Of a DNA stretch of 64,000 nt, positions 1 to 64,000 are shown piece after piece. The position numbers and the translations under genes are program-made. The notes under the pieces were generated by a model that had not been told where the DNA came from, did no database searches, and saw only the letters and a list, made by a program, of their open reading frames with translations. How positions within the stretch are numbered: the first letter of the stretch is position 1; each line of letters starts with the position of its first letter. The stretch covers positions 4,035 to 68,034 of the forward strand of contig CAVYRK010000001.1 in NCBI GenBank assembly GCA_963770955.1, read 5' to 3'. Source of the DNA: an uncultured Actinomycetota bacterium. GTDB lineage: Bacteria; Actinomycetota; UBA4738.

Positions 1-423
1 CTGGCCGCACCTCGACCGCGATCACCGACCCCGCCGTCCTCGACGCCGAGCTCGCCCGCATCCGCACCGACTACAACACCCGGCGCTTGCACGCCTCGAT
101 CGGCTACGTCACCCCCGATGACGAGCATCACGGCCGCGGCCCTGGCATCCGTCGCGCCCGCGCCGCGGGGATGCGTCGCGCTCGTGCCGAGCGGATCAAG
201 CAGAATCGAGCCAGCAAGACATGACCACGCTCCCGGACACCAACCACCCCCGGCTCCTTCTGGGGAAGAGGGGCGCTTTTGAGGGGGTCGCCCGCTGGCC
301 ATGGATCGCCAGCGGAATGGGCACGGACGACGCCCGCACCCCAACCACCAACCCGCCCCGCCACAACCCTCAGCGTGTGGTTGAAAAAGTCGGCCGCTCT
401 ATCACGAACTCAGAAACACCGCA
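1..423 (+). mobile_element. Right end of an insertion sequence (IS3/IS481-like), truncated by the window edge
   Basis: Transposase C-terminus at 21-224, then a non-coding tail ending ...AACTCAGAAACACCGCA near 423 (IS3-type CA-3' end). The end position is inferred; the left end is not visible. Confidence 0.6.
21..224 (+). CDS. Transposase integrase-core C-terminus (5' partial)
   Basis: Translates ITDPAVLDAELARIRTDYNTRRLHASIGYVTPDDEH..., matching the YNxxRxHxxIGYxTP motif of DDE integrase-core transposases. TGA at 222-224. Confidence 0.8.
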   Translation: MTDPAVLDAELARIRTDYNTRRLHASIGYVTPDDEHHGRGPGIRRARAAGMRRARAERIKQNRASKT

Positions 424-581
424 CCGCGGGATCGGATCCATTTACGCGCAACCGACCCGTATCCTGAATGTACGACCAGGGCTTGTGAAGGTTCAGACGA
501 CCGTCCCGGGGCCAGATCGAAGAGCACAAGCGATGGACGGACAACGCCTCGCTGGCCTGTCCGGACACTGGAGCAGAGCAG

Positions 582-998
582 ATGCAACAGCCAACTGCCG
601 GCAGCAAGCCGGTCCCGCTCGCCGGCGGGCAGCTACTGACGGCGATCTCAACCGGCATCGTCGCGCTGCTGCGCGAGCACTACGGCCGCGGGCCGATGAA
701 GGCCAAGACCTACGTGATCGACGACATCATCGTCGTCGTCATGCGCGGCAGCGGCTTCACCGCCCTTGAGAAGACGATCATGGACAGCGGCCACCCCGAC
801 CGGGTCGTCGCGATGCGCCACGACTTCCAAACCGTCATGACCAAGCACTTCACCGACACGATCGAGACCCTCACCGGCCGCAACGTCGTCGCGTTCCTCT
901 CACAAGCCCACGTCGACCCCGACCTCACGATCGAGATCTTCTTCGTCGACGGACCCCTAGAAGGATTCGGCGCGATCGAGATCACCGCACCCGAATAG
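582..998 (+). CDS. DUF2294 / MpsC-like protein
   Basis: ISTGIVALLREHYGRGPMKAKTY...FTALEKT...IETLTGRNVVAFLSQAHVDPDLTIEIF is typical of the family. Confidence 0.8.
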   Translation: MQQPTAGSKPVPLAGGQLLTAISTGIVALLREHYGRGPMKAKTYVIDDIIVVVMRGSGFTALEKTIMDSGHPDRVVAMRHDFQTVMTKHFTDTIETLTGRNVVAFLSQAHVDPDLTIEIFFVDGPLEGFGAIEITAPE

Positions 999-1219
999 AG
1001 AGTCCGACCGCGGGCGCTGTACGCAGCCCTGCCACTGACAACAGCCGGGTAGCAGGAGGCAACGAGGACACGTTCGCGATGAGGAACGGCCGCCGCGGCT
1101 CGCTGTGCGGTGGGTAGTTGACCGCACGTGTGATGCGGACTGCAGCGGTGGCGCTCGACCCGCCTCGCGTGCTTGGCTGTGTTGACGTGCGAGAGGCGCG
1201 ATGGAGGGAGAGGTGCGAT

Positions 1220-1849
1220 GTGAGTGAGGTGCTGTATTTCCATCACGGCTCCTCCCGCGAGCATGACCCCCGGGTGTTCCTGCCCGAGCATCCCGATACT
1301 CCTGAGCGGATTGACGCGATCGAGTCGGCGCTGGAGGGGGCTGGCTGGGCGGGCTGCTCGCGGGTACAGGCGCCGGCAGCGACGTTCGCCGAGCTCGAGC
1401 TGGTGCACGCGCCGATGCTGGTTCGACACATCCGTCGGATGTCGCGCAGCGGCGGCGGTCAGATCGACGAGGACACGTTCGTCGGAGAGGCGTCCTACAC
1501 GGCGGCGTTGCACGCCGCTGGCGGCGCGTGCGCGATGGTACGCGCGCTCGTCCGCGGCGATGCGCAGGCGGCGTTCTGCGGGCTGCGACCCTCCGGTCAC
1601 CATGCCGGGCGCGAACAGGCGATGGGGTTCTGTCTGTTCAACAACATCGCGATCGCTGCCGAGCTCGCGATCCGCGAACTAGGGCTGGAGCGGGTGTTCA
1701 TCCTCGATTGGGATGTGCATCACGGCAACGGGACCGCCGAGTTCTTCCGCCGGCGCTCCGACGTGCTGTTCGCGAGCATCCACCAAGCCGGCGCCTACCC
1801 CGGCACCGGCGCCGTCTCGGACATCGGGGCGGGCGAGGGTCGTGGCTAC
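1220..1849 (+). pseudogene. Histone deacetylase-family protein, C-terminally truncated at an in-frame junction
   Basis: HPDTPER, RPSGHHA, GFCLFNN, DWDVHHGNGT and GAGEGRGY motifs are present. The downstream SAGFD and LEGGY motifs are missing because the sequence switches to a thioesterase. Confidence 0.75.
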
Positions 1850-2666
1850 ATCGCGTTCGTCGCGGACGCCGCCCTGGCCGGCGCCATCTACGCGGCGCAA
1901 CCGACGAGCACGATGCTCCTTTCCAGCGATCTGTCGATCAATTTCCTCGAGCCGGCCGGACCCCGGAGCGAGCGGCTCGTCGCGAAGGGAACCCTGATCG
2001 ATGTCGGCCGGCGCCAGGGGCTGTCGGAGGCCCGGGTGGAGGACGCGCGAGGAACGCTCCTGGCCCACGCGACGTCCCGCTGTGTCCTGCGTCCGCTGCC
2101 GTTCGATCCGCCCCTACGGCCGGAAGTCTGGCCCGACCCCGGCCCGCCCGCGTTCGAGACGCCCGACCCCCACCTTCGGCCGGTGGAGGGAGAGATCGTG
2201 CCGGAGTCGGTGTGGAAGGAGGCGAGCGGCCTGGACGTGGTCCAGCTGTGGCAGAAGGGCGATCGCGCCAACGTCGCCCAGCTGCGCGCTGCTGGGCCTT
2301 CGATTCGAGGACGTGTCGGAAGGGACCGTGACGATCACCGCGCCGGCCTCGCTCTGGTTCTGCACCGGCTTCGGGACGTTCTACGGGGGCGTCCTCGCGG
2401 CCCTCGCGGACGCGGGGATCAACGCGGCCTTGACCACGACCTTGCAGCCGGGCACGTCGTTCGCCACGCTCGATCTGAAGGTGAACTTCCTGCGCCCCGT
2501 GACGCCCGACGGCCGCGACCTCATCATCCGCGCGACCGTGGAGCAGCGAGGCCGGACGCTCGCGGTCTCGACCGCCCGGATCGACGACGCCGACGGGAAA
2601 CGCGTCGCGATGGCGTCGGGAAGCGCGATGTTCTCGGGGCGCCCGTGGGCCCCATCGGCCGGTTGA
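1850..2666 (+). CDS. Tandem PaaI/hotdog-fold thioesterase (N-terminus missing, frameshift near 2265)
   Basis: Two hotdog units: IAFVADAALAGA...DLSINFLEP...LLAHATSRC and FYGGVLAALADA...TLDLKVNFLRP...RGRTLAV. Confidence 0.75.
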
Positions 2667-2682
2667 GCGCGGCCGGGTCGCG

Positions 2683-3435
2683 TTACCGCGTGTACGTGCC
2701 CTCGGGGTCGAGCTCCTCCCGGATGAGCCGGAGCTCCTGGTCGCTGGGGGGCTCGGTCTCCCGAACGTCGTCGGCCACCTTGAGGTCCCATCCGGTGCTC
2801 TCCCGGACCTGCTCCAGCGTCACCCCGGGGTGCAGGCTCTCCAGCGTCATCTCGCCGGTGTCGTCGAACCCGTAGACGCCCAGCCCGGTGACGACGACGG
2901 TCGGCCCCCGGCCCTGCCATTCCTTCGGCCGCTCGCCGGCCAGGTGCCCGGGGCTGGTCACGAAGTCGATCGTGTCGACGAACGAGCGCTTCGTCTGCGG
3001 CATGATGATGAAGATCTTCTTGGCGTTGATCGCGATCTCGCACGCCCCGCCCGAGCCGGGGAGTCGCACCTTCGGCTTCCGGTAGTCGCCGATCGTCGTG
3101 GTGTTCAGGTTGCCGAAGCGGTCGATCTGCGCCCCGCCCAGGAACCCGACGTCCACGTGGCCGCGTTCCAGGAAGTACGCGAACAGCTCGTACATGTTCG
3201 TCACCTGCAGCGAGCCGCTCACCAGCGTCGGGTCGCCAATGGACAGCGGCAGCCGCGCGGGTTCCGCCCCGAACACGCCTGCCTCGTACAGCAACTCGAG
3301 GTCGGGCGCGACGGTGCGCTTCGCCAGGTTGCACGCGATGTTGGGCGGTCCGACGCCCACGAAGCACACGCGCTCGCCGGCCAGTTGGCGCGCCGACGCC
3401 ACGATCATCATCTCGGCCGAGGTGGGCTCGCTCAT
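2683..3435 (-). CDS. Family I CoA-transferase beta subunit (GctB/PcaJ-like)
   Basis: CFVGVGPP, LLYEAG, GFLGGAQIDRFGNLNTT and RLPGSGGA motifs; ATG at 3435 overlaps the alpha-subunit stop. Confidence 0.9.
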   Translation of the reverse strand: MSEPTSAEMMIVASARQLAGERVCFVGVGPPNIACNLAKRTVAPDLELLYEAGVFGAEPARLPLSIGDPTLVSGSLQVTNMYELFAYFLERGHVDVGFLGGAQIDRFGNLNTTTIGDYRKPKVRLPGSGGACEIAINAKKIFIIMPQTKRSFVDTIDFVTSPGHLAGERPKEWQGRGPTVVVTGLGVYGFDDTGEMTLESLHPGVTLEQVRESTGWDLKVADDVRETEPPSDQELRLIREELDPEGTYTR

Positions 3436-4355
3436 CCGTACTTCCCGTAGTTGACCGGCTCGCTCCACGCGTCGCCGGGTTCCAGCGCCGTCCAGCGCTC
3501 GGCGCCGAGCTTCTCCACGTACTCCGCGTGCGACTCGGTGCCGTGCACCCATTCCTTCAGCCATGCGTCCAGGCTGTCCGCGTCGCGCGAGATCGCGTCC
3601 CAGTCGATGTAGAAGCGGTTGTCGCGGTCGTAGTAGCCCTGCGCGAACGACGGGTGGCAGCCTTTCGGCTCGTGGACGACCGCGTCGACGATCAGGCCCG
3701 GGATCACCGTGCGGTTGGGGTCGCTGCGGATCACGGACTCGTCCACCAGCTCCTCGCACACGACGATCACCCGCTCGGCCGCGAACGCCGCCTCCTTCTG
3801 ACATCCGAGCAGCCCCCATATCTGCGCGTCGCCCTTCGCGTCCGAGCGTTGCGCGTGCACGATCGAGATGTCGGGGTGCAGCGGCGGCACCGCGTACACG
3901 GTCTCGTCGCCGTACGGGCTCTCGATCGGCACGATGCGCGGGTTCGCCTTCGGCAGGTCGCTCTCGTAGTAGGAGCGGATGGGGAAGAAGGGAAGATTCG
4001 ACGCGCCGGCCACGTAGCGGCAGACCATGCCGAAGTGGCTGTACTCCTCGATCTCGAGGGGCGCCGGATCGTCGTTCTCGACGCGCCGGCGCACGGCGTG
4101 CAGCGATCCAACGCCCGGATTGCCGAGCCACGAGAACACCAGCTTCTTCGCGACGCCGGCGCCGATCATCTGGTCGTAGATCACGTCGGGGGTGAGCCGG
4201 CAGAGCGTCAGGTCGCGCCGGCCCTGCCGGATGATCTCGTGCCCGGCGGCGAAGCAGATCAGGTGCGTGAACCCCTCGATCGCGACCGTATCCCCGTCGC
4301 GCACCAGCTCGCGCACGGCGTCGCGCATGGTCGTGACCTTGCCGGCGTCGGTCAC
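3432..4355 (-). CDS. Family I CoA-transferase alpha subunit (GctA/PcaI-like)
   Basis: IEGFTHLICFAAGHEIIRQ, EEYSH, HPSFAQGYYDRDN motifs. Confidence 0.9.
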   Translation of the reverse strand: MTDAGKVTTMRDAVRELVRDGDTVAIEGFTHLICFAAGHEIIRQGRRDLTLCRLTPDVIYDQMIGAGVAKKLVFSWLGNPGVGSLHAVRRRVENDDPAPLEIEEYSHFGMVCRYVAGASNLPFFPIRSYYESDLPKANPRIVPIESPYGDETVYAVPPLHPDISIVHAQRSDAKGDAQIWGLLGCQKEAAFAAERVIVVCEELVDESVIRSDPNRTVIPGLIVDAVVHEPKGCHPSFAQGYYDRDNRFYIDWDAISRDADSLDAWLKEWVHGTESHAEYVEKLGAERWTALEPGDAWSEPVNYGKYG

Positions 4356-4398
4356 GAGTCCGTCCCGCCGGGTTCGACGCAGACCCTCGCGAACGGCG

Positions 4399-4770
4399 TC
4401 ATGAAGCGCGCTCGGAGTCGCTGCGGAGCACGCAGAACTCGTTGCCCTCGGGGTCCTCCATGATCGTCCAGTACGAGTCGTTCTCCTCGACCAATCGCCG
4501 AAGAGCGGCCCCGGCGGCCGACAGCCGCTCCACCTCCTCCTGCATGGTGGACGGCGGGACCAGGTCGATGTGCAGCCGGTTCTTGCCGGATTTCGGCTCG
4601 GGCACGATCAGGAAGAGGATGTCGCGATCGGTTCCGGATGGATCACGGATGGCAACGCCGGTCTCGTCGGCGTCGTATTCCTCGAAGCCGAGGGCCGCGC
4701 ACCAGAAGTCCGCGAGGAGCTTCGCGTCGTGACAGTCGACGACGAGGTCCCCGATGCGGGAGGCGGCCAC
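4399..4770 (-). CDS. VOC / glyoxalase-like protein
   Basis: VVDCHDAKLLADFW...VPEPKSGKNRLHIDL...MEDPEGNEFCV. Confidence 0.88.
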   Translation of the reverse strand: MAASRIGDLVVDCHDAKLLADFWCAALGFEEYDADETGVAIRDPSGTDRDILFLIVPEPKSGKNRLHIDLVPPSTMQEEVERLSAAGAALRRLVEENDSYWTIMEDPEGNEFCVLRSDSERAS

Positions 4771-4775
4771 CGGCG

Positions 4776-6114
<1,339 letters not shown>

Positions 6115-6119
6115 CCGCC

Positions 6120-7692
6120 TCAGTCCTTGATGACGCTCTGCGCCTGCTCGTGCAGGTACTGCTGCACGTAGTGCAGGCCGCCGCCGCCGCGCCCCGTGGT
6201 GCCCGAGCCCTTCCAGCCGCCGAACGGCTGGACGCCCGGCCACGCGCCCGTGGTCGCCCCGGCTCGGCGGTTCACGTAGACCACGCCCGCCTGGATGCGC
6301 GAGAGGAACTGGTCGACCTCCGCGTCGTCCTCGGAGTAGAACCCGGCGGTCAGGCCGTACTCCGTGTCGTTCGCGAGCGTCAGCGCCTCGTCGAGCGAAT
6401 CGATCGGGGTCACCGCGACGAACGGGACGAACAGCTCCTCTTTCCACACGCGGTTGTCCAGGGGCGCCTCGACGATCGTCGGCTGCACGAAGTTGCCGCG
6501 GGCCAGGTCGCCCTCGCTGATGCGCTCGCCGCCCAGGAGGACCGTGCCGCCGCCGGCCTTCACGTCTGCCACCGCCTGCTCGAACGTCTCGACGGCGCGT
6601 CCGTCGATGACCGGTCCCGTGAAGACGTCGCGGTCGAGCGGGTTGCCGACCTTCAGCTTGGACGCCTTCTCCACGAGCAGCTTCGCGAAGTCGTCGTACA
6701 CGGCGCGCTGCGACGTACGCGCGGCAGCAGGCCGAGCACTTCTGCCCGCTGAACCCGAACGCCGACCGCATGACGCCGTCGGTGGCGACGTCGAGGTCGG
6801 CCTTCGCCGAGACGATGGCCGGGTTCTTGCCGCCCATCTCGCAGATGGCCGGCTTCGGGTAGTCCTTGGCGAACGACCGGTAGATCTGCATCCCGACCGG
6901 GTACGAGCCGGTGAAGGTCATGCCGTCCACGTCCCTGCTCTCCACGAGCGCCGCGCCGACCGTGCTTCCGGGGCCCGTCAACACGTGGAACGCGCCGTTC
7001 GGGACGCCCGCGTCGCGCAGGCACTCGTACAGCTTGAGCGCCGTGAAGAAGCCCTGGTGCGACGGCTTCAGCACGACGGTGTTGCCGGCGACGAGCGCGC
7101 CGCCGGCAGGACCGCCGGCCAGCGCCATCGGGAAGTTGAACGGGCTGATGACCGCCCACACGCCGTAGGGGCGCAGGACGCTGCGGTTGTGCTCGTTCGG
7201 GTTCAGCTTGTCCATCACGTAGTCGAACCCGTGGTTGTCCTCCATCTGCTTGATGTAGTAGCGGATGAGGTCGGCCGTCTCCTCGGTGTCGCCCAGGGCC
7301 TCGAGGCGGCTCTTCCCGACCTCCATGGCCATCAGGGCCGAGATCTCGTTGCTGCGCTCGCTGATCATGTCGGCGGCGCGCGTCATGATCGCGTTCCGTT
7401 CCTTCCAGGAGGTCGCGGCCCACTCGGGCGCGAACGCCTTCGCGGCTGCGATGGCGTCCTCGGCGTCCTGCCGCGTGGCCCGGCCGAAGTGACCGATCAC
7501 GACGTCGTTGTCGATCGGCGAACGCTCCTCGTCGGTCGCGTCGCCCCAGCGCTCCTCGCCGTTCACGTAGAACGGGTGCTTCTGCCCGAGCCACGACTTC
7601 GCCGTCTCGACGCCGTGCTCGTACGCCTCGTGCAGCTCCTCGTTGTCGGCGGTCAGGGTCGCGTAGGTGACCCGGAATCCTGTCTTGGCCAT
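6120..7692 (-). CDS. NAD-dependent aldehyde dehydrogenase (P5C-dehydrogenase/RocA-like), frameshift near 6720
   Basis: ISPFNFP, FTGS, EMGGKN, GQKCSAC, EELFVP, YGLTAG, QPFGGWKGSG. Confidence 0.9.
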
Positions 7693-7800
7693 TGCTTCAC
7701 CCTCCGTGATTCGTGGCGCGTGGCGGCAGCCGGCCGGACCGGCCGCGAGAAGATCATCCTAGCCCCGGTGCCTCGCGAGCGGCACCCCGCTGACCGCAGG

Positions 7801-9126
7801 TCAGAGCGCCCGGGGCGGCGTTTCGGGCCGCGCGTCCAACGGGACGGGGCGGTCCAGCAGCCGGTCGCGCGGGACGCGTTCCAGCCACGACCCCGCGAGG
7901 AGCGAGGTGACGACGGCGAGCATGACGAGGATGGCGTAGAAGGGCTCGTTCACGACCCCCGCGGACAAGGCGACGGAGGCGAGGACGATGCCCGGTCCGC
8001 CGCGCGCGTTCATGGCAACGGCGAGGTTGCGGGACGCAAGAGGGCTCTCCCTGCCGAGACGCGCGCCCAGGTACACCGACGCGCCCTTCGCCGTGCACGC
8101 GAACGCCAGGAAGCCGAGGAAGAACCAGACGCTGAACCCGTGCAGCAGGTCGAGCTGCAGGCCGACGGCCGCGAAGTAGATGGGGATGAAGAAGGCGAAC
8201 GAGAAGCCCCGGATCGCGGCGAGTGCCTCCGGGGTCTCCCTCGAGCTCCCGACCGCGACGCCCGCCAGGAAGGCGCCGAAGAACGCCTCCACCCCCAGCG
8301 CGATGCACGCGACGGTCGCGAGCAGCATGAACACGAGCTGGTGCGCGATGGCGCCCCGGCGGTGCAGCACGTTGAATCGCGACGCCGTGGCGCGGGAGTA
8401 CAGGCGACGCACGGGGACCAGGAAGAGCCAGAGCGTCGCCACGGTCACGATGACGTGATACGCGATGTCGGCGACCGACCCCGGCCGGAGCCCCATGGCG
8501 GCCGGCACGCCGAACGCGTTGCCGGCCCCGGCGGCGATGCCGAGCGCGACGGCCAGGACCACGTACAGCGCGACGTCCTCGATGACGGCCACGCCGAGCA
8601 CGATGCGCGCGAACGCCGTGTTCAGGATGCCGAGGTCGTACATGATCCGCGTGATCACGGGGATGCTGGTGATGGCGATCGCGGTGGCGAAGACCAGCAC
8701 GAAGGAGAGCGACGTCGCGGAAGGGCCCCAGAAGTCCCGCTCGTGGATCAGCGCCAGGAAGCCCAGCCCGGCCAGGAACGGCAGGACCATGCCGGTGACC
8801 GTGATCCAGGCGACCGGGCGGGCCTCGTCGCGGCTGAACGCCGACCGGATCTCGGCGCCGGCACAGAACAGCAGCAGGAGCAGCCCGAGCTGTGCGACGG
8901 CGCTCAGGATGACCGGCGTGGCGCCGTCGGACGGGAAGAGCCAGGCGGCCACGTCGGGGGCCAGCGCGCCGAGCACGGTGGGTCCGAGCAGGATCCCGCC
9001 GACGATCTCGCCGATGACGCGCGGCTGCCGCATGGACGCGAACAGTCCGCCCACGAGGTGCGCGGCGACCAGTAGCGCGGCGAGCGCGAGCAGGATGTGC
9101 GCGATGTCGGTCGTCGAGAGCTTCAT
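7801..9126 (-). CDS. Cation/H+ antiporter (CPA2, KefB-like)
   Basis: About 12 hydrophobic segments; QPRVIGEIVGGILLGP, ITSIPV, FFGAFLAG, FFIPIYF, MNARGG. Confidence 0.88.
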   Translation of the reverse strand: MKLSTTDIAHILLALAALLVAAHLVGGLFASMRQPRVIGEIVGGILLGPTVLGALAPDVAAWLFPSDGATPVILSAVAQLGLLLLLFCAGAEIRSAFSRDEARPVAWITVTGMVLPFLAGLGFLALIHERDFWGPSATSLSFVLVFATAIAITSIPVITRIMYDLGILNTAFARIVLGVAVIEDVALYVVLAVALGIAAGAGNAFGVPAAMGLRPGSVADIAYHVIVTVATLWLFLVPVRRLYSRATASRFNVLHRRGAIAHQLVFMLLATVACIALGVEAFFGAFLAGVAVGSSRETPEALAAIRGFSFAFFIPIYFAAVGLQLDLLHGFSVWFFLGFLAFACTAKGASVYLGARLGRESPLASRNLAVAMNARGGPGIVLASVALSAGVVNEPFYAILVMLAVVTSLLAGSWLERVPRDRLLDRPVPLDARPETPPRAL

Positions 9127-9216
9127 CGGCGGGTCGATCAGCCTACGTTTGCCCAGGTCGGGGGAACAATAGGGCGGAAGGCTGCGGCCGCCCGGCTGGA
9201 GGACCTAGTCGGTCCG

Positions 9217-9708
9217 TCAGGCGGTCAGGAGCTTCTCGCGTTCCCGGATCCGGTGGGCGACCTCGTCGAGGATCTTCACGCCGACCTTCGGCTCGATCTT
9301 CAGCATCTGGTTGAAGGTCGCCCGGCCGAGGCGCATCGCGAGGACGATGGTCCGCGCCTCGACCGTCGCGGTGCGGGGACCGCCGTCCAGCAGGGCGATC
9401 TCGCCGAAGAAGTCCCCGGGTCCCAGCCGGGCGATCCGGCGCACGCCTCGGAGCACGTCCGCCTCCCCGTCGATGATGACGAAGAAGGTGTCGCCCGGCT
9501 TCCCCTCCAGCACGATGGTCGTGCCCGGACGGTAGCGGGCGTCGGTGGCCGCCTCCGCCAGTTGCTTGACGTGGCGACGCGAGAGTCCCGAGAACAGCGG
9601 AACGCGCGAGAGGAGATCGGCCCGCTGGGCGGTCGTGGAGCCCCGGCGTCCCTGGCGGCGCGGCGGCACGCCGGACACGGCATCGATGAACGCGGTCTGC
9701 CTGGTCAC
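9217..9708 (-). CDS. Stand-alone cyclic-nucleotide-binding protein
   Basis: LSRVPLFSGL...EGKPGDTFFVI...GDFFGEIALLDGGPRTATV phosphate-binding cassette; no HTH. Confidence 0.88.
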   Translation of the reverse strand: MTRQTAFIDAVSGVPPRRQGRRGSTTAQRADLLSRVPLFSGLSRRHVKQLAEAATDARYRPGTTIVLEGKPGDTFFVIIDGEADVLRGVRRIARLGPGDFFGEIALLDGGPRTATVEARTIVLAMRLGRATFNQMLKIEPKVGVKILDEVAHRIREREKLLTA

Positions 9709-11762
9709 TGTGACCTCCCCCGGGTGGTTTCCGCGGAGCTTACCTTGCCGGGGCGCCGCCGCGATAGCCGCCCTTCTTGCCCGCCAGCACCTTTGGCTCC
9801 GGAGCTCTTCAGGTTCCGCGTGAACCAGTCCACGATGCGCTCCAGGCGGTCGATCCGGCGATCGGGGCGCCCGATGATGAACATCACGTGTGATTCGTCA
9901 GGGTACCTGACCATCTCGACCGGCCGGCCGAGCCGCCGGAGGATCGCGAACGGCAGCTCGCTCTGCGTCGGCGGACACCGCAGGTCGCTCTCCGCCTGCA
10001 GCAGCAGGAGCGGCGACTCGTTGCGGTGGATCTCCATGTACGGAGACCCTTGGAGGAACGCCCGGTGGCGCTCCCATGGATTGGCCTCGGCGACCGCCTC
10101 CGTGCCGATCATGACGCCGATGTCGGCGCCGCCGTACTCGCTGATGAGGTCGGTGACGGGGTTCTCGCTCACCGCGGCCGCGAACACGCCCGGGTGGTGG
10201 CCCAGCATCCAGTTCGTCATGTACCCGCCGTACGAGAGGCCCATGATCCCGACCCTACGGCGGTCGGCCATGCCACGCTTCACCGCCCAGTCGACGACCT
10301 GCAGCAGGTCGTCGGCGTCCGGGCCGCCCCACACGCCGTCCAGGGACCGCGCGAACTTCTCGCCGTAGCTGGTCGAGCCGCGCGGGTTGCACCACAGGAC
10401 CCGGAACCCGGCGTCGGAGAGGGCGAGCATCTCCAGCCAGGGGACCGGAGGGAACGACGCGTTCGGGCCGCCGTGGACGACGAGCACGGCCGGGCCGGGG
10501 CGCCGGGCGCCCCGGCCCGGCAGCGTCCACGTATCGATGTCGTGTCCGTCGGGGTGTGCGATCTGGACGCGTTCGGGCGCCCGGCGGAACGGGCCGAACC
10601 AGCGGCTGCCCTCGCGGGTCAGCGGCCGGAGCGCGCCGTCCTCCACCGCGAAGACCTCGGCAGGACCGCCGACGGAGGCGACCGCCGCGAGCCGTCCACC
10701 GCCGGCCGCGACGGCGGTGACGACGACGTCGTCCCCGGTCGTCAGCCGCTCCGACGACCCGTCGAGTCCGAACGAATGGAGATGGGTGCCACCGCGCTGC
10801 GAGACGGGGGCCACCATCGTTCGTTCGTCCAGCCACAGCGGAAGCTCGTGGGCGAACGCCTCCGCGTCGAGCAGGTCGCCGTAGCTCGTGCACGTGATCC
10901 ACGCGTCGAGGTCGCCCCCGAGCTGCCGGACGTCGTCGCCGTCGGCGACGAACAGGTCGGTCGTCGACGACCACGATCCGAATCGGGGGTTGCCGATGAA
11001 GGCGAGGACGCCCGACGAGCCCCAGGATGCCGCGACGACCGCTCCCTCCAGCGAGGCCTCCTCGGTCCGGGACCCGCCGCGCGCGGGGATGGACCACACC
11101 CCCGGCGTCTCCAATATGACGCCGGGCTCGACGTCCGCGACGAAGCCGATGCGCGTGCCGGTGGGGTGCCACAACGCCTGGGCGACGTCGTACGTCGGCG
11201 GGGTCCGGCGGACCGGACGCCCGCCGGACGCCGGCACCGTCCACAGGCTCGTGAACTGGTCGCGGTAGCCCGTTCCGTCGTACCGCCACGTGTAGTCGGA
11301 GATGCGCCGCGCGATGGGGTCATCGGCCGTTCCCACGACGAACCGCTGTTCGCCGCTCGGCGCCAGCAGGGCGACCGCCCGGCCGTCGGGCGACCAGTCG
11401 GCCGCGCCCACGTCGCCGGGGACGTCGGCGAGCAGGCGCGGCTCGCCGCCGGAGAGCGGCAGCACCCACGGCTGCGAGCGCCCCGACCGATCGGACAGGA
11501 ACAGGAGCGAGGACCCGTCGGGGGCGAAGCGCGGGCGCGAGGCCCCGGCGCCGGGGGCGGTGATGCGTTCCGGCCGGCCGCCCTTGAACGTCGTGCGCCA
11601 CAACGACTTGCGATAGGCGCCGTCCACGATGTCGCGGCGCGAGTAGACGACCGACGAGCCGTCGGGCGCGACGGCCACCTCCTGCATCATCACCTGCGTG
11701 CGGATGTCGCGCGGACGGAAGGGCCGCTCGGATCGGGCTGGGTCTCGGCGGGCGGGTGTCAT
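9705..11762 (-). CDS. S9 family peptidase (acylaminoacyl/dipeptidyl peptidase)
   Basis: N-terminal propeller repeats; HGGP, NPRGS, GLSYGG (Ser), DLRCP (Asp), ESH (His). Confidence 0.9.
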   Translation of the reverse strand: MTPARRDPARSERPFRPRDIRTQVMMQEVAVAPDGSSVVYSRRDIVDGAYRKSLWRTTFKGGRPERITAPGAGASRPRFAPDGSSLLFLSDRSGRSQPWVLPLSGGEPRLLADVPGDVGAADWSPDGRAVALLAPSGEQRFVVGTADDPIARRISDYTWRYDGTGYRDQFTSLWTVPASGGRPVRRTPPTYDVAQALWHPTGTRIGFVADVEPGVILETPGVWSIPARGGSRTEEASLEGAVVAASWGSSGVLAFIGNPRFGSWSSTTDLFVADGDDVRQLGGDLDAWITCTSYGDLLDAEAFAHELPLWLDERTMVAPVSQRGGTHLHSFGLDGSSERLTTGDDVVVTAVAAGGGRLAAVASVGGPAEVFAVEDGALRPLTREGSRWFGPFRRAPERVQIAHPDGHDIDTWTLPGRGARRPGPAVLVVHGGPNASFPPVPWLEMLALSDAGFRVLWCNPRGSTSYGEKFARSLDGVWGGPDADDLLQVVDWAVKRGMADRRRVGIMGLSYGGYMTNWMLGHHPGVFAAAVSENPVTDLISEYGGADIGVMIGTEAVAEANPWERHRAFLQGSPYMEIHRNESPLLLLQAESDLRCPPTQSELPFAILRRLGRPVEMVRYPDESHVMFIIGRPDRRIDRLERIVDWFTRNLKSSGAKGAGGQEGRLSRRRPGKVSSAETTRGRSQ

Positions 11763-11843
11763 CTCGTCATGCCTTCCTGGGGGGAGCGGGTATCTCACCA
11801 CAGGGCGGCCGGCCCAGTCCACGGCCTGGACTATCCTTCGCGC

Positions 11844-12581
11844 ATGTCGGTCCCCTCGGACGGCCCCTCCGAGCGCAACCGGTTCGCCCGGGTGCTGTTC
11901 GCGGACCTGCCGTCCGGCTACGACCGGCTGGCCGAGGCCCTGTCGTTCGGCCAGAACGGCCGGTGGCGGCGGTTCATGGTCTCGCGGGTGCGCGTCCTCG
12001 CGGGTGCGCGCGTCCTGGACGTGGCGACGGGGACGGCCGCCGTCGCGGTCGACCTCGCGCGGCGCAGGGGCGTATCGGTCGTCGGGCTCGACCAGAGCGA
12101 GGAGATGGTGCGGACGGGCGTTCGCCGCGTCCGCGAGCGCGGCCTCGATCGATCGATCCGGTTCGTCCTCGGACGCGGCGAACGCCTGCCGTTCCCAGAC
12201 GACACGTTCGACACCGTCACGTTCACCTACCTGCTGCGGTACGTGGACGATCCGGCGGCGACGCTCGCCGAGCTGGCACGCGTGCTGCGCCCCGGCGGCA
12301 CGCTCGCGAACCTCGAGTTCCTCGTTCCGCCCAACCCCGTGTGGCGGCTCGTGTGGTCCGGGTACACCAGGTGGGTCCTGCCCGCGATGGGGCGAGCGGC
12401 GTCGCCGGCGTGGGGGGAGGTCGGGCGCTTCCTCGGCCCCAACATCCGCGCGTTCTACGACCGCCTGCCGCTCTCCGACCAGTTGGCGATGTGGCGGGCG
12501 GCCGGCATCGGCGACGCGCGCGCGAGGCCGATGAGCTTCGGCTCGGGCGTCGTGGTGTGGGGCAGGAAATCCCGGACATGA
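11844..12581 (+). CDS. UbiE/MenG-like class I SAM methyltransferase
   Basis: YDRLAEALSFGQNGRWR, VLDVATGT, LPFPDDTFD, RVLRPGG. Confidence 0.85.
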   Translation: MSVPSDGPSERNRFARVLFADLPSGYDRLAEALSFGQNGRWRRFMVSRVRVLAGARVLDVATGTAAVAVDLARRRGVSVVGLDQSEEMVRTGVRRVRERGLDRSIRFVLGRGERLPFPDDTFDTVTFTYLLRYVDDPAATLAELARVLRPGGTLANLEFLVPPNPVWRLVWSGYTRWVLPAMGRAASPAWGEVGRFLGPNIRAFYDRLPLSDQLAMWRAAGIGDARARPMSFGSGVVVWGRKSRT

Positions 12582-13318
12582 GCGCGGACGACGCCCAGCG
12601 CCCGGCCTTCTACGCGCTGGCGCCCGGCGGCTGGCGCGACTGGTGGACGCTGCTGCATCCGCCGTACACCGCGTGGCATCTGTCGTACGTGGCCTTCGGT
12701 GCCGTGACCGCGGTCGTCTTCTCCGGCTACCACCTGGTCCTGGCGCTCGCCGGGTTCTTCCTGGGGGTGGGCGTCACCGCCCACGCGTTGGACGAGCTGA
12801 GCGGTCGTCCGCTCGGAACGCGCATCGGCGACGGCGCGCTGTGGGTCGTGGCGCTGGTCGCGCTGGCCGGCGCGATCGCGCTCGGTATCTACGGCGCGTG
12901 GCTGGTGTCGTGGTGGCTGATCGCGTTCATCGTCTTCGGGACCTTCATCGTCCTGGCCTACAACCTGGAGCTGTTCGGCGGAGCCTTCCACTCGGACCTG
13001 TGGTTCGCGCTCGCGTGGGGCGCGTTCCCGGCGATCACCGGGGCGTTCGCCCAGGAGGGAACCCTTCGGTGGCAGGCGGTGCTGGTCGCGGCAGCCTGCG
13101 CGTTCGCGTCGGCCGCGCAGCGCGTGCTGTCCACGCCGGTTCGCGAGCTCCGTCGGAACGTCTCGTCGGTGGAGGGGCGCATGCGGCTTCGCGACGGGAC
13201 CGACGTGCCGATCGACGCGGGCGTGCTGCGCGCGGCGCCCGAGCGCGCGCTGCGGCTGCTGTCCGTGGCGCTCCCGCTGCTGGCCGCCGGGCTGGTCGCC
13301 GCGCGCCTCGTGGACTAG
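12578..13318 (+). CDS. Polytopic membrane protein, UbiA prenyltransferase-like
   Basis: ATGA overlap with the methyltransferase; 6-7 TM segments; AHALDELSGRP sits at the UbiA NDxxD position, followed by LAYN. Confidence 0.6.
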   Translation: MSADDAQRPAFYALAPGGWRDWWTLLHPPYTAWHLSYVAFGAVTAVVFSGYHLVLALAGFFLGVGVTAHALDELSGRPLGTRIGDGALWVVALVALAGAIALGIYGAWLVSWWLIAFIVFGTFIVLAYNLELFGGAFHSDLWFALAWGAFPAITGAFAQEGTLRWQAVLVAAACAFASAAQRVLSTPVRELRRNVSSVEGRMRLRDGTDVPIDAGVLRAAPERALRLLSVALPLLAAGLVAARLVD

Positions 13319-13342
13319 GGTCCGAGGCCGGACGACGAGGGG

Positions 13343-15007
13343 GTGTTCGCGACGACCAATGGGGACGGCCACGCCGACCTGATCCTGCGGGGCGGACCGG
13401 TGTACACCGCGGACGCCGTCGGCCGCTGGGCGGACGCCGTTGCCGTCCGGGGTGGGCGCATCGCCGCCGTCGGGTTCGCCGACGACGTGCGCGACCTGCA
13501 GGGGCCGTCGACACGAGTGGTCGACGTCGGCGGTGGGCTCGTCCTTCCCGGATTCCAGGACGCGCACTGCCATCCGCCGACGGCCGGCATGTCGATGGTG
13601 CAGGCCGACCTCCACGAGGGCGTCGACGCGGCCGACTTCGTCCGCCGCATCCGCAGGTGGGCCGACGACAACCCCGACGCGCCGTGGATCGTCGGCGACG
13701 GCTGGTTCATGGACGCGTTCGAGGGCGGGAACCCCCCGAAGGACCTGCTGGACGCGGCCGTGCCCGACCGGCCCGTCTACGCGGAGAGCCGCGACGGCCA
13801 CAGCGTGTGGGTGAACTCGCGCGCGCTGGCCATCGCCGGGATCACCCGGGACACGCCCGACCCCGAGGACGGCGTGATCGTGCGGACGGCCGGCGGCGAG
13901 CCGCAGGGGACGCTGCACGAGGGCGCGATCACGCTCGTGAGCGACCACGTGCCACCGCCGACCGAGGCCGATCTGACCGAGGGCATCCTCCGCGCGCAGG
14001 CGTACCTGCACTCGCTCGGGATCACGGCGTGGCAGGACGCGATCGTCCACGACGACACCGGCCCGGTGTACCGCAAGCTCGCGGAGGACGGCCGCCTGAC
14101 GGCCCGTGTCGTCGGCGCGCTGTGGTGGGAACGCGACCAGGGCGACGAGCAGATCGCGCGCATGGTGGAGCGGCGCGGCGACTACTCGCACGGGCGGTTC
14201 CGCGCGACCTCGATCAAGCTCATGCAGGACGGCATCGTCGAGAACTTCACCGCCGGGATGACGGACCCGTACTTCGACGGCGACGGCAACGCCACGGGCA
14301 ACCGCGGGAAGTCGTTCATCGATCCGGAGGCGCTGAAGGGCTTCGTGACGGCGCTGGACGCGGAGGGGTTCCAGTGCCACTTCCACGCGATCGGCGACCG
14401 CGGGGTGCACGAGTCGCTCGACGCGATCGAGGCCGCGCGGCGGTCGAACGGATGGAACGACCTGCGCCACCACATCGCGCACATCCAGCTGATCCGGCCC
14501 GAGGACCTCCCGCGCTTCCGGGTGGTGGGCGCCGTCGCGAACGCGCAGCCGCTGTGGGCGTGCTCCGAGGGGCAGATGGAGCACCTGACGATTCCCTTCA
14601 TCGGCGGGGAGCGCGCGTCGTGGCAGTACCCGTTCCGCTCGCTCGAGCGCGCCGGAGCCATCACGGCGATGGGCAGCGACTGGGCGGTGTCCACGCCCAA
14701 CCCGCTGCTGGAGATGGAGGTGGCCGTTCGGAGGGTCGATCCCGCGGACCGCGGCCACGCGCCGTTCCTTCCCGACGAGCGCATCAGCGTCCGGAGCGCC
14801 GTCGACGGGTTCACGATCGGGACCGCGTACGTGAACCACCTGGACGGCGAGACGGGGACGATCGAGGCGGGAAAGCTGGCGGACCTGTGCGTGGTCGACC
14901 GTGATCTGTTCTCGCCCGAGGTGGAGTTCCTGGGCGACGCGAAGGTCGTGCTGACACTGGTGGACGGCGAGCCCGTGTACACGGACCCCGACGGGATCGA
15001 CTGGTGA
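13343..15007 (+). CDS. Amidohydrolase_3 family (YtcJ-like) metal-dependent hydrolase
   Basis: PGFQDAHCH, FHAIGD, HHIAHIQ, MGSDW, GKLAD. Confidence 0.9.
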   Translation: MFATTNGDGHADLILRGGPVYTADAVGRWADAVAVRGGRIAAVGFADDVRDLQGPSTRVVDVGGGLVLPGFQDAHCHPPTAGMSMVQADLHEGVDAADFVRRIRRWADDNPDAPWIVGDGWFMDAFEGGNPPKDLLDAAVPDRPVYAESRDGHSVWVNSRALAIAGITRDTPDPEDGVIVRTAGGEPQGTLHEGAITLVSDHVPPPTEADLTEGILRAQAYLHSLGITAWQDAIVHDDTGPVYRKLAEDGRLTARVVGALWWERDQGDEQIARMVERRGDYSHGRFRATSIKLMQDGIVENFTAGMTDPYFDGDGNATGNRGKSFIDPEALKGFVTALDAEGFQCHFHAIGDRGVHESLDAIEAARRSNGWNDLRHHIAHIQLIRPEDLPRFRVVGAVANAQPLWACSEGQMEHLTIPFIGGERASWQYPFRSLERAGAITAMGSDWAVSTPNPLLEMEVAVRRVDPADRGHAPFLPDERISVRSAVDGFTIGTAYVNHLDGETGTIEAGKLADLCVVDRDLFSPEVEFLGDAKVVLTLVDGEPVYTDPDGIDW

Positions 15008-16618
15008 CGCCACCGGACGTGGCGGCGGCCCTCGACCGGTACGTCACGGCGTGGCTCGAGCAGGTCTCCGCGCCCGGCGCCGCGGTCGTGGTCACCGATC
15101 CGAACGAGACGGTCCACCTGTCCCTGCACGGGGTCCGCGACGCGTTCGCGCGGACACCACTGGCCGAGGACGACCGGTTTCAGATCGGCTCGGTGAGCAA
15201 GGCCTTCGCGTCGTTCGCCGCGCTGCGCCTGCAGGAACAGGGGCGCCTCTCGATCGACGACCTGGTCCGGCAGCACCTTCCGTGGTTCGAGGTGCAATCG
15301 GGGTTCGAGCCCATCCGGCTCTGGCACCTGATGACCCACACCGCTGGGATCGTCAACGGCACCGACTGGACCGGCGAGGGGGAGTACGAGATCCGGTCGC
15401 TGCGCGAGAGCATCGCGTCGGCGCCGCCGGGCAGCCTGTTCCACTACTCGAACGCGGGCTACAAGGCGCTCGGGCTGGTGCTCGAGGCTGCCTGGGACCG
15501 GCCCGTCGCCGAGGTCCTGGCGCGCGAGGTGTTCGATCCCCTCGGCATGGAGTCCGCGGTCGGGTCGATCAGGAACGCGGACCGGCCGCGGCAGGCGCCG
15601 GGCCACGTCCCCTACTACGACGATCGCGCGTGGCGGCCGGCGCACGGCCTGGCACCTTCGCCGTGGAGCGAGTCCACGACGGCCGACGGCAGCATCGCCG
15701 CGACGCCGGAGGACATGGCCCGCTACCTGCGGATGCTGCTGCATCGCGGCCGGGGAGATGCGGGGCGGGTCGTCGGCGAGGCGTCCTTCCAGCTGATGCT
15801 CGACCGCAACGTGGAGTCGCCCGAGTACGAGGAGGGAAGCCGCTACGGGCTGGGCCTGCTGCTGACGGAGGAGGGCGGTGACCACTGGATCCGTCACGGC
15901 GGCAGCATGATCGGGCACACGTGCGGGATGCGAGTGAACGTCGACGCGGGGCTCGCCGTGATGGTCCTGACGAACGGCGTGGCCGACACCGCCGACGTCC
16001 AGCGGTACGCGATCGAGCTGGTGCGCGCCGCGCGCGACGGTAGCGAGCCGCCGGCCCCGCCACCGCTGCCCGAGGAGGTGCCCGACGCGGCGAGGTTCGC
16101 CGGCACGTACCTGTCGTCCGACGGCCGGTCGATCGAGGTGCGGGCGTCGGGCGGGGAGCTGACGGCGGCCCGCGACGGCGGCGCGCCGGCCCGCGTCCTC
16201 CGTGGCGAGGACGACGGGTTCGTCGTCGACGCGGACGACTGGGAGCCGTTTCCGCTCTGGTTCCGGGAGGACGGCGGCCGCGTCGCGAGCGTGCGTGCAC
16301 GGGCCGGCCGTCTTCGTGCCCGAGGGCGAGTCGCCGCCGAACGGCGGAGCCGGGGACTGGACGGCGCTCGAGGGGCACTACCGGACGCACAACCCGTGGT
16401 ACTCGAACTTCCGCATCGTCGACCGCGCCGGCGCGCCGGTGCTCATCTGGGGCTCGGGCATCGAGGAGCCGCTGCGCCTGCTGCCCGACGGCTCGTTCCA
16501 GGCCGGCGAGGACCCGCGGCTCCCGGAGCGCGTCCGGTTCGAGGAACGCGACGACCCCGGCCCGGTCCTGCGCGTGAACTACTCTGGCCTCGACTACTTC
16601 CGCACGTTCACTCCCTGA
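15004..16618 (+). CDS. Serine hydrolase, beta-lactamase-like family, frameshift near 16290
   Basis: GSVSK (SxxK), LMTHTAG, YSN and HGG motifs; the C-terminus continues in ORF 16202..16618. Confidence 0.85.
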
Positions 16619-16629
16619 AGGGAGGACCG

Positions 16630-17112
16630 CTGCACTGGGCCAAGTTCGCCGAGGAGGCGCCCGAGCTGGCGGCGCTCGGCATCGAGCGGTTCGAACGAAC
16701 GGGCGTCTGCCTGATCGGCACGCTGCGCGCCGACGGAGCGCCGCGCATCAGCCCGATCGAGCCATACGTCGTGCGCGGCGAGCTGCTCCTCGGCATGATG
16801 TGGCAGTCGCGCAAGGCGCGGGACCTGCTCCGCGACCCACGCATCGTCGTGCACAGCGCGGTCTCGAACAAGGACGGCTCGGAGGGCGACTTCAAGCTGT
16901 ACGGGCGCGTGCGCGACGTCCCCGATCCGGCGATGCGCACGGCCTACGGCGACACGCTGTTCGAGCGGATCGAGTGGCGCCCCGAGGAGCCGTACCACCT
17001 GTTCGCCGTCGACATCGAGCGGGCGGGGTTCATCCAGTTCGCGCCGGAGCGCCTCGCGATGCGCTGGACGCCGTCGGGCGGCGAGGAACGGATCAAGCAC
17101 CCCGACGACTGA
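16630..17112 (+). CDS. Pyridoxamine 5'-phosphate oxidase-like (split beta-barrel) protein
   Basis: IGTLRADGAPRISPIE...SRKARDLLRDPRIVVHS; GGAGG at 16621. Start codon uncertain (CTG). Confidence 0.8.
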   Translation: MHWAKFAEEAPELAALGIERFERTGVCLIGTLRADGAPRISPIEPYVVRGELLLGMMWQSRKARDLLRDPRIVVHSAVSNKDGSEGDFKLYGRVRDVPDPAMRTAYGDTLFERIEWRPEEPYHLFAVDIERAGFIQFAPERLAMRWTPSGGEERIKHPDD

Positions 17113-17544
17113 CTAGGGGAGCGTGTCGGCCAGCCGCTGTGCGAGCACGGCGAGCAGGTGCACCGCCACCGACGGCTCGCGGTGGATCAGGTCGACGAAG
17201 TCCGCCCGCGGGATCGCCCAGCAGCGCCCGGCCGTCTTCGCGCGGACGCGCGCGCTGCGGATGCCGGCATCGGTCAGCAGTGCCAGCTCGCCGAAGGCCT
17301 GTCCCGGTCCCAGCTCGATGCTGCTCTGGCCCGGGCGCTCCACCTCGACCGTGCCCTCCTGCACGACGAACAGCCCGGCCCCCGGCGCGCCGGCCTGCGT
17401 GAGCACCTGGCCGGGCGTGGTTTCCACCGGCGTCGCGATCGCTTCCAGGTGCCGCAGCGTCTCCTCCGAGACGCCCTCCAGCATCGGCACCGACGCCAGC
17501 CAGGACGCGCCGTTCGGGTCGCCCGTCTCCCAGTCCTCCGTCAT
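17113..17544 (-). CDS. Stand-alone cyclic-nucleotide-binding protein
   Basis: LASVPMLEG...GLFVVQEGTV...GQAFGELALL...RSARVRA. Confidence 0.85.
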   Translation of the reverse strand: MTEDWETGDPNGASWLASVPMLEGVSEETLRHLEAIATPVETTPGQVLTQAGAPGAGLFVVQEGTVEVERPGQSSIELGPGQAFGELALLTDAGIRSARVRAKTAGRCWAIPRADFVDLIHREPSVAVHLLAVLAQRLADTLP

Positions 17545-17557
17545 CGCGTCCCCCTCG

Positions 17558-18371
17558 TCACGGCCGCTCGCTCGGTTCCCGCCGCTCGGGCAGCGGGCGT
17601 GCCTTCAGCTCGCGGACGTACCCGGCGATCTCGTCGACGGCCGCGTCCAGCAGCGTCTTGCCCTTCTCGGCCGTTGCCAGCGTCGGGCGGCCGTGTACGC
17701 CGGTGCGGCTGAACGACGACCACCACGGCATGAGCTTCAGCGACCCGTCGGTCCAGTCGAACCACGAGTGCTCGGTCTGGTCGGGTGGTGACTCGTCGAC
17801 CGCCTTCGACATGTCGACCGCCTCCGGCTCGATCGCCAGGTAGATCGACGTCTCCAGCTCGCACGCGTGGCCCATGCCGCCGCGCTCGGATCTCGCGCAC
17901 CTCCTCGACGACGGCGAGCCCCTCCGGGCTCCCGAGGTAGAAGCACGCGGCCGACAGCACGTTCGAGTGCTCCAGCCCGACCAGCCGCGCGGCCATCTCG
18001 ACCAGGTTCTGGTTCGAGCCGTGGCCGTTCACGTAGATCATCCGGGTGAACCCGTGGCGCGCGAGCGACGTCCCGACGTCCACGCAGTACCGGGTGAACG
18101 TCTCCCAGGCGATCGTGATCGGGCCCGGGAAGTCCATGTGGTGGGGCGAGTAGCCGTGCGGGATCGCGGGAAGCAGGACGGTGTCGTCGGGCAGGTCGTC
18201 GGCGACCCGCCGGCAGATCTCGGCGGTGATGCGCAGGTCGGCGTCGATCGGCAGGTGCGGCCCGTGGTCCTCCAGCGTCGCCACCGGAATGACCGCGACC
18301 CGGCCCTCCTCGGCGGCCCGGCGAACCTCGGGCCACGTCAGGCGTTCGTACAGCAGGGGCCTCGTCCACAT
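17558..18371 (-). CDS. Creatininase family protein, frameshifted near 17890
   Basis: LEDHGPHLPIDAD, SPHHMDFPG, NGHGSN, HACELETS. Confidence 0.88.
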
Positions 18372-18438
18372 CGTCGGTCGGGTTCCTCTCTGTCGCGGCG
18401 GAGGTGGTTCGTCATTCTTGCGGGTCGGCCCGCGGAGT

Positions 18439-18473
18439 GACCACCCCCACCCGGCGTCCGGGCGAGGGTGGTC
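18439..18473 (-). terminator. GC-rich hairpin just downstream of the RNHCP gene
   Basis: GACCACCC...CCCGG-CGT-CCGGG...GGGTGGTC imperfect inverted repeat; no U-tract. Confidence 0.4.
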
Positions 18474-18847
18474 TACAGCTCCGCGATGCGCTCGATCGGG
18501 AACGGCGTCTGGGCGAGCGGCTTCACGGCGAGCCGCAGCAGCAGCAGCGGGTTGTCGTCCCCCGCCGTGCGGTTCAGCCGCAGCTCGTCGCACCCGGCGC
18601 ACCGGTGCACGAGCACCCATTCGCCGTCGCCGCGCACGCTGACGGCGATCGGCTCCATCAGCGAGCCGCAATCCGCGTCGCGGTCGCCCGGGGCGTCGTC
18701 GTCCAGGTGACGGCTCCACAGGCAGTTGGGGCAGTGGTTTCGATGCGCGGTGCCGTAGGCGCGCATCGACACGTCCAGGCGGCAGTAGCCGCACCGGAAC
18801 GAGTCGGGTCCGCGGCGCGCTGCGCCGCGGCGTTGATCGCGTGACAT
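18473..18847 (-). CDS. RNHCP domain protein
   Basis: FRCGYC...HRNHCPNCLWSRH...PGDRDADCGSLMEPI...HRCAGC...NRTAGDDN; GGAGG upstream of the ATG at 18847. Confidence 0.92.
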   Translation of the reverse strand: MSRDQRRGAARRGPDSFRCGYCRLDVSMRAYGTAHRNHCPNCLWSRHLDDDAPGDRDADCGSLMEPIAVSVRGDGEWVLVHRCAGCDELRLNRTAGDDNPLLLLRLAVKPLAQTPFPIERIAEL

Positions 18848-18868
18848 GAGCAGACCTCCACGAGCCGA

Positions 18869-18942
18869 GACGGAAACGGGCGTGGTCACGCCCCGTGGCG
18901 GCCGTGGATGGTCAGTGAGACCGGGCGACTCCGGGGCGTGAC
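18869..18942 (-). promoter_or_regulatory. Putative attenuator with mutually exclusive hairpins
   Basis: 18932-18942 is the exact reverse complement of 18885-18895. The latter alternatively forms hairpin 18878-18893, followed in the mRNA by GUUUCC. Confidence 0.55.
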
Positions 18943-18971
18943 GAAACGAGGACCGAGACAGTCGTCGTCAT
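18912..18971 (-). CDS. Putative 19-aa leader peptide MTTTVSVLVSSRPGVARSH
   Basis: ATG with upstream GGAGGG; lies in the RNHCP 5' region and overlaps one arm of an 11-bp inverted repeat. Confidence 0.55.
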   Translation of the reverse strand: MTTTVSVLVSSRPGVARSH

Positions 18972-19088
18972 CCGCCACCACCCTCCGGTTCGTGTGCCGC
19001 CCCAGTCGGCGGCGCGTCGAGGGTAGCACTCCGCGGTGTCCCGGGATAGCCCGCTCCCAATCGCGGATTCCCCGCTACCCTGACTCCC

Positions 19089-20522
19089 ATGGCCCCCGAC
19101 ACCGCACCAACCCCGGATCCGGCGAAGCCCACGACCCTCGGCGCGTTGCGCGCGACCGGGGTCGCCGACCGCACGGTCAAGGACGAGCTGCGATCGAACC
19201 TGATGGCCGGCCTCGCCGGCGGCACGCCCCTGTTCCCCGAGATCGTGGGCTACGACGAATCCGTCATCCCCGCGCTCGAGCGGGGCATCCTCGCCGGCCA
19301 TGACGTGATCTTCCTGGGCGAGCGCGGCCAGGCGAAGACGCGCCTGATCCGCCACCTGGTGCACCTGCTCGACGAGTTCACGCCGGTCGTGGCCGGCTGC
19401 GAGGTGAACGACCATCCGTACCGCCCGATCTGCGCGCGCTGCCGCGGGCTCATCGCGGAGCAGGGCGACGAGACGCCGGTCGATTGGCTCCCGCGCGACC
19501 GCCGCTACGCGGAGAAGCTGGCGACCCCCGACACGAGCGTCGGCGACCTGATCGGCGACGTCGACCCCATCCGCGTCGCGGAGGGCCGGTACCTGTCCGA
19601 CGAGCTGACCATCCACTACGGCCTGATCCCGCGCACCAACCGCGGCATCGTCGCGATCAACGAGCTTCCGGACCTGCCCGAGCGCATCCAGGTCGGCCTG
19701 TTCAACATCCTGGAGGAGCGTGACGTGCAGATCCGCGGCTACCAGATCCGCCTGCCGCTCGACCTGCTGCTGGTCGCGACCGCGAACCCCGAGGACTACA
19801 CGCACCGCGGGCGGATCGTGTCGCCGCTGAAGGACCGGTTCGGGACGCAGGTCCGGACGCACTACCCCGAGTCGCTCGGGGACGAGATCACGATCATGGA
19901 GCAGGAGTCGCGCCCGGCGGCGGCAACCGACATCCCCGTGCGCGTCCCCGCGTTCATGAAGGAGATCCTCGCCGCCCTCACGTCGGAGCTTCGGCGCTCG
20001 CCCCAGGTGAACCAGCGCAGCGGCGTGTCGGTCCGCTACTCGATCGGGAACCTGGAGACGCTCGTGGCGTCGGCGCTGCGGCGCGCTGCGGCGACCGGCG
20101 AGGCGGAGGCGGTTCCCCGCGTCGTCGACCTGCCGGCCGTGCTGGCCGGGTCGGCCGGCCGCGTGGAGTTCGACGCGATCGAGGAGGGGCGCGAGGAGGA
20201 GATCCTGGCGCGCGCCGAGCGGCAGGCGGTGCTCGAGGTGTTCCGCCGCAGGCTGTCCGGGTTCGACCTGAGCCCGGTGATCGGACGGTTCGACGACGGA
20301 CTGTCGGTCGACACCTCGGACGTCACCCCGGCGTCGGCCTTCCTGGAGCAGTTCGGGCAGGCGCCCGGCCTGGGCAAGCTGCTCGGGCGGCTCGGCGTCG
20401 AGGAGGAGAGCCCCGGCGTCGCGGCCTCGGCGCTCGAGTTCGCGCTCGAGGGCCTGCACCTGTCGCGGCGGCTGAACAAGGACGCCGTGGGGCGGCTGGG
20501 CGCGGTTCGCTACGGCGCCTGA
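19089..20522 (+). CDS. Magnesium chelatase ChlI-like AAA+ ATPase (vWA-associated type)
   Basis: GERGQAKT Walker A variant, EKLATPD, NRGIVAINELPDL, TANPEDYT, LKDRFG. Confidence 0.88.
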   Translation: MAPDTAPTPDPAKPTTLGALRATGVADRTVKDELRSNLMAGLAGGTPLFPEIVGYDESVIPALERGILAGHDVIFLGERGQAKTRLIRHLVHLLDEFTPVVAGCEVNDHPYRPICARCRGLIAEQGDETPVDWLPRDRRYAEKLATPDTSVGDLIGDVDPIRVAEGRYLSDELTIHYGLIPRTNRGIVAINELPDLPERIQVGLFNILEERDVQIRGYQIRLPLDLLLVATANPEDYTHRGRIVSPLKDRFGTQVRTHYPESLGDEITIMEQESRPAAATDIPVRVPAFMKEILAALTSELRRSPQVNQRSGVSVRYSIGNLETLVASALRRAAATGEAEAVPRVVDLPAVLAGSAGRVEFDAIEEGREEEILARAERQAVLEVFRRRLSGFDLSPVIGRFDDGLSVDTSDVTPASAFLEQFGQAPGLGKLLGRLGVEEESPGVAASALEFALEGLHLSRRLNKDAVGRLGAVRYGA

Positions 20523-20552
20523 TCGCCGGCACTGCTAGGCTTCCGCACCGCC

Positions 20553-20957
20553 ATGCTGGCTTCGCTTCCGTGCACGACGACCGTCTGCGAGACGCACGCC
20601 TTCGTCGGGTTCGTGATCGTCGCCGGGTGGTTCGTGGTGTTCGCCTGGGGCGGCCTGTCCTGGTGGCCCTTTCATCGCGAGCCGCCGCGCGCCTTCTGGG
20701 GACTGCTCGGCGTTCTGCAGGGCATCCTGATCCTGCAGCTCGTGATCGGGCTGATCCTGTGGATCAGCAACCCGGTGCCGACGTGGCTGCATCCGTTGTA
20801 CGGCGCCGTGTTCCCCGCCATCATCCTGGTCATCGCGCAGGTCATGGCGCGCGGCATGGACCTGGAGACCGACCGCTACAAGGTGTTCGCGGTCGCGTCA
20901 TTCTTCATCTTCGGGCTGACGCTGCGGGCGCTGATGACCGGGCTGGGCGTCGCGTAG
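20553..20957 (+). CDS. Small 4-TM membrane protein of unknown function
   Basis: Four hydrophobic segments with a LHPLYG motif; GC3-biased frame. Confidence 0.7.
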   Translation: MLASLPCTTTVCETHAFVGFVIVAGWFVVFAWGGLSWWPFHREPPRAFWGLLGVLQGILILQLVIGLILWISNPVPTWLHPLYGAVFPAIILVIAQVMARGMDLETDRYKVFAVASFFIFGLTLRALMTGLGVA

Positions 20958-21768
20958 CCGAAGCGGCGATCCAGCCCCACCCGCCGACGACGCCCATGAC
21001 CGCGAAGGTCGCGACGTACGCCCACGCCGCGAACGAGCTCCACTGCACCGTGCCGGCGTAACGCAGCAGGGCCACGCCCTGCAGCACCGCGAGGATCGTC
21101 GCCGAGGTCCAGACGTGTCGCGCGCGGACCAGGTCGCCGTCCGCGACCGCCACCGCTGCGACGATGCCGACGCCGACGAACCACGCCGAGAGCGCCTGCG
21201 CGGTGAGATCCGTCAGCGGCCACGGCCAGTGCGCGGCGGTCGAGGAGGGGGCGACCAGCAGGCAGGCGCCGACGACCAGCAGGACGGCGCCGAGCAGGCC
21301 GCCGATCACCCGGAGAGGTGGCGGCATGGGCCGCGCCGGTGGCGGGTCCGTGCCCGGGGCGCGGAGCTCGGCGACGATGAGCGTCCCGAGGGCGATCGGC
21401 ACCAGGACGTACACAGCGAGCCACCCCCACGCGGCGAAGCGCGCCGTCGCTGCGCCCTCGGTGAAATGGAACAGGTCGAGGTGCAGCAGCGTCGCGACCA
21501 GCTTCAGCGTCGACACGGCCAGCACCCCGAAGGAGATCGGTTTCACCTCCACCCAGGCGCGCGCCCGCGCGGCGGGAAACAGGAGGAAGAACGCCGCGAG
21601 GTAGAAGGCGCCGTCGACGGCCGCCGTGAGCGGAACGCCGATCGTCCAGGCGAAGAACCGGTCCGTGTGGTCCGTCAGGACGAACAGCTGCCACGCCGCG
21701 ATGAGCACCAGCCCGCTGGCCGCGTAGAAGAGGAGCGAGAGCCCGCGAAGGACGGGTCGCACGTTCAC
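20905..21768 (-). CDS. Polytopic membrane protein with an internal duplication
   Basis: GTGA overlap with the upstream fusion gene; repeated units FFAWTIGVPLTAA and HWPWPLTDLTAQ; about 8 TM segments. Confidence 0.7.
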   Translation of the reverse strand: MNVRPVLRGLSLLFYAASGLVLIAAWQLFVLTDHTDRFFAWTIGVPLTAAVDGAFYLAAFFLLFPAARARAWVEVKPISFGVLAVSTLKLVATLLHLDLFHFTEGAATARFAAWGWLAVYVLVPIALGTLIVAELRAPGTDPPPARPMPPPLRVIGGLLGAVLLVVGACLLVAPSSTAAHWPWPLTDLTAQALSAWFVGVGIVAAVAVADGDLVRARHVWTSATILAVLQGVALLRYAGTVQWSSFAAWAYVATFAVMGVVGGWGWIAASATRRPARSSAPAASARR

Positions 21769-24700
21769 GAGCGCGGCGACGAGTCGTCGACGCGGAGGTC
21801 GGCGAAGCTCGACGACGACTTGCCGAACTCCCACCAGCCGTGGACCCACGGCTTCACGATGGCGAGGCTTCTGCCGTACACGATCGGGATGACGGCCACG
21901 CGCTCGGTGACGGCCATGCGGTCGGCCCGGTGGAACAGCTCCAGCCGCTCGCGGTCCCGGCGTTCCTGCCGCGCCTGTTCGATCAGCTCGTCGAACGGCG
22001 GATGCGAGAAGCCGCCCTCGTTCGTCTTGCTGTCGGACTGGAAGAGCAGGCGCAGGTAGTACTCGGGATCCGGATACCCGGGTAGCCATCCGGTGAAGTA
22101 GATGTTCGACTCGCCCCACGGCCGGGCATGGGCGAGTGCCTGCTCCGGAGTCCACGGCCGCTCCTCGATCGGGATGTCCAGCACCTCGCGCCACGACTCG
22201 ACCACCGGGTGCACGAGCGGGACGTCCACCTCCAGGCACGCGACGGCGAGGGGACCGGTCACGCCCGACCTCCGCAGGTGCTCCCGCGCGTCGCCGGGAT
22301 CGAAGCGCAGCGACGATGTCCGGCGTGTGGCCCTGGAGCGAGGGCGGCACGATGCCCCCGGTGGCCACCACCATGTTCACGGGCATCGCCGCCGCGAGCC
22401 TGTCGCGGTCGATGGCGTGCGCCAGCGCCTGTCGCAGCTCGAGGTTGGACGTCGCCGGGTGGTGGTGGTCGAACGCGAGGTAGCCCGACCAGCCGGCCTG
22501 GCCGAACCGGGCGTCCTGCACCTCGGTGGGCACCAGGTCGGCGAGCCGCGGGGTGTACCGCACGGCGACCATGTCCAGGGCGTCGTCGGCGTACGGCTGG
22601 AGCGCCTCCGTGACCGGCGTGCGCACGAACTCGATGCGCGCCGCGTTCCCGGGACGGGACCCTGCGTCGCCGTCGTTTCGCTCGAGCACGAGGCGCTCAT
22701 CCGAGCGCTCGGTGACCCGGAACGGACCGCTCACCACCTGTCGCCCGGGCATCGTCCACTCGGCGCCGTCGCGCTCGATCGCGTGCCGCGGCTGCGGCCC
22801 GCCGTCGGGGCGGTTCATCACGCTCATGAAGTACGGGGCCGGCGCGACCAGGCGGAACTCGACCGTGCGGTCGTCGAGCGCGCGCACGCCGATGCGGTCG
22901 GCGTCGGCGTTGTGTCCCGAGGTAGTAGTCCTGGCCGTTCTCCAGCACGAAGTAGATCGCGACCGACGAACCCGGCGATGCGGGGTCGAGCACGCGCTTG
23001 ATGCCGAACTCGACGTCGTGGGCGGTGAGCGGCTCGCCGTCGGACCAGCGGAGGCCCTCGCGGAGATGGAACACGTAGCGCAGGCCGTCCTCGCTGATCT
23101 CCCAGCGCTCGGCCAGGGACGGGACGATCGTGCGCTCGGGCCACGCCTCGACCAGGCGGTCGAACAGCTGCATGCACACCTGGATGTTCGGCCAGGCGAT
23201 GGCGGACTTCGGGTCGGCGTCGTTCGGCAGGAAGCTCGACGCGACGCGGATGGTCGCCGCAGGCGGCGCCTCGGACGCCGACGGCCGCTCCCAGAGCTCG
23301 AACGCGCGCTGGTACGCGTGGTTCGCCTCGGCGAAGCGGAGCGAGGTGTGCAGCGCGAGCGCGAGCTTGAACAGCACCAGGGCCATCGCCTGCCGTTCGC
23401 CGCGGCGCTCCAGCAGCAGGAGCAATTCCTGGTAGGTGCCGACCGCCTCATCCAGTGCGTACTCCTGCCGCGCCCGGTCGCCGGCGCGCGCGAGGTAGTC
23501 GACCGCTTTGCCCTCGTCCTCGGCCGCCAGCCAGTGGTGGGCCAGCATGCCGAACGCCTCTTCGAGGTTCCCGGCGTTCTTCCGCTCCAGCCACTCGGCG
23601 GCGCGCCGGTGCAGGCCGATCCGGCGTTCGGACAGCAGCGTCCGGTAGGCGGCCTCCTGGATCAGGACGTGCTTGAACCGGTACTCGGGCTCGGGCCAGC
23701 GCCTGGCCTCGCGAACGAGGTCGAGCCGCTGCAGTTCGGCCAGCGAGTCCTGGAGGGTGCCGTTGCCGGCCGACACGCCCTGCAGCAGCGGCAGCCCGAA
23801 CCGGCGTCCGAGGACCGACGCGGCGGTGATGCACCTCGTGGCAGTCGGGCGAGAGCCGGTCGATGCGGGCCAGGATCACCTTCTCCACGGTCTCAGGGAC
23901 CTGGACGGGCACCGCATGGTCGAAATGCCAGCCGCCGCCGCCGGCCGGCACCAGCGCCCCCGCGTCCACCAGCGAGCCGACGAGCTCCTCGACGTAGAAC
24001 GGGTTCCCTTCGGCGTCCTCCAGGACACGCCGCTCCAGGTCCGGCGGCAGGGTTCCCTCTCCGACCAGGCTGTGCAGCAGCTCCTGCTCGGCGTCGCCGG
24101 AGAGCGCCTCGAGCGCCAGCTCGCGTGTCCGATGGGGAAGCTCCCGCGCGGTCGTTTCCTTGACGCGCCACGATGCGTGGTCGCGCTCGGGCCGCTGCGC
24201 GACGATGAACAGCACGGCGGCGTGCTCGGTGAGTCCGAGCAGCCGCTCGGTCAGCTGCACCGAGGTCGCGTCGGCCCAGTGCAGGTCCTCGATGGCGACG
24301 ACGGCCGGGCCGTCGTCGGCGAGCCGCGACAACAGGTCGCCGATCACCTCGAACGTCCGGTACTGCAAGGCTTCCGGCGACAGCTCCGCGAGCCGAGTCG
24401 CGGCCTCCGGCTCCAGGGCGAGGCCGAGCATCGCGCCCAGATACGGGTAGACCTCCATCGTCCGGTCACCGAAGAGGCGCTCCACCGCCCGCCGCAGGGC
24501 CACGCGCACGCGAAGCTCCGGGTCGTCCTCGCCGGCGCCGAGCCACTCCCGCACCAGGTCGCGGTACGGCCAGTAGGGCATGGACTCGCCGTAGGACACG
24601 CAGCGGCCCTCCAGCCACACGGGGCGGCCGAACTCCGGTCCCGCCGCCTCGAACAGCTCGTGGGTCTCCGACACCAGGCGGCTCTTGCCGATGCCGGCCT

Positions 24701-25400
24701 CGCCGGTGATGAACACGACGCCGCCGGAGCCGGCCAGGACGTCGTCCAGTGCCTCGCGGATCTGGCGCAGCTCGCGGTCGCGGCCCACGAGCCGGGACAG
24801 CGCGCGATCGTCGCGCGTGCGCGCGCCGGCCCGCACGCCGGCGACCGCCGCGGCCAGCACCGTCTCCTGCTTTCCCTTGAGCGACAGCTCCAGCGGGTCG
24901 GACCAGTCGAACTGCGCGTCGACCAACCGGTGCGTGGTCTGCCCGACGAGCACCTGGCCCGGCTCGGCCGCCGACTGGAGGCGCGCGGCCGTGTTGACCG
25001 TGTCGCCGAACGCCGCGTACTCGACGCGTTGCCCCGCCCCGATGGGCCCCAGGACGACCGGGCCAGTGTTGACGCCGACGCGGACGCCGAACCCCTCGAC
25101 GCCCCACGCGGACTCGACCTCGCCCGCGTAGGCGGTGACGTCCTGCGTGACCCGGACCGCCGCGCGCACGGCGCGCTCGGCGTCGTCCTCGTGGGAGACG
25201 GGGGCGCCGAACAGCGCGAGGACACCGTCCCCGGCCAGGTCCTTCACCGTTCCCCCGAATGCCTCCACGGCGTGGACGATCCGGGCGACCGCCTCGCCGA
25301 CGATCAGCTTCACCTCCTCGGGGTCCAGGCGCTCACCCAGCGCCGTGGAGCCGACGAGGTCGGCGAAGACGGCCGTCACGACCTTGCGTTCCTCCCGCAT
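21765..25400 (-). CDS. Class III nucleotide cyclase + STAND/AAA ATPase + helical region + family-5 solute-binding domain fusion (frameshifts near 23830, 22915, 22315)
   Basis: Cyclase: VFADLVGST, LAGDG, FGDTVNTAARLQ. ATPase: GEAGIGKS, EDLHWAD, GNPFYVEEL, YRFKHVLIQEAAY. SBP5: PSLAERWEISEDGLRYVFHLR..WSDGEPLTAHD, SGPF, LRQALAHAIDR, WLPGYPDP. Confidence 0.8.
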
Positions 25401-25461
25401 GACCCGGCCATTCTGACGGCTTTCCCACACAGAACGGAAAGCCCGTAGGCTCGGAAGCGGC

Positions 25462-27402
25462 ATGCGAGCGCGCTACACGAGGTGGGACGGGACGCAGGAC
25501 CCGCTGGGCCCCGACCTGCCGGCCGCCGACCTGCTGGAGGAGATGTCCGAGGACATCCTGTCCGGGGCGGGCGCCGAGGGCGCGCTGATGCGCCTCCTTC
25601 GCCGCGGGATGAGCGGCCGGTTCTCCGGGCTCGATGCGCTCCGCGCCCGCCTTCGCCAGGCCGCGCGACGGGAACGCGAGCGGCTGAATCTCGACGCCCC
25701 GCTCCAGGAGATCGAGCAGCGGCTCGGCGAGATCCTCGAGGACGAACGGCGGACCCTGTCGCTCCACCTGGAGGACGACGCCCGGATGCGTGAGCAGTTC
25801 CTGGACATGCTGCCGCCCGACCCCGCGGGGAAGCTCCGCGAGCTCTCGGACTACCGGTTCGTCGACAAGGAGGCCCAGCGCAAGTTCGACGAGCTCATGC
25901 AGTGGGTGCGCGAGCAGGTCATGGGCTCGTACTTCCGGAACATGGCCCAAGGGCTGCAGTCGATGTCGGCCGAGGACGTCGCGGCGTTCAAGGACATGCT
26001 GGGCGACCTGAACGAGCTGGTCGGAAAGCGCGAGCGGGGTGAGCTGGAGCCCGGCGACTTCCAGCGGTTCATGGAAAAGCATGGCCGGTTCTTCCCCGAG
26101 AACCCGCAGTCGCTCGAGGAGCTGCTCGAGCAGATGGGCCGGCGCATGGCGGCGATGTCGCGTTTGCTGGCGTCGATGTCGCCGGAGCAGCGCGCCGAGC
26201 TGCAGGCGCTGTCCGAGCAGATCCTCCAGGACATGGACCTGGCGTTCCAGGTGTCGCAGCTGGCCCAGTCGCTGGCCGACCTGTTCCCGCAGATGCCGTG
26301 GGACGAGCCGGCGCTCGCCGGTGGCGAGGACGCGATGCCGCTGTCGGCGACCGTCGACGCGCTGGAGCGGCTGTCGGACTACGAGGACCTGGGCCGGTCG
26401 ATGGCCGGCGAGTACGCCGGCGCGTCGATGGAGGACATCGACGAGGAGAAGCTGCGGCGCACGCTCGGCGACGATGCGGTGCGCGACCTGCACGGGCTGA
26501 AGGAGGTGGAGCGCGCGCTCGAGCGGGCCGGCCTGGTCACGCGCGCCGGCGGCCACCTGGAGGTCACGCCGCGCGGCGCGCGGAAGCTCGGCGAACGCGC
26601 GCTGGTGCGGCTGTTCGAGCACCTGCGCCGCGACCGCGAGGGCGCGCACGACACGCGGCTGGTCGGCGGGATGGCCGAGCCCACGGGGGCGACCCGGCCG
26701 TGGCACTTCGGCGACAGCGGCCCCATCGCGGTGCAGCGCAGCGTCTTCAACGCGGTCGTGCGCCAGGGCGCGTCGGCGTCGCCTCGGCTGCATCCGGACG
26801 ACTTCGAGCTGGTGGAGGAGGAGGCACGGAGCGAGGCGGCGACGGCGCTGCTGCTCGACCTCTCCTTCTCGATGCCGCTGCGTGGTCACTGGGTGCCGGC
26901 GAAGCGGATGGCCCTGGCGCTGCACGCGCTGATCGAGGGCCGGTACCCGAACGACACGCTGTACCTGGTCGGGTTCAGCGACTATGCGCGCCGCATGCAG
27001 CCGGAGGACCTGACCGGCGCCGGGTGGGAGCGCGTGTACGGAACGAACATGCAGCATGCCTTCAACCTGGCCGGGCGGCTGCTGTCGCAGCACCCACGCG
27101 CCACCAAGCAGGTCATCATGGTGACCGACGGCGAGCCGACGGCGCACCTGGTGGGGGATCAGGCGTACTTCAACTGGCCGCCGGTGCCCGAGACGATCAA
27201 CAAGACCCTGCAGGAAGCGATGCGGCTGTCGAAGGCCGGCGTGACGATCAACGTGTTCATGCTGGAGGACACGCCGGGGCTGCAGCAGTTCATGGAGCGG
27301 CTGGCCCGCCTGACGAACGGACGGATCTTCCAGACGGCCGGGGTGGGGGAGGGGTTGGGCGAGTTCGTCGTCCGCGACTTCGTCGCCCGCCGCGCCGTCT
27401 AG
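25462..27402 (+). CDS. vWA-domain protein (partner of the ChlI-like ATPase)
   Basis: YTRWDGTQ N-terminus; MIDAS DLSFS, YGTN, VTDGEPTAH. Confidence 0.88.
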   Translation: MRARYTRWDGTQDPLGPDLPAADLLEEMSEDILSGAGAEGALMRLLRRGMSGRFSGLDALRARLRQAARRERERLNLDAPLQEIEQRLGEILEDERRTLSLHLEDDARMREQFLDMLPPDPAGKLRELSDYRFVDKEAQRKFDELMQWVREQVMGSYFRNMAQGLQSMSAEDVAAFKDMLGDLNELVGKRERGELEPGDFQRFMEKHGRFFPENPQSLEELLEQMGRRMAAMSRLLASMSPEQRAELQALSEQILQDMDLAFQVSQLAQSLADLFPQMPWDEPALAGGEDAMPLSATVDALERLSDYEDLGRSMAGEYAGASMEDIDEEKLRRTLGDDAVRDLHGLKEVERALERAGLVTRAGGHLEVTPRGARKLGERALVRLFEHLRRDREGAHDTRLVGGMAEPTGATRPWHFGDSGPIAVQRSVFNAVVRQGASASPRLHPDDFELVEEEARSEAATALLLDLSFSMPLRGHWVPAKRMALALHALIEGRYPNDTLYLVGFSDYARRMQPEDLTGAGWERVYGTNMQHAFNLAGRLLSQHPRATKQVIMVTDGEPTAHLVGDQAYFNWPPVPETINKTLQEAMRLSKAGVTINVFMLEDTPGLQQFMERLARLTNGRIFQTAGVGEGLGEFVVRDFVARRAV

Positions 27403-27417
27403 CCCCACCGGGAACCG

Positions 27418-27918
27418 TCAACCGACGGTGTCGCAACCGCCGCCGGTCACCAGGAAGTGCGGACCGTCGGCGCCCGGCTGGAAGAGTCGCCACCGCTCCG
27501 AATCCGTCACGTCGTCCAGCGAGTCGTCGGGGAACAGCTCGAGCCGCACCTCACCGTCGAACGTGAGCCGCACCGAGCCGACGTCGTCGGCCTCCACGGC
27601 GACGACGGTCGGCGGGTCGCCACGGTGGTCGTTGAAGAACATCCGCAGGCGCTCGTCGCGGCGGTTCGCCGCCTCCGCGTCCCACCGGAACCCGGGTGGC
27701 TCGGCCGTCGGGTCGGCGCCCTTCGGGTATCGGACGTCGTCGTAGCCGGTGACGATCGAGGCGCCCTCCGTCAGGCGCCACGGACAGCGGACCTGGAGCG
27801 ACACAGCGCCCATGTCCCCGGCGAAGTGGAAGGTCTCGATGTCGGCGACGACCCGCTCGCTGCCGCGCAGCGACCGCCCGACGATCACGGCGAGCGCGGT
27901 CTCGATCTCCTTCTTCAT
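27418..27918 (-). CDS. Hypothetical protein
   Basis: ATG at 27918 just after the permease stop; SLQVRCPWRL...LELFPDDS...ERWRLF; coding-like codon bias. Confidence 0.65.
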   Translation of the reverse strand: MKKEIETALAVIVGRSLRGSERVVADIETFHFAGDMGAVSLQVRCPWRLTEGASIVTGYDDVRYPKGADPTAEPPGFRWDAEAANRRDERLRMFFNDHRGDPPTVVAVEADDVGSVRLTFDGEVRLELFPDDSLDDVTDSERWRLFQPGADGPHFLVTGGGCDTVG

Positions 27919-27923
27919 CGCAC

Positions 27924-30473
27924 CTACTCGGTGGTGATGGCCTCCAGCACGTTCAGCTTCGCCGCCCGCCGCGCCGGCCAGATGGCCGCGACCACGCCGG
28001 CCAGACCCGCCAGGACCACGTAGATGACCAGCTGCCCGCCGGGAATCGAGAGCGCGCTGATGCCCTGGTCCTTCAGCGCCTGCACCATGGCCCATCCGAA
28101 GAACACACCGATGACCAGCCCCAGCACCGCCCCGAACACCGCGATGATCACCGCCTCCCATCGGATCATGGCGCGGACCTGGCTGCGCGCCATGCCGACC
28201 GCGCGCATCAAGCCGATCTCGCGTGTGCGCTCGAAGATCGAGAGCGCGAGCGTGTTCACGATCCCGAACAGCGCGATGATGATCGCCAGCAGGAGCAGCG
28301 CCGTCACGATGCCGAGCAGCGCGTTGACCTGGGACGCCTGGCTGTCGCGGAATTGCGCCTGGTCCTGGACCTTCACGCTCGGGTACGCGGTGGTGATCTG
28401 GTTCACGGCCGCCTTGGCCTGCGCGGGCGTGGTCCCCGGAGCTGTCGTCGCCAGCACGACCGTGTCGAGTTGCGTCACGAAGTTCTGCTCGTAGGCCGGG
28501 ATCGAGATCACGTAGCTGCCCAGCAGCGGGTTGATGTCGTAAATGCCGACCACGCGGAATGGGACCTTGCCTGTCTTGGTGAACTGCAGGGTTGCCGCCT
28601 GACCGACCTTCCAGTCCTTGCTCTTGGCCGTCGTCTTGTCGACCATCAGGCCGTCCTGGCTCAGGTCCGACAGGCTGCCGGACAGCATGTCGATCTTGAA
28701 CGTCTGCTCGATGGTCGAAGGATCGATGGCCTGCAGCGGAATGGTGGAGCCGCCCAGCCCGGCGAAGCCCTGACGGACCGCCGACACGGTGCCGAACGCC
28801 GGGTTCGACTGCATCGACGACGCCAGGTCCGGGGTGAAGCCGCTCTGTGCGAACGACGACGGCGAGATGATGTAGTCGGCCTTCACCGTGGACTGGAGCA
28901 CGTCGGCCGTTGAGGTCTTGATCGATGCGGCGAAGACGGCGACGAAACCGACCAGGCCGAGTCCGATCATCAGGGCCGCTGAGGTGGAGGCCGTCCGCCG
29001 CGGGTTGCGCATGGCGTTCTCGCGGCCCAGTTTCCCCGAGATGCGTGAGAACCGCGCGAACGGCGCGCCGATGATGCCGGCCACCGGCCGGGCGAACAGC
29101 GCGCTCAACCCCGCGACCCCCAGGAAGATCAGGACGACCCCGACACCGACGGTCGCCAGGCCGTTGCTGGTGCTCCCGAAGAGCCCGACTGCCAGGAACG
29201 CCAGGCCGATCAGCGTGACGGCCAGGCCGACCACCGTCCGGCGTCCGGGGGCGCTGGGGGCGGGGGCCGGGTCCCGGAGCGCGGCGATCGGCGGAACGCG
29301 CGAAACGCGCCTCGCCGGCGGCAGCGACGAGATGAGCGTGGTGGCCAGGCCGACGACCAGCGCGACGATGATCGTCCGCGGAAGGATCACTGTTCCGGTC
29401 GATGGGAGCGTGATGCCGAACGCCCGGAGCAGGCCCTGCAATCCCAGTGCGATCAGCAATCCGAAGCCGACGCCCACGATCGAGGCCACCAGGCCGACCG
29501 CGAGCGCCTCGCCGAGCACCGCCGTTCGCACCTGCCGCCGGCTCGCGCCGAGCGCGCGCAGCAGCGCGAGCTCGCGGGTCCGCTGCGCCACCAGGATCGA
29601 GAACGTGTTGTAGATGACGAACGCGCCGACGAACAGCGACACGCCGGCGAACACGAGCAGCGTGATCGTCAGGAACTTCAGCCCGCTCTTGATGTCGTTC
29701 GACTGCTGGGTGGCCGATTCGGCGCCGGTCTGCGCCTGGAATCCCTTCGGGAGCACGGGCTGAATGCGCGACTTCAGCGTCGTCGGGCTCACGCCGGGGT
29801 CGGCCGCCACCTCGATGGCGTCGTACGCCCCGTTCCCGCCGAAGACCTGCTCGGCGGTGTCGAGGTCGAACACCGTGATGGTTGCCCCCAGCAGGTTGTT
29901 CGTCTTCCCGAACCCTACGATGCCCACGATCTGTGCCTGCATCGGGGGGCCCTGCAGCAGGACCTTGACGGTCTGACCCAGCTTGAAGCCGTACTTCTCG
30001 GCCGTGCCGGCGTCGATCGCGATCTCGTTTGGTCCCGCCGGCGCGCGGCCCTGGCGGATCGTCAGTGAGTTCAGCGTCGGATCCGGCATCCAGCTCGTGC
30101 CGAGCGTCGGCGCGCCGCCGGGCGTGACGGCCTTCCCGTGCTTGTCGACCAGCTGCGCGTAGCCGCCGATCGTGCCGTAGGCAGCCTTGACGCCTTCGAC
30201 GGCACGGATCGGATCGACCAGCGTGGCGGGGACGCGCTGCGTCGTGCCCGGCCCGCTGCTGCCGGGAGGGCCGCCGGAGAACTGCGGGATGCCCGACACC
30301 TCGACCGCCGTTCCCTGGTTGATCTGCTGGAACAGCCCGTCGAACGCTGCGTTCATCGTGTCGGTCAGCATGTAGGTGCCGGCCACGAACCCGACGCCGA
30401 ACACGATCGACAGCGCGGTGAGCAGCAACCGCAGCTTGTGAGACAGGATGCTCTTCAGCGTCGCACGGAACAC
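27924..30473 (-). CDS. FtsX/MacB-type ABC transporter permease
   Basis: Two FtsX halves: NTFSILVAQRTRELALLRALGA and NTLALSIFERTREIGLMRAVG. Confidence 0.92.
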   Translation of the reverse strand: MFRATLKSILSHKLRLLLTALSIVFGVGFVAGTYMLTDTMNAAFDGLFQQINQGTAVEVSGIPQFSGGPPGSSGPGTTQRVPATLVDPIRAVEGVKAAYGTIGGYAQLVDKHGKAVTPGGAPTLGTSWMPDPTLNSLTIRQGRAPAGPNEIAIDAGTAEKYGFKLGQTVKVLLQGPPMQAQIVGIVGFGKTNNLLGATITVFDLDTAEQVFGGNGAYDAIEVAADPGVSPTTLKSRIQPVLPKGFQAQTGAESATQQSNDIKSGLKFLTITLLVFAGVSLFVGAFVIYNTFSILVAQRTRELALLRALGASRRQVRTAVLGEALAVGLVASIVGVGFGLLIALGLQGLLRAFGITLPSTGTVILPRTIIVALVVGLATTLISSLPPARRVSRVPPIAALRDPAPAPSAPGRRTVVGLAVTLIGLAFLAVGLFGSTSNGLATVGVGVVLIFLGVAGLSALFARPVAGIIGAPFARFSRISGKLGRENAMRNPRRTASTSAALMIGLGLVGFVAVFAASIKTSTADVLQSTVKADYIISPSSFAQSGFTPDLASSMQSNPAFGTVSAVRQGFAGLGGSTIPLQAIDPSTIEQTFKIDMLSGSLSDLSQDGLMVDKTTAKSKDWKVGQAATLQFTKTGKVPFRVVGIYDINPLLGSYVISIPAYEQNFVTQLDTVVLATTAPGTTPAQAKAAVNQITTAYPSVKVQDQAQFRDSQASQVNALLGIVTALLLLAIIIALFGIVNTLALSIFERTREIGLMRAVGMARSQVRAMIRWEAVIIAVFGAVLGLVIGVFFGWAMVQALKDQGISALSIPGGQLVIYVVLAGLAGVVAAIWPARRAAKLNVLEAITTE

Positions 30474-30475
30474 GC

Positions 30476-31231
30476 TTATCCTCCGAGCGACTTCATCTTG
30501 TCGAGCACGCTGTCGGCCGTCGGCGAATCCATTCGGTCGACGATCCGGCCGTCGCCGAGGAACACCACGTGGTCGGAGAAGCCGGCGGCCGTCGCGTCGT
30601 GCGTGACCATCACGACGGTCTGGCCGTGCTCCTTCACCGCCTGCTGGAGGAACCCCAGCAGCTCGTGGCCGGACTTCGAGTCGAGGTTCCCGGTCGGCTC
30701 GTCGGCGAAGACGATCTCGGGCTTGCCGGCGAGCGCGCGCGCGGCGGCGACGCGCTGCTGCTGGCCGCCCGACAGCTCCGACGGCTTGTGCTTCAGCCGG
30801 TCTGCCAGTCCGATGGTCTGGATGACGTTGTCCAGCCACGCCTGGTCGGGGTCGCGGCCGGCGATGTCCATCGGCAGCGTGATGTTCTCGGCCGCGGTCA
30901 GCGTCGGTACCAGGTTGAAGGCCTGGAACACGAACCCGATGCGGTCGCGGCGCAGCTGCGTCAGCTTCTTCTCGGGCAGCGTGGTGATGTCCACGTCGCC
31001 GATGTAGACCTGCCCTGAGGTGGGCGAGTCGAGCCCGGCCATGCAGTGGAGCAGCGTCGACTTCCCGGACCCGGACGGGCCCATGATGGCGGTGAACATG
31101 CCGTTTGCGAAGGTCGCGGAGACGGCGTCGAGCGCGGTGACGGCGGCGTCCCCCGCTCCGTAGACCTTGGTGAGCTCGACGCAGCGCGCCGCCACGCCCG
31201 TCGCTGCTTCCGGCTGTGTGGTGATCGACAA
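30476..31231 (-). CDS. ABC transporter ATP-binding protein (LolD/MacB-like)
   Basis: GPSGSGKST, LSGGQQQRV, FADEPTGNLD, VTHD. Start uncertain (TTG 31231, could extend to 31282). Confidence 0.92.
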   Translation of the reverse strand: MSITTQPEAATGVAARCVELTKVYGAGDAAVTALDAVSATFANGMFTAIMGPSGSGKSTLLHCMAGLDSPTSGQVYIGDVDITTLPEKKLTQLRRDRIGFVFQAFNLVPTLTAAENITLPMDIAGRDPDQAWLDNVIQTIGLADRLKHKPSELSGGQQQRVAAARALAGKPEIVFADEPTGNLDSKSGHELLGFLQQAVKEHGQTVVMVTHDATAAGFSDHVVFLGDGRIVDRMDSPTADSVLDKMKSLGG

Positions 31232-31261
31232 GCGAACCCACCCCCAAGCAGATGAATCGGC

Positions 31262-31311
31262 GATTGTCTGCCCGGCGGACAATCAAGGTGCCGGACTCGG
31301 TCCTTCGAACC
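31262..31311. promoter_or_regulatory. Palindromic elements upstream of the ABC operon
   Basis: GATTGTCTGCC-C-GGCGGACAATC (31262-31284, one mismatch) and CGGTCCTTCGAACC (31298-31311). Confidence 0.4.
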
Positions 31312-31359
31312 TACCCGACGATCGGGCGTCTGCCACCCGATTGCCGTGAATTCTCGGTG

Positions 31360-32188
31360 TCAGCCCTCCGCCGTACCGGCCCACCAGAGGGTCACGTTCG
31401 GCCTGGGAGGCAAGCCGATCGTCCCGTTCCGCTCGACGACGCGGCCGGAGATCGCGTCCCAGTATCTCCGGATCCCGGTCCGCGGTCAGGCAGAGCCGCC
31501 TCCGGATGAACGCGGTGAGGTCCTCGGGGCGGGTGAAGCCCGACTGCCAATCCCGCGCCTGCCACTCCTCACGGCCCGGGGATATCCCCATCTCGGCCAG
31601 CACCGCGAGGAAGTCGTCGGCCGTCGGCCGGGTCGGGCGCCGCAGCCCATGGAAGCGCATCCACAGGTCGTTGAGGTTGCTGACCGGGTGCACCGGCATC
31701 AGCTCGAGGACGACCCGGCGACGGGCATGGGCCGTGAGCGCATCGACGAACGGGACGGGCTCGGGGACGTTGTAGATCACGTGGTGGCACACGGCGACGT
31801 CGGTGGCCGGCGTCGCGTCGGCCACGTCCGGCCACATTCCCTGGATCGTCTGCGACGCGACGCCGGCCGCCTCGGCCCGCTCGGCGAAGGCCGAGAGCAT
31901 GTCGGCGGAGCCGTCCACGCCGATGAGCAGGGACGCTCTGGGCGCCAACGGCAGCGAGCCGGCACCGGCGCCGCAACCGACGTCAAGCACCGCCCCGCCG
32001 TCCGGAAGGGCCTCCCGTGCGCGCTCGTCCGAGGGCGTGGGCGCACGCGCCGAGTCGGCCCGGCGAGCGAACAGCTCCACGGGACAGCCCCAAGGCGACT
32101 CCGGGGCGGCGTCGAGGATCTCCTGTGGGATAGCCCACGACTCCAGGTCGTCACGCCACCGCGCGGCGGCGGTGTGCTCGTCGCTCAT
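31360..32188 (-). CDS. Class I SAM-dependent methyltransferase, frameshift near 31465
   Basis: VLDVGCGAG, GVD, DVAVCHHVIYNV; the C-terminus ..VTLWWAG.. is in a shifted frame. Confidence 0.85.
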
Positions 32189-32334
32189 GCGGGCCAGCGT
32201 ACGCCCGGCGGGATGCAACAGGAATGTCGACGATTCGAGCTACCCGGGCAATCCTTCGCGTATTACCCTGGCAAGGGCGGACGCGGTTCCGCGCTTCCCC
32301 AGAGCCGCGCCGCCCGATGGCTCGGGGTCCAGGC

Positions 32335-32733
32335 ATGGAGACCGCCGCACTGCTCGTGGTGCTCGCCGCCGTCGGCGGAGTGATCGTGGTGCGCACGATC
32401 TTTCAGGACGAGCGCCGGGGGGCCGCCTTGCAGGCGAGTCCCGACGCGGAGCAAGCTGCCGAGCCGGCCCCGAGCGAGACTCCCGCCGGTCTCGTCGAGA
32501 GCCACGCGCGGTCGGGTGGCGCGCGCAGGTCGCGCCGGCTCCTGACGGCAGCGGCGCTCACGGACACGCTCGCGATCGACGGCGAGGAGGAGCTGCGGCC
32601 CTCGTTCTTCGGCCGGACGCTCGCGTTCGGCCGCCTGTTGCTGGTGATCCTGTTCATCTGCGCGCTGGCCGGCGGGACGCTGTTCTGGCTGGCGATGATG
32701 ATCGCCAGCAAGGCGCACATCCACCCCGGCTGA
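32335..32733 (+). CDS. Small membrane protein of unknown function
   Basis: N-terminal TM and C-terminal TM joined by a polar linker. Confidence 0.55.
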   Translation: METAALLVVLAAVGGVIVVRTIFQDERRGAALQASPDAEQAAEPAPSETPAGLVESHARSGGARRSRRLLTAAALTDTLAIDGEEELRPSFFGRTLAFGRLLLVILFICALAGGTLFWLAMMIASKAHIHPG

Positions 32734-32739
32734 CGCTGA

Positions 32740-33066
32740 CTATCCTCCGGCTCCCGACACGTGGTGCTGCAGTGCGGCACTGAGCAGGTACGGAGATCCC
32801 TGTGCGGACAGCTGCTCGTCGCGCCGCGTGTACGGCTGGACGAGAACATCGGGGCTGTCGGTGACCAGGGGCCTCGACCGAAGTCCCCACGAGTCCCAGC
32901 CCCAGCGCGCCGGTGACGACGACGAGTGTGATCCAGAGTGTCGCCGGCTGCTGTTCGGCGTCCGCCAGGATGAACATCAGGACGACGCCGAACAGCACCA
33001 GCGTCGCCAGGAACGTCAGCAGGATCCGTCGGAGGGTCGCGAGGTGGGACGCACCCCGGGATTCAC
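32740..33066 (-). pseudogene. Disrupted small membrane protein
   Basis: Hydrophobic stretch LRRILLTFLATLVLFGVVLMFIL...LWITLVVVTGALGLGLVG with frame breaks at both ends; boundaries approximate. Confidence 0.4.
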
Positions 33067-34283
33067 TCGAACGCTTTGAGCCCGGTCAGTGCCTCGCCGA
33101 GGATCAGCGTGTGCACCTCGCTGGTCCCCTCGTAGGTCAGCACCGACTCGAGGTTGTTCATGTGCCGGATGACCGGGTACTCCAGCGTGATCCCGTTGGC
33201 GCCCAGGATGGTTCGCGCCTCCCGTGCGATGCGGATGGCCTCTCGGACGTTGTTCAGCTTGCCGAGGCTCACCTGCTCGGGCCGGAGCCGGCCCTGTTCC
33301 TTCATCCGGCCGAGGTGCAGCGCGAGCAGCATCCCCTTGTTCAGCTCGACGAGCATGTTCGCGAGCTTCTCCTGCGTCAGCTGGAACCCGCCGATCGGCC
33401 GGCCGAACTGCACGCGCGTCTTCGCGTAGTCGAGCGCCGCCTCGAAGCACGCGCGCGCCGCGCCCATGGCGCCCCACACGATGCCGAAGCGCGCCTCGTT
33501 CAGGCACGACAGCGGCCCGCGGAGCCCGCGGACCTCGGCAGTACCGCGTCGCCGGGCAGCCGGACGTCCTTGAGGATCAGCTCGGACGTGACGGACGCGC
33601 GCAGCGACAGCTTCTTCGCGACGTCCTTGGTCGAGAACCCGGGCGCGTCGGTCGGGACGATGAACCCGCGGATGCCCTCGTCCGTCCGCGACCGCCCACA
33701 CGACGGCGACGTCGGCGATGCCGCCGTTCGTGATCCACATCTTCGCGCCGTTCAGCACCCAGTCGCCGCCGTCGCGCCGCGCCGACGTCCGCATCGAGCC
33801 CGGGTTGCTTCCCGAATCGGGCTCGGTCAGCCCGAAGCACCCGATCACCTCGCCGGTTGCCATGCGCGGCAGCCACTCCTGCTTCTGCTCCTCCGACCCG
33901 AACTTCCAGATGGGGAACATCGCGAGCGAGCCCTGGACGGAGATGAACGACCGGAACCCGCTGTCGCCGGCCTCCAGCTCCATGCAGGCGATGCCGTAGG
34001 ACGTCGGGTTCATGCCTGCGCAGCCGTAGCCCTTCAGGTGCATGCCGAGCAGCCCGAGCTCGCCCAGCCCGGCGGCGACCTCCCGCGGGAACTCGCCGCG
34101 CTCGAACCAGTCGCCGATGCCGGGCAGCACCCGATCTACGACGAACTCGCGGACGGTGTCCCGGACCATGCGTTCCTCGTCGGTGAGCAGCGCGTCGATG
34201 TCGAGGAAGTCGAGCGGCTTCAGCGGGGGACGCGCCGGGCGGTCGCCCGGGGGTTGGTCGGTCCGTTCCTCGGTGGTGGCCAT
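33063..34283 (-). CDS. gcdH: Acyl-CoA dehydrogenase, glutaryl-CoA dehydrogenase-like (frameshifts near 33690 and 33545)
   Basis: ELEAGDSGFRSFISVQGSL, CFGLTEPDSGS, NGAKMWITN, LGANGI, TYEGT. Confidence 0.8.
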   Translation of the reverse strand: MATTEERTDQPPGDRPARPPLKPLDFLDIDALLTDEERMVRDTVREFVVDRVLPGIGDWFERGEFPREVAAGLGELGLLGMHLKGYGCAGMNPTSYGIACMELEAGDSGFRSFISVQGSLAMFPIWKFGSEEQKQEWLPRMATGEVIGCFGLTEPDSGSNPGSMRTSARRDGGDWVLNGAKMWITNGGIADVAVVWAVADGRGHPRVHRPDRRARVLDQGRREEAVAARVRHVRADPQGRPAARRRGTAEVRGLRGPLSCLNEARFGIVWGAMGAARACFEAALDYAKTRVQFGRPIGGFQLTQEKLANMLVELNKGMLLALHLGRMKEQGRLRPEQVSLGKLNNVREAIRIAREARTILGANGITLEYPVIRHMNNLESVLTYEGTSEVHTLILGEALTGLKAFE

Positions 34284-34315
34284 CCGGGCATCACTCTACC
34301 GCCGCCCCGGGCGCG

Positions 34316-34321
34316 TATACT
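34316..34321 (+). promoter_or_regulatory. Candidate sigmaA -10 box for the leader/RIO transcript
   Basis: TATACT about 50 nt upstream of the leader ATG. Confidence 0.5.
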
Positions 34322-34369
34322 TCCCGTGCACGACGATCCATCGGACACGCGGAAGGGAGGGATGTGACC

Positions 34370-34429
34370 ATGGCGGAGACCTTCGACCCGGCATACAGAC
34401 GGCCACGTCCCTCGGCGGTGACCGGCTAG
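34370..34429 (+). CDS. Putative 19-aa leader peptide MAETFDPAYRRPRPSAVTG
   Basis: GGAGG at 34356-34360, 9 nt before the ATG; followed by an intrinsic terminator ahead of the RIO kinase. Confidence 0.65.
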   Translation: MAETFDPAYRRPRPSAVTG

Positions 34430-34450
34430 CGCGCGGCTGCTTGCCGCTCG

Positions 34451-34485
34451 CGGCCGCCCCCCAAGGGGGCGGCCGTTTTTCGTTT
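34451..34485 (+). terminator. Intrinsic terminator in the RIO kinase 5' leader (attenuator)
   Basis: Perfect 11-bp stem CGGCCGCCCCC-CAA-GGGGGCGGCCG followed by TTTTTCGTTT. Confidence 0.8.
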
Positions 34486-34519
34486 CCGTCACCGCTCCGC
34501 GAACAGAAAGGCACCTGCG

Positions 34520-35287
34520 TTGTCCGACCACCTGTACGACGACATGGACGTCCGCGACTCACCCGAGCGCGAGTCGTTCGAGCACTACTACGGCGAAGGG
34601 CTGGTCACCGACCTCGTCGCGCCCGTGAAGAGCGGGAAGGAGGCCAGCGTGTTCCTGTGCCGCGCGAACCCGGAGATCGCAGGGTCGAGCCTGCTCGCCC
34701 TGAAGCAGTACCGGCCGCGCGACCACCGCACGTTCAAGAACGACCACGTGTACAAGGCCGGCCGCGTCCTGAAGGAGCCGCGCGACCGCAACGCCGTCCG
34801 GAAGAAGACCGCCTACGGGCGCTCGTTCGAGCAGGCGTGGTGGACCGAGCACGAGTGGGAGGTCCTGCGCGCGCTGCACGAGGCCGGGGGCGACGTCCCG
34901 CGGCCGGTCGCGCGCACCGAGTCGTCGATCCTGATGGAGTACGTCGGCGACGAGGTGTCGCCGGCGCCGCAGCTCCGCCACGTGGGCCTGTCGCCCGAGG
35001 ATGCGCATGTCATCCTCGACCGGTTGCTGTGGAACGTGGAGCTGTTTCTCGGCCACAACTGGATCCACGCAGACCTGTCGGCGTTCAACGTCCTGTGGTG
35101 GGAGGGCAGGGCCACCGTCATCGACCTCCCGCAGGCGGTCGACCCGCGGTCGAACCCGCACGCGCACGAGCTGCTCGCCCGCGACGTGAAGAACGTCTGC
35201 GACCACTTCGCGAAGTTGGGCGTGCGCCGCGACGCCGACGAGATCAGCCGGGGCCTGTGGATGGCGTTCATGTTCGCCGAGCTGTGA
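34520..35287 (+). CDS. RIO1-family atypical kinase/ATPase
   Basis: KSGKEASV, ALKQY, ILMEYVG, IHADLSAFNVL, VIDLPQAV; TTG start preceded by GAAAGG. Confidence 0.92.
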   Translation: MSDHLYDDMDVRDSPERESFEHYYGEGLVTDLVAPVKSGKEASVFLCRANPEIAGSSLLALKQYRPRDHRTFKNDHVYKAGRVLKEPRDRNAVRKKTAYGRSFEQAWWTEHEWEVLRALHEAGGDVPRPVARTESSILMEYVGDEVSPAPQLRHVGLSPEDAHVILDRLLWNVELFLGHNWIHADLSAFNVLWWEGRATVIDLPQAVDPRSNPHAHELLARDVKNVCDHFAKLGVRRDADEISRGLWMAFMFAEL

Positions 35288-35307
35288 GGAAGTAGGCTCG
35301 GGCGGAG

Positions 35308-36117
35308 GTGGATGAGACCGTCGACGACACGGGAGTGCGGCGAGCCAGCTTCGGGCAGGAGGGCGGCGAGCTCTCCTACGGCTCGTACCTGCGCGTGCCC
35401 GAGCTCCTGTCGCTCCAGTCCCTGCTGTCCGATCCGCCTGCCCACGACGAGCTGCTGTTCATCGTGGTCCATCAGGCCTACGAGCTGTGGTTCAAGGTGA
35501 TGTTGTTCGAGCTGGAGTCGGTGCGCGACCGCCTGTCCGGCGGCGACGCGGCGGGCGCCCGGCACAGCCTGGCGCGCGTCCACGCGGTCGAGCGGGTGAT
35601 GATCGAGCACATCGGCGTCATCGAGACGATGACGCCGCAGGACTTCCTGGTCTTCCGCTCGAACCTGGCGCCGGGCAGCGGGTTCCAGTCCGTGCAGTTC
35701 CGCGAGATCGAGGCGGTGTCGGGGCTGAAGGAGCCGGGCGTCGCGACGCACATGGCGCCGACCGATGACGAGCGGGCCCGGCTCGAGCGGCGGTGGTCGG
35801 AGTCGACGGTGTGGGACGCGTTCTGCGCCCTCCTGGAGTCGCAGGGGTACCCCATGCCGGCCGGGGACGAGGCCGCGCGCCGCGAGAGCCTGCTGTCGAT
35901 GGCCCGGTCCGACGATCCGGCGCTGTTCTACCTGTCCGAGGAGCTGCTGACGCACGACGAGCTGTTCGCCCGGTGGCGCTACCACCACGTCCTGATGGTG
36001 GAGCGGGAGATCGGGTCCAAGTCGGGGACCGGCGGATCGAGCGGCGCCTCGTATCTGCGCACGACGCTCGACAAACGCTTCTACCCGGAGCTCTGGGCCC
36101 TCCGCAGCTATCTGTAG
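35308..36117 (+). CDS. kynA: Tryptophan 2,3-dioxygenase
   Basis: YGSYL, HDELLFIVVHQAYELWFK, SGFQSVQFR, WRYHH, GTGGSSGASYL. Confidence 0.92.
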   Translation: MDETVDDTGVRRASFGQEGGELSYGSYLRVPELLSLQSLLSDPPAHDELLFIVVHQAYELWFKVMLFELESVRDRLSGGDAAGARHSLARVHAVERVMIEHIGVIETMTPQDFLVFRSNLAPGSGFQSVQFREIEAVSGLKEPGVATHMAPTDDERARLERRWSESTVWDAFCALLESQGYPMPAGDEAARRESLLSMARSDDPALFYLSEELLTHDELFARWRYHHVLMVEREIGSKSGTGGSSGASYLRTTLDKRFYPELWALRSYL

Positions 36118-36183
36118 AGGGTCCTTGATCCGGGCGCGCAGCGCGCCACGATAGAGGTTCACGATTCCCTGGAGGACTCCGGC

Positions 36184-36825
36184 ATGCGTTCACTCGAGTT
36201 CGAGCGGTTCGCCGCGCAGGCGGCCAGGTGCGTTGCGGTCATCGGCTTCCTCTATACGGCGCTGTTCGTGGTCGTGGTGGAGAACGGCGCCCGGTGGGCG
36301 GCGATCCTCACCTCGATCCTGCTGCTCGGCGCGGCCCTGCTGTCCAGCGTGGTGTTCATCGCGCTCTACGGACGCCTGCATCTGATCGACCCGCTGATCA
36401 GCCTGTGGGTGACGCTGCTCGGGTTCGCCGCCGCCATCGGCTCCGCGATGCACGGCGGCTACGACCTCGGCATCCTGATCAAGACGCCGGAGGCCTACAG
36501 CACGGACCTCGCCAACTTCACCGACCCGCGGGGCCTTGCCACGTTCGGACTCGCCGGCCTGGCGATCCTGCTGTTCTCCTGGCTGATGGCGCGGACCGTC
36601 GAGTTCCCGGAGACCCTCATCCGGATCGGGTACGGGGCGGCCATCCTCCTGGGGCTCGTGTACCTGGGGCGACTGGTCTTCCTGGATCCGAAGAACCCCT
36701 TCATCGCCATCGCGGCCGTCCTCGCCGGGTTCGTGTTCATGCCCGCGTGGTACGCGTGGGTGGGTGCCATCCTGCAGCACGGCGCGACCTCGACCGGAAC
36801 GGGCACCGCCCCTCCCGTGCTCTGA
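36184..36825 (+). CDS. Membrane protein of unknown function (about 6 TM)
   Basis: Hydrophobic segments, HGGYDL and DPRGLATFG motifs; GGAGG upstream. Confidence 0.75.
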   Translation: MRSLEFERFAAQAARCVAVIGFLYTALFVVVVENGARWAAILTSILLLGAALLSSVVFIALYGRLHLIDPLISLWVTLLGFAAAIGSAMHGGYDLGILIKTPEAYSTDLANFTDPRGLATFGLAGLAILLFSWLMARTVEFPETLIRIGYGAAILLGLVYLGRLVFLDPKNPFIAIAAVLAGFVFMPAWYAWVGAILQHGATSTGTGTAPPVL

Positions 36826-36919
36826 GCCGCCTCCGCGCCCCGTTCGCGGGCCGGATCGTTTCGTCCCGTTCTGTGGGCGTCCGGTCAATCCCGCCCCGGG
36901 GAGCGCCGATGCTTCTGCG

Positions 36920-39415
36920 GTGAACCCCTACGCCATCGGTGATCCGGATCCGGCACAGGACCCCCACGAGGGAGCGCCTCCACCGGCTGTGTCGTCCTCC
37001 GGACCCGTCCTGAAGGCCGTCGCATTCGCCGCCGAGCGGTTCCTGGCGGCCGACTGGCGCGACTGCATCGACGAGGTCCTCGCTTCGCTCGGCGAGGCAG
37101 CCGGGGCCGACCGCGTCCTGCTGTTCGAAAACGAGCGCGAGCTCGAGCACAGCGTGCCGACGTCGATGGTCCCCGCCGCCGAATGGGCCGCGCCCGGCGT
37201 GCAGCCGGTGACCGGGCAGCCCGACATGAACGGACATCCGTACGAGGGACACGAGCGTTGGATCGCGGCGATGTCTGCCGGCGAGATCGTCCTGGAGCGA
37301 AGCGACGAGCCGGCCGATCACGAGTGTCCGTGTCTGGCGCAGGCGGGTACGCGATCCGCCGCGCTGGTCCCCGTGATGTCCGGCGCCGAGTGGTGGGGGT
37401 TCGTCGCGTTCAACGACTGCACGGCCGAGCGCGAGTGGGACCCGGAGGTCGTCGACGCGTTGCGCACCGCGGCCGCCCTGGTCGGCGCCGCCGTCCAGCG
37501 CGGCCGCACGGAGGGACGGCTGCGCGACGCGGAGGACAAGTTCCGCACCCTGGTGGAGCACGTCCCCGCCGTCATCTACGTGGACCGCGCCGACACGGTC
37601 GCCACGTCCCTGTACCTCTCGCCGCAGATCGACCAGCTGGTCGGAACGACGCGCGAGCAGCACATGAACGACCCGGAGCTGTGGCTCAAGATGATCGACC
37701 CCATCGACCGCGAACGGTGGCTCACCGAGTCGCGGCGCGTGATGGAGAACGACGAGGAGGAGTTCGCGCTCGAGTACCGCATCCGCGCGGCGGACGGCCG
37801 GCAGGTGTGGGTGCGCGACCGTGCCGCGCTCGTGCGCGACGAACAGGGCCGGCCCCACTCGTGGCGTGGCGTCATTCTGGACATCACCGAGCAGAAGCGC
37901 GTCGAGCAGGCGCTGGCCGAGAGCGAGGAGCGCTACCGCCGGCTGATCGAGGCGTCGCCCGACGCGGTGGTCGTCTACAGCGACTTCCAGATGGTCTTCG
38001 CCAACGACGCCGCCGCCCGCCTGGTCGGCGCGCCGGACAAGGACGCGCTGATCGGCAAGTCGATGCTGTTCGCGATCCACCCGGACGACCGGGAGACCGT
38101 TCGCCGGCGGGCGCAGGCCGGCCAGGAGCAGGGCATCTCGGCGCCGCCACAGGTGGTGAAGTTCGTCAGGCTCGACGGGGAGGTGATCGACGTCGAGATC
38201 TCCGACATCGCCATCACGTACGGAGGCCGCCCGGCCGTGCTGGGCGTCGCGCGGAACGTCACCGAGCGCCGCCGGACGGACGAGGCACTCCGCGAGGCGG
38301 AGCAGAAGTTCCGCACGCTGGTCGAGCAGCTCCCCGCGATCGTCTACATGGCCGAGTTCGATCCCTCGGGCGCGTGGATGTACGTCAGCCCGCGCATCCA
38401 CGACATCCTCGGGTACACGGCCGACGAGTGGGCGGCCGACCCCAGTCTGTTCGACCAGCGGATCCATCCCGAGGACGAGCCCGCGTACCGCGACGTCGAA
38501 CGCCGAAGCGGCGAGTCGGGCGAGCCGCTCACCGCCGAGTACCGGATGTTCGCGCGCGACGGGTCGATCGTCTGGTTCCAGGACCAGGCGGTGGTGGTTC
38601 GCGACCCGGACGGCCGGGCGCTCTACCACCAGGGAATCATGTACGACGTCACGGAGTCGAAGCGCGCGCAGGAGGTCCTGGAGAGCGGCCTCGAGCGCGA
38701 GCAGGAGGCGACCGAACGGCTCCGTGCCCTGGAAGATCTGCGCAACCGGTTCCTGACCGCCGTCGCGGGCGAGCTGCGGACGCCGCTGACCGCGGTGCTC
38801 GGGTACGCGCTCACCATGGCGCGCCCCGACATGGAGATGTCCTCCGAGGACCGCGCCGACATCTCGGCACGGCTGGCCGCCAGCGCGCGGCGCCTCGAGA
38901 GCCTGATGGAGGACCTGCTCGACGTGGACCGGATGGCGCGCGGCGTGCTGGAGGCGTCGCTGACGCCGGTGAACCTGGGCGACCTCTGCCGGCAGGTGGC
39001 GTCCGAGGTGGACCTCGGTGGCCGGGAGGTCACGGTCGAGGCCGGCGCGACCGTCGTGCGCGTGGACGGCGCCAAGGTCGAGCGGATCCTCGAGAGCCTG
39101 CTGGCCAACGTGGCCCGGCACACCCCGGCCGGAACGCACGCGTGGGTGCGGCTGGAATCCGTTCCCGAGGGGGTCGTGCTCTGCGTCGACGACGACGGGC
39201 CGGGCGTCCCCGACGAGGTGAAGCACGAGATCTTCCAGCCGTTCCGGCAGGCCCCGGGGCACCTCGTTCCATCCTCGGGAACCGGAATCGGCCTGGCGCT
39301 GGTGTCGGGGTTCGCAGACCTGCACGGCGGACGCGCCTGGGTCGAGGACCGGCCGGGGGGCGGCGCCTCGTTCCGCGTCCTCCTTCCCGAGGAGCGTCAG
39401 GCCCGGGCGTCGTAG
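36920..39415 (+). CDS. Cytoplasmic GAF + 3xPAS sensor histidine kinase-like protein lacking the phospho-acceptor His
   Basis: PAS units (FRTLVE..IDP/IHP.D..EYR..WVRD); H-box reads AVAGELRTPL; G1 DDGPGVP, IFQPF and G2 GTGIGL. Confidence 0.88.
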   Translation: MNPYAIGDPDPAQDPHEGAPPPAVSSSGPVLKAVAFAAERFLAADWRDCIDEVLASLGEAAGADRVLLFENERELEHSVPTSMVPAAEWAAPGVQPVTGQPDMNGHPYEGHERWIAAMSAGEIVLERSDEPADHECPCLAQAGTRSAALVPVMSGAEWWGFVAFNDCTAEREWDPEVVDALRTAAALVGAAVQRGRTEGRLRDAEDKFRTLVEHVPAVIYVDRADTVATSLYLSPQIDQLVGTTREQHMNDPELWLKMIDPIDRERWLTESRRVMENDEEEFALEYRIRAADGRQVWVRDRAALVRDEQGRPHSWRGVILDITEQKRVEQALAESEERYRRLIEASPDAVVVYSDFQMVFANDAAARLVGAPDKDALIGKSMLFAIHPDDRETVRRRAQAGQEQGISAPPQVVKFVRLDGEVIDVEISDIAITYGGRPAVLGVARNVTERRRTDEALREAEQKFRTLVEQLPAIVYMAEFDPSGAWMYVSPRIHDILGYTADEWAADPSLFDQRIHPEDEPAYRDVERRSGESGEPLTAEYRMFARDGSIVWFQDQAVVVRDPDGRALYHQGIMYDVTESKRAQEVLESGLEREQEATERLRALEDLRNRFLTAVAGELRTPLTAVLGYALTMARPDMEMSSEDRADISARLAASARRLESLMEDLLDVDRMARGVLEASLTPVNLGDLCRQVASEVDLGGREVTVEAGATVVRVDGAKVERILESLLANVARHTPAGTHAWVRLESVPEGVVLCVDDDGPGVPDEVKHEIFQPFRQAPGHLVPSSGTGIGLALVSGFADLHGGRAWVEDRPGGGASFRVLLPEERQARAS

Positions 39416-41004
39416 CCGAGCGTCGCCCGCAACGCCCGCTTGTCGAACTTCCCGACGCCCGTCTTCGGGAGCTCGTCCACGAACACGATGTCGTCGGGCA
39501 GCCACCACTTCGCGAACCGCGGCGCGATGAACGCGAGCAGCTCCTCCGCGTCGGCGGACGAGCCGGGCTGGAGCACGACGCAGGCCACCGGCCGCTCCTG
39601 CCAGCGCCGGTCCGGAACGCCGACGACCGCCGCTTCGCGAACGGCCGGATGGTCCATCAGCGCCGCCTCGAGATCGATCGTGGAGATCCACTCGCCGCCG
39701 GACTTCACCAGGTCCTTGGTCCGGTCGGTGATCCGCATCGAGCCGTGCGCGTCGACGGTCGCCACGTCGCCGGTCCGGAGCCAGCCGTCGACGAGCAGCG
39801 CCTCGTCTTCCGCGTCGACGTAGGACGCCGCGACCCAGTTGCCGCGCACCTGCACTTCGCCCATCGTCGCGTCGTCCCCGGGTACCTCCGCCCCAGACGG
39901 GTCCACGACCCGGATGCGGATGCCCGGCACGGGGCGGCCGGCCCGCGCCATCGCCGTCCATCGCGCATCCCCCTGCAGCCCCGACGTCTCGTGGTCGGGG
40001 GCCGCCAGCGCGGCGAGCGGGCTCGTCTCGGTCATGCCCCAGCCCTGCAGGATGCGGACGCCGTGCCGTTCCGCATACGCCTCGACCAGCGACGGGGGAA
40101 CGGCGGCCCCGCCGGTCTTGACGAGCCGAAGGGACGAGACGTCGTGGTGGTGCTCGTCCAGGTGATGCAGGAAGTCGATCCAGACGGTGGGAACCCCTGC
40201 CGCGACGGTCACCCCCTCTCGTTCGATGAGCTCCGCCATGTCGTGCGGGTCGGCGCCGAAGCGGCCCATGAACACCTGCCCGGCCCCCGCCAGCGTGGCG
40301 GCGTGCGGGAAGCCCCACCCGTTCGCGTGGAACATCGGAACGACGGGGAGGACGACGTCCCGCGAGGTCAGTCCCAGCACTTCGGCCAAGTTGTTCATCA
40401 CCGCGTGCAGCACGAGCGCCCGGTGCGAGTACAGCACGCCCTTCGGACGCCCGGTCGTTCCCGACGTGTAGCAGAGCTGGCACGCGTCGCGCTCGTCCAG
40501 CTCGGGCCATACGAGGTCCTCCGAGCCGGCGGCGAGCATCGCGTCGTAGTCGAGTGCGCCCGGAAGCTCCGCCTCCACGTCTCCCGGCATCAGCACGGGC
40601 CGCAACGAGGGCGACGCGGCGGCGACGGGCGCGAAGCCCCGCGCGAGCGCCGCGTCCACGAACGCCAGCCGCGCGCCGCCGCGTCGGGCGATGTCGGCGA
40701 CCTGGTCCCGATGCAGACGCGGGTTGATGGTGTGCAGCACCGCGCCCATGCACGGGACGGCGAAGTACAGCTCCAGGTGGCGCCAGGAGTTCCAGGCGTA
40801 CGTCGCGACCCGGTCGCCCGGGCCCACGCCGTGCGCGCGCAGTGCCGACGCGACCCGGCGGACGCGCGCGCCGAACTCGGCATACGTCTCCGTGTGGAGC
40901 GCGCCGGCGACTCGGGTGACGATCCGCCCGCTCGGGTGCAGGCGTTCGGCACGGTCGAGGATCCCGGTCAGGGTCAGCTGCTCGTGCTGCATCAGGCCGT
41001 GCAT
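39397..41004 (-). CDS. Fatty acid--CoA ligase (AlkK/DmdB-like)
   Basis: YTSGTTGRPKG, PMFHANGWG, GWGMTE, GWLRTGD, KSGGEWIS, PKTGVGK. Confidence 0.92.
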   Translation of the reverse strand: MHGLMQHEQLTLTGILDRAERLHPSGRIVTRVAGALHTETYAEFGARVRRVASALRAHGVGPGDRVATYAWNSWRHLELYFAVPCMGAVLHTINPRLHRDQVADIARRGGARLAFVDAALARGFAPVAAASPSLRPVLMPGDVEAELPGALDYDAMLAAGSEDLVWPELDERDACQLCYTSGTTGRPKGVLYSHRALVLHAVMNNLAEVLGLTSRDVVLPVVPMFHANGWGFPHAATLAGAGQVFMGRFGADPHDMAELIEREGVTVAAGVPTVWIDFLHHLDEHHHDVSSLRLVKTGGAAVPPSLVEAYAERHGVRILQGWGMTETSPLAALAAPDHETSGLQGDARWTAMARAGRPVPGIRIRVVDPSGAEVPGDDATMGEVQVRGNWVAASYVDAEDEALLVDGWLRTGDVATVDAHGSMRITDRTKDLVKSGGEWISTIDLEAALMDHPAVREAAVVGVPDRRWQERPVACVVLQPGSSADAEELLAFIAPRFAKWWLPDDIVFVDELPKTGVGKFDKRALRATLGYDARA

Positions 41005-41100
41005 CGGCCGGATTGTACGTTGGCGGGTCGTCCCGAACGGCCGTCCCAGGGCCCTCGACGGCCGGCTCAAGGGCAGGCGCCGGCGGCCGAAGGGTTACGT

Positions 41101-42313
41101 ATGACCGACCGCCTGGAGGAACTGGACTCGGTCCGTGGCCTGGCCGCCGCCACCGTGGTCCTGTCGCACACGACGATCGTGCTGCCCGCGATCGCGGCAG
41201 GGGCCGGCGTCGCCACGGGACTGACGGCCGCCCTGAAGTACTCGCCGGCGCACGTCCTGTTCGCCGGCCACGAGGCCGTCATCACGTTCTTCATCCTGAG
41301 CGGGTTCGTGCTGTCGCTGCCGTACCATGCGGGCCGCGCTCCCGGATACGGACCCTTCCTGGTCAAGCGCGTCTTCCGGATCTGGGTCCCGTACGTGTGC
41401 GCCGTCCTCGTCGGTCTCCTGGCCATGTCGTGGCTCGCGCGGCCGGCGCTTCCCGGGCTCTCGGACTGGGCGAACGGCGCCTGGCGGGTTCCCCTCACGC
41501 CCGGACTCCTGCTCGGCCACCTGTCTCTGGTCGGGAGCTTCCCGAACGGATCCGTCGACCCCGTCATCTGGTCGCTCGTGCACGAGATGCGGATCTCGCT
41601 CGTGTTCCCGCTCCTGATGATCGCGGTGCTCCGGTTCGACTGGCGCGTGAGCCTCGGAGCCGCGGCCGGACTCGCCTGCGTGGGCGCCGTCGCGACCGCC
41701 GTCCTGGCACGAGCGAGCATCGGCGTCGACTACTTCGCCACGCTGGAGTACGTGCCCATGTTCGTCGTCGGGGCGCTCCTGGCGGCGCGCCGGGAGCGCA
41801 TCCGCGACTGGTGGAGCGACCTGCCCCGGGGCATCCGCATCGCCTGGCTGCCGGCGGCGGTGAGCCTGTACACGATCAAGTGGTGGGCGTTTCACGGGAA
41901 CGTCGGCGTTCCCGAGCGACTGGGTCGTCGCGGCGGGAGCAACGATGCTGATCGTTCCGGCGTTCGCCGCGCCACGGGCCCGGGCCGCGCTGCGGACGCG
42001 TCCGCTGCTGTTCCTGGGCAGGGTCTCCTACAGCCTCTACCTTCTGCACGCGTTGGTGCTGCTGGCGCTGCTCAATCTCCTGTACGGCCGGGTCCCGCTG
42101 CCGATCATCCTGGTGGCCGCGCCGCTGCTGTCCATCGGGGTGGCGGCGCTGGGCTACCGTCTGGTGGAGGCGCCGGCCATGGCACGAGGGCGGCGGGTCG
42201 CCTCCCGTCTTCGCACGCGTCGCCGCCCGGCACGTGCGGCCCACGAGACGGTCCGGACGCCCGCCGAGCGCGCGGCGGGCCGCGACGAGCAGCAGGTCCG
42301 TCTCCCGGCGTAA
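41101..42313 (+). CDS. Acyltransferase_3 (OafA-like) membrane O-acyltransferase, frameshift near 41910
   Basis: LDSVRGLAA..VVLSH, FFILSGFVL, KRVFRI, WSLVHE, LGRVSYSLYLLH, VEAP. Confidence 0.88.
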
Positions 42314-42408
42314 CCGGCGGCCCCGATCCGCGTCGGGGTCGAATTGGGTGACGCTTTCAGGGACATCCCCGATGTCGGGGTGACGCGGTCCTCCGTACGC
42401 TCACGTCC

Positions 42409-43350
42409 ATGGCTCGCAGCCTCCCATCCGAGATCCGCCAGGGGGAGCGCACCGAGGCCGTGTCCTGCCGCGACCTGACGAAGCGGTTCGGCGACACGGT
42501 TGCCGTCGACTCGCTCGATCTGTCCGTCGCCCCGGGAGAGACCTTCGGGTTCCTCGGACCGAACGGCGCGGGCAAGACCACGACGCTCCGGATGCTGCTC
42601 GGGTTGGTGCGTCCGACGAGCGGCGTCGCGCGCCTGCACACCGGAGATACGTCCGGTCTTTCCCGGGTCGGCGCCATGGTCGAGGAGCCGACGTTCTACC
42701 AGTGGCTCTCCGGCCGGGCCAACCTTCGCGTGCTGGCCGGCGCCGGCGCGCCGCTCCCGCATCGCGACATCGAGGCGGCCATGGACCGCGCCGGCATCGC
42801 CGGCGCCGCCGGGGACAAGGTCAAGACGTACTCGCAGGGCATGCGGCAGCGCCTCGGCCTGGCCGCCGCCCTGATGCGACGGCCGGCGATCCTGCTGCTC
42901 GACGAGCCGACCAACGGTCTGGACCCGGGCGGGATCCGTGACTTCCGCTCGCTCCTGAAGGAGGTCGCGGCCGAGGGGGTGACCGTGTTCCTGTCGAGCC
43001 ACCTCCTGACGGAGGTGGAGCGGCTCTGCGATCGGGTCGCGATCGTCAACCGGGGACGGCTGGCGGCGGCGGGCCCGCTGAGCACGCTCGAGGGGACGAG
43101 CCGGGTCGTCCGCGTCGAGGTCGCGCCGGCGGACGAGGCTCGGGCGATGGACCTGCTCGCGTCGCGCCGCCCGCGGCGAACGAACCAGGGTGTCATCACG
43201 GTCGACGCGCCATCCGGCCGCGAGGTCGCCGAGGTGCTGGCGCGCGGCGGTGTCTACCCGGAGGCGCTGTCCGTCGCCCGACGGTCCCTGGAGGACGTGT
43301 TCATGGAACTGACGGAGCGGGAGGACTCGAATGCGACTGTTGGCGTCTGA
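42409..43350 (+). CDS. ABC-2 exporter ATP-binding protein
   Basis: GPNGAGKTT, YSQGMRQR, LDEPTNGLD, SSH. Confidence 0.92.
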   Translation: MARSLPSEIRQGERTEAVSCRDLTKRFGDTVAVDSLDLSVAPGETFGFLGPNGAGKTTTLRMLLGLVRPTSGVARLHTGDTSGLSRVGAMVEEPTFYQWLSGRANLRVLAGAGAPLPHRDIEAAMDRAGIAGAAGDKVKTYSQGMRQRLGLAAALMRRPAILLLDEPTNGLDPGGIRDFRSLLKEVAAEGVTVFLSSHLLTEVERLCDRVAIVNRGRLAAAGPLSTLEGTSRVVRVEVAPADEARAMDLLASRRPRRTNQGVITVDAPSGREVAEVLARGGVYPEALSVARRSLEDVFMELTEREDSNATVGV

Positions 43351-44167
43351 GCTTCGGCGGCTGTGGCGCCCGCTCCTGTTCGGGACGGCCCTCTGTTTGG
43401 TGGCGGCCGGATTCGTGCTGACGAGGGGCGGCGCGCTGCTCGGCCAGGCGTCGAGCGTGAAGAGCTCCGCGGGCGTCCCCGTGCCGCACGGCCTGGTCTT
43501 CACGAGCCCGACTGGCATCGGGCGCGTCGCCGCGGGCCTGATGGCATCGCTCCCCGGACTGTTCGCTCTGCTGGTGCTCGGCGGCGGCCACGTCGCGGGG
43601 GAGTGGTCGGGGCGCACGCTCAAGTCGGTGCTGCTGCAGGACGGCCGTCGGTGGCGCTGGCTGGGCGGCAAGATCGCGAGCCTGTGGGCCATCGGCGTCG
43701 CGCTCGAACTGGTCCTGTGGGCCGCGCTGGCACTCTGGACGCTCGCGCTCCGCCGCTGGTGGCCGCCGGCCGGCCATCTCGGGCTGACGCAGGGCCTCGA
43801 TGTCGCGTGGCCGGACGTCGCCCGGAGTCTGCTGGTGCTCGCCCTCTTCGCCGCGCTGGCGACGCTGGCCGCGGTCCTCACGCGCAGCATGCTCGGCACG
43901 GTGCTCGGCGGGACGTTCGTTCTCGGCGGATCGATGGCGCTCAGCAACATCGCGTTCACGCGCGAGCTGCCCTCGTACTGGGTGACGGGGTGGATGCGAT
44001 TCCATGCGGTCGGCACGGGCGCCCCCTACGCCCTGTGGAACGACAAGTTCCCGGCCGGCATCCCGTACCCGAGCGTGGCCGTCGGCGTCCTCGGGGTGGT
44101 CGGGCTCCTGGTGGCGTGCGTCGCGATCGCCGGCATCCAGTTCGCCCGGTCGGACGTCTTGGTCTGA
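43331..44167 (+). CDS. ABC-2 exporter permease
   Basis: About 6 TM segments; AGEWSGRTLK; overlaps the ATPase stop. Confidence 0.85.
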   Translation: MRLLASELRRLWRPLLFGTALCLVAAGFVLTRGGALLGQASSVKSSAGVPVPHGLVFTSPTGIGRVAAGLMASLPGLFALLVLGGGHVAGEWSGRTLKSVLLQDGRRWRWLGGKIASLWAIGVALELVLWAALALWTLALRRWWPPAGHLGLTQGLDVAWPDVARSLLVLALFAALATLAAVLTRSMLGTVLGGTFVLGGSMALSNIAFTRELPSYWVTGWMRFHAVGTGAPYALWNDKFPAGIPYPSVAVGVLGVVGLLVACVAIAGIQFARSDVLV

Positions 44168-44178
44168 CGGCCGGAACG

Positions 44179-44205
44179 TGTCGATTCCCTCGCAGGCCGT
44201 TCGTC
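44179..44205 (+). promoter_or_regulatory. ECF42-type promoter upstream of yciI
   Basis: TGTCGA-N17-CGTC, the motif known for ECF42 targets (DGPF genes); a cognate sigma lies at 46898. Confidence 0.75.
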
Positions 44206-44255
44206 GCTATGGTGAGGGCGGCGAGCGGCGCCGCCGAGGATGAGGAGGTGGAGGC

Positions 44256-44618
44256 ATGAAGTACGCGCTCCTGATCTACGACGACCAGCAGGCATGGGGG
44301 CAGCTCGACGAGCAAACCCGGGCCGGCATCTACGAGGAGTACGGCACGTTCGCGGGCGGCTTGGAGGAGAAGGGCCAGATGCGCGGTGGCGAGGAGCTCC
44401 AGCCGACCTCAACGGCGACGACCGTGCGCATCAGGGACGGCAAGACGCTCACCACCGACGGTCCCTACGCGGAGACGAAGGAGCAGCTCGGCGGCTTCTT
44501 CCTGATCGAGTGCGACAACCTCGACGAGGCCATCGACGCCGCCGCCAATATCCCCTCGGTGACGCGGGGCGGCATCATCGAGGTCCGGCCGGTCGCGGAG
44601 AACCAGCCACACGCCTGA
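44256..44618 (+). CDS. YciI/DGPF-family protein
   Basis: MKYALLIY...TDGPYAETKEQLGGFFLIE...IEVRPV. Confidence 0.93.
   Translation: MKYALLIYDDQQAWGQLDEQTRAGIYEEYGTFAGGLEEKGQMRGGEELQPTSTATTVRIRDGKTLTTDGPYAETKEQLGGFFLIECDNLDEAIDAAANIPSVTRGGIIEVRPVAENQPHA
44572..44618 (+). repeat. 47-bp direct repeat, copy 1 (3' end of yciI)
   Basis: GCATCATCGAGGTCCGGCCGGTCGCGGAGAACCAGCCACACGCCTGA; 43/47 identical to 46446-46492. Confidence 0.9.
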
Positions 44619-44838
44619 CCGTCCGACGCGTGAACTGACCACCGACACCGACCTACAGACTGGGACCGTCGTGGGGCGGACGTTGACACCCACCGGACTC
44701 GACATTCCCCTTCGCCAACCTCGAGCGAGGCCCTGGGTCAGTCGGCACCTGTGGATGGTGCACGCCCGCGCCAGCGAACAAGCCCGACCGTGGCGGCCCG
44801 TGTCCGCCTGGTCACCACGATTCGGGTGAACTTGCGCG

Positions 44839-46247
44839 TTACAGACCCAATTCGTACATCGAGTCGTCGGTCGATCCCGCGTAGACCTTCCCGTTCACGA
44901 CCGCAGGAGAGGTCCAGGCGAAGAACCCCTTGGGGTCGGCGTAGGTGAACAGCGAGTTCCCCGATGAGGCATCGAGCGCATAGAGACTCCCTCCGTCGGT
45001 CCCGATGTAGACGACGCCGTTGGCCACGGCCGCCGAGGTTCGGAAGCTCCCCGTGAAGGGCTGGAAGATCGGCCACGCCTTCTTCCCGTTCGAGGTCTTC
45101 AGGGCGAAGAACTGACCGCCGGTGTTCCCGACGTAGAGCACCTTGTTCGCGACCGCGGGAGAGCCGACAACGACAGACCCCGTCGCGGTGGACCAGATCT
45201 TCGCCCCGGTCGTCGCGTTGAGCGCGTGACGCTGCCGTCGACGGACCCGACGTAGACGACGCCCTTGACCACCGCCGGGGACGACTCGACCTGGCCGCCC
45301 GTCGTGAAGTGCCACATCTGGGAACCGGTGGACGCGTTGAGGGCGTACACGTTGTCGTCGTTAGAGCCGAAGTAGACGACGCCCTTCACGACCGCGGGCG
45401 TCGACTCGACGATGTTCCCGGTGTTGAACGACCACAGATAGCCTCCGGTGGCCGCGTCGAGGGCGTACAGGTTGTGGTCGGACGAGCCGACGTACACGAC
45501 GCCCTTCACCACCTTCGGACCTGGAATCACGGATCCGCTCGTCGTGTACGACCACTTGAAGGCTCCGGTCTTGGCGTTCACCGCATAGACCTTGTGGTCG
45601 AGCGAGCCGAAGTAGACGACGCCGTTCGCCACCGCCGGCGAGGAGTCGACGTAGTCACCGGTCGTGTACTCCCAGAGAAACGACCCGGTCGAGGCGTCGA
45701 CGGCATAGAGTTTGTGGTCGAGCGAGCCGAAGTAGGCGATGCCGTTCGCGACGGCCGGCGACGTGGTGACGAAGTCACCCGTCGCATACGACCACGCGTT
45801 CGTGAGTCCCGACACGTTGCCGGTGTTCAGCGTGTTCTCGTATGGGTTGAGGCCCGTGTTGGCCGCATCGAAGCGGAAGTTGACCCAGTTCACGATGACG
45901 GTGAAGTTGTGCGAGGCCGACAGGCCGCTCGCCTGTCCGGTCGCGGACACCGAATGCGTCCCCGACACCGCGGACGCGGGAACATTGAACGACGTCGCGA
46001 AAAGGCCGGTCGGGTCCGTCGTCGTGCTGGCGACCTGGGTGGCGTCGAAGTCCACCAGAACGGTCTCCGTCGCCCCGAACCCGGAGCCGCTCACCTTGAC
46101 CTTGGCGGTCGGGGGACCAGTGGCGGGCTTGAGCGTGATCTTGGCGGCGGCGGCCTGGGCCGGTATGGCCAGCGCAAGGCCCGTCAGGGCGACGGCGATC
46201 AAGGTCGGCAGGACCAGGCGAACGGAGGTGGAGCGAGCAGGCGACAT
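44839..46247 (-). CDS. Secreted PQQ-like beta-propeller repeat protein with an N-terminal Ig-like domain, frameshift near 45228
   Basis: Signal peptide (..ALAIPAQA); about 7 repeats of roughly 40 aa, W.Y.TG..V.SSPAV..GVVYFGS.D..YA..A.TG. Confidence 0.88.
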
Positions 46248-46445
46248 GGGAGACCCCTTTCAAGCGCGAGTGCAGGCCGGCAGCCGGAGGGCCCGAGCGC
46301 TCTCCGGTTCCGGAATCACACCACTGCGAATAGCTCGCGGTCAACCGGTAGGAATCCCTAATCTTCCCGTCGGGTCGTCTTCTCCGACGACCAGAGAGGG
46401 GAGATCATCGACCGGCCACTCGCGCGGAACAGGCGTGGCGCGACA

Positions 46446-46492
46446 GCATCAACGAGGTCCGGCCGGTCGCGGAGGACCAGCCCCACGACTGA
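46446..46492 (+). repeat. 47-bp direct repeat, copy 2 (orphan yciI 3' end)
   Basis: GCATCAACGAGGTCCGGCCGGTCGCGGAGGACCAGCCCCACGACTGA. Confidence 0.9.
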
Positions 46493-46578
46493 AGGGCCCG
46501 TTCGGCCCCCCGCGCGTGAGCCGGATGGCCCTGCGCGGGCCGGGCGCGCCGGACCACCATGTCGGCGAGGTGATCGAC

Positions 46579-46848
46579 ATGGCCAACTGGAAGAACTTCC
46601 GGCAGTGTCCGGGGTGCGGCTTCGACCTCGGCACGGGCGAGGGCGAGCGGTCGTGCTCGTGGGGCGACTGTCCGTACGTGCCGGAGGAGTTGAATGTGTT
46701 CTGCGACCAGTGCCGGTTCGACTTCTTCACGATGGAAGGGAACCCGCACTGCGAGGACCCCGCGCTCTGCGACCACGGCGCGGACGCCCGGTCGCACGTC
46801 GACAACTACCGGCGGTGGCAGGCCGAGCTGTCCGGCGCCTCCGGATGA
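46579..46848 (+). CDS. Small Cys-rich protein (89 aa, 8 Cys), possibly metal-binding
   Basis: GAGGTG RBS; CPGC...CSWGDC...CDQC...HC...CDH. Confidence 0.75.
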   Translation: MANWKNFRQCPGCGFDLGTGEGERSCSWGDCPYVPEELNVFCDQCRFDFFTMEGNPHCEDPALCDHGADARSHVDNYRRWQAELSGASG

Positions 46849-46897
46849 CGCGGCGTCGGCGTCGTCGGGACGCTCCGGCGATACTGTCGCGGCATAC

Positions 46898-48131
46898 GTG
46901 GACGCCACCGAACAGCTCGTCGATCGCCTGTTCCGCCGTGAGTCCGGGCGTGCGGTCGCTTCCCTCGCCCGCGCGCTGGGCGACCTCGACCTGGCCGAGG
47001 AAGCGGTCCAGGAAGCGTTCGCGGTCGCGCTCGCCCGCTGGAAGGCCGATGGCGCGCCCGACAACCCGGGCGCGTGGATCACGGTCACTGCGCGCAACCG
47101 CGCCATCGACCGGCTCCGCCGGGAAAAGCGCCTGAGCGAGAAGGTCGCAGTCCTCGAGCAGGAGGCCGCGCGGGCCGGCGGCGCCGGCGAAGAGGACGAA
47201 CCGTATCCCGACGACCGGCTGGCCCTGATGTTCGCGTGCTGCCACCCATCGCTGTCCACCGAGGCGCAGGTGGCGTTGACGCTGCGCTCGTTGGGCGGCC
47301 TGACGACGAAGGAGATCGCGCGCGCCTTCCTGCAGCCGGAGCCGACGATCGCGCAGCGGCTCGTTCGCGCGAAGCGCAAGATCCGCGACGCCGGCATCCC
47401 CATTCGCGTCCCGCGAGCGGGCATCCTCCAGGAACGAACCGGCGCGATGCTCTCCGTCCTCTACCTGGTGTTCAACGAGGGGTACCTCGCGACGGAGTCG
47501 GAGACACTGACGCGTGTCGAGCTGTCCGCCGAGGCCATCCGTCTGGCGCGGCTGGTCGCCGATCAGCTTCCCGGCGACGCCCGAGGCGCTCGGGCTGCCG
47601 GCGCTGATGCTGCTGCACGACGCCCGCCGGCCGGCGCGCGTCGACGCGAACGGCGATCTGGTCCTGCTGGAGGACCAGGACCGGTCGCGCTGGAACCGCG
47701 ACCAGATCGCAGGAGGGGACCGCGCTCCTCGCGCGCGCCCTCGCGTTCGGCCGGCCCGGGCCGTTCCAGGTGCAGGCCGCCATCGCGGCCGTGCACGCCG
47801 AGGCGCCGCGGCCCGAGGACACGGACTGGGAGGAGATCGTCGCCCTGTACGACCGCCTGGCCGCGATGGCGCCGTCGCCGGTCGTCGAGCTGAACCGAGC
47901 GGCGGCGGTCGCGATGGCTCGGGGCCGGAGCACGGACTGGAGCTCATCGACGCGATCGAGGCGCGGGGCGAGCTGGCCGACTACTCGCTGCTGCACTCGG
48001 CGCGCGCCGACCTACTCCGCCGCATGGGGCGGAACCCGGAGGCGGTTGCCTCGTACGCGCGGGCCCACGAGCTGGCCACCAACCCCGTGGACCGCAGGTT
48101 CCTGGAACGCCGACTGGCCGAGCTGGCTTAG
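46898..48131 (+). CDS. ECF42-type RNA polymerase sigma factor with C-terminal TPR extension (several frameshifts)
   Basis: DLAEEAVQEAF, ARNRAID, DDRLALMFACCHP, AQRLVRAK, LVFNEGY, LEDQDRSRW, QAAIAAVH, SPVVELNRA. Confidence 0.9.
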
Positions 48132-49509
48132 CTCGGAACCGGCACCCCCGGCAGGTGCGCCAGGCCGGCCACGACGTCCTCCTCGCGGAACTCGACCTCG
48201 GGCAGACGCTGGTTCAGGTAGTCGTCGTAGGCCTGCATGTCGAAGTGCCCGTGCCCGCTGAGGTTGAACAGGATGACCTTCTCCTCGCCGGCCTCGCGCG
48301 CCGCGACGGCCTCGTCGATCGCCGCGCGGATGGCGTGCGCCGGCTCCGGCGCCGGAACGATGCCCTGCGTCGCGGGCGAACTGCACGGCGGCCTCGAAGA
48401 CCGAGTTCTGCGTGTAGGCCCTGGCCTCCATGCAGCCCCTCGCGCACCAGCAGCGACAGCGACGGCGCGTCGCCGTGGTAGCGAAGCCCGCCCGCGTGGA
48501 CCGGCGCCGGCACGAAGGTGTGCCCGAGCGTGTACATCGGCACCAGCGGCGTCATCTCGCCCGTGTCGCCGAAGTCGTAGGCGAACTGCCCGCGGGTGAG
48601 CGTCGGGCACGCCGCCGGCTCGGTCGCGACGAACCGCGCGTCGAGCTTCCTGGTGATCTTGTCGCCCATGAACGGGTACGCGAAGCCCGGCGTAGTTCGA
48701 ACCGCCGCCGACGCAGCCGATGATGACGTCGGGCGACTCGCCGGCCATCTCCATCTGCTTCCTGCGTCTCCAGTCCGATCACGGTCTGGTGCAGCAGCAC
48801 GTGGTTCGAGCACGCTGCCCAGCGAGTAGTTCGTGTCGGCGTTCGTCGCGGCGACCTCGACGGCCTCGCTGATCGCGATCCCGAGCGAACCCGTGGAGTC
48901 GGGGTTCTCCGCCAGGATGCGCTGCCCCGCCTGCGTCTCGGTGCTGGGGGAGGCGTGGACGGTGGCGCCGAACGTCTCCATGAAGATGCGGCGGTACGGC
49001 TTCTGCTGGTACGAGGCCTTCACCATGAACACCAGGCACTCGAGGTCGAAGAACTGGCAGGCCATGGACAGGGCCGAGCCCCACTGCCCGGCGCCGGTCT
49101 CGGTGGAGAGCCGCCGGATGCCCGCCTCCTTGTTGTAGTAGGCCTGCGCGATCGCGGTGTTCGGCTTGTGCGAGCCGGCGTACGACGTGCCCTCGTACTT
49201 GAAGTAGATGTGCGCGGGCGTCTGCAGCGCCTGCTCGAGCCGGCGGGCGCGGAACAGCGGCGTCGGCCTCCACAGCCGGTAGACGTCGAGGACCGGGCCG
49301 GGGATGTCGATCCACTGGTCGGTCGAGACCTCCTGCATGATCAGCGCCTCGGGGAACAGCGGCGCGAGGTCCTCAGGTCCCACCGGCTCGTGCGTGCCCG
49401 GGTGCAGCGGCGGCAAAGGCTGCGTGACCTGGGCGAGGTCGGGCATGATGTTGTACCAGGCGTTCGGAAGGTCGTCGGGCTTCAGGTTGAACTGCACCGG
49501 CTCGGCCAT
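48128..49509 (-). CDS. trpB: Tryptophan synthase beta-like PLP enzyme (TrpB2), several frameshifts
   Basis: WRPTPL, GSHKPNTA, TETGAGQWG, GCVGGGSN, HAGGLRYHG, FNLSGHGHFD; no adjacent trpA. Confidence 0.9.
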
Positions 49510-49688
49510 CTTGGTGCCCCCTTTGTGCGCATGACCAGTGGGAAGTCGCGCCATTCTAGGGGAACGTCCATGGGAGCGGAAGATGGACGGACGATCCTGT
49601 TAGGCTTGCGCGCCGGACTCGCCCCACGGGCGGTCCGCGGTTTCTCGTTCGGATCCCCGGCGCGGAAGACCCGCGTGAAGGAGTGTGC

Positions 49689-50033
49689 GTGGAAGAACCA
49701 CAGGTAGGAAAGAACGTCTGGCAGGGGCGCATCGGCGACGTCTCGCTCCGAGTCGACATGCTCCCGTCCGGACGCATCGCCTCCACGTGGAACTCCCGCG
49801 GGAACGAGCGACGGGCCGTCGTCGACACCATCCAGCAGCTCGAGCAGCGCGTGCTGTTCCAGCTGATGCTGGGTGCCGGCCCGGATTCCGACAAGCTCGC
49901 GGCCGAGATCGTCGCGGCGGTCAAGGCCGGCCAGGAGGGTCTGCCCGATCCGACGAAGGCCGCGCCTCCGCAGCGCACGCGGCGCAAGCCCGGGGGACCA
50001 CCCCGCCACCGCCGCTCGCGTCGCCGCCGCTAG
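49689..50033 (+). CDS. Hypothetical protein with an Arg-rich C-terminal tail
   Basis: GAAGGAG RBS before GTG; coding-like codon bias. Confidence 0.65.
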   Translation: MEEPQVGKNVWQGRIGDVSLRVDMLPSGRIASTWNSRGNERRAVVDTIQQLEQRVLFQLMLGAGPDSDKLAAEIVAAVKAGQEGLPDPTKAAPPQRTRRKPGGPPRHRRSRRRR

Positions 50034-50049
50034 CCCGACCGCCCTCCCG

Positions 50050-51357
50050 TCAGCTCCGATCCAACCAGCCGCCATCGCGGCCGTGGCGCGCCGCCACCAC
50101 ACCCGCGAGGATCGCGAGCGCGATCTCCTCTGCGCTCCGGCCGCCCAGGTCGAGCCCGAGCGGCGTTCGCACGCGCGCGATGTCCTCGTCGCTGAAGCCC
50201 ATGTCACGCAATGCCTCGACGTGCGGCCCGACGTGGCGCTTGCTTCCCATGACGCCGACGAACGCCGCGCCGTCCCGCAGCACCGCCGCGAGCGAGTCGA
50301 CCAGGTCCGGCGCGTCGTGGTCGGTGTGCACCGCGAAGACGTCGATGCCGCCCGGCACGTCCGGGACCTTGGACTCGACGCGGCCCCAGGAGTTGCCCGA
50401 TCCGAGCCGCTCCGTCCGCGACTCGACGACGACGGTGTCGAAGCCGACGGCCGGCGCCCAGCGGACCAGCGTGGCGGCGACCGGCGTGGCGGCGAACACC
50501 AGGAGCAGCGGCTTGCGGAGGCTCGGTTCGACGTACACATCGATCGACCCGAGGTCGTGCTGCAACGTGGTCGTGGACGCCTCACCCGACGCGAGCGCCT
50601 CGCGCGCGGCGTCGAGCGCCCCGGAGTCGAACTCCGCGCAGCCGAGCGTTCCCGCGATCGGCCCGTCCGCCGACAGGAGCATCTTCTGTCCGACGCGACA
50701 CGGTGGGTTGCCCGCGGCGCGGACGGCGGTCGCGAGCACGACCTCCTCGCCGGCGGCGCGCCGCGCGACGAGCTCGTCCTCGATGGACCGGTCGGGCGCG
50801 TCGTGCGAGCGCCGCGCCGCGCCGCCGTCTCCTCCGGTGCGTTCCTGCCCGGCGTCGGCCGCTCCGTGCACGGTGTTCCCGGCCAGCAGCTCCAGCGCGT
50901 GGCCGAGCAGCGGAAGGATCGATTCCAGGCTCTCGACCGCGCCCTTCGGGCTGCCGGGCAGGTTCACGATCAGCGTCGAGCCGCGGCTGCCGGCGACCGC
51001 CCGCGACAGCGATGCCAGGGGAGTGGCCTGCCGTCCGGCGGCGCGCATCTCCTCGGCCAGGCCCGGCGCCTCGCGGTCGATGACCGCACGGGTGGCCTCC
51101 GGCGTGACGTCGCGCGGCCCGAAGCCGGTCCCGCCGGTCGTCGCAACCAGCGCGACGCGGTCGGTGTCGGCGAGTTCTGTCAGGAGCCGCTCGATGGCGG
51201 GTCGGTCGTCGGCGACGACCTCCTGCCGGACGACCTCGTAGCCTTGCCCGGTCAGCAACGCGACGAGCGCCCGGCCGGACTCGTCGTCCCGGACGCCCTC
51301 CGACACCCCGTCGCTGACGGTCACCACCGCGGCCCGACGGCCGTTGGCTTCGCTCAT
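50050..51357 (-). CDS. MogA/MoaB-like molybdopterin adenylyltransferase fused to an XdhC/CoxI-family chaperone
   Basis: [35 protein letters not shown], then [41 protein letters not shown]. Confidence 0.88.
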
Positions 51358-51540
51358 GCCGAGGATGCTACGTGGAGCGCGGCGATCGGACGACTCAGCC
51401 GTTCCAGTGTGGACGCCTGCCGAGATCGATCCGATGGGGCGCCTCGGACCGGTCCAGAGACGTGAATCAGTCAGATTTCCCATCGACCGTTGGGCCGGAT
51501 GGACCTATGCTGGAACGGCCTGCTCGGCAGGCACCCGACC

Positions 51541-52621
<1,081 letters not shown>

Positions 52622-52639
52622 CCCGAAGGAGGTGCGCCC

Positions 52640-53026
52640 ATGCCGAGTGTTCGCGAGGTGATGAGCAAGGATCTCGTCACGGTCGACCGATCGGCCACGG
52701 TGGAGGAGGCGTCGGCCATGATGTGGGCGCGGCGCGTGGGGTCCGCGCTGGTGATGCTCGGCGACGACTTGGAGGGCATCTTCACCGAGCGCGACATCAT
52801 GAAGGCGATCTCGAAGAACGCCGACCGCGGCCGCACCATGACCGTGCGGGAGTTCATGACCTCGGAGCCGCGGACGATCGACGCCGACGCGACCGTCGGG
52901 GAGGCGCTCGACCTGATGCTGACCGCGGGGTTCCGGCACCTTCCGGTGACCGAGAGCGGCACGCTGGCAGGCATCGTGTCGATGACCGACCTGGTGCAGG
53001 CGACCACCAAGCCATCGTCCGGGTAG
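52640..53026 (+). CDS. CBS-pair protein
   Basis: VREVMS...GIFTERD...VREFMT...FRHLPV...GIVS. Confidence 0.9.
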   Translation: MPSVREVMSKDLVTVDRSATVEEASAMMWARRVGSALVMLGDDLEGIFTERDIMKAISKNADRGRTMTVREFMTSEPRTIDADATVGEALDLMLTAGFRHLPVTESGTLAGIVSMTDLVQATTKPSSG

Positions 53027-53071
53027 CTCCCGCTCCTCGCCGCAGGGTCTCGCATCCTGGATGATGTCCGG

Positions 53072-54064
53072 ATGCTGCTCCTGCCCCGTGACGACGTCGA
53101 GCGCCTGCTGGATCTCGACCGCCTGATCGATGCGGTCGCCGACGCCATGGTGGAGGTGTCGGCCGGCACCGTTTCGATGCCGCCGCGGGTGGCAGCCTCG
53201 GTCGACAAGCCCGAGGGACTGCTGGTGGCGATGCCCGCCTACCTCCCCGGCGCCGGGGCGCTCTCTACGAAGCTGGTGTCGGTCTTCCCCGCGAACCCCC
53301 GTCGCGGCAGGCCCAGCCACCAGGCGATGATCGTGATGTTCGATCCCGAGACCGGAACCCCGTTGGCCGTGATGGACGGCGAGTACATCACCGCGATGCG
53401 GACCGCGGCGGGGTCCGCGTTGTCCGCGCGATTGCTCGCGCGGCCGGGGGCGACGACGCTTGCGATCGTGGGCACGGGCGTGGAGGCGCGTTCGCACGGC
53501 GTGATGCTGCCGCGCGTGCGGACGTTCACGCGCGGTCTCGTCGCGGGGCGCGACCCCGCGAAGGCGGAGAAGGTTGCCGCCGGCCTGGCGGAGGCCACCG
53601 GCGTCCCGTTCGAGGCCTCGACGTCGTTTGCCGATGCCGTCGGCGGGGCCGACGTCGTCTGCGCGACGACCCACGCCACCGAGCCGGTGGTCCGCCGCGA
53701 ATGGCTGGCGCCCGGCGCGCACGTGACCTCGGTCGGTTTCAACGCCGACGGGAGCGAGATCGACGCCGCGCTGGTGTCCGGCTCGGTGGTCGTCGTGGAA
53801 TCGCGGGCGACCTCACTGGCACCGTTCCCGGCCGGGGCGGTCGAGCTGACGGCCGCCATCCGGGACGGGTCGCTGCGGGCCGACGACGTGGTCGAGATCG
53901 GCGAGCTCGTCACGGGCATCCGGCAGGGACGCACGGCGGACGAGCAGATCACGCTCTACAAGTCGGTGGGCGTCGCGGTGCAGGACGCCGCGGCCGCCGC
54001 GCTGGTGCTGGAGGAGGCCCGGTCGCAGGGCGCCGGGACGGACGTGTCCCTGGAGGCCTCCTGA
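53072..54064 (+). CDS. Ornithine cyclodeaminase / mu-crystallin family protein
   Basis: KLVSVFPAN, ITAMRTAAGS, IVGTGVEA, LYKSVGVAVQD. Confidence 0.9.
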   Translation: MLLLPRDDVERLLDLDRLIDAVADAMVEVSAGTVSMPPRVAASVDKPEGLLVAMPAYLPGAGALSTKLVSVFPANPRRGRPSHQAMIVMFDPETGTPLAVMDGEYITAMRTAAGSALSARLLARPGATTLAIVGTGVEARSHGVMLPRVRTFTRGLVAGRDPAKAEKVAAGLAEATGVPFEASTSFADAVGGADVVCATTHATEPVVRREWLAPGAHVTSVGFNADGSEIDAALVSGSVVVVESRATSLAPFPAGAVELTAAIRDGSLRADDVVEIGELVTGIRQGRTADEQITLYKSVGVAVQDAAAAALVLEEARSQGAGTDVSLEAS

Positions 54065-54076
54065 GGCGTGCCGGCG

Positions 54077-55304
54077 CTAGGGGGATTGCACGCGGCCCGC
54101 GACCGAGAGACGTGACGAGGCCGCCTGGCAGCTGAAGGCGGCCGGCGCCTTCCGCGACATGACCCCGGTGAACCGGGTCGCGCGCCACACGCGATCGATG
54201 TAGTGCGCCGCGGTCACCTTGATGGTGATGGCGACGTTCGTCCGGATCCGGTTCTGGTTCGAGCCGCACGCGCTGTAGAGGTCGGTGCCGGTCCCCGTGT
54301 ATCTCGTGCCGGTCTTCGCCAGGATCGTGGGTGTCTGGCCAGGTGCGAACGTCGCGCACGCTGACGCGGCAAGCCCCGGTCGGGCACCGCGGGGTCATCG
54401 CCCAGACCGTGTAGTCCTTCTCGCCGGCATGCTTGTTCTGGTACGTCTCCTGCAGGAACACGGTGTTGACGTCGAAGCGCCCAGAGAGCCGGGCCTCTCC
54501 CAACGGCGGCGGCGGCGGCATCGCGACGTGGGACGTTTTCGAGACGGGCTTCCCGTTCCTTGCCGTGCCCGTGATCGCGTACACGTACTGCTGCGCGGGA
54601 AGGGCGGTGGCGTCCTCGTACGTCGTGGCGTTGCCGGACACGGTCCCGAGCGTCTGCCCGTCGCGCGTGACGGTGAACTTCGTGAATCCCTGGCCGGAGG
54701 TCGCCCACGACAGGTTGACCTCGATCGGTGACGCGGCGGACGCGGTGAACGAGGTGATCCGCGCCGCCCCCGCCGCGCCGCCCCCGCCCCGGGTCCCCCC
54801 GCCGAGGGCCAGCGCGGTGGCGATGCCCGCGACCAGGAGCACCACCACGACGATCGCGGCGATCATCGCCCCCCTGCGGCGGGCCGGCGCCTCGGGTGCC
54901 GAGGCGGCTTCGGCCGAGGGGATGTCGGCCGCTTGGAACGCCGGCGTGACGCCCTCGGGCAACGGCTCGGTCCCGAGCGCCGAGGGAGTCCCCGGGGCGT
55001 CCAGCAGCACCTCGAGGGTGGTCGCCTCGCCGATGCGGATGTGATCGCCGGGGACGACGGCCAGCGAGCCCACCAGTCGCATCCCGTTCAGGAAGGTCCC
55101 CGACGGGGTGCCGAGGTCGGTCAGGGTCGCCGTTCCCTGCCCTCCCCGGACCAGCGCGTGGTGGGCGGAGACGTCGCGCCCATGGAGCGGGAGGTCACAG
55201 GAGTCGGCGCTCCCGATGAGGAGCTCCTCGGTGACCTCCGCCGACTCACCCTCATTGGGCCCTGCTTCGACGACGATCCACATTCGGGGACACCTCGGCT
55301 GCAT
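54077..55304 (-). CDS. FHA domain + single TM + extracellular FN3-like protein, frameshift near 54340
   Basis: LIGS..CD...VSAHHA...TDLG..SGTFLNG...GDHIRIG; TM AAIVVVVLLVAG; VNLSW..VTRDG..YED..YVYAI. Confidence 0.75.
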
Positions 55305-55401
55305 TCGGCTCCAACGGGTTCGAAGGACCGTACGACCTGCCGGTCGGGAGGGTCAACCCGGCGGTTGGTCGTCCCCCAGCCGCCCCACGAAGCCCCGCGC
55401 G

Positions 55402-55418
55402 GGTGTGCACCGCGCATA
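55402..55418. promoter_or_regulatory. Candidate PucR-family operator, copy 1
   Basis: GGTGTGCA-CCGC-GCATA, near-palindromic; shared with 62121-62137; upstream of TATCCT (-10). Confidence 0.55.
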
Positions 55419-55481
55419 GTCCCGGCGTTCGCGAACCCCCATGCTATCCTGCCGTCGACGCAGCCAGGAGGAGCGCTGCCG

Positions 55482-57388
55482 GTGGCTCAGTCGGTCTACG
55501 CCGCGACCCAAGGGACGGGCACGACGCACACAGCCCGGCGACGCGGCGCGGGCGCTCCGGGACGTGCTCCAGAGCCACCGGACCGACATGCGGGCCGTGT
55601 TCGACATGGTGGCCACGCTCACCTCGACGCTCAGCCTGGACAAGCTGCTGGCCTATGTCGTCAAGCTCTGCGCCGAGCTCACCGGATGCGCCGGGGCGCT
55701 GGTGTACCTGTGGGACGAGGACCGCGAGCGGCTGGTCGTGCGTGCCGGGGTCGAGGGATACGAACAGTGGATCGGCCGCTTCTCGATGGCGATGGGGGAG
55801 GGGCTCACCGGCTGGACGGCGATGACTCGCCAGCCCGGGATCATCCGCGACAACCCCACTGCGGACCCCCGGTTCAAGTCCGTCCCCGAGCTGAACGACG
55901 ACCGGCTGCAGTCGTACCTGACGATCCCGATCGTGTCGCCGTCCGACCACCTCCTGGGCGTCATCACGCTGCACACCGGGGCCCCGCACGAGTTCGACGA
56001 GGACGACCTGACGCTGATGCACACCCTGTCGCAGCTGATCGGCGTCGCCGTCGAGAACGCCCAGCTGTACGAGCGGAGGGACCGCCAGGTGAAGGTGCTG
56101 CACTCGCTGGCCGAGACGAGCAACGCCGTCGTCCAGACGTCGTCGCTCCGGCAGATGCTGCACCGGCTGGCCTCGACGGTCGGCTCGTTGCTGGGCGCCG
56201 ACCACTGCGCGGTGCTGACGCTGGACGAGGAGGGCACGCACCTCGGTCTGGAGACGCTCTGGTCGCGCGGCGCGGAGGGCAGTCCCGACCCCCCCGGCCG
56301 CCGTGCCGGCCGACGGACACTGGGCGCGAGCGCTGGGGGCGACCGAGCCGACGGTCCTCGCACGGCGGGAGCACCGCGAGTCGTTCGCGGCGTTCGATGC
56401 CATCGTGCCGAACGCTCGCACGGCGCTGATCGCGTCCATGCGCGTCTCGGACCGGGCCGTGGGCCTGTTCCTCTGCTTCTCCCAGGGGAACCACACGTTC
56501 GGGGCCGAGGACCGCGAGCTGCTGTCCACCGTGGCGTCGCAGGCCGCGCTCGCGGTGCAGAACGCCCGGTTGATCGAGGCGCTGACCGAACGCAACGTCG
56601 TGCGGGACCTGTTCGAGGCGCTGATGCTCGGCGACGAGGGCGAGCTCGGATTGGAAGCCCGGGCGCACCGCCTGGGGGTCGACCCGGCGCGGCCGTCGGT
56701 GATCGTGACCTTCGAGATCGACGGCCGGTCGCCCGACCCGGACGGGGACCGGGTGTGGTCGGGGCTGCGGCAGGAGCTGACCGGGAGCTTCCCGGGAACG
56801 CTGTGCACGTACCGCGACCATACGATGACGGCGCTGGTCCGCCTGTCGGAGACGACCGGCGTCGAGGCGCTCGCCGAGCGCCTGGACGCGGCCGCCGGCC
56901 GCCACGAGCGGCCGCCGGACCTGCTCATCTCGGCCGGCGTGTCCCGCGTGTGCCGACGTGCCGCCGACTACCCGGATGCCTTCGAGCAGTCGCGGCAGGC
57001 GCTCCTCATGGGCCGGACCACCCGGGGGCCCGGCGCGGTGGTGTCGTTCGACGAGCTCGGCGCGCAGTGGCATCTGTTCTCCGTCGCGCAGCAGCAGGTT
57101 CGCGACGTCTATCAGGAGCGGCTCGAGTCGCTGTTGGAGCACGACCGTGCCCACGGCAGCCAGCTGTTCCGCACCGTCGAGGTCTATCTCGAATGTCAGG
57201 GCAACGCGAAGCTCGCGGCGCAGAAGCTGTTCATCCACCGGAACACGCTGCGCCAGCGATTCGAGAAGATCACGAAGGTGACCGGCATCAACCTGTCGGA
57301 CACGGATCGCTGGTTCGACCTGATGATGGCGGTCCGGATCATCCGGCTGCGCGAGCTGTCGGACGCCGCCTACACGCCGCGCTCGTAG
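55482..57388 (+). CDS. PucR/CdaR-family regulator with two GAF domains (frameshifts near 55535 and 56290)
   Basis: GAF (GEGLTGW, SYLTIPI, AVENAQLY); C-terminal LFRTVEVYLE..GN..AAQKLFIHRNTLRQR HTH; AGGAGG RBS. Confidence 0.88.
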
Positions 57389-58650
57389 CGCTCCCGCTCC
57401 CAGTCGGTGACCGTGTCCTGCCACGCCTTCAGCTCCCAGGCGCGGGACGTCGCGTAGTAGTCGCTGAACCGCTCGCCGAGCGCCGCGCGCAGCACGGCGT
57501 CCTCCTCGAACGCGCGCAACGCCGAGTCGAGGGACGCCGGCAGCAGCGGCAGGTCGTCGCGCGCGTAGGCGTCGCCGTCGACCGGCTCGGGCGGCGTCGC
57601 GCCGCGCGCCACGCCGTCGGCCACCGACGCGGCGATGGCCGCCAGCGCCAGGTACGGGTTCGCGTCGGCGCCGGGGCGGCGGCACTCGAAGCGCGACAGC
57701 TCCGGCCGAGTCCGAGCGGATCGCGCGCACGGCGCACGATCGGTTCTCGAAGCCCCACGTCGCGTTGATGGGCGCGAACCAGCCGGGGACCAGTCGCTTG
57801 TACGAGTTCACGGTCGGGTTCAGCAGCAGCGAGGCCGCCGGCAGGTGCTCGAAGACGCCGGCCATCGCCGAGCCGAATACCGGCGGCAGCTGATCCTCGG
57901 CGGGGGACGCCGCCGCGAACGCGTTCGTCTCGCCGGACCAGCACGACATGTGGATGTGGCCGCTCGAGCCCTCCTCGCCGGTCGCCGTCTTGGCCAGGAA
58001 GCTGGCGCGCATGCCCATCGCGTCCGCGACGCCCTTGACGGCGAACTTCACCAGCGCGGCGTCGTCGGCGGCCCGGAGGCAGGGACGCGCGCCGAGGTTC
58101 AGCTCGAGCAGGCCGGGACCGGCCTCGGTGTGCACCGCCGAGAGCTCGACGCCGAGGTCCTCCAGCGCCGGGACCAGCGCGTCGACGAACGCGTCGTACC
58201 GTCCGATCTCGACCAGGCTGTAGCTGATCCCGGACGACAGCGGGCGCGCCGCTCGCGTCGCGCACGCGTACCTCGTACTCGAGGGCGGCACAGGACGTCG
58301 TAGTCGGGCATCGTCCCGACGACGCCGCGCAGGACCTCTCGCGACGCGAACTCGCACGGCGATCCGTCGGGCCAGCTCGGCGTGGCCAGGCAGACGCGCC
58401 AGCCGGGCCTCCACCGGAGCGGGTGTAGCGTGTCGGGATCGGGGTGGACGATCAGGTCGGCAGCGCCGGTCCGGATCCCGAACCGCTCGTAGTCGGCGAT
58501 CGGCGTGTCGACCGGATCGAGTCCCAGCAGGAGGTCGGTCATCACCGTTCCGTGCGCCACCGCGGAATCGAACGCCGCGGGGCGCAGCGCCTTCCCGCGC
58601 AGCGACCCGTTGACGTCCGGGAACCCCAGCAGGACGAACTCCGCGCTCAC
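57370..58650 (-). CDS. Glutamine synthetase-like gamma-glutamyl ligase (GlnA3/PuuA type), frameshifted
   Basis: PDVNGSLRGK, HTEAGPG..ELNL, FLAK..GSSGHIH, NSYKRLVPGWFAP, ENRS, E.R.PGADANPYL. Confidence 0.85.
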
Positions 58651-59997
58651 GTGTCCCCCGCCCGCCAGGGCCGCGGTGACGGCCGTCTCCGCGTGGCGCA
58701 CTGCGTCCGCGAACCGCTCCACCATCTCGCCGAGCTCGTCGTCGGTCGCAGTGAACGCCGGCGCCAGCACGGTGTGATCGCCGGTGAAGCCGTCGGGCGT
58801 CGCGTGCTGGGACATGACTAGCAGCCCGTGGTCGAGCGCGATCCGGTCGACCAGGTCGGCAGCGTCGACGGTCTCGGGCAGCGGGGAGGCTCCGTCGCGC
58901 GGATCGACGTACTCGACCCCCAGCAGGAAGCCGCGTCCGCGAACCTCCCGGACCATGGCGCAACCCTCGAGCGCAGCCTCGAGCTCGTCGCGGAACGCCG
59001 GGCCGCGGTCGCCCACGTGCTCCACGAGCTTCCGCTCGACCAGCAGGCCGACGGCGGCCGCGCCCACGGCGCACGACAGGGGGGCGCCGTCCCACGTGTG
59101 GCCGAGATCGAACTGCCGCGACCCCCGGTCCAGGGCGTCGTACACCTCACGCGTGCAGAGCACGGCGCCGAGGGGCGCGTGACCGGCGCCCAGGCCCTTT
59201 CCAATGGTGACGATGTCGGGCCGGATCGGGACCTGGGCGGCGGCGAGCCACGTGCCGACCCGGCCCACGCCCGGTGACGACCTCGTCGAAGCACACCAGG
59301 AACCCGTGGCGGTCGCGCCGTTCCGACAGACCGAGCCAGAACGCCTCGGGGGGCGACCAGCCCGGAAGCGCCGCGGCCGAGATCGGCTCGCAGAAGTAGG
59401 CGGCCACGGTCCCGGGGCCGGCCTCCTCCAGCGCGCGATCGAGCCGCTCGAGCGCCAGCTCGCCGGTGGGATCGGACCGCCATGGCGGGAGGTGCAGGTG
59501 CGAGGCGAGGTACGGCGTGAACGGCTCCTGCAGCGTGCGCCGGCCGCTGAGCGCCAGCGTGCCCATGGTCGACCCGTGGTACGCCTGCGCCTGCGTGATC
59601 ACGCGCCATCGGTCGGCGTCCCCCCGTTCGACGTGGTAGCTGCGCGCCAGCCGCAGCGCCGTCTCGTTCGCCTCCGAGCCGCCCGACACCAGGCGGACGC
59701 GTGCCATGTCCGGGGCCACCATCCGGATCAGCGTGTCCGCCAGCCGTTCCTGCGGCTCGTTGGTGAAGTGGTGGTTGTACATGTACGAGATGCGGTCGGC
59801 CTGGGCGGCCGCGGCGTCCACCAGCTCCGGCACGTGGTGGCCGAGCGACGTGACGAACGCGCCGCCCGAGAGGGCGTCCAGGATCTCGCCGCCCGTCCGT
59901 GGTGAACAGCCGGACGCCCTCGCCGCGCTCGACGTTCGGGATAAGGCCAGTCGAGCAGCTGCGGGAAGACGCTGGAGTCGGCGGCGACGACGGTCAC
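58647..59997 (-). CDS. Class III PLP aminotransferase, paralog A, frameshifted
   Basis: SGGSEANE, AYHGST, FDEVVTG, IGKGLGAG, GHTWDGAP, VRGRG. Confidence 0.88.
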
Positions 59998-60690
59998 GGG
60001 CGGGCGACCTCCTCCCGAAGCCGGGCGACGTCGTCGAAGAACCGCTCCAGGAGCTGCCACGCCGCGGCCGTGTTGCGCTCCGCGTTGGCGGCCGTGTCGG
60101 CCAGGATCGCGTCGGGGTCCACGCCCTCCGCGTCCAGCTCGTGCCGGTAGACGCGAACCCAGTCGTCCATGATCTCGGGCGTCACCTCGGGGTGGAACTG
60201 CAGCCCGAGGCTGCGCCCGGAGACGAACGCCTGCGGGCCGACGTCGGACTCCGCGATGAGGCGCGCGCCGGGCGGAAGCGTGAAGCAGTCGAAGTGCCAC
60301 TGGAACCACGGGCCCTCGGACATCAGCTCGGCGTCGGTCGTGCGGACCGGCAGCCAGCCGATCTCCGCGACGTCCGAGCGGAACACGGTGCCGCCCAGCA
60401 CCCGGGCCAGGAGCTGGCCCCCGATAGCAGAGGCCCAGGATGGGGACATCCGCGTCCAGCGCGCGGCGCATCAGCCGCGCCTCCCGCGGCACGTGCGGCA
60501 GGTGGTCGTCGAACGCGGCGAACTCCGCGCCAAGCGAGACGACCAGGTCGTGACCGGTGGGGTCCACGTCCTCCCGGGCCAGGTCGATCCGGACCTCGTT
60601 CGCCACGATGTGGTGGTGGGCCAGCCACTCCGTGACCAGGCCGGGCGGCGTCGCCTCCTCGTGCTGGACGACCAGCGCGCGCAGCGTCAC
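59994..60690 (-). CDS. Type 1 glutamine amidotransferase-like gamma-glutamyl peptidase, frameshift near 60425
   Basis: VVQHEE..PG, PILGLC, AEIGW, FQWHFD, LQFHPE. Confidence 0.88.
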
Positions 60691-62054
60691 GACGCGCTCT
60701 CCGACCGGCGCCGACGCGGGCAGCTCCGACTCCACTTCCTTCGCGACTCGGCTCACCGAGTCCGCGAACCGCGACACCATCTCGTCCAGGTCGTCGTCGG
60801 GTGTCGTGAAGGGAGGCGCGAACAGCGTCTGGTCGCCGGCGAACCCGTCCCGGGTCGGTTGGGTCGACAGCACGATCAGCCCGGCGTCGAACGCCGCCCG
60901 GTCGATCCGGCCGGCGACGCCGAGCTCCGGCGGCAGGAACGACTCGCCGTCGCGCGGGTCGACGTATTCGACGCCCAGCAGGAAGCCGTGGCCGCGGACC
61001 TCGCGGACCATCGGGATGCCGTTCAGGGCGCCGGTCAGCTGGTCGCGGAGCGACGGTCCGCGGTCGCGGACTCGCTCGATCAGCCGTTCCGACTTCAGCG
61101 CGTCGAGCACCGCGAGCCCCACCGCGCACGACAGCGGCGCGCCGTCCCAGGTGTGCCCCAGCGTGAATCGGCGCGAGCCGCTCGCGACGGCGTCGTACAC
61201 GCGTCCATGGCACAGCACGGCGCCGATGGCGGCGTAGCCGGCGCCGAGCCCCTTCGCCGTCGCGATGATGTCGGGCCGGCACGGGGTCGCGTTCCCCGCG
61301 AACCAGTTGCCCGTCCGGCCGACGCCGGTGACGACCTCGTCGAAGCAGACGAGGAACCCGTGGCGGTCCCGGCGCTCCGCCAGGCCCTCCCAGAACAGGG
61401 TCGGCGGCGTGTACGCGGGGAGCGCCGCCGCGCTGATCGCCTCGCAGAAGATACGCGGAGACGTTCTCAGGCCCGACGCTCTCCAGGACCCGGTCGAGCG
61501 CCTCGAGCGCCGCCTCGCCGGTCGGGTCGAACCGCCACGTGCTCGGCGGGATGTGCAGGATGCTCTCGGAGGTACGGACCGAACGGCCGCTGGAGCCCCG
61601 GCCGGCCCGTGAGCGCGAGCGTCTGCATCGTGGGACCGTGGTAGGCCTGGGCGGGGGAGATGACCTCCCACCGCTGCGGCTCGCCGCGCTCGACGTGGTA
61701 GCTGCGCGCCAGCTGGATCGCCATCTCGTTGGCGTCGGACCCACTGGTCACGAACCGGACGCGAGTGAAGCCCTCGGGCGCCACCTGCGTCAGCTCGCGA
61801 GCCAGCCGCTCCTGGGCGGGGTTCGTCAGGCGTTCGTTGTGCACATAGGACAGGCGGTCTGCCTGCGCCCGGGCCGCGGCCGCGATATCGTCCCGTCCGT
61901 GCCCGAGCGTCGCCGCCATCGAGCCCCCGCTCATGGCGTCGAGGTAGCGGTGACCGTCCGAGTCCTCCACCCAGGCGCCATCGCCCTTGACGACCACGGG
62001 GTACGCGACCTGGAACTCGAGTGGAAGGACGCGGGTGTCGCTGCTCTCGATCAC
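60687..62054 (-). CDS. Class III PLP aminotransferase, paralog B, frameshifted
   Basis: YLDAMSG, TSGSDANE, AYHG, FDEVVTGVGRTG, TAKGLGAGY, GHTWDGAP. Confidence 0.88.
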
Positions 62055-62120
62055 GGGTGCCTAGCGTACGGATGCGGCGAGGCCCGTCGAGATCGCGGCC
62101 GACACGTGCGGGGCCGGGAT

Positions 62121-62137
62121 GGTGTGCATGCTGCATA
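62121..62137. promoter_or_regulatory. Candidate PucR-family operator, copy 2 (divergent promoter)
   Basis: GGTGTGCA-TGCT-GCATA, between -10-like boxes TACGCT (minus strand, 62063-62068) and TAGTCT (plus strand, 62183-62188). Confidence 0.6.
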
Positions 62138-62218
62138 TCCCGCTCCGGCGCGGCGCGCTTGGGCGCGCGCCGGCGCCCGGCGTAGTCTGTGGCCCCTCGG
62201 CGACGAAAGGGAGGAGTA

Positions 62219-63547
62219 GTGGGCGAGGTCGGGACCATCCTGGAGCAGTGGCGGGAGTCGGGCGTCAAGTGGGTCCGTTTCGAGCTTCCCGACATGCACG
62301 GCAACTCGCGATCGAAGACGATCCCGATCCAGCACGCGGGATCGTACTCGGAGACGGGGCTCAACATGTACGGCGGCGCCGCGGTGCTGGACACGCGGTC
62401 GGACGTCGTCGGCGGCACCCTGTACAACGAGGAACGCGGGTACGGCGACCAGCTGCTCTTCCCCGATCCGGACACGGCCGCGCTCGTGCCGTGGGCGGAC
62501 CACACCGCCCGCCTGATCTGCGACCCGTCCTGGCAGGACGGCTCGGCCCCGACCGCGTCGCCGCGCCACGTGTACCGGCGGGCGCTCGAACGCGCCCGGT
62601 CGATGGGCTTCGAGCCGCTGACCGGATCGGAGTTCGAGTTCTATCTGCTGGACGGCGAGACCCATGCGCCGCTGTTCGAGGGCTACCACATCTTCAACAC
62701 GGTCCGGAACGACTGGGTGCCGACGATCCGGCGCATCCTGGAGGAGATGCCGCAGATCGGCGTGGACATCATCACGTCGAACTCCGAGTACGCCGGGTCG
62801 CAGTGGGAGATCAACTTCTCGCCCGGACGCGGGCTGCACGGGCCCGACACGGCGTTCACATTCAAGAACGGTGTGAAGGAGATCGCGAAGCAGGACGGCT
62901 ACCTGGCGACGTTCATGTCGAAGCCGTTCGCCGACGGCGCGGGGAGCGGGTGCCACACGCACCTCTCGCTGCTGCGGTCCGAGGATGGCTCGAACGCGTT
63001 CGCCGACGACGACGGCCCCGACGGGTTCTCCGAGGTCGGCCGCCACTTCATCGGCGGGTTGCTGCGCCACGCGAAGTCGATCGACGCGCTGATCGCGCCG
63101 ACGGTGAACTGCCTGCGTCGGAGGCGCCGCCATACGTTCAGCCCGACGAACATCTCGTGGGGAATGGAGGACCGCTCGGCGCTGATCAGGCTGAAGGCCG
63201 GGAAGCCGTCGCACCGCCACCTCGAGTACCGGGCGCCGAGCGCGCTGTCGAACCCGTACCTGGTCGGGGCGGCGCTGCTGTCCGCCGGGCTGCAGGGCAT
63301 CGAGGACAAGGTCGACCCGGGCCGGTCATCGCGCGCCGGTCTGCCGGCCGAGGACGACCCCGACTTCGAGAAGCTCCCCGCGTCGCTGGATGAGTCGCTG
63401 ACGGCGTTCGAGACCGACCCGCTGTCGAAGCAGTTCTTCGGCGGCGAGTTCGTCGAGGCGTATTCGGCGATGCGCCGCTACGAGCTGTCGCGACTGAACG
63501 ACTGGGTCACCGACTGGGAGCGGCAGGAGTACCTGGAGCTGTTCTAG
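62219..63547 (+). CDS. Glutamine synthetase-like gamma-glutamyl ligase
   Basis: PDMHGNSRSK, SEFEFY, EYAGSQWE, FMSKP..GSGCHTH, EDRS..IR, LEYR...NPYL; GGAGGA RBS. Confidence 0.9.
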   Translation: MGEVGTILEQWRESGVKWVRFELPDMHGNSRSKTIPIQHAGSYSETGLNMYGGAAVLDTRSDVVGGTLYNEERGYGDQLLFPDPDTAALVPWADHTARLICDPSWQDGSAPTASPRHVYRRALERARSMGFEPLTGSEFEFYLLDGETHAPLFEGYHIFNTVRNDWVPTIRRILEEMPQIGVDIITSNSEYAGSQWEINFSPGRGLHGPDTAFTFKNGVKEIAKQDGYLATFMSKPFADGAGSGCHTHLSLLRSEDGSNAFADDDGPDGFSEVGRHFIGGLLRHAKSIDALIAPTVNCLRRRRRHTFSPTNISWGMEDRSALIRLKAGKPSHRHLEYRAPSALSNPYLVGAALLSAGLQGIEDKVDPGRSSRAGLPAEDDPDFEKLPASLDESLTAFETDPLSKQFFGGEFVEAYSAMRRYELSRLNDWVTDWERQEYLELF

Positions 63548-64000
63548 CCGTCTTCCAGCACCAGGTCGGCAAACCGCCTGAACAACACCACTGCGCGCTT
63601 CAGCTGTGCCGGGAGCAACGTCCGGACCTCCTCGCGCAGCTCCTCCGGGACGCGTCCCCACTCGGGCTCGAGCTTGTCCTCGACGACGCCGAACCAGTAG
63701 TCGAGATTCGACGCGGTCACCTCGGGGTGGAACTGGACGCCCCACGCGCGGTCGCCGTATCGGAACGCCTGATTGGGCACGTGGTCGCCGGTCGCGAGGA
63801 GCACGGCGTCCTCGGGGATCGCGAACGTGTCCTTGTGCCACTCGAACATCTGGTCCCCGTCCACCAGCACCGACAGCAACGGATCGCGGGCGGCGTCCCG
63901 GGTGGGGTGGATGGCGGCGAACCCCAGCTCGCGCACGGGCGCGAGTGTGACCTCGGCCCCCAGGGCCCGCGCGAGTAGCTGGCCGCCCAGGCAGACCCCC
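63544..64000 (-). CDS. Type 1 glutamine amidotransferase-like protein (5' partial)
   Basis: GVCLGGQLLA, ELGF, FEWHKD, VQFHPE. Confidence 0.88.
   Translation of the reverse strand, partial: GVCLGGQLLARALGAEVTLAPVRELGFAAIHPTRDAARDPLLSVLVDGDQMFEWHKDTFAIPEDAVLLATGDHVPNQAFRYGDRAWGVQFHPEVTASNLDYWFGVVEDKLEPEWGRVPEELREEVRTLLPAQLKRAVVLFRRFADLVLEDG

Follow-up and report, generated by a model that had tools for sequence, protein, structure and literature searches.

Gene content and leader elements of the RIO locus

The window, as we call the whole 64,000-nucleotide stretch of DNA that was analysed, contains at positions 34520-35287 of the forward strand a gene with a TTG start that codes for a RIO-domain kinase/ATPase (PF01163, E = 1.9e-34; the score of 119.4 bits clears the curated cut-off of 22). 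The nearest named family was NCBIfam NF041645 (PA4780 family RIO1-like protein kinase); with 158.5 bits, below the curated cut-off of 350, the protein was rejected as a member of that equivalog. Among 17 RIO homologues 42 columns were invariant, including G39-K40-E41-A42, K62, H183, D185, N190 and D202, and we take G39-A42 to be the P-loop-like segment, K62 the ATP-lysine, H183-D185-N190 the catalytic-loop positions and D202 the metal-binding position. The kynA gene for tryptophan 2,3-dioxygenase (35308-36117, forward strand; PF03301, E = 1.6e-57) follows RIO after 20 nt. On the other side, an acyl-CoA dehydrogenase gene starts at 34283 on the reverse strand. A first-pass annotation of the same DNA had already described the flanking genes as divergent, and was right that the leader between them is able to act on RIO alone.

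All elements of this leader are located on the forward strand. It opens with a -10 promoter box, TATACT (34316-34321), a hexamer conserved upstream of the short upstream ORF (uORF); of 35 leaders, 28 had a TANNNT hexamer 46-70 nt 5' of the uORF start, and in 12 of those it was TATACT. The leader transcript would start at about 34328-34335. A strong Shine-Dalgarno (SD) sequence, GGAAGGGAGGG (34351-34361; GGAAGGAGGGATG was nearly invariant in 28 actinobacterial leaders), precedes a uORF of 19 codons and a TAG (34370-34429, with ATG at 34370 and TAG at 34427-34429) for the peptide MAETFDPAYRRPRPSAVTG. In the minimum-energy fold the SD core with the spacer (segment 1, GAGGGATGTG, 34357-34366) pairs with a C-rich, anti-SD-like strand (segment 2, CACGTCCCTC, 34404-34413) that coincides with uORF codons 12-15, P-R-P-S. 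These are the 5' and 3' strands of helix P1.

Directly after the uORF stop, folding produced a small hairpin P2, GCGGC-TGCTT-GCCGC (34433-34447), and by eye a hairpin of differing sequence was found at this position in most relatives. An intrinsic terminator follows at 34450-34480, with a stem (34450-34476) of 12 pairs, 11 of them G-C, a loop of 3 and a TTTTT run to 34480. It was the sole terminator-like site in 33800-36300, compared to a mean of 0.6 for shuffled sequences. Further downstream, GTCACCGC (34488-34495) is complementary to GCGGTGAC (34415-34422) at the 3' end of the uORF, as had been noticed earlier; this candidate long-range helix could possibly enclose the terminator in read-through RNA. 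At the positions matching this pair we observed by eye GACGGG/CCCGTC in locus L002 and an approximate match in L003.

The -10 box, the strong SD and the 19-residue uORF of the first-pass annotation are all present in the window sequence, and the AGA codon that it called rare accounts for 0.9% of the Arg codons of the source genome. The uORF itself lies one base to the left of the span that was implied. Similarly, the GC stem and the U-tract are there, and the distance from the T run to the RIO start is 39 nt instead of 35. The whole 206-nt leader had a fold z of -3.5 with respect to shuffled sequences. Because of this value, and because the same layout recurs before RIO in many genomes, the layout is more than chance.

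A 183-nt contig of a soil RNA library covers the region from about 34335-34347 to 34517, that is, the leader, the terminator and 36 nt more. It provides a weak hint of a leader transcript, as it comes from a close relative, reads through the terminator and may be DNA carry-over, and as such contigs give no strand, ends or expression levels. The RNA-run contigs shared only small parts of the sampled query words, and the gap in cover from 34518 to 35182 in this run carries no weight.

Distribution of the leader

The leader was found before RIO in the window and in more than 100 related genomes. All 17 RIO loci among 41 relatives carried it, with differing genes upstream, and so did all 14 Actinomycetota-labelled loci among the 80 loci from a contig search. 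When the regions upstream of RIO were compared across the relatives and Actinomycetota, the combination of a short ORF with an intrinsic terminator, first noticed in the window, proved to be conserved. At 51 leader-bearing loci the RIO start, as predicted by a heuristic, was TTG in 36, GTG in 12 and ATG in 3.

The class was searched with a covariance model, R1, in 151 genomes, of which 87 had a match, almost without exception a single one; RIO was present in 93 of the 151 genomes and RIO together with the leader in 85. RIO was situated directly downstream in 26 of the 26 newly fetched R1-match loci. All R1 matches of at least 41 bits for which downstream DNA or position was compared lay before RIO or a RIO remnant. 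Genomic R1 matches of 21-36 bits were judged false, since they fell on strong-SD gene starts (ctaD, ftsW-like, a cNMP-binding protein and an ABC-permease-like ORF), and rows L028, L030, L067 and L086 were discarded on inspection by eye, being false leaders with a gap of at least 60 nt or no real SD. In two genomes the leader precedes a gene for a RimJ/RimL-like GNAT acetyltransferase, and no RIO match was found there.

Seven loci from other phyla had an analogous layout. R1 was built from Actinomycetota and is for that reason blind to leaders of the Chloroflexota type: L035 scored 21.6 bits, L094 had a sub-threshold match of 14.3 bits about 900 nt off its leader, and the others had no match at the leader. 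Judged by their layout and the shared terminator stem, the leaders of the other phyla are probably akin to the actinobacterial ones. From the comparison of all these sequences we conclude that the leader is a conserved element and not a chance arrangement. A literature search, with supplementary uORF lists outside its scope, found no published description of the element.

A helix between the SD sequence and the uORF

An SD-led ORF of 10-23 codons with a start and an in-frame stop was present in 67 of 67 distinct leaders; in the shifted frames, used as a control, a stop at 10-30 codons occurred in 11 and 12 of the 67. The uORF starts were picked by a heuristic that went wrong, as for RIO starts, at a few loci (e.g., L021, L144, L084, L009, L015, L074, L152 and L157). 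The uORF is presumably translated. The N-terminal part of its peptide was not conserved, the peptides of non-actinobacterial leaders were unrelated, and no enrichment for a single amino acid was evident by eye in the listed peptides.

The pairing in P1 was kept in 78-89% of alignment cells over all alignments, compared to 26-73% with the partner slid. In the first alignment 78.4% of cells were paired (35-56% when slid), 8 of 11 pairs varied on both sides, and the covariation score was reached by none of 500 shuffles, a statistic that is overstated because kin are not independent. The pairing was 85.8% in a 62-row alignment (A5) that includes about four spurious secondary matches (L026:3317, L139 on the minus strand, L151:2552 and the weak L166), and 89.3% in the alignment (A4) of the SD-hiding group described below, in which one row, L164x, is mis-cut noise. 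Within Actinomycetota the covariation was modest because the P1 core hardly varies, and leaders from other phyla retained the P1 pairing with different sequences. The loop enclosed by P1 varied freely in sequence and length. RNAalifold predicted zero pairs on the mixed alignment A2 because distant sequences were misaligned there, and the P1 columns were therefore set by hand.

We observed xPS in the peptides of 55 of the 67 leaders, frequently with an extra conserved Pro (P-R/H-P-S); in the window and its closest relatives the motif reads RPRPS. The first-pass annotation had seen here a macrolide-type R/K-x-R/K arrest motif, whereby nascent RPR/RPS would act as a drug-dependent arrest peptide and the stalled ribosome would expose GGCGGU for pairing with the 5' arm of the terminator, causing read-through. 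GGCGGU is indeed complementary to GCCGCC in the window, though by eye this pairing was not general among the relatives. The R/K-x-R/K motif, on the other hand, occurred in only 11 of the 67 distinct leaders and was rejected as a conserved stall site, its codons being explained by RNA pairing. Indeed, the xPS motif is written with CGT in 34 of 36 Arg, CCC in 50 of 55 Pro and CAT in 14 of 15 His codons, compared to a genome-wide usage of 5.7% of Arg codons for CGT and 33% of Pro codons for CCC. This preference for rare codons suited to P1 pairing indicates that selection acts on the RNA and not on the peptide. The RSF, RLF and RPW variants retained some SD-region pairing as well (by eye; clearest in L164). 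We see R-P-S as conserved because segment 2 must pair with the uORF's own SD region, a relation that the first-pass annotation had missed, and we consider an arrest peptide improbable, also in view of the folding results given below.

Two kinds of expression platform

In 37 distinct leaders the platform was a GCCGCC...GGCGGC stem followed by a T-rich tail, and the leader of the window belongs to this terminator type. The 51 other terminator-like hairpins of the source genome had different sequences. Across phyla the stem sequence was kept more strictly than terminator function requires, with loops that varied freely. Many relatives have no terminator, and in these the leader continues directly into a hairpin that hides the SD of RIO. 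According to the alignments, this is one sensor with two kinds of platform, a terminator or a hairpin predicted to hide the RIO SD.

For the SD-hiding group, the alternative pairing of segment 2 was present in 89.1% of the cells of A4 (with the noise row L164x), compared to 26-60% with the partner slid, and the partners co-vary in L164 (CGCGUUCCU with AGGAACGCG). For the terminator type, complementarity of segment 2 to the terminator loop and 3' arm was clearly above that of background terminators in only about 8 of 24 leaders. Pairing of segment 1 with the 5' arm was also considered as an antiterminator and was rejected, being weak in most leaders.

Riboswitches typically combine a conserved helix with two kinds of platform, and the leader could be read as a riboswitch that binds a metabolite, and its ORF as incidental. 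What is conserved, however, is a single SD/anti-SD helix around a loop free in sequence and length, together with the start codon, the SD and the in-frame stop of the ORF. Moreover, a scan against Rfam 15 returned no family (best score 20.4 bits compared to a gathering score of 46, E = 0.92; four sub-threshold matches, all on the terminator hairpin). We find such a riboswitch very hard to credit.

One could also argue that promoter, SD, ORF and terminator make up a complete small gene, independent of RIO, which codes for a small protein or a small RNA, and that RIO has a promoter of its own; the RNA-library contig, which covers mainly the leader, fits such a gene. Yet a scan limited to sigma-70 consensus sites found no promoter-like site in 33800-36300. 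For this reason we place no internal promoter between the terminator and RIO, and the separate promoter that would have undermined the first-pass reading did not appear in the 39 nt from the T run to the RIO start. The leaders that run without a terminator into the hairpin hiding the RIO SD, the absence of peptide conservation across phyla and the strict linkage to RIO amid varying upstream neighbours argue against an independent gene as well, and make it highly improbable.

The proposed switch

The leader is very probably a translation-dependent cis-regulator of RIO. Since a conserved leader with a uORF, an SD fold and a terminator precedes the gene, the state of the ribosome itself appears to act as the switch of this bacterial RIO kinase. 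In the scheme that we propose, a dedicated promoter would yield a leader RNA in which a very strong SD precedes a uORF of 13-23 codons, and segment 1 (SD and spacer) and segment 2 (about 12 codons into the uORF) would form P1. On a leader free of ribosomes, both P1 and the hairpin of the platform would form, and RIO would be off by default. A 30S subunit or ribosome parked on the SD and start of the uORF, perhaps because initiation is slow or arrested, because the ribosome stalls early or because idle 30S subunits are in excess, would cover segment 1 and leave segment 2 exposed. Segment 2 would then be able to pair with the platform's G-rich strand, which is the loop and 3' arm in a terminator and the inner 5' strand in an SD-hiding hairpin. 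The opened platform would allow transcription to read through or make the RIO SD accessible. We put forward this logic, in which occupancy of the SD and start frees segment 2 to open the platform, tentatively and with slightly more doubt than belief. It is from these considerations that we infer the ON condition and the physiological signal of the leader.

In folding calculations on the 37 terminator-type leaders, the mean probability of the terminator in the free RNA was 0.91. Blocking the SD and start brought the mean to 0.64; in 13 of the 37 leaders the probability dropped by 0.3 or more, in several of them to about 0. A ribosome on segment 2 left the mean at 0.91 with a drop in 0 of 37; at the stop the mean was 0.88 with a drop in 2 of 37. 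The earlier idea that a ribosome on the RPS codons frees RIO from the terminator thus failed in folding, as the terminator was weakened by it in none of the 37. In the leader of the window, blocking the SD and start moved the terminator probability from 0.85 to 0.93, with no drop, and 24 of the 37 leaders tested likewise had no drop. In the terminator type, segment 2 has to compete with the adjacent 5' arm for the 3' arm, which is kinetically unfavourable.

For the 21-22 SD-hiding leaders, equilibrium folding revealed no consistent opening of the RIO SD at any ribosome position. The RIO SD had a P(unpaired) of about 0.2, and its opening cost was 10.2, 9.5, 9.7 and 10.3 kcal/mol for the four ribosome states. 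The default state is predicted to be off, with the terminator formed in the free RNA and, in the relatives, an opening of the RIO SD that costs about 10 kcal/mol.

The default state bears on the inverse logic, published as a model for the actinobacterial whiB7 leader in a preprint (10.1101/2023.06.02.543512). Efficient translation of the uORF would then lead to termination and poor or no translation to read-through, so that RIO would go up when active 30S subunits are scarce. In the truncated transcript of the window, the region around the stop codon does pair with the terminator 5' arm, at its base. This pairing was seen by eye in the window and in L002 and was dropped as a candidate, as it was not general or conserved. 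Besides, untranslated free RNA folds into P1 and the terminator, or in relatives hides the RIO SD, and because of this no translation predicts OFF. The inverse logic has, in our view, a slim chance of being correct.

Alternatively, a protein (RIO, a ribosomal protein or an assembly factor) might bind the SD:anti-SD-like duplexes and stabilise the OFF state, with the uORF serving mainly to load ribosomes. P1 and the platform hairpins do resemble duplexes formed on the 30S platform, several SD-like and anti-SD-like strands occur in succession, and the GCCGCC...GGCGGC stem, kept across phyla beyond the needs of a terminator, is loosely similar to the stem of helix 45 in the 16S rRNA of the source genome. 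Eukaryotic and archaeal Rio proteins are described as acting on the small subunit (PMC5815136). However, the hairpin loops vary freely, which makes mimicry of helix 45 by the terminator hairpin unlikely, and we give that candidate little weight; the same leader also stands before the GNAT gene in the two genomes that had no RIO match. We regard such autoregulation as having little likelihood.

Taking the held-ribosome logic one step further, the leader might sense 30S subunits that are engaged at a start but idle or arrested, and RIO and the RimJ/RimL-like GNAT might be stress-induced quality-control or rescue factors of the 30S subunit. The very strong SD would capture a 30S subunit, and the freed anti-SD-like strand would act only if that subunit fails to advance. 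This extension is speculative and rather unlikely. If true, bacterial RIO would be a counterpart of the eukaryotic and archaeal Rio proteins in their role on the small subunit, and the near-universal non-AUG start of RIO, mostly UUG, would be a second layer sensitive to initiation fidelity.

Comparison with known leaders

The ermC leader consists of four segments that pair as 1:2 and 3:4 in the ground state, with 3:4 hiding the SD of the gene under control. When a ribosome covers segment 1, which is situated within the leader ORF, segment 2 can pair with segment 3, and the stalling depends on peptide and drug. The four-segment scheme fits the SD-hiding relatives of the RIO leader. In the RIO leader, however, segment 1 consists of the SD with the spacer, the phyla do not share a conserved peptide, and equilibrium folding showed no switch. 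The trp, his and thr attenuators have a promoter, a leader peptide, alternative hairpins and an intrinsic terminator before the structural gene. The RIO leader shares this order; unlike them, it has no run of codons for a single amino acid, its gene is not biosynthetic, and its sensor helix includes the uORF's own SD.

In the account of Bacillus subtilis vmlR that we refer to (PMC9226507), a short uORF lies inside a 5' hairpin that serves as an anti-antiterminator, and an initiating ribosome stalled by antibiotic disrupts this hairpin, such that an antiterminator replaces the intrinsic terminator. That leader also has, as there described, a hairpin sequestering the SD of the gene itself, and both platform types occur among RIO leaders. 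On the other hand, the SD of the vmlR uORF is given there as single-stranded and the uORF as 3 codons long, whereas in the RIO leader the SD is a hairpin strand and the uORF has 13-23 codons. The antiterminator proposed for RIO uses the 3' arm of the terminator and not, as reported for vmlR, the 5' arm. The regulated gene is an ABCF resistance factor in one case and a RIO kinase in the other, and no sequence similarity to vmlR was seen.

The whiB7 leader, as outlined in the preprint (10.1101/2023.06.02.543512), is likewise an actinobacterial 5' leader in which a uORF with a species-variable peptide is followed by a rho-independent terminator, and uORF translation decides on read-through there, as is proposed for RIO. 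The whiB7 uORF is longer and rich in Ala; termination results when it is translated efficiently, and antitermination when the ribosome stalls at any point in it. The RIO leader differs from what is outlined there in that it forms the terminator already when untranslated, sequesters the SD of its own uORF and precedes another gene.

What sets the RIO leader apart as an attenuator is that the SD of the uORF is itself one strand of the sensor helix and that, as in riboswitch families, a single sensor goes with two kinds of platform. The leader, with its sensor built from the ribosome-binding site itself, occurs about once per genome; it spans an entire actinobacterial class and probably extends to other phyla. 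The conserved "peptide motif" is a by-product of the pairing, which calls for caution in sequence-based searches for arrest peptides. What bacterial RIO proteins (RioB) do in vivo is described as poorly characterised (PMC5815136). A dedicated leader conserved before RIO is the first regulatory clue that links them to the translation apparatus in bacteria. It also offers an experimental handle, as a reporter fusion should show the inducing condition and hence the function of the kinase.

The suggestion that kynA is regulated along with RIO was borne out in part. In the window the two genes are probably co-transcribed. A kynA gene downstream of RIO was observed in only 10 of 141 RIO-bearing locus rows (duplicates included), from G000, G001, G002, G014 and G022; since these are five genomes of two genera, kynA does not belong to the conserved unit.

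The RIO leader in the window

The 5' region of the RIO kinase gene very likely acts as a translation-dependent cis-regulator of RIO. All elements listed in the first-pass annotation were present on direct reading of the plus strand: a TATACT -10 box (34316-34321), a Shine-Dalgarno (SD) sequence GGAAGGGAGGG (34351-34361), a 19-residue open reading frame lying upstream (uORF; MAETFDPAYRRPRPSAVTG) with its ATG at 34370 and its TAG at 34427-34429, a GC hairpin (34450-34476) followed by TTTTT to 34480, and the TTG start of RIO at 34520. The flanking genes were divergent, as had been claimed, with acyl-CoA dehydrogenase on the minus strand (start 34283) and RIO on the plus strand. A consensus scan of 33800-36300 found the leader hairpin as the sole terminator-like site and no sigma-70-like promoter.

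The fold of the 206-nt leader was better than those of its shuffles (z = -3.5). In this fold 34357-34366 (segment 1, the SD core and spacer) paired with 34404-34413 (segment 2, C-rich and SD-complementary, uORF codons 12-15); we call this helix P1. Rfam 15 contained no family for the leader, the top match scoring 20.4 bits where the gathering score is 46.

A contig from a soil RNA library, derived from a close relative (183 nt, 5 differing letters and 2 indels), covered positions 34347-34517. Its 12 unaligned 5' letters place its start near 34335, and it extended 36 nt past the terminator. This single contig, in which DNA carry-over is possible, is compatible with a leader transcript and a degree of read-through.

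Conservation and linkage to RIO

RIO homologs were found in 17 of 41 genomes (the 40 nearest and the window's own). Comparison of RIO upstream regions across Actinomycetota bore out the proposed layout: all 17 of the nearest RIO loci had a TANNNT box and a short ORF with a strong SD, although one locus was truncated by a contig end and one had an incomplete hairpin sequence. In all 17 the uORF also contained, shortly (a few codons) 5' of its stop, a stretch resembling CGTCCCTC, while the upstream gene varied.

A wider scan of genome contigs with the RIO alignment A1 gave 593 confirmed stretches, the best 80 of which were used. Among these 80, each of the 14 loci with an Actinomycetota or Actinomycetes label had the leader; 12 scored 54-80 bits with the covariance model and the other two end at contig edges. 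Of the 66 loci labelled otherwise, 7 showed an analogous layout (L034, L035, L037, L074 and L094 with Chloroflexota labels, L075 with an Isosphaeraceae label, and L084 from Armatimonadota); the leader layout was not found at the other 59 of these 80.

The covariance model R1, built from 28 actinobacterial leaders and including P1, had 16 matches of at least 41 bits in the 41 relatives. Fifteen were upstream of RIO, and the 16th (L129) was on a short contig ending in a RIO-like N-terminus. In 151 sampled genomes of the class, R1 matched at E <= 1e-4 in 87, almost always once per genome, RIO was found in 93, and both were found in 85 by our comparison of the two tables. RIO lay immediately 3' of the leader in all 26 newly fetched match loci. 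Among the 8 genomes with RIO and no leader match, two had weaker R1 matches, one had RIO at a contig start, one had gene fragments only, and four had variant leaders by eye (three at 25-32 bits). The tallies take in unpublished genomes G018, G019, G030, G122 and G154; no conclusion rests solely on these.

Several matches stood apart from an intact RIO gene. At L163 (G113:C128), where RIO had no hit, an intact leader and terminator preceded what remains of RIO after a large internal deletion, so that the regulated gene is in decay while the leader in front of it is preserved. At L134 (G040:C13) and L162 (G138:C60), a full leader (SD, uORF with RPPS or RRPS, GCCGCC...GGCGGC terminator) preceded an ORF of 200-224 aa that was not RIO; a RIO search of both genomes, members of family f7, gave no match. 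The G040 product is a GNAT acetyltransferase (PF13302, E 2.3e-22), whose nearest NCBIfam models, all below cut-off, include ribosomal-protein and aminoglycoside acetyltransferases; the G138 product resembles it by eye. The second-best R1 match in the window's own genome (L128, G000:C11:792597-792675, 35.8 bits) combined a strong SD with a GGTCCCTC stretch at the opening of a 96-aa ORF; this ORF contains a hydrophobic stretch and overlaps a 316-aa frame, ABC-permease-like by eye. It is probably either a false match, the ORF being too long for a short uORF, or an SD-hiding hairpin of the ABC-permease-like gene.

Conserved peptide or conserved helix

An SD-led frame of 10-23 codons was kept in all 67 distinct leaders, while only 11 and 12 of the 67 had a stop 10-30 codons along in the two shifted frames. 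Stop codons are rare in such G+C-rich DNA, which makes the kept short frame notable. In L012 (G011:C6) the R-P-S frame runs on well past the usual stop, with VPS in the SD-led frame; either an indel of the long-read assembly or a true variant could account for it.

The first-pass annotation had proposed a macrolide-type R/K-x-R/K arrest motif, which occurred in only 11 of the 67 leaders. An xPS tripeptide was present in 55 (RPS in 36, HPS in 15), with a narrow choice of codons: Arg was CGT in 34 of 36, His was CAT in 14 of 15, and Pro was CCC in 50 of 55. Genome-wide, at 70% G+C, CGT makes up 5.7% of Arg codons and CCC 33% of Pro codons. Because of this codon choice, the strongest argument here, we read the conserved R-P-S as a by-product of P1 pairing; the conserved part is the RNA plus the presence of an ORF.

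In the 35-leader alignment A2, 78.4% of cells over the 11 pairs of P1 were standard pairs, compared to 35-56% with the partner slid. Both-side changes occurred at 8 of the 11 pairs, and the covariation score was reached by none of 500 shuffles. Tested singly, only 19 of the 35 leaders beat 95% of their own shuffles. Within Actinomycetota, pairing was 85.8% on 62 rows and covariation was modest, since the P1 core hardly varies; one distal pair was CG in 21 rows, UG in 8, AU in 6 and UA in 3. Leaders of other phyla retained P1 pairing by eye with different sequences (GAUCCGC with GCGGAUC in L037, GGUGGAUGU with ACAUCCGCC in L084). The variant leaders with RSF, RLF or RPW kept some SD-region pairing by eye, L164 most clearly and L166 weakly.

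Two expression platforms

A single sensor precedes two types of platform, an intrinsic terminator or a hairpin hiding the RIO SD. About half of the leaders, the window's included, had a GCCGCC...GGCGGC hairpin with a T-rich tail 20-42 nt after the uORF; the 51 other terminator-like hairpins of the genome were unrelated to it in sequence. The loop and 3' arm (e.g., GGAGGGGCGG) are complementary to segment 2, clearly above background terminators in about 8 of 24 leaders, the window's not among them.

The terminator was lacking in the remaining leaders, of which many belong to family f5. In the SD-hiding type a GCUCCUUC-like C-rich anti-SD stretch pairs with the RIO SD GAAGGAGC, and the partner of a G-rich GGGACGYGG is a copy of segment 2 lying downstream. 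Folding of 22 such leaders left the RIO SD mostly paired (P(unpaired) about 0.2, opening cost about 10 kcal/mol). This G-rich stretch has further complementarity, to uORF segment 2 itself (89.1% of cells pair, compared to 26-60% when slid), and in variant leaders both partners were altered together.

The 16S helix 45 stem GCCGTACC-GGAA-GGTGCGGC (G000:C11, 16S 3' end) is similar to that of the leader hairpin, GCCGCCCC-loop-GGGGCGGC, probably by coincidence, as leader loops vary.

Proposed switching

In free RNA, P1 and the platform hairpin would both form, so that RIO would be OFF by default. We computed terminator probabilities of 37 terminator-type leaders for several ribosome positions. The mean was 0.91 in free RNA and 0.64 with the SD and start blocked, as by an initiating subunit; the latter lowered it by at least 0.3 in 13 of 37, several falling to near 0, two Chloroflexota-type leaders included. 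With a ribosome on segment 2 the mean was 0.91 (such a drop in 0 of 37), and with a ribosome at the stop 0.88 (2 of 37). Given the 13 responding leaders, the ON state may be one with segment 1 occupied and segment 2 exposed.

The evidence against this logic is substantial. No drop under the SD/start block was seen in 24 of the 37 leaders or in the window's own leader (0.85 to 0.93), segment 2 of the terminator type has to win against the 5' arm next to it, and in the SD-hiding type no ribosome position opened the RIO SD at equilibrium folding. We therefore hold this ON logic tentatively, as slightly more doubtful than probable. Switching may be decided kinetically, with 30S binding energy possibly contributing as well.

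Relation to known leaders

Ribosome-mediated attenuators are of a well-known kind, and the vmlR, whiB7 and erm leaders are nearest in design. As described for vmlR in PMC9226507, an initiating ribosome stalled on the uORF within an anti-antiterminator hairpin leads to read-through, and an SD-hiding hairpin is also present; the proposed ON state of the RIO leader, with segment 1 occupied, would resemble that stalled initiating ribosome. Unlike these three, the RIO leader has the uORF's own SD as part of the sensor helix, two platforms behind a single sensor, a seeming peptide motif that is actually an RNA strand, and a target family whose role in bacteria is presented as still poorly characterized (PMC5815136). 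In full-text searches of the literature, at the level of main texts, we found no description of the RIO leader.

RIO and the neighboring genes

The RIO product belongs to PF01163 (E 1.9e-34), and the kinase looks active, as its nucleotide-binding and catalytic positions were invariant across 17 homologs. In 51 leader-bearing loci its predicted start, picked heuristically with a few mis-picks, was TTG 36 times, GTG 12 times and ATG 3 times; the 48 non-AUG starts suggest an additional dependence on initiation fidelity. The start context was often CGCGTTG (34520 in the window; RIO starts in L003-L160). In L158 and L160 the stretch from the terminator to the RIO start holds another strong SD and a short ORF that belongs to it, which would be a further control layer there.

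Tryptophan 2,3-dioxygenase (kynA) lies 20 nt 3' of RIO in the window, a gene order seen in five genomes only, from two genera. On the minus strand TAGAGT (34293-34298) precedes the ATG of acyl-CoA dehydrogenase (34283-34281) by about 10 nt and is kept in L001-L004; this placement suggests that the divergent transcript is leaderless or nearly so. In the same gene (33063-34283, minus), around 33500-33700, the Pfam middle-domain match covers only profile positions 1-56 of 97, and residues about 204-251 look like Arg-rich nonsense, which could be a compensated frameshift pair or an assembly error. Further downstream, an 883-aa ORF (36764-39415, plus), which by eye resembles a sensor histidine kinase carrying sensory-domain repeats, lies opposite a spurious 1338-aa frame.
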